NCBI RefSeq assembly: GCF_000015225.1
Contig: NC_008698.1
Coordinates: 1,380,001-1,412,000, forward strand
Source of the DNA: Thermofilum pendens Hrk 5
Lineage (GTDB): Archaea; Thermoproteota; Thermoprotei; Thermofilales; Thermofilaceae
Reading direction: 5' to 3'
Length of the DNA stretch: 32,000 nucleotides
The notes beneath the pieces were generated by a model. That model worked only from the letters and a program-made list of their open reading frames with translations, was not told where the DNA came from and searched no databases. A program made the translations under genes and the position numbers. Shown one piece after another: positions 1 to 32,000 of this stretch. The stretch's first letter is position 1. Each line of letters begins with the position of its first letter.

Positions 1-1356
1 GAGGAGGGCAAGGACATAATAGACTCCGCCGTCATCGGCTACGCCAGGTCGCGGGGGCTGAGGCTCGAAGCCTACAGGCGCGTATCCTTCACGCCGTTCG
101 ACCCATCCCTGAAGAGGTCCGAGGCGGTTGTTGAGCACGACGGGGCCCGCTTCAAGGCAGTCAAGGGTGCGCCGCAGGTAGTCCTGGAGCTGTGCAACGG
201 GGCGCCCCGCGAGGCCGAGGAGGCGCTCGAAGAGCTGTCCAGGAGGGGCTACAGGGTGCTAGCCGTCGCGAGGTCCCCGGACAACGACCTCGACACCCTT
301 ACGCCAGTAGGGTTGCTGGCCCTCGCCGACCCCGTGAGGCCGGACTCCAAGGCCTTGATAGAGGAGCTTAAAAGCCTCGGGATAAAGCCCATGATGCTCA
401 CGGGAGACAACGTCGCCATCGCCAGGGAGGTCGCGCGCCAGGCTTCGATAGGGGACAGGGTCGTATCGTTCGCCGAGTTCAAGCGGCTAAGCAGGGACGA
501 GAAGCTGAGGCTCGTCGATACGTACGACGGCTTCGCCGAGGTGTACCCGGAGGACAAGTACGAGATCGTGCGCCTACTCCAGGAGAAGGGGCACATGGTG
601 GGCATGACGGGGGACGGGGTCAACGACGCCCCAGCCCTCAAGCAGGCGGAGATGGGCATCGCCGTCAGCAACGCGACGGACGTCGCAAAGGCTTCCGCCA
701 GCGTGGTGCTCACCGAGGAGGGGCTCAAGGGGATAGTCAAGGCGATAGTCGTGAGCAGGCAGGTGTACCAGAGGCTACTCTCCTGGGTCGTGAACAAGGT
801 GGTCAAAGTCGTACAGTTCATCGGCATGCTCGCGCTGGGCTTCTTCTGGCTCAACAGGCTCCTGCTGGGGCTACTCGACATGACGCTCCTCCTCCTCGCG
901 AACGACTTCTCCACGATGTCCCTGGCGACGGACAACGTCAAGCATACGAGCAACCCGAACAAGTGGAACGTGAGGAACATCACGCTCGCATCCCTCGCCG
1001 TCGGCATACTCATGGTCGCGGAAGGCATGCTGGCAATAGCGCTCGGCATGAGGTACCTAGGCCTCGAGGAGAAACAGCTCAGGAGCTTCACGCTCCTACT
1101 ACTCGTGTACTCGAGCCAGTTCAGAGTGTACATCGTGAGGGAGAGGAAGCACTTCTGGTCCTCGAGGCCCGGCAACGCGCTCCTAGCCTCGATCACCGCC
1201 ACTATAGCCGTGTTCACCGCGATGGCCGTGCTCGGAGTCCTGATGACACCCCTTACTCCGCTCCAAGCACTCTTCGCGCTAGGCTACACCGCCGCCTTCA
1301 CGCTGGGAGTAGTAGACCCCGTCAAGTACGTCGCGTTCAAGAAGTTCCAGCTCTAA
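1..1356 (+). CDS. P-type cation-transporting ATPase, C-terminal part (5' end outside the window); motif pattern resembles type III H+/Mg2+-like pumps
   Basis: Frame 1 is open from nt 1 (EEGKDIIDSAVIGYARSRGL...) and runs into the 256..1356 ORF. P-domain/hinge motifs MLTGDN and GMTGDGVNDAPALKQAEMGIAV. Hydrophobic C-terminal helices. TAA at 1354-1356. Confidence 0.9.
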   Translation, partial: EEGKDIIDSAVIGYARSRGLRLEAYRRVSFTPFDPSLKRSEAVVEHDGARFKAVKGAPQVVLELCNGAPREAEEALEELSRRGYRVLAVARSPDNDLDTLTPVGLLALADPVRPDSKALIEELKSLGIKPMMLTGDNVAIAREVARQASIGDRVVSFAEFKRLSRDEKLRLVDTYDGFAEVYPEDKYEIVRLLQEKGHMVGMTGDGVNDAPALKQAEMGIAVSNATDVAKASASVVLTEEGLKGIVKAIVVSRQVYQRLLSWVVNKVVKVVQFIGMLALGFFWLNRLLLGLLDMTLLLLANDFSTMSLATDNVKHTSNPNKWNVRNITLASLAVGILMVAEGMLAIALGMRYLGLEEKQLRSFTLLLLVYSSQFRVYIVRERKHFWSSRPGNALLASITATIAVFTAMAVLGVLMTPLTPLQALFALGYTAAFTLGVVDPVKYVAFKKFQL

Positions 1357-1370
1357 GCCCGCCGGCGGGC
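1357..1370. terminator. Perfect 14-nt GC palindrome GCCCGCCGGCGGGC filling the gap between two convergent stop codons
   Basis: Read directly: TAA (1354-1356), then the palindrome, whose last base is the first base of CTA (1370-1372, TAG on the minus strand). Function as a bidirectional 3'-end hairpin is inferred only. Confidence 0.25.
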
Positions 1371-2551
1371 TAGGCGTACGGCTGGAATAGCAGGAGGGTG
1401 CCCGCGGCTATTAGGAGGAGCCCCGAAAGCCTGTTCACGAGGTCCTCCCTGTAGAGGGCGCGCTCGAAGAGCGAGGCAACCTTCCCGGAGCCCGACAGCG
1501 CGAGCGCGAGCACCGAGCTGGTCCCGAGGGAGTAGCCGAGCGCCAGGTACAGCGCCTCCGAGAAGTCCTCCATGCTTGTACCCACCACTGCCAGGAAGGG
1601 GCCGAGCACGAGGGGGAGGTTGCACTGAACGGACAAGAAGCCGAAGAGGCCGCACCTACCGTACACGCCCAGCCTGCCCCCCGGGAGAACGGCCGGGAGG
1701 TCAACCCTGTAGCCAGCAACCCCCGAAGCCCCCAGTAGCAGGAGGAGGATGGCGGTGAAGGATGTCAGGACGGCGTGGGCCACCGAGAGTGCCTTGGAGA
1801 GCAGGGCGAAGAGCAACCCCAAGGCGAGTATACTCGACGCGGAAGCCGCGAAGCACCCGCCAGCCATCCTGGACGCCCTAGCCCCTACCCTCGCGGAAGC
1901 CGCGGCGTGGGCTATGAGCAGGGGGAGGGTGCAGGGGGAGAACGCCGCAAGGACACCGGCGAAGAACGAGACTACCGCCGCCACCAGGGGCAGGCCGGAG
2001 CCCTGGCTCCTCGGCTCCACGGGGCAGGACCCGGCCTCGCAGGAGTTTCCCTGGGGCGCGCCGGCCTGGGGCAGTGGCTGGACCAGGGATGCGAGAACCC
2101 AGCTGAGCATGGACTGCGTGACGTTAGGTCCCGGGAATTCCCCCACGTACCTCGCGGCAACCCTTCCGTCCAGGAAGAGTATGTACGTCGGGGTCGACGT
2201 CACGCCGTACTTGTAGAAGGCTTCCGCGGTTCCCTCCCCGAGCCTCACCACGTAGAAGCGGACGGCGAGCACCCCGCCCCGGCTGGCTAAGGCCGCCCAG
2301 TAGGGCTCCATCTTCTCGCAGACCGGGCACGTGGGCGACGAGAACATAATGGCTACCGCCCCTCCAGAGCTGACGGCGGAGTACACCTCGCTGGAGGACG
2401 CCAGGAGGTACGGCTCGGCCGGCCGTTGCGAGCGGGCGTAGAGGAGAGCCACGCTCAGCACTGCGGATAGCGCGACCATGGCTACGAGAGCCCGCCAGCC
2501 CAGCCTCCTGCTCTTCGCCGGTGAGTTTAGGCTCAGCTTCCATGTCTTCAT
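1370..2551 (-). CDS. Membrane thiol:disulfide oxidoreductase: N-terminal anchor + thioredoxin-fold domain (CPVC) fused to a CcdA/DsbD-like transmembrane domain
   Basis: Motifs FSSPTCPVCEKMEPYW (Trx CxxC), AFSPCTLPLL and FLSVQCNLPLV (the two CcdA membrane Cys motifs). Preferred start is ATG at 2551 (MKTWKLSL...), with a TATA-like AATATTAC at 2577-2584. The 47 upstream codons of the track ORF look non-coding. Confidence 0.8.
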   Translation of the reverse strand: MKTWKLSLNSPAKSRRLGWRALVAMVALSAVLSVALLYARSQRPAEPYLLASSSEVYSAVSSGGAVAIMFSSPTCPVCEKMEPYWAALASRGGVLAVRFYVVRLGEGTAEAFYKYGVTSTPTYILFLDGRVAARYVGEFPGPNVTQSMLSWVLASLVQPLPQAGAPQGNSCEAGSCPVEPRSQGSGLPLVAAVVSFFAGVLAAFSPCTLPLLIAHAAASARVGARASRMAGGCFAASASSILALGLLFALLSKALSVAHAVLTSFTAILLLLLGASGVAGYRVDLPAVLPGGRLGVYGRCGLFGFLSVQCNLPLVLGPFLAVVGTSMEDFSEALYLALGYSLGTSSVLALALSGSGKVASLFERALYREDLVNRLSGLLLIAAGTLLLFQPYA

Positions 2552-2782
2552 GGCGTAAACCCGTGTATCCAGGTGGAATATTACTGTTTCGCGCAGCCCC
2601 GCGGATGCACGCACCCGATGCGCAGAGAAAGCGTGAAGCCCGCTTGGAGCGCTGGCCCGGGGGCGGGGTGTCCAACGCGCGGTGAGTCCCACCGGCCTTC
2701 ATCCTCGCCGACGCGGGCGCGTCCAGCGGGCTCCCGAAGTATAAGTATATCTAGGGGGTTTAAGCCTTTTCCCTGCGTGAAG

Positions 2783-2789
2783 TTTATTA
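2783..2789 (+). promoter_or_regulatory. TATA box (TTTATTA) for the downstream C/D-box sRNA
   Basis: Centred ~26 nt upstream of nt ~2812, just before the C box at 2815. Confidence 0.45.
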
Positions 2790-2810
2790 CTCCTCTCATG
2801 TTCTGCTAGA

Positions 2811-2869
2811 CTCGGTGATGAATGAACTCCCCGCCTGAGGGGTGAAGAGGTTTCTGGTCGCTGACCTAG
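2811..2869 (+). ncRNA. C/D-box sRNA (2'-O-methylation guide), candidate 1
   Basis: C box GTGATGA 2815-2821; 13-nt spacer; D' CTGA 2835-2838; 3-nt linker; C' GTGAAGA 2842-2848; 12-nt spacer; D CTGA 2861-2864. Self-complementary CTAG on both flanks (2806-2809, 2866-2869). Own TATA at -26. Intergenic. Confidence 0.65.
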
Positions 2870-2871
2870 AA

Positions 2872-2879
2872 TTTATATA
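2872..2879 (+). promoter_or_regulatory. TATA box (TTTATATA) for the 2906/2909 gene
   Basis: Lies 27-30 nt upstream of TTG 2906 / ATG 2909, consistent with a leaderless or near-leaderless transcript. Confidence 0.55.
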
Positions 2880-2908
2880 GCTTTAATTGCCCAAAACCTT
2901 GAAGGTTG

Positions 2909-3445
2909 ATGTTGAAATCCGAGTTCCTGAAGTTACTCGAAGAGGACGCGGAGTTCCGCCACGCGGTGATGGGGCTCCTAGGCATGAGGGAGCTCTTAGA
3001 GCGCTTCGCGAGGCTTGAGGAGAGGTTCAACGAGCTATTGGAGGAGATTAGGGAGCTAAGGAGGATTATCATGGTGGTTAGCCATAGGTTCGGTGTCCTC
3101 ACTGAGTCGGCTTTCCGCGAAGCAATGAAGTACGTGGTAGAGGAGGTACTGGGCGCCGGTGCAGTTAGGAGGGTGACGATGTACGACGAGGAAGGGCTGG
3201 TTTACGGGCACAAGTCCGAGGTAGAGGTAGACCTCGTCGTCAGGGACAGAGAGCACATACTGGTAGAGGTTAAGTCGAGGGTTTCCCGGGGAGACGTCGC
3301 CGAGCTCTACAGGGTTGGCTTGCTCTACGAGAAGCTCTACGGGGTTAAGCCGAGGCTTGTGCTCGTAGGTGGCTTTATCGACACTGATGCTTGGGAGACT
3401 GCGGGCGCTCTAGGCGTGGCTTTGAAGCCGGCTTTGAAGGAGTGA
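2909..3445 (+). CDS. DUF3782-like protein: N-terminal coiled coil + C-terminal PD-(D/E)xK nuclease-fold domain
   Basis: ORF 2906..3445 (TTG 2906, ATG 2909). Heptad-like LEERFNELLEEIRELRR. Nuclease-like core ...SEVEVDLVV...EHILVEVKSR... (D...E-x-K pattern). Confidence 0.55.
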   Translation: MLKSEFLKLLEEDAEFRHAVMGLLGMRELLERFARLEERFNELLEEIRELRRIIMVVSHRFGVLTESAFREAMKYVVEEVLGAGAVRRVTMYDEEGLVYGHKSEVEVDLVVRDREHILVEVKSRVSRGDVAELYRVGLLYEKLYGVKPRLVLVGGFIDTDAWETAGALGVALKPALKE

Positions 3446-3453
3446 CGCGCTAC

Positions 3454-3460
3454 CTTTATC
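3454..3460 (+). promoter_or_regulatory. TATA-like box (CTTTATC) for the second C/D-box sRNA
   Basis: Centre ~26 nt upstream of nt ~3483; the C box starts at 3484. Confidence 0.4.
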
Positions 3461-3480
3461 TCCCCCGCCGCTACTCTAGC

Positions 3481-3535
3481 ACAGTGATGAGCCACGAGTA
3501 TCGGAGCAGTGAAGAGTGGTGACACGGCTGACTAG
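3481..3535 (+). ncRNA. C/D-box sRNA, candidate 2
   Basis: C box GTGATGA 3484-3490; 12-nt spacer; degenerate D' (GGAG 3503-3506); C' GTGAAGA 3509-3515 (identical to candidate 1); exactly 12-nt spacer; D CTGA 3528-3531. CTAG flanks at 3476-3479 and 3532-3535. Confidence 0.55.
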
Positions 3536-3537
3536 CA

Positions 3538-3545
3538 TTTTTATA
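3538..3545 (+). promoter_or_regulatory. TATA box (TTTTTATA) for bcp
   Basis: Centre is 24 nt upstream of the GTG start at 3566 (leaderless geometry). Confidence 0.55.
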
Positions 3546-3565
3546 CCTCCCAAGCGGTAGCTTGA

Positions 3566-4036
3566 GTGGTGTCGGGCGTGGTCTCGGTCGGGGAGCAGGC
3601 GCCGGACTTCGAGGCTGAAAGCACGGGCGGGGTGTTCAGGCTAAGCTCGCTCAGGGGTAGGAGGGTCGTGCTCTTCTTCTTCCCCAAGGCCTTCACGCCT
3701 GGTTGCTCGCGCGAGCTCTCCGAGTTCAGTGAGCTGTACGAAGAGTTCAAGAGGCTCGGCGCGGAGGTCGTCGGCGTCAGCGCCGACAAGGTGAACACCC
3801 TTAGGAAGTTCGCGAAGAGGTACAACGCGGCCTTCAACCTCGTATCCGACCCATCCCTGGAGGTCGCCGGCAAGTACGGCGTCGTGGGAAGGTCCGGGAA
3901 GACCGCCGAGAGGGTTACCTTCGTTATAGACGAGCAGGGAGTGGTTAGAGCGGTGCTCAGGGACCTGCCGAGGGCGGAGGACCACCCGCACGCCGCCCTG
4001 GAAGCCCTGAAGAGCCTAGCCGGCCAGCAGCCCTAG
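3566..4036 (+). CDS. bcp: Peroxiredoxin, Bcp/PrxQ type (thiol peroxidase)
   Basis: Motif VVLFFFPKAFTPGCSRE (peroxidatic Cys in TPGC). Typical size of 156 aa. GTG start. Confidence 0.9.
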   Translation: MVSGVVSVGEQAPDFEAESTGGVFRLSSLRGRRVVLFFFPKAFTPGCSRELSEFSELYEEFKRLGAEVVGVSADKVNTLRKFAKRYNAAFNLVSDPSLEVAGKYGVVGRSGKTAERVTFVIDEQGVVRAVLRDLPRAEDHPHAALEALKSLAGQQP

Positions 4037-5412
4037 CGTCTAGCCAGCACGGGGTTGGCTATAGCCCTTACAACGGCGTCCTCGCTTAGAGGGTCGTCGA
4101 ACGGGTACTCAGCGCTGGCCAGCAGGGGTAGCGCGTAGAAGCCGTCCCCGGAGTGCTCGACGCTAGCCTTGACAACCGAGCTGTCGCCGTCCACGAAGCC
4201 CAGCTTAACCACACCGCCCGGGGTGAGCAGTAGAACCACGGAGCCGGCGCCGCCCTCGACGAACACCTCGATGCTCTCAACCCTGGGGAGAAGCCTCGAC
4301 GTCTCCAGGCTTGCCTCGGCGCCGCCGCCCCGGGCTCGGTAGACGAGCCTGGGCCCCGAGGGGTTCTCGGTGACGTAGACCCTGCCGAGCCTCAGCGACT
4401 TGAGGAACTCATCCTCGCTCAGCCTCTCCATGTACACCACGGTCGTCGGCTCCCCCAGCCTCGGTATCCCCTCCTCCCGTGCGACCCTGTGCGCGTCGCT
4501 ACCCCCCACCGCCACGACGTCCCTCCCCCTCTCCAACAGCTCCACGTACTTCCTGAGGGACAAGTAGTTGAAGTACTCCCAGACGGTCTGCCAGACCTCC
4601 AGCCCGTCGACGCGGTCCTCGTTCCCCAGTAGCCAGGGGTAGTCCGGCTTGGGGTGGTTGATGGACGTGAAGTAGCCGCGCCGCTTAGCCTCCTCAATAA
4701 CCCTCCGCGCGTCGCCCTCGCTCCTAGCCCTGAAGTCCACCCAGCTCCTCACGCCGAAGAGGTTCATGTGCCCGTAGTACGTCGTTACCTCCATCCCCGG
4801 GAACACCCTCGCCGGCCCCGCCGTGGACAAGCACTCGGCGACGTGGCTTACGGTATTGTGGTCCGTGAGCACGACGAAGTCGAGCCCCTTCCCGCTGGCT
4901 ATGCGTGCAAGCTCGGCGACGCTGGCGTCCCCGTCGCTGTGCACGGAATGGACGTGCAAGTCCCCCTTAAACCACCCGGGGCCCCGCGCCCCGCCTCCCC
5001 CGCCGGCGGGCTGCGGAACGCGAGCCTCCTCCCCCCGCTCGGAGCCGAGGAGCTCTACCCTAACCTCGTACTCACAACCGCACTCGGGGATCTTGTAGAG
5101 CCCGAGCAAGATGTGCCACGTACCCGGCGTGATGTCTCCCGGGAGGTAGCCGGGCGTAGCGTACCGCCTGCCCACCACGAACCTCTTCTTGTTCGTACCG
5201 CTCCAGCCCCTGAACACCGAGGGATCCGCGGGGAAGGACGGGTCGCCCGGCGAGAAGAGCCCTATGTCCACCTCGCACTCGCCGCTCCCCGCCGCCCTGT
5301 AGCTGTACTCAACCTCTATAGCCTCGACGCCCTCCGGCACCTCGAACGGCAGGAGAACGAACTCGTACTTCTCCTTGTCCTCCCGAGTCAAGACACCCTT
5401 AAAGCTCGCCAT
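4033..5412 (-). CDS. PHP-domain metallohydrolase (CehA/McbA-like) with an N-terminal beta-sandwich-like domain
   Basis: Motif GDLHVHSVHSDGDASVAELARIASGKGLDFVVLTDHNT plus later GGSDAH. Preferred start is ATG 5412 (MASFKG...) because GGATATATT (5435-5443, minus strand) lies 27 nt upstream. The track ORF extends to 5445. Confidence 0.8.
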   Translation of the reverse strand: MASFKGVLTREDKEKYEFVLLPFEVPEGVEAIEVEYSYRAAGSGECEVDIGLFSPGDPSFPADPSVFRGWSGTNKKRFVVGRRYATPGYLPGDITPGTWHILLGLYKIPECGCEYEVRVELLGSERGEEARVPQPAGGGGGARGPGWFKGDLHVHSVHSDGDASVAELARIASGKGLDFVVLTDHNTVSHVAECLSTAGPARVFPGMEVTTYYGHMNLFGVRSWVDFRARSEGDARRVIEEAKRRGYFTSINHPKPDYPWLLGNEDRVDGLEVWQTVWEYFNYLSLRKYVELLERGRDVVAVGGSDAHRVAREEGIPRLGEPTTVVYMERLSEDEFLKSLRLGRVYVTENPSGPRLVYRARGGGAEASLETSRLLPRVESIEVFVEGGAGSVVLLLTPGGVVKLGFVDGDSSVVKASVEHSGDGFYALPLLASAEYPFDDPLSEDAVVRAIANPVLARR

Positions 5413-5434
5413 AAAAAGAACGGCGCGCCGAGGC

Positions 5435-5443
5435 AATATATCC
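5435..5443 (-). promoter_or_regulatory. TATA box for the PHP gene
   Basis: Minus-strand GGATATATT lies 27 nt upstream of ATG 5412. Confidence 0.45.
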
Positions 5444-5821
5444 ATGTCGCAGAGAAAGCCTATAACAACTAGGCATCGAAGAACTGTACACTATTCAACA
5501 GTTAGCGCGCGCCTGGGCTTTAAGCTACAGTTGAGCTTACGTCTCACGATGTTCAAGGTAAATGTCTCTAGCCTCTATAGAGCCGCAACGCTACGGCCGT
5601 CCTCTTCCACTCCTAAGGGTCGGTTTAATTATTTTTCATAAGTTTTCACTGTTGCGATTGAAATGATCCCTGAAATACGAAGGATGGCTGAAATAGAGTT
5701 TTATTACGGCGGCCAGAAGCAGCCAAGGAAGAACGCCTCGCGCGCTGCGCGCGCCTTAATACGTAACGAAGGTTTACACCTAAATCGTAATAAAGCTGAC
5801 TCCGTAGGTTCTTAAAAATAG

Positions 5822-6231
5822 GTGGGATGTACGAGCATCGAAGACGTCAATAGGTTAATCAGGAGAGCTAGCAGGTTTAGGGATGATGCTGAGAGAGCAT
5901 TCAACGACGTTACTACGACCTGGCTTGCTTCTACGCTGAGCAATCAACTCAATTAAGGCTGAAGGCATTTATATTGAGGCATATGGGCTTTATGCCGAGG
6001 ATCCACGATATTAGGGAGTTGCTAGCGATTATTTATAAGTACACGCGGGACAGTAGGGTTGATGAGTTGATGAGGAGGTTTAGGAGGGAGTTGAGGGACC
6101 TTGTAGAGGGCTACGTAGTAGCTAGGTACGGCAGTATCGATTATAGCCGCGATGACGCCGAGGTTTGCATTGGATTGATGAGGGATTTATGGAGGTTGAT
6201 TGAGAGTGTCGAGGGCGGATGCGTACGTTGA
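5822..6231 (+). pseudogene. HEPN-domain protein (PF05168-like) disrupted by a 1-nt frameshift
   Basis: Frame 2 from GTG 5822 gives ..SIEDVNRLIRRASRFRDDAERAFND. Frame 1 from 5911 continues YYDLACFYAEQSTQLRLKAFILRHMGFMPRIHDIRELL...VVARYGSIDYSRDDAE.. to TGA 6229-6231. The two halves together make one typical ~135-aa HEPN. The junction at 5909-5910 (aacgac-gt-tactac) lacks one base of an expected GGT codon. Confidence 0.75.
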
Positions 6232-6247
6232 CTTCGTTAGGGAGAAG

Positions 6248-6607
6248 ATGAGGCTGTTGTCTAGGTTTCGCGAGCTAGCGCCGTCTGTGCTCAGCGTGGT
6301 TAAGCGTGTGCTGAGTGAGTATGGAGTTGACGACGAGATATTCTTCTTCGGATCCATCGTTGACGGTAAGTACACGGCTGCAAGCGATGTGGATATCGCT
6401 GTGGTGGTTAGGGAGGTGCCGAGGAATAGGTCCGAGATCGCCGGTAAGATTGTGGAGGAGTTAGAAAAAATAGGCGTACCGAGTTGGTTCCCACTTGAGA
6501 TACACTTTCTAACCCCGGACTTATTCGAGGCACTTAGGAGAGGCGGTGCGAACTTTGTCCGGGCTGAGGACTTCGTAGGAACGGCTAACGGCGCTAATGA
6601 GAAGTAA
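6248..6607 (+). CDS. Minimal nucleotidyltransferase (MNT), partner of the upstream HEPN
   Basis: Motif IFFFGSIVDGKYTAASDVDIAVVV (GS...D-x-D). ATG 6248 is preceded by GGGAGAAG. The track ORF starts at TTG 6200, overlapping the HEPN 3' end. Confidence 0.85.
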   Translation: MRLLSRFRELAPSVLSVVKRVLSEYGVDDEIFFFGSIVDGKYTAASDVDIAVVVREVPRNRSEIAGKIVEELEKIGVPSWFPLEIHFLTPDLFEALRRGGANFVRAEDFVGTANGANEK

Positions 6608-6802
6608 ACTGTGAAATCCCCGCAGCTCGTCCGAAGCAATTCACTGGGGACTGCGCGCTTAACGCGTGTCGAAGTTCTTCACTGCATCGCGCGATGCCGT
6701 GAAGGTTGCACTAAAAGAGCCTTCATAAGCTCGTAACGGGGTAAGCGCGCGTGCCGCGCGCGGGAACCACCCATGTGTTTGGATGGGGTGGGGCTCGCTG
6801 AG

Positions 6803-7132
6803 CTAGGGATCGATTCCTAGCTTGCTGAGTATTAATGCTGTTAGCCTGGATGCCGCTCTAGCTAGTTCCAAGGCTCTCTCGGCATCGCTCCTCGTGTACA
6901 CTTCCCACGGTAGTAGGCCTCTTTCGGGCTCGCCGTACGTAGCTCTGCCGTGCTCGGGGGCTAACGTTTTCGCGATGTCGGCTAGCTCTGCGGCCTCTCT
7001 CTGCGCGTCAGCGGGTATCGAGCCTAAGAGAGATAGGAGTTCGCCGGATGGGTCGTGGCTCCAGCTCGGCACCCTGAAGTAAGCTATTACTGCTTTAGCG
7101 TAGTTCTCGACAGCTAGTTGCGCACTTCCCAC
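6803..7132 (-). CDS. HEPN-domain protein (second copy); start codon uncertain
   Basis: Motifs AVENYAKAVIAYFRVPSWSHDP...LAPEHGRATYGEPE...SDAERALELA. The frame stays open and HEPN-like (YLREAEEAYRRGDWRAT) up to 7192, but the first ATG/GTG/TTG is GTG 7130-7132. Confidence 0.7.
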   Translation of the reverse strand: MGSAQLAVENYAKAVIAYFRVPSWSHDPSGELLSLLGSIPADAQREAAELADIAKTLAPEHGRATYGEPERGLLPWEVYTRSDAERALELARAASRLTALILSKLGIDP

Positions 7133-7209
7133 GGTCGCCCTCCAGTCCCCCCTTCTGTACGCTTCCTCGGCTTCCCTCAGGTACCCCCTGGGCTAGCCTT
7201 AACCTGTAT

Positions 7210-7701
7210 CTAAGCTCGCTCGCTGGGTTGAACACCGCTCAACCCCGGCTGCATTATTGGTTTGCCGTCGCGCCTCATCCACCCGTACTTGCCGTCGCTA
7301 GTCCTATACCTCACCAGGTCGAGTTCCCGTATGATCCCGAGGACTCTCTCCTTGAACCTGTGCAGGGATCCGTCGTAGTCGCACGCTACTACTCCGTCGT
7401 AGCCTATGTTCACCATGAGCGATGTCCAGTCACCGCTTGTTAATACGTCGACTGTAGTTGTTACGAGGGTTAGCGGTTTGTCTACGTGCTTAGCTATAGC
7501 CTTGTACGCCCTGGCCCTAACTTCGAAGCCCCTAAGCGTCTTGAAGACCACGAATACGTCGACGTCGCTGCGCTCGCCAGCCTCGCACCTAGCGAAGCTT
7601 CCGAACAGCATGAGGCCTACGAACTCATCGCCGAACACCCTTCTAAGCTCTTTGCAGGCGTTGATTAGCCCGCTCCAAACGTCGTCGAGGCACATCTCCA
7701 T
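7210..7701 (-). CDS. Nucleotidyltransferase (MNT family) with a C-terminal extension, partner of HEPN 6803..7132
   Basis: Motif LMLFGSFARCEAGERSDVDVFVVF. Preferred start is ATG 7701 (MEMCLDD...). The track ORF starts at TTG 7767, only 4 nt from the TATA at 7771-7778. Confidence 0.8.
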   Translation of the reverse strand: MEMCLDDVWSGLINACKELRRVFGDEFVGLMLFGSFARCEAGERSDVDVFVVFKTLRGFEVRARAYKAIAKHVDKPLTLVTTTVDVLTSGDWTSLMVNIGYDGVVACDYDGSLHRFKERVLGIIRELDLVRYRTSDGKYGWMRRDGKPIMQPGLSGVQPSERA

Positions 7702-7770
7702 GATACGCACGGCGAGGGCAGAGATAAGCGTTGCGCGAACCAGGAGCTCATGCTTGTTGAAGGTCAACCC

Positions 7771-7778
7771 TTATATAC
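7771..7778. promoter_or_regulatory. TATA element (TTATATAC) in the divergent MNT / vapB spacer
   Basis: Lies ~33 nt upstream of vapB ATG 7808. May also serve the minus-strand MNT gene. Confidence 0.35.
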
Positions 7779-7807
7779 TACGTTCGTTACTACTTTTGGG
7801 GAAGACG

Positions 7808-8035
7808 ATGGGTGGCTACGTTACCGTCTCCGCTAAGGTTAGGAGGGAGCTTAAAGAGGAGGCGGAGAGGCTGGGTATCAGGATTTCCGAGGTTCTTAGG
7901 CGCGCGTTGGAGGAGGAGGTTAAGCGGCGCAAGCTGGAGGAGCTCGAGAAGAGGCTCGAAGCCATGCGCGGCGCGCTGGAGAGGATAGACGTCGAGAGGG
8001 TTGTGAGGGGGATTAGGGAGGATAGGGAGAGGTAG
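7808..8035 (+). CDS. vapB: VapB-type antitoxin (ribbon-helix-helix-like N-terminus + coiled-coil tail)
   Basis: MGGYVTVSAKVRRELKEEAERLGIRISEVLRRALEEE. 75 aa, ending 6 nt before the PIN gene. Only the last 75 codons of track ORF 7406..8035 look coding. Confidence 0.75.
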   Translation: MGGYVTVSAKVRRELKEEAERLGIRISEVLRRALEEEVKRRKLEELEKRLEAMRGALERIDVERVVRGIREDRER

Positions 8036-8041
8036 CCCTGG

Positions 8042-8443
8042 ATGGAGAGGAGGTTCCTCCTGGACGCCTCGTCGGTCGTGCAGGCCTTGAAGCTCGGGAA
8101 CTTGAGGGTAATCTACGGGAACTACATCCAGTGGCTTACCGTATACGAGGTTGTTAACGCGCTTTGGAAGGAGGCCCTGCTGGCCGGTAGTATAAGCGTC
8201 GAGGAGGCCTCCAACCTGGTCGAGGTGTTCGCCGAGACCGTTAAGCTCGTAGAGGTGCTGAGCCCCCACCCGTACGAGGCGGAGATACTGGAGACAGCCG
8301 CCAAGCTGGGGTTAACGGCTTACGACGCGTCCTACGTGGTGCTAGCGATAAGGAACGGTTTATCCCTGGTGACCGAGGACAGGGTGCTGAGGGAGAAGGC
8401 GAAAGGCGTAGTTAAAGCTGTGAGCCTAAGGGAAGTACTCTAG
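8042..8443 (+). CDS. vapC: PIN-domain ribonuclease toxin VapC
   Basis: 133 aa. Acidic PIN residues in FLLDASSVV, ..YEVVNAL.., LTAYDASYVVLA and LVTEDRVL. Confidence 0.85.
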   Translation: MERRFLLDASSVVQALKLGNLRVIYGNYIQWLTVYEVVNALWKEALLAGSISVEEASNLVEVFAETVKLVEVLSPHPYEAEILETAAKLGLTAYDASYVVLAIRNGLSLVTEDRVLREKAKGVVKAVSLREVL

Positions 8444-8452
8444 AGCGCACGC

Positions 8453-8998
8453 TCAAACAGGCTTGTTCGGCGGGGGCAGGACGCCTCTCTTCAACAGGAA
8501 ACCCTTCGCCATCGCTATGGCGACCCTCAGCTTCCCCGCGTACCTCGCCAGCTCCTCCCTCCTGCTCTCCCTCCACTCCATGATGAGCAAGTCGTGTATC
8601 TTTTCGAGTTCGAAGACGTCGTCCCACGTCAGCTCGTCGGGGTCCTTGGATAGGAGCTGGCCGAGCCTCTCGTAAACCTCCTTCGTGTAGTACTTCGTCT
8701 TGGGCTGAGGCCTGGAGACAGCCAAGAGGGTCTGGAGAGCCTTGTACTCGGTGCCCGCTAGGAGCCCTTTGCCTACCTGTATGGAGAGCAGAGCCTCGTT
8801 GAAGTCGACTAAGCTGTTAACGCTTCTAGTGATCTCGTCGAGCCTGCTCTCTAAGCCGCCAAGCCTACTCTCTAGGCCGCTTAACCTTTTCTCGACGTAA
8901 GCAATCCTCCTCTCGATGTAGACTACCAGGATTGCTATGGCTGTGGCTACGAGGGGGGCTTGCGTAACGAGTAGCGAGACGAGGTCGAGCAACTCCAT
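8453..8998 (-). CDS. Hypothetical membrane-anchored coiled-coil protein
   Basis: N-terminal hydrophobic helix (LVTQAPLVATAIAILVVYI). Tandem RLSGLESRLGGLESRL encoded by a 2 x 21-nt repeat at 8841-8882. Helical C-terminal domain. No recognisable catalytic motif. Confidence 0.6.
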   Translation of the reverse strand: MELLDLVSLLVTQAPLVATAIAILVVYIERRIAYVEKRLSGLESRLGGLESRLDEITRSVNSLVDFNEALLSIQVGKGLLAGTEYKALQTLLAVSRPQPKTKYYTKEVYERLGQLLSKDPDELTWDDVFELEKIHDLLIMEWRESRREELARYAGKLRVAIAMAKGFLLKRGVLPPPNKPV

Positions 8999-9067
8999 AG
9001 CCTATACGTTAAGTCCGGCTCGGTAGATTAAAGCTTTACCGCGACAGGAGCCAAAAAGCTCACCCCT

Positions 9068-10254
9068 CTACGCGCGGCCGGGAGAAAAGCGCGTCGCCAG
9101 CGCGGCGGTGGCTGGCAGGGAGGCTAGTAGCACCGAGGAGGCTACCAGCAACGCCGGGAGGCTTTGAGCGGCAATGCCGGCGGCCAGGCTGAACGGGAGC
9201 CCCGCCAGGGCTCCCAACACGTAGAGAGTTGCAAGCGCCTTGCCGACGTCGCCTCCCATGCTTCTCTGCACCGCCGAGAGGATCCAGAGGAAAAACGCGC
9301 CGTTCCCGAAGCCGTTCAACGTCGAGAAGGCGAGTAGGATCGTGGCGAGGAGAAGGCTGGGCTCCGCGGACATGGATAGCCCCAGCAAGGCGGGGTACGC
9401 GGAGAGGAGCAACAGGCCGGCGTAGAGGAAGCCTTCCCCGAGGACGCCCCTCCTCGCGGCCAGCGCGCTCGCAGCCAGGGAGCCTAGCCCGGTGAGGGCG
9501 GAGAGCAGGGAGTAGCTAGCCGTGAAGCCTGGTAGCACTTCCCCGAGCCTGCCCGCTACAAGCGCCACCGAGACGTTTACGAGCGCACCCACGCCGGATA
9601 TCGCCGTTGAGAGTACTAGGGCGAGGCGCGGGGCCCTGGAGCCTGCGAGCCTGCACAGCGCTTGGAGAAAGCCGCCGCCGGGCCCTATTGGCGCGTTTAG
9701 GCCTCTACGCGCCAGTACAGCCGTTAACAGTGCGAGGGCTGAGAGCTCGAGGGCGACAGCCGCGGAGATGCCCGCGGGGCCGGCGGAGGCCATCCACGCG
9801 GCTAGAGGGGGGCCCGCCACCATGGCGATGGAGTACGACACTTCGAGCACGGCGTTGACCCTCTCGGGAGCCTCCGGGTCGAGGATGGGGGCAGGGCGTA
9901 CTTCAAAGCGCCGTACGACGCGAGGACCGCTTCCAGGCCGAGCGCTAGGAGGACTAGGAGGGTCGGGGGCGGCGCTCGGAGGCTTAGCGCCCAGTGTGCG
10001 GCGGCTGTGAAGACGGGGATGGACCAGGCTGTGCACAGCAGGACGAGGCCTGCCCCCTTCTTGTCCGCGGCGTAGCCCAGGAGGATTGTTAGCGCGGCGG
10101 AGGCTAGGAGGCGGGCGGCGAAAACCGCGGATACCGCTAGGGCTCCGCCGGCCCGGGTGTACGCGGCTTCCAGCAGGCATAGAGACACGTACCACAGCGC
10201 AACGCTCACGGAGAGGTCTGCAACGCCGAGTACGAGCGAGCCGCGGGTCTCCAC
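9068..10254 (-). pseudogene. MFS transporter (MFS_3/EntS-like) split by a frameshift in a G5/C5 homopolymer
   Basis: The N-terminal ~120 codons are in the frame of ORF 9802..10254 (GTG 10254; ...LEAVLASYGALKYALP). The C-terminal ~270 codons are in the frame of ORF 9068..10396 (PILDPEAPERVNAVLEVSYSIAMVAGPP...). The frames meet at the G5 run 9887-9891; one extra C/G would restore ..KYALPPILDPE... Confidence 0.75.
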
Positions 10255-10377
10255 GCGTAGCCCTAGCCCCTCTTGACGTAAAAGTTTTCTGCATAGAGGT
10301 AATTTGCAAAACTGCTTTAGCTGTCCGAGGGCTGGTATAGCTTTTTGTCGAAACTGTTTTCGATAAAGTTTTTAAGA

Positions 10378-11094
10378 ATGAAAAGCGCCCTCCCAAGCGT
10401 GGTTACGCCGCAGGAAGTCGGCTGGACTATCGCCCTCTTCGCCTGGGTAATGTTCGTAGTGCTCGTCGTGGCTAAGGCTACCTACAACTTCTTCGTTAAG
10501 AGGAGCAACGAGCGCGTCGCTATCTACTACGCCAGGAAGGTTATACACATCCTCGCCGGGGGGCTTGTCGCGGCGGTTATCGCGTACTTCCCGATATTCT
10601 CGACCCCCGTACTGCCGTTCGCGATGGCGATGGTGCTGGCTCTCCTAACTTACCTGCCTCACAGGACGGGCAAGCTGATGTACTGGTTCCAGGACCCCGA
10701 GAACATCTACGAGGTGGACTTCTGCTTGATGTGGGGCGTGTTCGTCGTTCTCGGCTGGTTCGTCGGGAGGGACCTTAAGCTGGCCAACCCGTTCCTGTTC
10801 CCAGCGCTCCCCCTGCTCTTCATGGCTGTCGGCGACGGGGTTACGGGGATAGTTAGGAACGCTCTCTTCAAGAGGAGGGTTAAGCACTGGAGCGGGAACC
10901 TCGCGATGTTCATAGTGTCCGCCGCCATGGCTGTCGCCATGGGGTTCGGCGTCCCGGGAGTACTGTCCGCCGCCCTCGCCAGCCTGGTGGAGAGGTGGGA
11001 GTACATCGGAAAGCTGAGGATAGACGACAACGTCTCCGTGCCGACGGTCTCCTTCGCCGCCCTCTACCTGCTCACGCGGTACGTGCCGGTCTAG
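10378..11094 (+). CDS. Polytopic membrane protein of the CTP-dependent polyprenol (dolichol/phytol) kinase / CdsA-like superfamily
   Basis: Motifs ARKVIHILAGG, AVGDGVTGIVRNALFKRRVKHWSGNLAMF and DDNVSVP. ATG 10378; alternative TTG 10345. Confidence 0.55.
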   Translation: MKSALPSVVTPQEVGWTIALFAWVMFVVLVVAKATYNFFVKRSNERVAIYYARKVIHILAGGLVAAVIAYFPIFSTPVLPFAMAMVLALLTYLPHRTGKLMYWFQDPENIYEVDFCLMWGVFVVLGWFVGRDLKLANPFLFPALPLLFMAVGDGVTGIVRNALFKRRVKHWSGNLAMFIVSAAMAVAMGFGVPGVLSAALASLVERWEYIGKLRIDDNVSVPTVSFAALYLLTRYVPV

Positions 11095-12710
11095 GCATCG
11101 GCGTACTCGGGCGTCCTCGAGACCTCTCGGGTAGCTAGCAGACGCTTTTCTTCCTGTATGAGTCTGAGGGCGTACTCCTCGTACTGGTATATCTTCGCGG
11201 ACACCGCGAGCCTGAAGCCGCTCGGGGGGCTGACCACTATCGCCTCCCCCCTGTCGAGGGTCTTTATCTCGGCTTCGGCCTCGTCGAGGTACGGGCTGTG
11301 GTTCATGACGGCGAGGTAGTCGGGCCTCGTTGGAAGGGAGAGTATGACCTTGGTGAGCGCCTGCCTCACCACCGCGTCCATGAGCTCGCTGGGCATCTGC
11401 GTTATGTAGAGCCCTCCGACCTTGTACTTCCTGCCCCTCTTCGCTATTATGGAGAACACGTTCTCCCTGACCTCCCCCTTCCCGCCCAGCGCCTGGGACC
11501 CGAGGTACCTGTGCGCCTCCTCCACCATTATGAGCACGGGCGGGAGCTGGCTCCACTTCTCCGGGAGCTCCTTGCGCATCCTCTCGTAGGCCCTGAATAC
11601 CCTCTCGGCGACCACGGTCGCTAGGAGCTTTTCCTCGCCTTCCGTCGCGAAGGGGGTTTCTATGAGAACGACCCTGCCCTTGAGGACCATCGAGAGAACG
11701 GCCGCCGCCAGGTCGTAGCCGCAGTCCCTGCAGAATACCGAGCCGTCCCCCGTCAGGTACCTGATCTTCCTCTTAGTAACGCTGATCGTGTTGACGCCCG
11801 CCATCCTGCCGAGCCTCGAGTAGACTGTCCTCGCGTCCCCCGAGAGGAGCGCCTCCACCCACCCCTCCCCGAACTGCTTGTAGGCAAGCCAGAGTAGCTC
11901 CTCCTGGGGGCTCGAGAACTCGCCCGTGAGCGCGAAGTCCCCCGGCTTGAGGCGCGAGACGTCCATCTTGAGGGGGTAGGCCGGTATGCTCCTCTCCTCC
12001 CCGAGCTCCGGGAGCTCTACCCTCAGCCTCCCGGGCCTGGGGACCCTGGCCGACACGAGGAAGAGGTACTCCTCGGAGAACGGCAGGTGCGCCAGTCCCA
12101 TCTCGCCCGGCTTCGAGCCCAGCAGGTACTCGCTCTCGCAGTCGAATACGACGAGGCTGTACCTCCCCCTGAGGTGCAGTATCGAGGCTGCCAGGACCCT
12201 GCCGAAGTTGCTCTTACCCGCCCCCGTCCCGCCGACCACGAGTATGTGGTGGGGGATTGTCTTCGCGCCGTCCAGCGCGACCTCGACGTCCACGGCGCTG
12301 TGGCCGAACCTCACCCTGCCTATCGGTATGTCCCCCGTGTGGAGCCTGAGCATCTTCAAGTCCTCCTCGCCGAGCTCCTCGACGGGGGAGAAGAGGGCCG
12401 GGACGCTGCTCGGCCCGTGAACCTCGCCGTCCTCGTCTATCTGCGCCACTATGGTAGCTATGGCTGTGTCGTAGAGCCTGAGGTCCCTGTCCCTCAGCTG
12501 GGGCTTCTCGCCTCTGTCCGCCTTGCTACTAATGATCGCTACCTCCGCCGGCGTCAAGAGGCTCTCGGGCTTGAAGTCCACTACCTTCAACACGTACCTC
12601 CTGCCGCGGTCTACGACCTTTACCAGCATCCCCCTCTCGACGACAGAGTCCTCGGCTATCCTGAACTTCACGGTGACGCCCTCAGCCCACACGACGACGC
12701 CGAGCCTCAA
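11091..12710 (-). CDS. herA: HerA-like hexameric ATPase/translocase (FtsK-HerA superfamily, DUF87)
   Basis: N-terminal HAS-barrel-like VKFRIAEDSVVERGMLVKVVDRGRRYVLKVVDF. Walker A HHILVVGGTGAGKSN. Walker B-like PVLIMVEEAHRY. TTG 12710 overlaps the nurA TGA (TTGA); alternative GTG 12725. Confidence 0.85.
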   Translation of the reverse strand: MRLGVVVWAEGVTVKFRIAEDSVVERGMLVKVVDRGRRYVLKVVDFKPESLLTPAEVAIISSKADRGEKPQLRDRDLRLYDTAIATIVAQIDEDGEVHGPSSVPALFSPVEELGEEDLKMLRLHTGDIPIGRVRFGHSAVDVEVALDGAKTIPHHILVVGGTGAGKSNFGRVLAASILHLRGRYSLVVFDCESEYLLGSKPGEMGLAHLPFSEEYLFLVSARVPRPGRLRVELPELGEERSIPAYPLKMDVSRLKPGDFALTGEFSSPQEELLWLAYKQFGEGWVEALLSGDARTVYSRLGRMAGVNTISVTKRKIRYLTGDGSVFCRDCGYDLAAAVLSMVLKGRVVLIETPFATEGEEKLLATVVAERVFRAYERMRKELPEKWSQLPPVLIMVEEAHRYLGSQALGGKGEVRENVFSIIAKRGRKYKVGGLYITQMPSELMDAVVRQALTKVILSLPTRPDYLAVMNHSPYLDEAEAEIKTLDRGEAIVVSPPSGFRLAVSAKIYQYEEYALRLIQEEKRLLATREVSRTPEYADA

Positions 12711-13729
12711 CCCACACCACCCCACAGGTACTTCGACTTGAACTCGGAGCCCCCGCTGTCCTCCAGGAGCCTCCTACCCGCGGACTCCGCCCTGCCCACC
12801 CCGAGCTCCTCCAGGAGTAGCTCCCTGTCCATCGAGAGCTCGTCATCGCTAATCCTCGAAAGGTTGTGCACGATCTTCAGCGGCAACGGGTAGCCCGGAG
12901 AGGTGAAGTCCTGGAGGTACGCGAGCATGCCGGCCAGGTAGTCGAAGTCGGCCCTCACGGCCAGCTCCCACGTCACGTCGACCCTGAACGCCGCCGCGTC
13001 CGGCGACAGCCTCGCCGCGCCGACCCCTAGCCCCACACCCCCCAGCCTCTCGCCCTCGAGGAGCGGGTAGTACGCCCAGGGAAGCCCCTTGAAGAGCCTG
13101 TTCCCGAGCCTCGCGACGTAGCCGACCGCGCTTTCGCCGCTCGAGAGGCGTATAGAGGAGGACTTCGGGATCCCGACGACCCTCCAGTCCCTCTCGACCA
13201 GCGCCTTGAAGACCCTCCTAGCCCTAGAGCCCGACCTGAAGAAGAGGGGCCTGTCCAGTAGTATCAGCGCACCCGGGTTCTCCTTGGCGAACCTCAGCGC
13301 AGCTTCGAGCTCGACCTCCGCGAGCCAGTCGCCAGCCTCGTCCAGGCTCTCGACGACCCTAACCCTCTTTACGGGGTCGAATATCTTGACGCGCTCAACC
13401 CCCCTCCACGCGCCCGCGGCGACCTTCGCGGAGACTATCTTAAAGCTCCCCGCGTCGAAGAGTACCCTCGCCGCCGCGTCGACTGCGTAGACGAGCTCCC
13501 TGTGCGGGACCTCCTCCACAGCCCTGAACCTCGACTCCGAGACCGGTGGCCCCCTCACGACGACGCCCTCGAACCTAGCGTACGGGTAGGGGCGCGCGGG
13601 CTCGCCGAGGAGGGTTAGCTGCACAGCCCCGCCGCTCTTCCTGTAGATCTCGTTCACCCTTTCGACGAGCATCTCGACGTCCGCGCCTAGGTAGCCAGCC
13701 TTCTCGAGTAGCGCCACGCCTGCCACCAA
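12707..13729 (-). CDS. nurA: NurA-like 5'-3' nuclease
   Basis: Motifs LVYAVDAAARV, ALILLDRPLFF and SPGYPLPLKIVHNLSRISDDE (NurA-type D/E/D/H set). Start at TTG 13729 or GTG 13726, 23-26 nt downstream of the TATA at 13747-13756. The 63 upstream codons of the track ORF cover AT-rich repeats and look non-coding. Confidence 0.75.
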   Translation of the reverse strand: MVAGVALLEKAGYLGADVEMLVERVNEIYRKSGGAVQLTLLGEPARPYPYARFEGVVVRGPPVSESRFRAVEEVPHRELVYAVDAAARVLFDAGSFKIVSAKVAAGAWRGVERVKIFDPVKRVRVVESLDEAGDWLAEVELEAALRFAKENPGALILLDRPLFFRSGSRARRVFKALVERDWRVVGIPKSSSIRLSSGESAVGYVARLGNRLFKGLPWAYYPLLEGERLGGVGLGVGAARLSPDAAAFRVDVTWELAVRADFDYLAGMLAYLQDFTSPGYPLPLKIVHNLSRISDDELSMDRELLLEELGVGRAESAGRRLLEDSGGSEFKSKYLWGGVG

Positions 13730-13746
13730 GCATGAGTACTTTTTAC

Positions 13747-13756
13747 TTTTTATAAA
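13747..13756 (-). promoter_or_regulatory. TATA box (minus strand TTTATAAAAA) for nurA-herA
   Basis: Classic leaderless spacing to TTG/GTG at 13729/13726. Confidence 0.55.
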
Positions 13757-13819
13757 GGGTAGCGAAGGTACCTCCGTGAAACAACCAACTAGGGGTCGTC
13801 CGACCGTAGTGCGAAGGTA

Positions 13820-13919
13820 AAACGGTAGCATTTTACTGCAACCTTTTCCCGTCGGGAAGCACGGGAAGAATGGTTGCGTTAAAACGTTACCGTTGCTGCT
13901 TCTCTGAAACGGTAGCATT
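13820..13919. repeat. Operator-like repeats: perfect 13-nt direct repeat AAACGGTAGCATT (13820-13832, 13907-13919) plus an inverted partial copy and a palindrome
   Basis: Read directly. The inverted partial copy AACGGTAACGTTTT is the complement of 13881-13894. The palindrome TTCCCGTCGGGAA is at 13845-13857. Hairpin GTAAAA-N8-TTTTAC is at 13817-13836. Confidence 0.6.
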
Positions 13920-13981
13920 AAGCATATATACTAGTAGCGCGCAGTAAGTACGGATGCAGTAAGAGCGTTCCGTGAGCAGCG

Positions 13982-14827
13982 ATGGTAGTGACTGTCCACT
14001 ACGTGGGCTTCCACCCCCGCCTGATCCTCGAGGGCTTCGAGAGGGTCAGGCTGAGGCACCCGGTCGAGCGAGTGTACCTCCTCTACGACGGGAAGCCGGA
14101 CAAGTACGGCGCCGTCTCGAGGTACAACGTGAAGAGGCTCGCAGAGGTGCTCTCGTTCTTCAAGCCCGTCCTCGTAAAGGTTAACCCGCTGAGCCAGGAG
14201 AGCATAGCCTCGCAGGTCTACCAGGTGTTGCTCCACGAGAAGAGGCTGGGCGCCTCGGAGGTGCTGATAGACGTTACCGACATGCCGCCGCTAATGGTCG
14301 CAGTCGTGTCGACGGTGGCGTTGATGTTCCCGAACTGCAGGCTTTACGCCGTGCAACCCGAGCAGATAGGCGCCTTCATACCGGACCCCGAGACCCCCGA
14401 GTTCGCCGACTTCATAAGAGCTAAGGACAACCTGACGGCCTCCGACCTGAAGACTGTCGATAGGCCCAGGGTGAGCCTAGAGGTTATCGACGACGGGGAG
14501 GGCGGGGAGGAAGCCCGCAGAGTCCTAGTAACGCTGTACGTGAAGGGCTCCGCCGACAGCATAACGACCCTGATACGCTGGGTTACGGGGCTACCGCCGG
14601 ACAGGAAGCCCGACCCAACGCTCAAAGCGAGCTACAGCAGGCTAGTCTCGGAGCTGGAGGAGAGAGGCCTCGTCGTCAGGAGGCACGAGGGAAGGAATAG
14701 GAGCGTCGAGCTCACAGACCTCGGGAAGGCCATAGCGGAGGCATACCTGAAGCTCGGGGAAACCCCGTCCCCGAAGCTACCGCCGCTCCCAATGCCCAAG
14801 CCCGCGACAACCCTCGACCTCGCGTAG
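13982..14827 (+). CDS. Putative transcriptional regulator: Csa3/CARF-like N-terminal Rossmann-type domain + C-terminal winged helix-turn-helix
   Basis: N-terminus MVVTVHYVGFHPRLILEGF... and ..VLIDVTDMPPLMVAVVSTVALMF resemble the Csa3 beta1-GF and D-x-T-x-G-x-R segments. C-terminus SYSRLVSELEERGLVVRRHEGRNRSVELTDLGKAIAEAY is wHTH-like. Pro-rich tail. Confidence 0.5.
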   Translation: MVVTVHYVGFHPRLILEGFERVRLRHPVERVYLLYDGKPDKYGAVSRYNVKRLAEVLSFFKPVLVKVNPLSQESIASQVYQVLLHEKRLGASEVLIDVTDMPPLMVAVVSTVALMFPNCRLYAVQPEQIGAFIPDPETPEFADFIRAKDNLTASDLKTVDRPRVSLEVIDDGEGGEEARRVLVTLYVKGSADSITTLIRWVTGLPPDRKPDPTLKASYSRLVSELEERGLVVRRHEGRNRSVELTDLGKAIAEAYLKLGETPSPKLPPLPMPKPATTLDLA

Positions 14828-14833
14828 CCCCCT

Positions 14834-15262
14834 TTAAGCTTTAGCTCTCTCTACGTGCGCCGAGCGCTCGCTTTCAACTATGCGCTCCACATCTCCGACG
14901 TATCTTTCCACCTTCTCCAGCTCCTCGGCGACCTCGTCCGCCCCCAGCGCCCCCTCATGGTATCCCTGCACATGGAGGTAGTAGCCTCTCGCCCCGAATC
15001 TGTCCCTCAACCCGAGCCTAGCTATCTCCGGCTTCTCTCTTTCAAGCTTCCCCAAGAGCTCCCTCCTCTCCCTATAGCTCTCAGGCTTCCCGTAGCCAAG
15101 TGCAACCAGAAGAGCGTCTGTAGCTAAAACCACCGCCAGCCAACCCTTCTCGCACGCGTTCCTCAGTCTTAAGGGCTCACGGTCCTTCCTGTACTCGTCG
15201 ACCTCTCTACGCGCCAGCTCAACGGCTTTCCATGCCTTGGTCAATGCTTCGCTAAAGCTCAC
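14834..15262 (-). CDS. PaREP1-like / HEPN-like four-helix protein
   Basis: All-helical 142 aa. ..LRNACEKGWLAVVLATDALL.. and RFGARGYYLHVQGYHEG (R-x4-H). GTG start. Family assignment is from memory of PaREP1 proteins and is tentative. Confidence 0.45.
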   Translation of the reverse strand: MSFSEALTKAWKAVELARREVDEYRKDREPLRLRNACEKGWLAVVLATDALLVALGYGKPESYRERRELLGKLEREKPEIARLGLRDRFGARGYYLHVQGYHEGALGADEVAEELEKVERYVGDVERIVESERSAHVERAKA

Positions 15263-15476
15263 TCCTCACACCTACCCTTTAGAACCGCCTGCCCTAGCAA
15301 TAAAGCTTCTGTTCCCAAAGCGCCTAACCAATGAAGCATTGCTACGCGAAAACCCCTGAGCCATTGCAATCCTCCCTGCGCTACCCGGGCTCATGGTTGC
15401 GGGTTATTGCATATATACCGTTGATGGTGGGCTAGCGCTAGTGCTTATAGAGGCTAGGGTAGCCCTGCGCGGCTTG

Positions 15477-16316
15477 CTAGAACCACTGCCGCGGGTACCT
15501 CCAGTCCGAGCCTAGGTCCCTCTGGCCGACGTGGAAGACCTCCGGCATCATCCTCTTGTGCTGAGACCTCTTCACCATCTCCAGGATGCGCTTCACCACG
15601 CCGACCTCGACGCCCAGCTCCTCCGCGATCCTCTCCTCGGGCAACCACTTCTCGAACCTGAGGTAGAGCACTGAGTCTACGAGCTCGTACGGGGCTCCGA
15701 GCTCGCCCTCGGCTGTCTGGCCGGGCCAGAGCCTGGGGGAGCTTGGCTTCTCCACTATTCTCTCGGGGACTCCCAGGTACCTTGCCAGTTGCCTTACATG
15801 GGTCTTGTAGAGCCCTCCTATAGGCAGGACGTCCACTCCCCCGTCCCCGTACTTCGTGAAGTAGCCTAGCAGGAGCTCGCTCTTGTCGCCCGTGCCGATC
15901 ACGAGCGCGTTGTGGGCGTAGGCCTTCTCGTGGAGTATTATCATCCTGATCCTCGCCATAACGTTCCCCCTCGCCACCCTGTCCATCTCCCCGAGGACCT
16001 CCTCGAAGCTCTTCAGGATCGGGTCCACGCTTATAACCTCCCAGTTGCCGTCCGGTAGCCCGAGCGCCTCTATTACGCGCAGAGCGTCTTCGACGTCCTC
16101 CTTGGGCGTCGCGAAGGAGGGGAGCACGTAGCAGTACGTGTTCTCGGGCCCCAGGGCCCGGGCCGTGAGGAAGGCTACCACCGCCGAGTCCACGCCCCCG
16201 CTAACTCCGACGACGCCTGCACGCTTGCCGGCGTACTCCCTGACGTACCACCTGAGCCTCCTCGCTATGTACTCGGCGACTCTCTCGGCGTTTATCGGGG
16301 GTAACACGTACCTCAA
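15477..16316 (-). CDS. nadE: NAD+ synthetase (synthetase/ATP-pyrophosphatase subunit)
   Basis: PP-loop GVVGVSGGVDSAVVAFL. 279 aa. TTG start overlaps the stop of the upstream C-N hydrolase (TTGA). Confidence 0.9.
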   Translation of the reverse strand: MRYVLPPINAERVAEYIARRLRWYVREYAGKRAGVVGVSGGVDSAVVAFLTARALGPENTYCYVLPSFATPKEDVEDALRVIEALGLPDGNWEVISVDPILKSFEEVLGEMDRVARGNVMARIRMIILHEKAYAHNALVIGTGDKSELLLGYFTKYGDGGVDVLPIGGLYKTHVRQLARYLGVPERIVEKPSSPRLWPGQTAEGELGAPYELVDSVLYLRFEKWLPEERIAEELGVEVGVVKRILEMVKRSQHKRMMPEVFHVGQRDLGSDWRYPRQWF

Positions 16317-17152
16317 TCCAGCTCACCTAGGACGACGTGTATATCGCGCCTGTGCCTCTTGAACGAGCTGAACCTCCTCGAAGCTCTCAGCCTGTACAGG
16401 TCCAGGTCTGCTACCAGCAGTTCCTCCTCCATCTTCTTCGCCCTTGCAACGACCTCGCCGTCGGGCGCCACGACCATGGATCCTCCCCAGAAGTACTCCT
16501 CGTCCTCCGGCCCCACCCTGTTTGCGAAGACAACGTAGCAAGCATTCTCCACAGCCCTGGTAACGGCTATGGCCTCCCACACCCTCTCTATGTTCGCCTC
16601 GCCCGACCCGTAGAGGCCCCTTATCGGCGAAGACGCGTGGATAAACACCACGTCCGCCCCCCTCCTCGCGGCGAGCTCCGCTGGCTCCGGGTGCCAGGCG
16701 TCCTCACAGATTATCGGGGCGACGCGCCACCCCCCGCACTCGAACACGCCTTCGCGGCTACAACTCCCCTCCCTGAAGTACCTGCTCTCCTCGAACAGCC
16801 CGTAGTCGGGCAGGTACAGCTTCGACACTACCCCCGCGACAGAGCCGTCCCTCACCACGGCCACGCTGTTCTCGTAGATCCCAGCGCGCGGCTCATGCAC
16901 CAGGCCTACGAGCACGCAGAGCCCCCGCGAAGCCTCCGCGATCTCGCCCAGAGCCTCGCGCGCCGCGTCCGAAACCTCGTACGCCAGGTCCCTTAGCAGG
17001 TAGCCCGTGAGGGAGAGCTCCGGGAAGGCGAGGACCTCTACCCCCAGCTCCCTAGCCCTCTCAACGTACTCCAGGTGCTTTTCGAGGTTCCTCCTCACGT
17101 CCCCCAGCAACGAGTGTATCTGCGCAACCCCGACTCTCAACCGATCCCTCAA
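16313..17152 (-). CDS. Carbon-nitrogen hydrolase (nitrilase superfamily), probable glutaminase partner of NadE
   Basis: Motifs FPELSLTGY (catalytic Glu), KLYLP (Lys region) and PIICEDAWHPE (catalytic Cys). 4-nt overlap with nadE. Confidence 0.8.
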   Translation of the reverse strand: MRDRLRVGVAQIHSLLGDVRRNLEKHLEYVERARELGVEVLAFPELSLTGYLLRDLAYEVSDAAREALGEIAEASRGLCVLVGLVHEPRAGIYENSVAVVRDGSVAGVVSKLYLPDYGLFEESRYFREGSCSREGVFECGGWRVAPIICEDAWHPEPAELAARRGADVVFIHASSPIRGLYGSGEANIERVWEAIAVTRAVENACYVVFANRVGPEDEEYFWGGSMVVAPDGEVVARAKKMEEELLVADLDLYRLRASRRFSSFKRHRRDIHVVLGELD

Positions 17153-17188
17153 CCAGGCCCCCTCCCCGCACGCCGCAAGCCTCCTGTT

Positions 17189-17212
17189 AAGCTTTACTAT
17201 GAGAAAAAGCTT
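17189..17212 (-). terminator. Inverted repeat AAGCTTT-N10-AAAGCTT with an oligo-T on the minus strand, after the ABC permease stop
   Basis: Minus strand reads AAGCTTTTTCTCATAGTAAAGCTT starting ~17 nt after the stop at 17229-17231. The T5 tract fits archaeal oligo-T termination. Confidence 0.3.
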
Positions 17213-17228
17213 TTAGAAGCCAGGGGAG

Positions 17229-18497
17229 CTACGCGGCTTCCTCCGCTAGCCTCGGGGCAAGCCTGGCGTAGAGGACCGCCGCTACCGCGAAGAGCGCTAG
17301 CGAGAGTAGAACCGCGGCTACCGTCGGCAGGAGGTAGCCCGAGATGCTCCTACCGAAGACTGCCACCTCGGAGGTCGCGCTGAAGAGAATCGAGAAGGGG
17401 TTTACCTCTGCGAACGCCCTGAGGGGGTCTGGGAGCATCCACTTCGGCAGCCAAAAGCCGCCGGCAGCCATCGTGGGCCAGACGATGATGTTCGCCACCA
17501 CGCTCGCCGACTCGGGCGACTTGAAGAACAGCCCAATGAGGAGCCCCGCGGAGAACGCGAGGAGCCCTGCGACCAGTACCAGGAGTAGCAGGAATAAGGC
17601 CTCTGCGCTTAAGATCTTCACAGCGAGCGAGCCGCCGTAGGCCACGAAGCCGAGGAGGCACGTCGGCACGGCCGATGCAGCCATGAGCGCGAGCCAGGAG
17701 ATCGCCAGCCCGGCGAAGTACTCGCTGGGGGTCAGCTTCGTCGAGAGAAGCCTGCGCAGAAAGCCCCTCTTCGCCTCAGAAGCCACCGCGGCGGCGCCTC
17801 CCACGACGCCTTCGAACATGAAGCTCATGAAGACGACCGAGAGGGTCAGCCACCCGACAACCCTGGACCTCAGCTGTGCTCCCTCCTCGCCGGGAACGAC
17901 GCCCACGACTCTGACCCCGGGGTTTAGGGCGGCTCTCCAGGCCCTCTCGACGACCTCCGCGGCGGCCGGGGCTAGCCCGGGAACCCTCGACGCCGTTGCG
18001 TTCACGAAGCGGGAAAGCTCCCCGAGGGCCTCGAAGTGAGCTACCTGGTAGAAGAAAGAGTAGAGGTAGGCGGCGACTAGCTCCTCCCTGGAGGGGTCCG
18101 GCGTCCCCCTCAACACGTACACGGTGACGTTAAGTGTCCCCCCGCTCCCGGGCTCCACCAGGACTACGGCGTCCAGGTAGCCCTTCTTCAGCGCGTTCAT
18201 CGCCGAGCTGAGGTTGCCCCAGACAGTGGCATTTACGCTGAGCTTCAGGCTGGCGTTCCACGGGGCCTTCAAGTACTTCGCGGTTTCCTCGGCGTACGCG
18301 GCTACGGCCTCCGAGCCCGGAACCACGGCTACGTTAATGGACACAGCTCTCCCTTGGCCCGCCCCCGGCGCGAAGAGGAAGACGTAGAACGAGAGGAGCA
18401 TTAGGGGGAAGGCGAAGCTCCAGAAAAGGGTGCTCTTGTCCCTGAGGAAGAGCTTCACGCTCCTAACGACCACCGCCGCCACTTTGCCCGCCTTCAC
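17229..18497 (-). CDS. ABC-2 type transporter permease
   Basis: 422 aa. One N-terminal TM, a large extracytoplasmic loop and a C-terminal bundle of 5 TMs. GTGA overlap with the ATPase gene. Confidence 0.8.
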   Translation of the reverse strand: MKAGKVAAVVVRSVKLFLRDKSTLFWSFAFPLMLLSFYVFLFAPGAGQGRAVSINVAVVPGSEAVAAYAEETAKYLKAPWNASLKLSVNATVWGNLSSAMNALKKGYLDAVVLVEPGSGGTLNVTVYVLRGTPDPSREELVAAYLYSFFYQVAHFEALGELSRFVNATASRVPGLAPAAAEVVERAWRAALNPGVRVVGVVPGEEGAQLRSRVVGWLTLSVVFMSFMFEGVVGGAAAVASEAKRGFLRRLLSTKLTPSEYFAGLAISWLALMAASAVPTCLLGFVAYGGSLAVKILSAEALFLLLLVLVAGLLAFSAGLLIGLFFKSPESASVVANIIVWPTMAAGGFWLPKWMLPDPLRAFAEVNPFSILFSATSEVAVFGRSISGYLLPTVAAVLLSLALFAVAAVLYARLAPRLAEEAA

Positions 18498-19426
18498 TCC
18501 AGCCTCACCCCCGTCAAGAGGAAGTAGACGTCTCCCAGGCTAACCCGCCTCATCGACGCGGACACGACGCCAGCGCCCCCGATCGCCTCCACCTCGTCCA
18601 GGAGGTTGGGGCTGTTGCCGAGCACCGTTACCCTCGAACCCCCAGCCGGTATAGCCTCGTAGCCAAGCATCCTGACTCTCTCTAGGAGCTCCGCCCCCGG
18701 CTCCTCCCTTAGCTCTAGGTCCACCGCGTACTTGTAGCCAACCTTTCGCTTGAGATCCTCCTGGGAACCTGCCGCCACGACCTCACCGCCCCTCATGACC
18801 ACGACCCTGTCTGCCAGCCGCTCCGCGTCCTCGAACAAGTGCGTCGCTAGGACTACAGTCTTGCCGGAGCGCCGCATCCCGTCCACGACGCCCCAGACCT
18901 CCCTCCTAGCGTTCGGGTCTAGCCCGGAGGTAGGCTCGTCTAGCAACAGTAAGTCGGGGTTCGACGCCAGGGCTAGGGCCAGGCTGGCCTTGCGCTTCAT
19001 CCCGCCAGAGTACGTCGACACCCTCCTTTTGTAGAACCACTCGCCGAGCCCTAGTAGCCCGCTGAGCTCTTCAAGCCTCCTTTTAGCCTCCTTAGCGTCT
19101 ACCTCCATGAGCGCGGCGTAGAACTCGTAGTTCTCGATGCCCGTGAGCTCGGCGTAGAGGCCGTAGTCCTGGGGCATGTAGCTAATTCTACCCCTAACAC
19201 CCGCGTCCGAGTAAGGCTCTCCACCGTAGACGAGTAGCCTGCCGCGAGTAGGGCGCACGACGCCGGCCGCTATACCCATGAACGTGCTTTTACCCGACCC
19301 GTTCGGCCCCAGCAACGCGACGACCTCCCCCTCGCGAACCTCGATGCTTATACCCCTCAGCGCCTCTACCCTCCGCTCCCCGCTCCCGTATACCTTCCAC
19401 AGGTCCTCCGCCACTAGGGCGAGCAT
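18494..19426 (-). CDS. ABC transporter ATP-binding protein
   Basis: Walker A GPNGSGKST, signature YSGGMKRKASLA, Walker B LLLLDEPTSGLD. Confidence 0.92.
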   Translation of the reverse strand: MLALVAEDLWKVYGSGERRVEALRGISIEVREGEVVALLGPNGSGKSTFMGIAAGVVRPTRGRLLVYGGEPYSDAGVRGRISYMPQDYGLYAELTGIENYEFYAALMEVDAKEAKRRLEELSGLLGLGEWFYKRRVSTYSGGMKRKASLALALASNPDLLLLDEPTSGLDPNARREVWGVVDGMRRSGKTVVLATHLFEDAERLADRVVVMRGGEVVAAGSQEDLKRKVGYKYAVDLELREEPGAELLERVRMLGYEAIPAGGSRVTVLGNSPNLLDEVEAIGGAGVVSASMRRVSLGDVYFLLTGVRLE

Positions 19427-19457
19427 CCAACCACCGGGGACCCGTTCTCGCGGAGCT

Positions 19458-19490
19458 ATTTAAACCGGGGTTATACTCTTAAAAAGAGAG
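19458..19490 (+). repeat. Left copy of a ~34-bp imperfect direct repeat (ATTTARACC..GGYTATACTYTTAAAAAGAGAG)
   Basis: By hand alignment, 28 of 34 positions are identical to 19995-20028. The core TTAAAAAGAGAG plus TATACT is identical. Confidence 0.7.
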
Positions 19491-19557
19491 CCTGACCGAC
19501 TAGCCTCGAGTCCGAGGGTCGAGCGGTAGTTCTCCTCGCCGGCGGGTTGAGAGTTGG

Positions 19558-19565
19558 TTTATAAG
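19558..19565 (+). promoter_or_regulatory. TATA box (TTTATAAG) for the aspartic protease gene
   Basis: Centre is 25 nt upstream of GTG 19586. Confidence 0.5.
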
Positions 19566-19585
19566 CTTCCACTGATCTTTAGTAG

Positions 19586-19948
19586 GTGGGTAGCGTGGGT
19601 CACGTATACGCGCCCGTAAAGCTTTACCACGGAGAAAAGTCGCTTGAAGTAAAGGCTCTCGTGGACACCGGCGCAACGACACTGGTTCTGCCCAGAAGCG
19701 TCGCAGAGGAGCTTGGCTTGCGCGTGCTGGGGAAGATGGATGTCGAGCTGGCGGATGGGACTGTTAAAAAGGTTGATTACAGCATCGTTGAGGTTGAGCT
19801 GAGCGGTAGGAGGGCTCCCGTCTTGGTAGCTATCGTCGAGAGAGGGGAGGTTTGCGTGGGAGTGGAGGCGTTGGAGAGACTAGGGCTTGCGGTTGACCCG
19901 GCTACTGGGAGTATTTACTCGACGAGGAGGTTTGTAACTAGGCTGTAA
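19586..19948 (+). CDS. Retropepsin-like clan AA aspartic protease (single-lobe, ~120 aa)
   Basis: Motif VKALVDTGATTLVLP (DTGA catalytic motif). Size typical of the homodimeric archaeal/bacterial retropepsin-like family. Confidence 0.8.
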   Translation: MGSVGHVYAPVKLYHGEKSLEVKALVDTGATTLVLPRSVAEELGLRVLGKMDVELADGTVKKVDYSIVEVELSGRRAPVLVAIVERGEVCVGVEALERLGLAVDPATGSIYSTRRFVTRL

Positions 19949-19994
19949 CCCCCCGACGGTTCCCGTTTTGCTAGCGCTTGCGCGCGTCGCGGTA

Positions 19995-20028
19995 ATTTAG
20001 ACCTGAGGCTATACTTTTAAAAAGAGAG
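19995..20028 (+). repeat. Right copy of the ~34-bp direct repeat
   Basis: See 19458-19490. The two copies are 537 bp apart and bracket the protease gene and its promoter. Confidence 0.7.
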
Positions 20029-20067
20029 AGCGGAAGCTACTTAACCCCCCTGTATGGAAGCTCACAC

Positions 20068-20922
20068 GTGAAGTCGAGCCTGCCTGGAGCGCTCTTCCAG
20101 CGCGTAGCCGACTGGCTGAGGCTCCTCAGGGCCGGGAACTGCGCGGTAGTATCGCTCGGAGCATACACGGGGTACGTGGCCGGGAGGGGTGGTAGCCTGC
20201 CTCAAGGAGTGCTCGTAGCCGCTTCTGCGGCGCTAGTCGCGGCTTGGGGGAACATAGTCAACGACTACTTCGACCTGGAGTCGGACGCTATAAGCAAGCC
20301 GTGGCGCCCGCTCCCGTCGCGCAGGATTTCGCCGGGCTCGGCTGTCTCGGCGTCGCTTCCCCTCCTAGCGGCTGGGCTGGCTCTGGGCTTCCTCGTCTCC
20401 CCTCTCTGCGGCTTCACTGCCGTGCTGGCCTCCGCGCTCCTCTTCCTCTACTCCTGGAGGGTCAAGGCCCTGGGTCTCCCGGGAAACGTGCTGATAGCCT
20501 TCCTCGCGGCCCTCAACGTGGTGTACGGCGCCTTGGCGTCCCCCGAGCCCTGGCGCTCCCTGCTACCCTCCGCCTACGCCTTCCTGATAATACTCGGGAG
20601 GGAGGTGCTTAAAGGCGTGGAGGACCTGGAGGGGGACGCCGCGAGGGGCGTGAAGACTGTGGCGTCGACGCTGGGGGCGAGGGCCGCGCTGAGGGTCTCC
20701 GCCGTGCTCCTCTTGGCGGTGGTGGCGCTGAGCCCCCTGCCGCTCCTGTCGGGCTACGGCGCTCTCTACGCTCTCTTCGCGTTCGGCGGCGTCGACGCGC
20801 CGATAGCGCTGGCGTTGCTCAAGGCGGGGCCCGAGCCGAGGAGGGCCTGGATCGCGACGAGGATACTCAAGGTCCCGTTGCTCATGGGGCTCCTCGCGTT
20901 CCTGGTGGGTGGGCTGGCTTGA
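20068..20922 (+). CDS. UbiA-family prenyltransferase, most likely digeranylgeranylglyceryl phosphate (DGGGP) synthase
   Basis: Motifs [27 protein letters not shown] and [18 protein letters not shown] (the two Asp-rich UbiA motifs). 284 aa, ~8 TM. Confidence 0.8.
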
Positions 20923-21512
20923 AGCAGGAGACTCTCCGCGAGCTGAGGAGGAAGTCTATCCACGTTATACCGGGGGTCCTCGCGATACCCGTCGTCGTCT
21001 GGCTGGGCAACCCCATCGCCACGGCCATAGCGGCTTTCTTCTTCGCTCTCTACGCGGTCCACGAGGCTGTCCTGAGGCTCGGGCTACGCGTAGAGGTGCC
21101 CATAGCGTCCCACACCTTCAGGGTTATGGCTAGGAGGGAGGAGCTCGAAGGCGGCTACTTCACCGGGACCGTGTACTTTTGGTTCTCCACGCTGCTGATA
21201 GTAGCCCTCATGGAGCCCCACAGGGCGGCGGCATCAGTGATGGTGTCCAGCTTCGGCGACGCGGCAGCCGCCGTTGTAGGAAGGGAGGTGGGCGGGCCTA
21301 GGCTACCCTTCAACAGGAGGAAGACGCTCGCGGGCTCGGCTGCGATGTTCCTCGCCGCCTTCGCGTCGTGCCTCGTAGCCGGCGTACCGCTCTTCCCGTC
21401 GCTCGTAGCGTCGATCGTGTCCACGCTGGCAGAAGCCGCTACTACGAGCTCTACGCTGGACGAGCTAACGGTTCCCGCTGCGTCGGCGCTGACGCTCGGA
21501 CTCCTAGCTTAG
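20919..21512 (+). CDS. Polyprenol (dolichol/phytol) kinase-like membrane protein, CdsA superfamily
   Basis: Motifs [10 protein letters not shown] and [36 protein letters not shown] start overlaps the UbiA stop (TTGA). Confidence 0.65.
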
Positions 21513-21555
21513 CCTCGGGCACCCCCGGGAAAAGCCGGAGAAAAAGGTGAAAGGT

Positions 21556-22890
21556 TTACTCTTTTAGTCCTCCCATCGTCAACCCGCTTCTGACGTAGTT
21601 CTGGGCCAGCAGGAACATCACTACGACGGGGAGGGCGAAGATCAGAGCGGCGGCCGCGAACTGGTTCCAGGACACGTTCCTGAGGTTGGTGAGCAACACG
21701 TAGATGTAGACGGTCAAGGGGTGGTTCTCCTGGTTGAGCAGCAGGTTCGCAAGTATGAGCTCCGTCCACCCCCCGATGAAGGAGAAGATTGCGACCGTCG
21801 CTATACCCGGTAGCGCCATCGGCACTAGGACCTGCCCTATGATCTGCGCGTAGCTCGCCCCGTCTACGAGGGCGGCTTCGTCGAAATCCGGGCTTATGGA
21901 GTCCAGGTACCCCTTGAGGAGCCACGTGTTGAACGGGACGCTCCCCGCCGCGTAGATCACCGGTAGCACGAAGATGTTGTTCACCAGGTTGAGCCTAACG
22001 AGCATGCCGTACAGGGCTACGAGCCCGGCTATCCCCAGTCCTCCCGCTACCTGCGTGAACATGAGGTAAGAGTAGAGTATGTGCCCCTTCCCGAAGAACT
22101 TGAGCCTCGAAAACGCGTAGGCGGACGGCACCACGAAGAGCAGGGTTAGAACCACCGTTAGGCTTGCGATTATCAGGCTCCTACTCATGTAGCCCCATAT
22201 CTCTCCCCCGACCTTCGCCAGCCTTATGTAGCTGAAACTGGTAGTCTCAACGGTGCACTTCTCCGCCGAGATCCTCCCCCCGTCCTCCAGGTACAGCCTG
22301 GCGTTCTCCGCCTCGTAGACGCCCGGAGCCACCTCTCTGAACTTCGAGAGGTCGAGGGGCGCTCCGCCGGGACCACTGACCTTCACGACGATTTTCCTCG
22401 CTTCAACCGTCAGCCTTCTAGCCGCCGTTATCGTCTCCGCGGAGTCCGCGCCCACCTTCAGGTAGTCCCCGCCGACTATTATCGTGGCGTCCCTCTCACC
22501 TCTCTCCTGTCCTCCCCTCCTCTCCAGAATCTTAGCGTTGCTTAGAGTAAACTTCACGGGGTAGTCGCCGGCCACGACTCCGTCATACAGGTCGACCTCG
22601 TAGCGGTTCAGGGCATCCGATATCGTGGCGTTCTGGGCGCGGAGCGCGAAGCTCTTCACGTCCAGCGTCGCCTCGTAGTGACCCACGAGTATCTCTAGGT
22701 AGTTGTCGAGCGTAACCTTGCTCGGAATTACCTCGAGGCTCGTAGTGGCTAGGGTTCCAACGGGTTTAAGCGAGACCATGAACATGTAGTAAACGGGGAA
22801 GAGCAGTACGCCCATAACGACGAGCGCGAGCAGCGTCAGCACCGCGCTTTTGAAGAAGTCGCTCCTCCTAGCCTTCTGCTGCGCCCTCAT
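21556..22890 (-). CDS. Sugar ABC transporter permease, MalG-like, with a ~160-aa extracytoplasmic insertion
   Basis: TM1 + TLDNYLEIL, then a ~160-aa soluble insert (aa ~70-228), then a canonical MalG core with an EAA-like loop (DEAALVDGASYAQII). Confidence 0.85.
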   Translation of the reverse strand: MRAQQKARRSDFFKSAVLTLLALVVMGVLLFPVYYMFMVSLKPVGTLATTSLEVIPSKVTLDNYLEILVGHYEATLDVKSFALRAQNATISDALNRYEVDLYDGVVAGDYPVKFTLSNAKILERRGGQERGERDATIIVGGDYLKVGADSAETITAARRLTVEARKIVVKVSGPGGAPLDLSKFREVAPGVYEAENARLYLEDGGRISAEKCTVETTSFSYIRLAKVGGEIWGYMSRSLIIASLTVVLTLLFVVPSAYAFSRLKFFGKGHILYSYLMFTQVAGGLGIAGLVALYGMLVRLNLVNNIFVLPVIYAAGSVPFNTWLLKGYLDSISPDFDEAALVDGASYAQIIGQVLVPMALPGIATVAIFSFIGGWTELILANLLLNQENHPLTVYIYVLLTNLRNVSWNQFAAAALIFALPVVVMFLLAQNYVRSGLTMGGLKE

Positions 22891-23801
22891 TTCCTGGCAC
22901 CCTCCTGGATCCTCGTTATCTTTACGTTCACGAACATGTACACCGCGAGGACGAGCGTTACTATCACGAGGATAGCGGCCGCCTTGCCGTACTCCGGAAC
23001 CGCCGAGCCGAAAGCCTTCTTGTAGCCGTAGAGCAGCAGGAACCTGTCCTCGAACAGGCTCCCGTTGAAGAGGAACGGTACCAGGAAGTACTGGAAGCTC
23101 GCCGCGGAGGTCAGTATAGTCGCGAAGATTATCGGCTTGCTAACTATGGGGATAATGACCTTGGTGAGCCTCTGCCAGTAGCTCGCGCCGTCCACTATAG
23201 CGGCCTCGATCAGAGTGTAGGGTACCGACTGCAGGGCGGCCGTTATAACCGTCAGCATGAACGGGTACGCTAGCCACACCTCGATGATGTTGAGGGCTAT
23301 AAAGCCCCACGTGATGTCCGTAGTCCAGTCAGGCGGGTTTGCGACTCCCAAAGCCCTCAGGACGCCGTTAACCGGCCCCACGACGGGGTCGAACATGAAG
23401 CGCCAGACCGTTATCGTGAAGAGAAGCGGCAGGGCCCAGGGGATTATCAAGAGGGACCTGTAGATAGCCCTCCCCCTAACGTACTTGCTGTTGTACAGAA
23501 CGCTGAGGAAAATACCGGTTAAAACCTTCAGGGTCACGCTCGTAGCTACGAAGACCCATGTCCACAGGAACGCTGTCCTGAACTTCTCGTCGCTCAGAGC
23601 CCAGACGAAGTTCTCCAAGCCCACTATCCTTAGGGGCTCCGCGGTGGGGGCCTGGACGGGGAAGTTCCCGAGCTTCGCGTTGGTAAAAGCTATGAAGACC
23701 GAGTAGAAGATCGGGTAGACGTTGAAGAAGAGGAACGCCGCCATACCCGGTAGTATCAGTGTTAGAGCCGCAAGAGACTCTTTCTTCATCCCGGTAAACA
23801 C
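22887..23801 (-). CDS. Sugar ABC transporter permease, MalF-like (short form without a P2 loop)
   Basis: EAA loop IEAAIVDGASYWQRLTKVIIP. 6 TM. GTG 23801 or ATG 23789 (MKKESL...). Confidence 0.88.
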   Translation of the reverse strand: MFTGMKKESLAALTLILPGMAAFLFFNVYPIFYSVFIAFTNAKLGNFPVQAPTAEPLRIVGLENFVWALSDEKFRTAFLWTWVFVATSVTLKVLTGIFLSVLYNSKYVRGRAIYRSLLIIPWALPLLFTITVWRFMFDPVVGPVNGVLRALGVANPPDWTTDITWGFIALNIIEVWLAYPFMLTVITAALQSVPYTLIEAAIVDGASYWQRLTKVIIPIVSKPIIFATILTSAASFQYFLVPFLFNGSLFEDRFLLLYGYKKAFGSAVPEYGKAAAILVIVTLVLAVYMFVNVKITRIQEGARK

Positions 23802-23814
23802 CCGGCAGGTTTAC

Positions 23815-23836
23815 AAAAAAGAATGGTTTTGAAAAA
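23815..23836 (-). terminator. Oligo-T tracts (minus strand TATTTTT...CTTTTTT) directly after the binding-protein stop
   Basis: A6 at 23815-23820 and A5 at 23832-23836 on the plus strand. The position between the SBP and permease genes suggests partial termination. Confidence 0.4.
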
Positions 23837-23838
23837 TA

Positions 23839-25092
<1,254 letters not shown>

Positions 25093-25113
25093 TTACTCCT
25101 GCAAATTCCTACA

Positions 25114-25120
25114 TTTATAC
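25114..25120 (-). promoter_or_regulatory. TATA box for the binding-protein/permease operon
   Basis: Minus strand GTATAAATG lies ~31 nt upstream of ATG 25086, with GGAG ~10 nt upstream of the ATG. Confidence 0.45.
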
Positions 25121-25147
25121 TTTTCGCAATAATTAAACATACCTTTT

Positions 25148-25157
25148 AAAGAAAAAA
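25148..25157 (-). terminator. Oligo-T terminator after the CGTase-like gene
   Basis: Minus strand TAA-GTTTTTTCTTT immediately after the stop at 25159-25161. Confidence 0.45.
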
Positions 25158-25158
25158 C

Positions 25159-27378
25159 TTACCCGTTAGCAGTGACGGACACTCTTCCTATCCCGTCCGA
25201 GGGAGTAGTGTAAGCATGGTTGCTTCCAGGCTCCCAGACCCCGGTACCGCCTAGCGGAGCCTTCAAGAACTTGAACTCTATGTACGTATTCGCCGGGACA
25301 CTGGCGACGACGAACCAGTTAGGCCACGCTGGGCAAAGCATGGGTCCCACAGCCCTCGTAGTTGCGGGGCTCCAGTTGCTTAGCTCTGGGACGCTACCGG
25401 TTAGCCACAGGAACTCTCCAGGCACTGTCTCCAGGGTTGTTCCCTTGGTGTTCTGCACCTCGAATATAACGGGGATTTGTCTACCCGAGAGGTACTGGAA
25501 AGCTATCCCGTTCGACGTCGCCCCGTCGGCTCTTTTAACAATCACCGTTACGTGGTTGTCGTTGAGAGGAGTTGTTACCCCTGAGGGAACTATGAACTCT
25601 ATGCTTTTATCACTCCAGTACGTAACTGTAGCGCTCCACGTGCTCTGCCCGTTCGTTATCAGGACTTGTCCCGGCTGGCTACCGAACCCTTCCCCGCTGA
25701 TCACGACTACGTTCCCAGCCCTGCCCATCGTCGGGTCTATGGCTCCTACCCATGGACCGCTCGGTACTGCTTTGTACTGCCACACGGAAACGGAGCCGGG
25801 GGGCAAGGTTACCGAGAACTTACCGCCTACGACTTTGATGCTTGTCCCGTTGATAAGCCCTCCTAGATAGTCGCTGTACACCCCGTCGGGGAGGGAAGTG
25901 TAAACATTGGAAACGGCAACCGGGGAGTTTAGGTTCCGGTTTATGGCTACGAGGACCACGTTTCCGAAGAACTTTCTCTCAAAGATGTACACGTCGCTAC
26001 TCACGTACCGCGTGGTTACCAAGCCGTAGGCTAGAGCGGTATTAGCGCGCCTTAACTGTGCCAAGGCTTTTATCAACTTGAACGCCGTGGTCGTAGTGTC
26101 CCAGGATGTCATCATAGGCCTGTTGTAAGGATCTCCCCCAACCTGCCCGAACTCGTTCGTTGCGTCGTAGTGTAGGTACTGCTCGTCCCCGTAGTATATC
26201 ACCGGGATGCCGGGGGCGGTCATCACGAATGCTAGCACCTGGTGGAACCTCGTGATACTCTTGCTCAGCGAGAGGAACCTCGGCACGTCGTGGCTGTCTA
26301 TAAAGTTAACCAGCTTGTTTTGCCACATAAAGTTACTCGTATACTTCTTGACCGCGTTGTCCAAGTCGTACATGGTCTTTGTGTCGTAGGCGAATACGTC
26401 TACTAGGACCTGCTGAAGCGGTATGTTGATAACGCTGATCCCGCTGTCGTTCGCGAACTTAACCATGTCCCAGTACATCTCGTCGTTAAAGCTTTGGTAC
26501 CACTCTCCGAACATGAAGACGTTTTTTATCGCGTACACGTAGTCGGCGTACGTCTTCAGCCAGCCCGGCTCCACGTGTTTAACGGCGTCCAGCCGTATCC
26601 CCCCGATACCGGCCTTCAGGTACAAAGCCGTAGATTCCTTGAGGTATCTATCCACCCAAGGGTTCAGCTGGTTAAAGTCAGCCAGGTTGAACAGGTTCTT
26701 GTACCTAACCTCCCACCTGTCGTTCCAGTTCGTAATCCCCCCATTGTGGTTGTATATATTCGAGAGACTACGAGTTATTGGGTCAACCGTAGCGTATTTT
26801 GCATCCGTTGGATAGTCGGTGACGAACGTACCGTTATCGTATAGTGCTCCGTATTCGCCGGCATCGCTTGGGTTGCTGTGGTTTACAACGAAATCGATAA
26901 TTACCGTGATGTTGTACTTCCTGGCTTCCTGTATGAGTTTGTAGAAAGTGCTCCAGGAACCGAAGTGTTCCTCTATTACTTTAAAGTCCTTAGGCCAATA
27001 GCCGTGATACCCTGCCTGCAGGCCGCTACTAGTGTTTATAGCGACGTCTATATTGTCGAAGACAGGCGATATCCATATAGCGGTAACTCCGAGTTCATAG
27101 AGGTACGGTAGTTTCGCTATTATACCATCGATATCGCCGCCCCAGTACAGCCTCCAGTTAGTCTTGGTGGGGTCGTAGAGACCCGGGCTTTTCGCAGGGT
27201 TGTTGTTCGACGTGTTCCCGTCGTAGAACCTATCGATGACGATTTGGTAGATAACCCACGTCTGGGGATCCCCCGTCGGGTAGGAGGGGCTGGGTCCCGC
27301 TGTTGCTTGAGAGGTCCCAATCAGTACTCCTAGTAGGAGAAGTATTGCCAAAATTGCGGCGATTTTTCTGCTTCTCAC
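25159..27378 (-). CDS. Secreted GH13 enzyme with C-terminal CBM20: cyclomaltodextrin glucanotransferase-like (CGTase / maltogenic alpha-amylase architecture)
   Basis: Signal peptide MRSRKIAAILAILLLLGVLIGTSQA. GH13 regions DFVVNHSNP, GGIRLDAVKHV, FMFGEWY and FIDSHDVPRF. C-terminal starch-binding domain LWLTGSVPELSNWSP...WFVVASVPANTYIEFKFLK. 739 aa. Confidence 0.85.
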   Translation of the reverse strand: MRSRKIAAILAILLLLGVLIGTSQATAGPSPSYPTGDPQTWVIYQIVIDRFYDGNTSNNNPAKSPGLYDPTKTNWRLYWGGDIDGIIAKLPYLYELGVTAIWISPVFDNIDVAINTSSGLQAGYHGYWPKDFKVIEEHFGSWSTFYKLIQEARKYNITVIIDFVVNHSNPSDAGEYGALYDNGTFVTDYPTDAKYATVDPITRSLSNIYNHNGGITNWNDRWEVRYKNLFNLADFNQLNPWVDRYLKESTALYLKAGIGGIRLDAVKHVEPGWLKTYADYVYAIKNVFMFGEWYQSFNDEMYWDMVKFANDSGISVINIPLQQVLVDVFAYDTKTMYDLDNAVKKYTSNFMWQNKLVNFIDSHDVPRFLSLSKSITRFHQVLAFVMTAPGIPVIYYGDEQYLHYDATNEFGQVGGDPYNRPMMTSWDTTTTAFKLIKALAQLRRANTALAYGLVTTRYVSSDVYIFERKFFGNVVLVAINRNLNSPVAVSNVYTSLPDGVYSDYLGGLINGTSIKVVGGKFSVTLPPGSVSVWQYKAVPSGPWVGAIDPTMGRAGNVVVISGEGFGSQPGQVLITNGQSTWSATVTYWSDKSIEFIVPSGVTTPLNDNHVTVIVKRADGATSNGIAFQYLSGRQIPVIFEVQNTKGTTLETVPGEFLWLTGSVPELSNWSPATTRAVGPMLCPAWPNWFVVASVPANTYIEFKFLKAPLGGTGVWEPGSNHAYTTPSDGIGRVSVTANG

Positions 27379-27398
27379 GGATTTGCTTCGAAAGTTTT

Positions 27399-27408
27399 TA
27401 TTTATAAA
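27399..27408 (-). promoter_or_regulatory. TATA box (minus strand TTTATAAATA) for the CGTase-like gene
   Basis: Centre is ~25 nt upstream of GTG 27378, inside a very AT-rich 68-bp spacer. Confidence 0.55.
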
Positions 27409-27446
27409 TTTTTCTGATCTAATTTAAATTATTAACGTGCGGGTAA

Positions 27447-28319
27447 TTAGGGCCTCAGGGCTTCTTTTATGCTTGGTGGTTCCCGGCTCAGCAGGTTCTT
27501 GCCTTTCAGGATCGTTTCCTCGTATGTAGGCTTCTCCGCCTTGTAGAAGATGCCAATCGGTATTCTTCCGCTGTCGTCTACCCCGTAGTTCCACTCCTCG
27601 GCTTTCCTCATTGCCGCCTCGTAGCTCGTGTAGTCGTGGCCGGCTTCCTGGAGGTCGTAGACCCTGGCGTTGTAGTACTTGTACGTATCGAAGAACGTCA
27701 CGCAGGGTTGGAGCACGTCTATCACCGCGAAACCCCTGTGCATAATAGCCTGCTTTATGAGTCCCTTTAAGTGGTCCGGTCTCGCCGAGTAGCCCCTAGC
27801 GACGAAAGAGGCGCCGCTAGCCAGGAGGAGCTTCACGGGGTTTAAGGGGTCTTCGACAGAGCCTTTGGGCGTCGACCTACCCGGGAAGCCTTTAGGAGAC
27901 GTAGGTGTGTACTGACCTGTCGTTAGCCCGTAGACTCTGTTGTCGTGTACTATCACCTTTATCCCGATGTTCCTTTTAGCGGCAAATACTAGGTGTTCTA
28001 GCCCCTCTCCGTAGGCGTCTCCGTCGCCTACAAAGACTACTACCTGGAGCCTTGGGTTCGCGATTTTTATCCCCGTTGCTACGGTTATCGCTCTCCCGTG
28101 TAGCGACCGGAAGGAGTTGAGGTTTATGTAGTCTACAATCTTGTCGTGGCAACCTATACCGGCTACCACGACTATGTCCTCTCTATTCACTACCCCTTCG
28201 TTTATCAGCTCGGCGAACGCAGTTTTAGCCGCCCTCTCTATCCCGAAGTTCCCGCAACCGGGGCACCAGGTGTTCTTGGCGTACGTTCCCAAGTCTTTCA
28301 GGCTTACGAGGAGTTTCAC
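27447..28319 (-). CDS. 2-oxoacid:ferredoxin oxidoreductase, beta subunit (TPP-binding)
   Basis: Motifs WCPGCGNFGI, GIGCHDK and VFVGDGDAYGEG (TPP motif). GTGA overlap with the alpha subunit. Confidence 0.9.
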   Translation of the reverse strand: MKLLVSLKDLGTYAKNTWCPGCGNFGIERAAKTAFAELINEGVVNREDIVVVAGIGCHDKIVDYINLNSFRSLHGRAITVATGIKIANPRLQVVVFVGDGDAYGEGLEHLVFAAKRNIGIKVIVHDNRVYGLTTGQYTPTSPKGFPGRSTPKGSVEDPLNPVKLLLASGASFVARGYSARPDHLKGLIKQAIMHRGFAVIDVLQPCVTFFDTYKYYNARVYDLQEAGHDYTSYEAAMRKAEEWNYGVDDSGRIPIGIFYKAEKPTYEETILKGKNLLSREPPSIKEALRP

Positions 28320-29980
28320 GCCGCACCACCCCTCAGTAGGCGCTCCTCCAGTTCCTCTACGGAGAAAGGCCTGCCGTTGTACTTCAGTATCCTGCCGTCA
28401 ACCCTGAAGCCGTTGTAGCTGAGCCACGTAGCCAGCTGGCCCGTAGAGTTCACTTCGACGCTTACGATCCTCCTCCCGGGATCTATAAGTTTCTTCAGCT
28501 CCCAGGTCGGGAGAGGGTACAGGCAGAGTGGTTGCACGACGTAGAGGCCGAGCCTCTCAGCTACCTCGACTACTACACCCTTCGTGGAGCCCCAGGTGAC
28601 CAGGACGGTCTCGCTTCCCTCGTTGCCGTAAGTCTTTACACAAGGCTTTTCCCTCAGCTCCGACTCGATGGCCTTCATTTTCCTAAGCCTTTTCTCGTGG
28701 CCCCTGGCCACGAGAACCGGGTCTTCCGTCGTTAAGCCGTACTCGTCGTGCTCGTAGCTGTTAGCCTTCACGATAGCCCCCGGTGTTCCGGGGAAGGCCA
28801 GCGGGGAGACTCCGTCCTCGGTGAAGAGGTACCTCTTGTACTCCCCCGTACCGTCCCAAAGCTTCTCCTGCTCCACCTTGACTGAACCCTCGTCTACGAT
28901 AGCCGTGTACACGCTCTCGCTGAGGTGCTTGTCGCTCAGCACGATTACGGGGACCTGGAACTTCCAGGCTAGGTTCATCGCCTCTCCAGATAGCTGGAAG
29001 GCTTCGTCCGCGTCGCCTGGGGCTAGGACCACCCTTGGAAACTCCCCGTGCCCGGCGAAAATCGCGAAGAACAGGTCGCCTTGCTCCGTATACGTCGGGA
29101 CTCCGGTCGCCGGACCGGGCCTCTGGGCTAGGAAGATCACTACGGGTATCTCCGCCTGGCCGGCGAGGCTTAAGTGTTCAACCATCAAGGCGAAGCCCCC
29201 GCCAGACGTGCCCACCGCTACTCTCGCACCCGCGTAGGCCGCCCCCTCGGCTATGCCTATAACGGCGATCTCATTCTCCGGGTGGATCACCACGATCCCG
29301 AACTTGTCCTCGTTCGCGGCGAGGTAGTGCAGGATACTGGAGGACGGCGTCATAGGATATGCTACGTAGAGCTTCATCCCGGCCTTAACCGCTCCGAGAG
29401 ACAGCGCCTCGTTACCAGTTACAAGGTAGCCCGGCGGGCTTCCGAGAACATCCAACTTGAACATACCCGCGTACTTCCCGGTCGACGCGTAACCCTCCCT
29501 CGCCAGCTCCAAGTTTTCTTCAACGTTCCTGCTGATAGCCCTTCGGACAACGCTTTCAACGAGCGAGAACTCTACTCCCAGCATTGACGCCAAAGCCCCT
29601 ACAGCGACGCTGTTCCTCATAATTAGCGGAAGCCCCCTTCTCTTCGCCATCTCCGCCATCGGTATCCCCAGGCCCTCCGCCTTGACGCTACCCGAGTCGA
29701 ACACTACGAGGGAACGTTCACCCAGCCTCCAGCTGTGCTTCTCCACGCTCTCCTGGTTCAGCGCCACTAAGATTTCTACCCTGTCTCTGTGGGCCTGCAC
29801 CTTCCTACGGGAAGCCCGCACAATCGCGAAGTTGTGACCTCCCCTTATCAGGGACTGGTAATCGTCGTAGACAAAGGTCCAGTAGCCCATCTTGTTGAAG
29901 AGATTCGCTATAATCACGCCCGTCTGCCTGATGCCGTCTCCAGCTTGCCCTCCAATAAGCACCGATAGCTCTTCAACCAT
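28316..29980 (-). CDS. 2-oxoacid:ferredoxin oxidoreductase, alpha subunit (fused gamma-alpha type)
   Basis: N-terminal gamma-like IGGQAGDGIRQTG. Alpha-domain motif VAYPMTPSS. Two-subunit organisation as in Sulfolobus/Aeropyrum-type OFOR. Confidence 0.9.
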   Translation of the reverse strand: MVEELSVLIGGQAGDGIRQTGVIIANLFNKMGYWTFVYDDYQSLIRGGHNFAIVRASRRKVQAHRDRVEILVALNQESVEKHSWRLGERSLVVFDSGSVKAEGLGIPMAEMAKRRGLPLIMRNSVAVGALASMLGVEFSLVESVVRRAISRNVEENLELAREGYASTGKYAGMFKLDVLGSPPGYLVTGNEALSLGAVKAGMKLYVAYPMTPSSSILHYLAANEDKFGIVVIHPENEIAVIGIAEGAAYAGARVAVGTSGGGFALMVEHLSLAGQAEIPVVIFLAQRPGPATGVPTYTEQGDLFFAIFAGHGEFPRVVLAPGDADEAFQLSGEAMNLAWKFQVPVIVLSDKHLSESVYTAIVDEGSVKVEQEKLWDGTGEYKRYLFTEDGVSPLAFPGTPGAIVKANSYEHDEYGLTTEDPVLVARGHEKRLRKMKAIESELREKPCVKTYGNEGSETVLVTWGSTKGVVVEVAERLGLYVVQPLCLYPLPTWELKKLIDPGRRIVSVEVNSTGQLATWLSYNGFRVDGRILKYNGRPFSVEELEERLLRGGAA

Positions 29981-30003
29981 CGAACAGAGTTTCCAGAGGA
30001 ATC

Positions 30004-30010
30004 TAATAAA
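30004..30010 (-). promoter_or_regulatory. TATA box for the OFOR operon
   Basis: Minus strand GTTTATTAG is centred 27 nt upstream of ATG 29980. Confidence 0.5.
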
Positions 30011-30144
30011 CTTTCCTTTTTAATAAATTTTGGTGAAACTATTCCCCAAATCTCTTTGAATAAACGAGCCAAAAAAGGCTCTATGACAACGGCATAGAAA
30101 AGTTAATCTAGCCTTTTGGGCGCCAACTAACCGCCGGTGGAAAC

Positions 30145-30321
30145 ATGCAAGAGAAAAAGTACAAGAAGTACAGGTGCACCGTGTGCGGCTATGTGTACTC
30201 TCCGGAGCTAGGAGACCCCGATTCCAACATACCTCCAGGAACACCTTTCGAGGAACTCCCGGAGAACTGGGTTTGCCCGGTCTGCGGCGCAACAAAGGAT
30301 TTATTCGAGCCTGTGGAGTAG
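30145..30321 (+). CDS. Rubredoxin (58 aa), absent from the supplied ORF track
   Basis: My translation: [58 protein letters not shown]. Both CxxCG knuckles (CTVCG, CPVCG) and the conserved PGTPFE.LP..W core are present. GGTGG lies 5 nt upstream of the ATG. Confidence 0.9.
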
Positions 30322-30334
30322 CTGCCTCGACGTC

Positions 30335-31975
30335 TTAGCGGTCTCCGGCGACTACGCTGGAGAACGGTCCTAGAAGCTTTTCTTTGACGCTTCCCGAGCG
30401 GAAGAGCACGCTCTGCGCGGGCTCTTCGAGTACGGCTTCGCTTTCGGAGTAGTTTATGGCGACGAGGATGCTTTCGTCGCCGAGTCTCCTCCTGTACACG
30501 AGTAGCCCTCCCTCGAATCTCACCGGCTCGAATGCCCCTCTCTGTAGCGCCGCGCTCCTCCTCCTAAGCGACGCCAGCGCCCTCGTAGCCTCCAGTATCG
30601 CTTTGTCCCAGGTTGACTCGTCCCAGCGCATGGGGGCCCTGGAACGCTCCATGAACGGCGAGTCCGTGTTCTCCAGGCCTACCTCGTCGCCGTAGTATAT
30701 GGAGGGGACCCCCTTGTACGTGAAGAGGAAGACCAGGGCGCAGAGGTACTTGTCCCTGTCGCCCACGAGGGATAGGAGCCTGTCCACGTCGTGGTTGTCG
30801 AGGAAGTTGTACATCGCGTACTCCCCGGGGCCGTAGTACACGCTTAGAAGCTCGAGCCTGTTGAGGAACTCCTCGGCGGTTATCTCCCGGTAGGCGAAGA
30901 ACCTGAGAACCGCGTCGTAGAGCAGGTAGTTCATAGCGCCGTGGAACTTGTCGAAGAGCCATATGCGCGCGTCGTCCATGACCTCGCCGAAGAGGTAGAC
31001 GTCCCCTGGGAGGGTCTCCCTGAACTCCCTCCAAAGCTCGGGGGGCACGCCGTGCGCCACGTCTAGCCTCCAGCCGTCTACCCCCCTGGAGACCCAGTAC
31101 CTGCCGACGCCGGTTATGAAGCTCCTGACCTCCGGGTTGTCGTGGTTCAGGCGGGGCATCAGCCATACGTCGAAGAAGCTCTCGTACCTCCGCGGGTACT
31201 TCTTCAGCTCGTGCCGCGGCGCCCCGGACCTCAGGGCTTCGAGGAACTCCCGCGGGACGACGGGGAAGCCCAGCACCCTGTAGAAGCCCTTGTACCGCGA
31301 CTCCTCCCCCTTCTCCACGAGGTCCTGGAAGTACGGGTGAAAGAAGCTCGTGTGGTGGAAGACTCCGTCCAGTACTACCCTCATCCCCCTCTTCTTCAGC
31401 TCCGCGAGGAGCCTCCCGAACGCCTCGTCCCCGCCGAGCCTGCCGGCTACGCGGTAGTAGTCCACGACGTCGTAGCCGTGGTAAGTCGTGGACTCGAAGA
31501 TGGGGGTAAGGTACAGCGCGTTCGCCCCCAGCCCCGAGACGTGGTTTAGCCTTTCGGCTATCTCTTCGAGGCCTCCCTCCGCGAACCTGTCCGGCATAAT
31601 CTGGTAGAACACGCTTCCGTACACCCACTCCGGCACCCGGATAAGGCTTTCCAGGGACTTGACGTCTACGGAGAACTCCCCGTAGCGGTGGAGCCTCCCT
31701 CCCCCGAGAACCTCAAAGTAGTAGGATACCTCCCCGCCCGCCTCGAGGCTCGCCTCGTAGTAGTCGAATACCTCGTCGCGGGCCTTCAGCCTCATCTCCA
31801 GCCTCCTGCCGTCGACAACCAAGAAAGCCTTCTGGAGGCTCCCCCTGAGCGCCCTGAGCCTAACGAAGAGCACGCCCCCGAAGGGGTAAACGTAGGTCAA
31901 GCTCGGGTAGTGGTACAATGCCTCCTCGCAGAAGCCGTTGCAGGACGCCGGGTCGAAGCCAAGGAGCTTAGCCAC
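30335..31975 (-). CDS. Cytoplasmic GH13 alpha-glucan hydrolase (cyclomaltodextrinase / neopullulanase-like)
   Basis: No signal peptide. GH13 regions VVLDGVFHHTS, GVDGWRLDVAHGVP, YLFGEVMDD and FLDNHDVDR, with an N-terminal beta domain. GTG start at 31975. Confidence 0.85.
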   Translation of the reverse strand: MAKLLGFDPASCNGFCEEALYHYPSLTYVYPFGGVLFVRLRALRGSLQKAFLVVDGRRLEMRLKARDEVFDYYEASLEAGGEVSYYFEVLGGGRLHRYGEFSVDVKSLESLIRVPEWVYGSVFYQIMPDRFAEGGLEEIAERLNHVSGLGANALYLTPIFESTTYHGYDVVDYYRVAGRLGGDEAFGRLLAELKKRGMRVVLDGVFHHTSFFHPYFQDLVEKGEESRYKGFYRVLGFPVVPREFLEALRSGAPRHELKKYPRRYESFFDVWLMPRLNHDNPEVRSFITGVGRYWVSRGVDGWRLDVAHGVPPELWREFRETLPGDVYLFGEVMDDARIWLFDKFHGAMNYLLYDAVLRFFAYREITAEEFLNRLELLSVYYGPGEYAMYNFLDNHDVDRLLSLVGDRDKYLCALVFLFTYKGVPSIYYGDEVGLENTDSPFMERSRAPMRWDESTWDKAILEATRALASLRRRSAALQRGAFEPVRFEGGLLVYRRRLGDESILVAINYSESEAVLEEPAQSVLFRSGSVKEKLLGPFSSVVAGDR

Positions 31976-32000
31976 GCTAACCCTCTCCTCAAACTTGTAA

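Follow-up and report, generated by a model that had tools for sequence, protein, structure and literature searches.

The divergent regulator, nurA and herA genes of Thermofilum pendens form a conserved unit in which a Csa3-like CARF and winged-helix protein is encoded back to back with a translationally coupled NurA-HerA pair, and we favour, with moderate confidence, the reading that this trio is a self-contained three-gene regulon encoding a ligand-regulated DNA-end-processing module. In the mechanism that we propose, the regulator, probably as a dimer, would bind two predicted operators (O1 and O2) lying between two divergent TATA boxes, with weaker half-sites abutting each TATA box, and would from there control its own gene as well as the nurA-herA operon. 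A small molecule in the CARF pocket, not necessarily cA4, would switch DNA binding, and a machine made of a HerA hexamer and a NurA dimer would thread linear double-stranded DNA and then degrade or resect it. The features of the window, namely the whole 32-kb stretch of DNA that was analyzed, are listed in Table 1.

Table 1. Features of the trio, its intergenic spacer and its surroundings in the window
Feature	Position	Strand	Remarks
MNT	6200-6607		
HEPN	6803-7132		
Second MNT	7210-7767		
CcdA-like antitoxin and PIN	7406-8443		
herA (putative paralogue), 539 aa	11091-12710	minus	HerA-type hexameric DNA translocase; HAS-barrel-like N-terminus, RecA-like ATPase
nurA (putative paralogue), 340 aa	12707-13729	minus	NurA-family nuclease, translationally coupled to herA
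nurA-herA TATA box, TTTATAAAAA	13746-13755	minus	Putative promoter, assigned from position only
Promoter-proximal half-sites, GGTACC-TTC-GCTACC (minus-strand reading)	13757-13772		Abut nurA TATA box, BRE position; putative function
Operator O2 (predicted), GGTAGCATTTTACTGCAACC	13824-13843		Imperfect palindrome of GGTAAC-N8-GTTACC type; matrix score 18.6
Small perfect palindrome, TTCCCG-T-CGGGAA	13846-13858		Midway between O1 and O2; read from sequence
Operator O1 (predicted), GGTTGCGTTAAAACGTTACC	13872-13891		Inverted partner of O2, centres 48 bp apart; matrix score 19.6
Lone half-site repeat, AAACGGTAGCATT	13907-13919		Just upstream of regulator TATA box, BRE position
Regulator TATA box, ATATATAC	13924-13931	plus	Putative promoter, assigned from position
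Regulator gene, 281 aa	13982-14827	plus	CARF and winged-helix transcription factor, Csa3 architecture, DUF6293/HFX_2341 family
PaREP1	14834-15262		

The NurA-HerA pair

The herA product is a member of the FtsK-HerA superfamily of DNA translocases: it matches the DUF87/HerA central domain of Pfam (E 1e-14), and its Walker A (T162-G163-x-G165-K166) and Walker B (E398-A399-H400) residues are invariant in 20 orthologues. The best Foldseek match of its AlphaFold2 model (pLDDT 85.9), which has a β-rich N-terminus, is Sulfolobus solfataricus HerA (4d2i; E 5e-27, TM 0.75, 530 aligned columns). The nurA product belongs to the NurA nuclease family both by its domain (Pfam PF09376, E 1.2e-7, 31.9 bits against a cut-off of 21) and by its active site, with Asp84, Glu140, Asp159, Lys189, Asp251, Asp274, and His288 invariant in 41 orthologues; among these, Asp84, Glu140, Asp159, and His288 comprise the catalytic Asp/Glu/Asp/His set. 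Moreover, its LLDRxL and GYPxPLxxxH motifs align with LMDGSL and GYPFPLLKAH of S. solfataricus NurA (2ygk). As judged from these alignments, the two proteins retain every catalytic and ATPase residue and would be expected to act as enzymes.

The TTG start of nurA at 13729 is consistent with the orthologue alignments, and the TTGA overlap described in the earlier note is confirmed in its coordinates, comprising the nurA stop TGA (12709-12707) and the herA start TTG (12710-12708). An identical 4-nt overlap recurs in about half of 41 orthologous loci, and nearly all of the others lie within 13 nt. This translational coupling, together with the co-evolution of the two proteins (r 0.85), suggests that HerA and NurA form a physical complex.

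Against the NCBIfam HerA equivalogs, which have cut-offs of 800-970 bits, HerA scored 54-68 bits overall. It falls far below both the double-strand-break-repair equivalogs NF040819 and NF040937 (68.5 against 970 and 65 against 800 bits) and the antiphage equivalogs NF042943 and NF042944 (65.3 against 800 and 54.3 against 850 bits). P0134, encoded in an mre11-rad50-nurA-herA operon, is also below the repair cut-offs (88 bits), and since such outside relatives fail them too, missing the cut-offs is compatible with a repair role. The nearest HerA outside the family (28% identity over 538 aa) is encoded in an mre11-rad50-nurA-herA operon. A protein search with the canonical-like P0137 gave matches in Altiarchaeota only. 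PADLOC returned no system match past generic HerA similarity, with 64 bits for the type III CRISPR-associated HerA model PDLC01055 versus 85 bits for the best generic HerA model, and NurA was without any match.

The regulator

On sequence grounds, the regulator, named 'DUF6293 family protein [Thermofilum pendens]' by NCBI, is assigned to the DUF6293/HFX_2341 family. Its C-terminal wHTH matches PF22665 (30.6 bits, cut-off 27) and its N-terminal domain matches PF19810 weakly (21.2 against a cut-off of 30), PF19810 being recorded for most orthologues. Further, it matches PADLOC CARF3 models down to E 7e-12, some over their full length, and it has MarR-like wHTH matches. The top Foldseek matches of its AlphaFold2 model (pLDDT 89.9) are the Csa3 structures 2wte, 6wxq, and 6w11, at full length (E ~1e-7, 254-265 aligned columns, target-normalised TM 0.62-0.68), followed by ~40 further CARF structures, at a regulator-Csa3 identity of only 11-14%. 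The model thus places an N-terminal CARF Rossmann-like fold and a C-terminal winged helix in one chain, as the Csa3-like CARF and wHTH architecture proposed in the earlier note had anticipated.

All invariant residues of the regulator lie in the loops that follow strands β1 to β5, namely the CARF ligand crown: (i) Gly9 (near-invariant), Phe10, and His11; (ii) Asp36, Lys38, and Tyr42; (iii) Asn68 and Pro69; (iv) Asp97, Thr99, Asp100, Met101, and Pro102; and (v) Gly130, Ile133, Pro134, and Pro136. The Gly9-Phe10 pair of Csa3 motif 1 (T-h-G-F-N/D-E-x4-R, β1-α1 loop) is retained at identical positions, the Thr, Glu, and Arg of this motif are not evident, and a distant subgroup carries G-aromatic-D. 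Csa3 motif 2 (L-x2-G-h-R, β4-α4 loop), whose Arg98 clamps the cA4 phosphates, is absent from the regulator, and the corresponding loop reads D97-V-T99-D100-M101-P102-P103 with invariant D, T, D, M, and P; in the T. pendens group this position holds T-D-M-P-P, and the distant group has T-S-T-T-K-E there. The pocket may bind something other than cA4, or nothing. In the recognition helix, Lys215, Ser219, and Arg220 are invariant or almost so, which matches the conservation of the operator half-site across the whole family.

The intergenic spacer

The regulator gene is divergent from nurA and separated from it by 252 bp, in agreement with the spacing of about 250 bp noted earlier. The operator-like repeats reported for this spacer proved to be part of a conserved, predicted operator system. 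A perfect 13-nt repeat, AAACGGTAGCATT, occurs at 13820-13832, where it is included in O2, and again at 13907-13919, with an inverted copy at 13883-13894 (chance expectation for such a 13-nt repeat pair in 250 bp, ~4e-4). O1 and O2 are two 20-bp palindromes of the form GGTAAC-N8-GTTACC and are the only matrix matches scoring at least 10 in the 32-kb window, with 0.05 matches scoring at least 15 expected in shuffled sequence. The spacing-specific motif has a density of 3.1 per kb in the spacers versus 0.076 per kb in background DNA (~40-fold), the positions of O1 and O2 are fixed across 22 loci, and their centres are 44-48 bp apart in 21 of these.

In an alignment of 12 spacers, a TTTTTAAG/TTTATAAA block is conserved at the position of the nurA TATA box, as is the block GTTACCnTCGnTACC beside it, and the block conserved best of all is GTATATAT, at the regulator TATA box. 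Several loci have weaker matrix matches at the position of the nurA-proximal half-site, other loci carry a (T/C)nAACnGTTAC block at the place of the lone half-site, and a CCTCCC...GGG element occupies the position of the midway palindrome in the Thermofilum and Infirmifilum loci, though not in more distant ones. The placement of the nurA-herA TATA box suggests that the transcript starts near 13729 and is leaderless or nearly so. O1 and O2 lie upstream of both TATA boxes, where archaeal activators more typically bind, and the sign of control could thus go either way; we lean toward repression that would be relieved by ligand.

Distribution and genomic surroundings

Linkage of the three genes in relatives had been set beforehand, in the earlier note, as a test on which its proposal could fail, and the same divergent layout was found at every one of the 41 related loci for which enough sequence was available, which came from 39 species genomes, a second Infirmifilum assembly, and a single metagenome contig. 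These loci range over Thermofilaceae, other Thermoproteota, Methanomethylicia, and Culexarchaeia; no conserved fourth gene was found beside the trio, and our scan gave one trio locus per genome assembly. Since HerA identity declines roughly with taxonomic distance and the three proteins diverge together (r 0.64-0.85 between their pairwise-identity matrices), the distribution looks vertical, not patchy.

The sizeable ORFs of the 32-kb window encode neither an Mre11 (Metallophos) nor a Rad50 (SMC_N) domain, which bears out the absence of mre11 and rad50 claimed previously, and no CRISPR arrays or cas genes were found in it. Trio orthologues beside mre11-rad50, which would have spoken against a distinct module, were not seen either: there was no such linkage in ~46 trio-type loci, and tblastn of the Mre11 and Rad50 of locus L048 against the trio loci gave no match. 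The HEPN/MNT, VapBC, and PaREP1-like surroundings to which the earlier note drew attention are real genes, with toxin-antitoxin genes at most 5 kb from the trio in T. pendens and Infirmifilum, but this setting is confined to those two. The other genes of the window are housekeeping genes (NAD synthase, nitrilase, ABC transporters, pyruvate:ferredoxin oxidoreductase, and amylases), and elsewhere the commonest families among 147 proteins flanking 32 other loci are housekeeping as well. Neither cas nor mre11 nor rad50 is among the 25 commonest of these families, and the commonest ones include no recognized defence genes or defence islands.

Relation to known systems

The trio resembles canonical HerA-NurA (S. 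solfataricus 4d2i/2ygk; Thermococcus kodakarensis 9x1l-9x1p) in both protein families, in the catalytic and ATPase residues, in nurA-herA translational coupling and in the best structural match of its HerA, but it differs in lacking mre11-rad50 linkage, in its distance from the NCBIfam equivalogs and in having a CARF regulator of its own. The view that a bare nurA-herA order is of bacterial type was too narrow, given the mre11-rad50-nurA-herA order of the outside relative and the stand-alone nurA-herA operon of Sulfolobus islandicus (PMC5587795). Csa3a of S. islandicus binds and activates the promoters of this stand-alone operon (SiRe_0094/0095) and of the canonical operon (PMC5587795); like the T. 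pendens regulator, it is a CARF and wHTH factor, and it binds palindromic sites in the promoter of the stand-alone operon, whose expression it changes (PMC5587795, PMC7515695). However, Csa3a is encoded within a CRISPR-cas locus and acts on numerous promoters in trans, whereas the T. pendens regulator is hard-wired beside nurA-herA in a conserved unit of three genes that has no cas genes around it.

HFX_2341 of Haloferax mediterranei, the prototype of the family, which HHpred links to Csa3a with 99.74% probability, shares with the regulator the PF22665 and PF19810 family, vertical inheritance and the lack of a tie to CRISPR loci, although it is described as a global repressor (PMC11434293). 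Haloferax volcanii is without HerA and NurA (PMC7776575), so the link of the regulator to nurA-herA appears specific to the Thermoproteota branch studied.

Alternative roles

We consider it rather unlikely that the trio is a dedicated antiviral effector, in which an infection signal, such as a cyclic oligoadenylate, would act through the CARF domain to switch on nurA-herA and destroy invader or host DNA, whether on its own or as an ancillary effector wired to type III CRISPR at the level of transcription. The CARF fold with its strongly conserved pocket favours such a role, and to our knowledge CARF domains are otherwise nearly always tied to antiviral cyclic-oligoadenylate signalling, which counts against our preferred reading. 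The toxin-antitoxin genes nearby in T. pendens and Infirmifilum point the same way. So does the use of HerA as the hexameric motor of several antiphage systems, and our HerA model matches the structures of TdpAB (TdpB is a NurA-like nuclease), Sir2-HerA/Nezha, and DUF4297-HerA nearly as well as repair HerA; the partner in the trio, however, is NurA and not Sir2 or DUF4297, and the trio has no modification gene and no defence-island context. In Thermoproteales, HerA/NurA pairs 'co-evolved' with type III CRISPR are known (clusters 57/58) that are likewise stand-alone, with a proposed tie to cyclic-oligoadenylate-producing systems, but they adjoin type III cas cassettes, which the trio family does not (PMC6546367). 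T. pendens does carry type III cassettes, with Tpen_1359 given as a type III neighbour (PMC6546367). Set against this are the flanks free of cas and recognized defence genes among their commonest families, the lack of a conserved extra component, the vertical look of the family, the low antiphage-equivalog scores and empty PADLOC result for NurA, the missing cA4-clamping arginine, and the occurrence of HFX_2341 relatives in haloarchaea without CRISPR (PMC11434293); abortive infection would, moreover, need a faster response than transcriptional induction. Of the earlier inference, the Csa3-like protein linked to a NurA-HerA pair stands, whereas its defence half is not supported, in view of the housekeeping flanks, the PADLOC result, the absent motif-2 arginine and the mre11-rad50-nurA-herA setting of the nearest outside HerA.

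An alternative without any signal, in which the trio would be the sole NurA-HerA of these lineages, performing housekeeping end resection with an unlinked Mre11-Rad50 under an autoregulator whose CARF domain serves dimerization only, seems to us unlikely. It would fit the nearest outside relatives, which lie in an mre11-rad50-nurA-herA operon and are equally below the equivalog cut-offs, as well as the high conservation of HerA (mean pairwise identity 58%), the vertical-looking distribution and the housekeeping flanks. Yet in the regulator, conservation is highest in exactly the CARF pocket loops and not in the dimer core, which is hard to account for without a ligand. In addition, Constantinesco et al. 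2004 (cited in PMC5448004) are said to have described herA-mre11-rad50-nurA clusters in thermophilic archaea generally. A T. pendens HerA homologue, Tpen_1571, which may be the trio herA or a second herA, appears with archaeal examples in a figure of hepA gene neighbourhoods (PMC5448004). Very improbable, in our view, is a CRISPR-adaptation helper, in which the regulator would induce NurA-HerA during infection to supply DNA fragments as prespacers. Such a model was already proposed for S. islandicus on the basis of Csa3a acting at nurA-herA promoters (PMC5587795), and the regulator shares the Csa3a architecture; nevertheless, cas1, cas2, cas4, and CRISPR arrays are absent near the trio in the window, cas genes are not among the commonest flanking families, and the operator (GTAAC-N8-GTTAC) is unlike the Csa3a site (TCCC-N8-GGGA). 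Given that the trio is present in single copy, is inherited as a unit and lies among housekeeping genes, the most likely role of a ligand-regulated module would be signal-induced DNA-end processing for repair or under stress, which might also feed CRISPR adaptation, and a dedicated antiviral role is less likely.

Layout and co-inheritance of the nurA-herA-regulator trio

The ORF map of the window confirmed the three-gene layout proposed in the earlier note, namely nurA and herA on one strand and a divergent gene for a 281-aa regulator on the other (the trio). The nurA stop codon and a TTG start codon of herA overlap in TTGA, and a 252-bp spacer separates nurA from the regulator gene. The HerA and regulator proteins match T. 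pendens proteins at NCBI with 100% identity, and the gene is located at ∼628 kb of CM138769.1 (assembly GCA_054696865.1). The domain scan also upheld the claim that mre11 and rad50 are missing, as neither Mre11 nor Rad50 was found in any other sizeable ORF of the window, which likewise holds no CRISPR array, tRNA, or Rfam family. Between 6.2 and 8.4 kb, the ORF scan identified two MNT/HEPN-type pairs and a CcdA-like/PIN pair; apart from these, the trio, and PaREP1, the genes of the window belong to metabolism or transport.

Features of the trio and its surroundings, in window positions
Feature	Position	Strand	Basis or remark
Toxin-antitoxin cluster	6200-8443		MNT 6200-6607; HEPN 6803-7132; second MNT 7210-7767; CcdA-like antitoxin and PIN 7406-8443
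herA	11091-12710	minus	ORF map; Pfam DUF87/HerA, E 1e-14
nurA	12707-13729	minus	ORF map; Pfam NurA, E 1.2e-7
nurA TATA box	13746-13755 (predicted)		
Half-site pair	13757-13772		Abuts nurA TATA box; resembles operator half-sites
O2 candidate operator	13824-13843		Position matrix
Perfect small palindrome	13846-13858		TTCCCG-T-CGGGAA; midway between O1 and O2
O1 candidate operator	13872-13891		Position matrix
Regulator TATA box	13924-13931 (predicted)		
281-aa regulator gene	13982-14827	plus	ORF map; DUF6293 C-terminal winged helix above Pfam cut-off
PaREP1	14834-15262		ORF scan of window

To follow the trio across genomes, we searched GTDB species with a HerA profile, taking a single genome for each; this gave 44 loci, and we checked their layout by tblastn with the three window proteins. 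Wherever the upstream DNA suffices (39 scan loci and two Infirmifilum assemblies), the layout is the same, with the regulator gene, a spacer of ∼250 bp (197-356 bp), and nurA and herA on the opposite strand, so that the proposed co-occurrence of the three genes was borne out; a contig end truncates each of the five loci from which a component is missing. Even the most divergent orthologue found (L047, 42% HerA identity) keeps the trio. The host labels comprise Thermofilum, Infirmifilum, other Thermofilaceae/Thermoproteales, Methanomethylicia, Culexmicrobium, and 'Nitrososphaerota' MAGs, together with a truncated locus with herA from Nezhaarchaeales. Identity to the window proteins falls roughly with taxonomic distance, from ∼80% to 46% for HerA, from 61% to 29% for NurA, and from 59% to 24% for the regulator. 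Further, the three proteins have correlated pairwise-identity matrices (r 0.64-0.85), indicating that they were inherited together, and the scan found one trio locus per genome assembly. Two short contigs carrying trio genes (L007, 3 kb, and the P0041/P0130 contig, 4.4 kb) are binned as Aenigmatarchaeota and Woesearchaeota; at 57-59% identity, they are as near to the T. pendens HerA as those of Thermofilaceae, which suggests mis-binning or recent transfer.

A Csa3-like regulator with a likely ligand pocket

The earlier note had described the 281-aa protein as a Csa3-like CARF domain followed by a wHTH, and three lines of analysis agreed with this: (i) PADLOC CARF3 (Csa3-type) models match it with E-values down to 7e-12, some over the full length; (ii) its AlphaFold2 model, built with 39 homologues (pLDDT 89.9), comprises a five-stranded Rossmann-like domain and then a winged helix; and (iii) Foldseek against the PDB placed Csa3 structures first (2wte, 6wxq, and 6w11; E ∼1e-7, 254-265 aligned columns), with TM scores of 0.62-0.68 per target length, followed by ∼40 more CARF proteins, including Csm6, Cam1, Can2, Card1, Cad1, and ring nucleases. 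In Pfam, the N-terminus gives a weak match to HFX_2341; this family prototype, from Haloferax, is likewise tied to Csa3a by HHpred and has been shown to be a repressor (PMC11434293). One homologue, P0025, has 443 aa as against the usual ∼270-295 and may be a fusion or have a mis-called start.

Among the 39 homologues, the invariant residues (Phe10 and His11; Asp36, Lys38, and Tyr42; Asn68 and Pro69; Asp97, Thr99, Asp100, Met101, and Pro102; Gly130, Ile133, Pro134, and Pro136) sit in the loops after β1-β5, which form the CARF ligand crown, and Gly9 is nearly invariant. The Gly9-Phe10 pair of Csa3a, which mediates adenine stacking, is retained in the regulator with the same numbering. Motif 2 of Csa3a, Gly96-Met97-Arg98, is the phosphate clamp for cyclic tetra-adenylate, cA4 (PMC8699464); at this position, the T. 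pendens regulator has T-D-M-P-P and a distant subgroup has T-S-T-T-K-E. Since invariant residues sit in the crown loops and Gly9-Phe10 is kept, whereas motif 2 is replaced, these alignments indicate that the regulator likely has a ligand pocket, while cA4 as its ligand is not a given.

Candidate operators in the nurA-regulator spacer

In 12 aligned spacers, TATA blocks are conserved at both ends and GTAAC/GTTAC elements recur between loci. In 10.3 kb of spacer sequence, the motif GGTAAC-N8-GTTACC, with up to 2 mismatches, was counted 32 times (3.1 per kb, against a background of 0.076 per kb), and half-site spacings other than N8 are essentially absent from the spacers. A refined position matrix located two strong sites at fixed positions in 22 loci, with centres ∼100 and 146 nt from the regulator ATG, separated by 24-28 bp (15 bp in one locus) of variable sequence. 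In T. pendens, these are the 20-bp palindromes O1 and O2, which are the sole matrix matches of at least 10 in the 32-kb window. The perfect repeats noticed earlier in the spacer are real; one copy of the 13-mer is the outer half of O2, and the second is a lone half-site immediately upstream of the regulator TATA box. The small palindrome between O1 and O2 loosely resembles the Csa3a site TCCC-N8-GGGA; a CCTCCC...GGG element occupies its position in Infirmifilum loci, though not in distant loci.

In many loci, O2 matches the reverse complement of O1 exactly or almost so; in a few, it is a direct repeat of O1. The A/T-rich inner spacers of the two sites likewise differ between loci, with inverted orientation in some and direct orientation in others. 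This mixture is what near-palindromic binding sites for a protein would show, as opposed to an RNA hairpin. We therefore rejected a conserved spacer RNA, the large palindrome being explained by two such sites; no Rfam family was found in the trio spacer.

The distant subgroup carries the motif at other positions. In five loci of the Methanomethylicia/Culexarchaeia type (L025, L027, L030, L034, and L045), the spacer is longer (328-356 bp) and the motif lies ∼72 and/or ∼211 nt from the regulator start, and in five further loci (L026, L028, and L031-L033) one site overlaps the regulator TATA box; in both sets, the motif is retained and the architecture is rebuilt. In the recognition helix, Ser219 and Arg220 are invariant and Lys215 is nearly so, a conservation that would fit the conserved half-site, and we infer that the regulator binds the predicted O1/O2-type sites. 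The sign of its control we can only infer, since Csa3a activates, whereas Csa3b and HFX_2341 repress.

Relatives of HerA and NurA

The Walker A (T162-G-x-G-K166) and Walker B (E398-A-H400) motifs are kept in all 20 aligned HerA orthologues. The HerA model (pLDDT 85.9) best matches S. solfataricus HerA (4d2i, TM 0.75), with TdpAB, T. kodakarensis HerA-NurA, Sir2-HerA, DUF4297-HerA, and Deinococcus HerA close behind. In NurA, Asp84, Glu140, Asp159, Lys189, Asp251, Asp274, and His288 are kept across 41 sequences, and the LLDRxL and GYPxPLxxxH motifs align to S. solfataricus NurA; NurA had no match in NCBIfam or PADLOC. The literature names Tpen_1571 as a T. pendens HerA homologue (PMC5448004).

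A protein search with HerA returned only orthologues and four distant matches. Outside the orthologues, the closest relative is P0134, which aligns over 538 aa at 28% identity; its gene lies on a metagenome contig (L048:1422-7608) in the order mre11-rad50-nurA-herA, so that the earlier suggestion of nurA-then-herA as a bacterial-type order was too narrow. From this relationship, the trio's nurA-herA is sister to repair-type pairs. The window HerA scores 54-68 bits against the NCBIfam equivalogs, which have cut-offs of 800-970, and P0134 is likewise below them despite its mre11-rad50 operon; these cut-offs hence do not discriminate between HerA proteins with and without a repair role, and we downgraded this failure as proof that the window protein is not a repair HerA. 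With the canonical-like P0137 as a protein query, the matches listed were Altiarchaeota relatives only.

Role of the trio

Our analyses support the trio as a self-contained regulon, in which a CARF and wHTH factor and its putative operators go with a nurA-herA operon. Among documented cases, S. islandicus Csa3a behaves most similarly: it binds to palindromic promoter sites of two operons, a stand-alone nurA-herA operon (SiRe_0094/0095) and the canonical one, increasing the expression of both (PMC5587795). In the trio, the proposed control is built into the locus in cis, apart from CRISPR loci. The protein families are already known, and so is the idea that a Csa3-type factor controls nurA-herA. 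In the literature searched, which did not cover the 2020 CARF census, we found no description of the conserved three-gene unit, its operator, or its distribution, and no paper combining DUF6293 or CARF3 with HerA; HerA and NurA do not figure in the 2014 CARF/WYL survey.

The earlier note read the trio as a defence module embedded among HEPN/MNT, VapBC, and PaREP1-like genes. This setting is true of the window, but does not extend to the module at large. Clustering of 289 flanking ORFs gave no fourth conserved gene, and the commonest Pfam families in 147 proteins flanking the trio at 32 loci are radical SAM, methyltransferases, ABC transporters, AIR-synthase-like, and similar; cas, Mre11, and Rad50 are absent from the 25 commonest families listed. 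The toxin-antitoxin cluster is not kept beside the trio elsewhere, except that PIN/CcdA/MazE genes lie close to the copy in Infirmifilum (L001). As the flanks elsewhere are of a housekeeping type, we consider the toxin-antitoxin-rich surroundings in T. pendens and Infirmifilum to be local, and rejected a defence-island context as a general property of the trio.

A dedicated antiviral effector, the less likely reading, would accord with the ties of CARF domains elsewhere to cyclic-oligoadenylate immunity, with the recurrence of HerA motors in antiphage systems, and with the type III cassettes present in T. pendens (PMC6546367). However, the vertical-looking inheritance with one locus per assembly, the housekeeping flanks, the repair-type relatives, and the absence of the cA4 clamp lead us to favour a cellular, signal-controlled role in DNA-end processing. 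A further reading, which we regard as improbable, is that a nucleotide second messenger sensed by the CARF domain switches on the dsDNA-degrading NurA-HerA, making the trio an ancient, chromosomally fixed, transcription-level CARF arm that couples the sensing of danger with the processing of DNA ends in several archaeal classes; the messenger could then be a cyclic oligoadenylate from host type III CRISPR or a CRISPR-independent one, such as a DNA-damage-related nucleotide.

How the essential yet dangerous archaeal HerA-NurA end-resection machinery is controlled is poorly understood, and the ligands of CARF domains outside CRISPR loci are an open question. The trio offers a compact, testable system, in which one regulator would act on one predicted target operon through two copies of a defined 20-bp candidate operator; dozens of genomes share the trio, and its CARF pocket is strongly conserved without the known cA4-clamping residue. 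The identity of the ligand would tell whether CARF signalling extends to DNA repair or whether NurA-HerA can act as an inducible immune effector.

Other features of the window

A 179-aa protein encoded at 2906-3445 contains DUF3782 and a PD-(D/E)XK nuclease domain (PF07788, E 7e-25). The 181-aa ORF at 8453-8998, with a weak DUF948 match only, includes a 21-bp tandem repeat of ∼2 copies (8841-8887). The 442-aa ORF at 9068-10396 (minus strand) has no Pfam match, and its C-terminal two-thirds resemble a multi-pass membrane protein; its arginine-rich N-terminus suggests that the true start is internal. Across the window, the high G+C content permits long ORFs that are spurious and overlap real genes.
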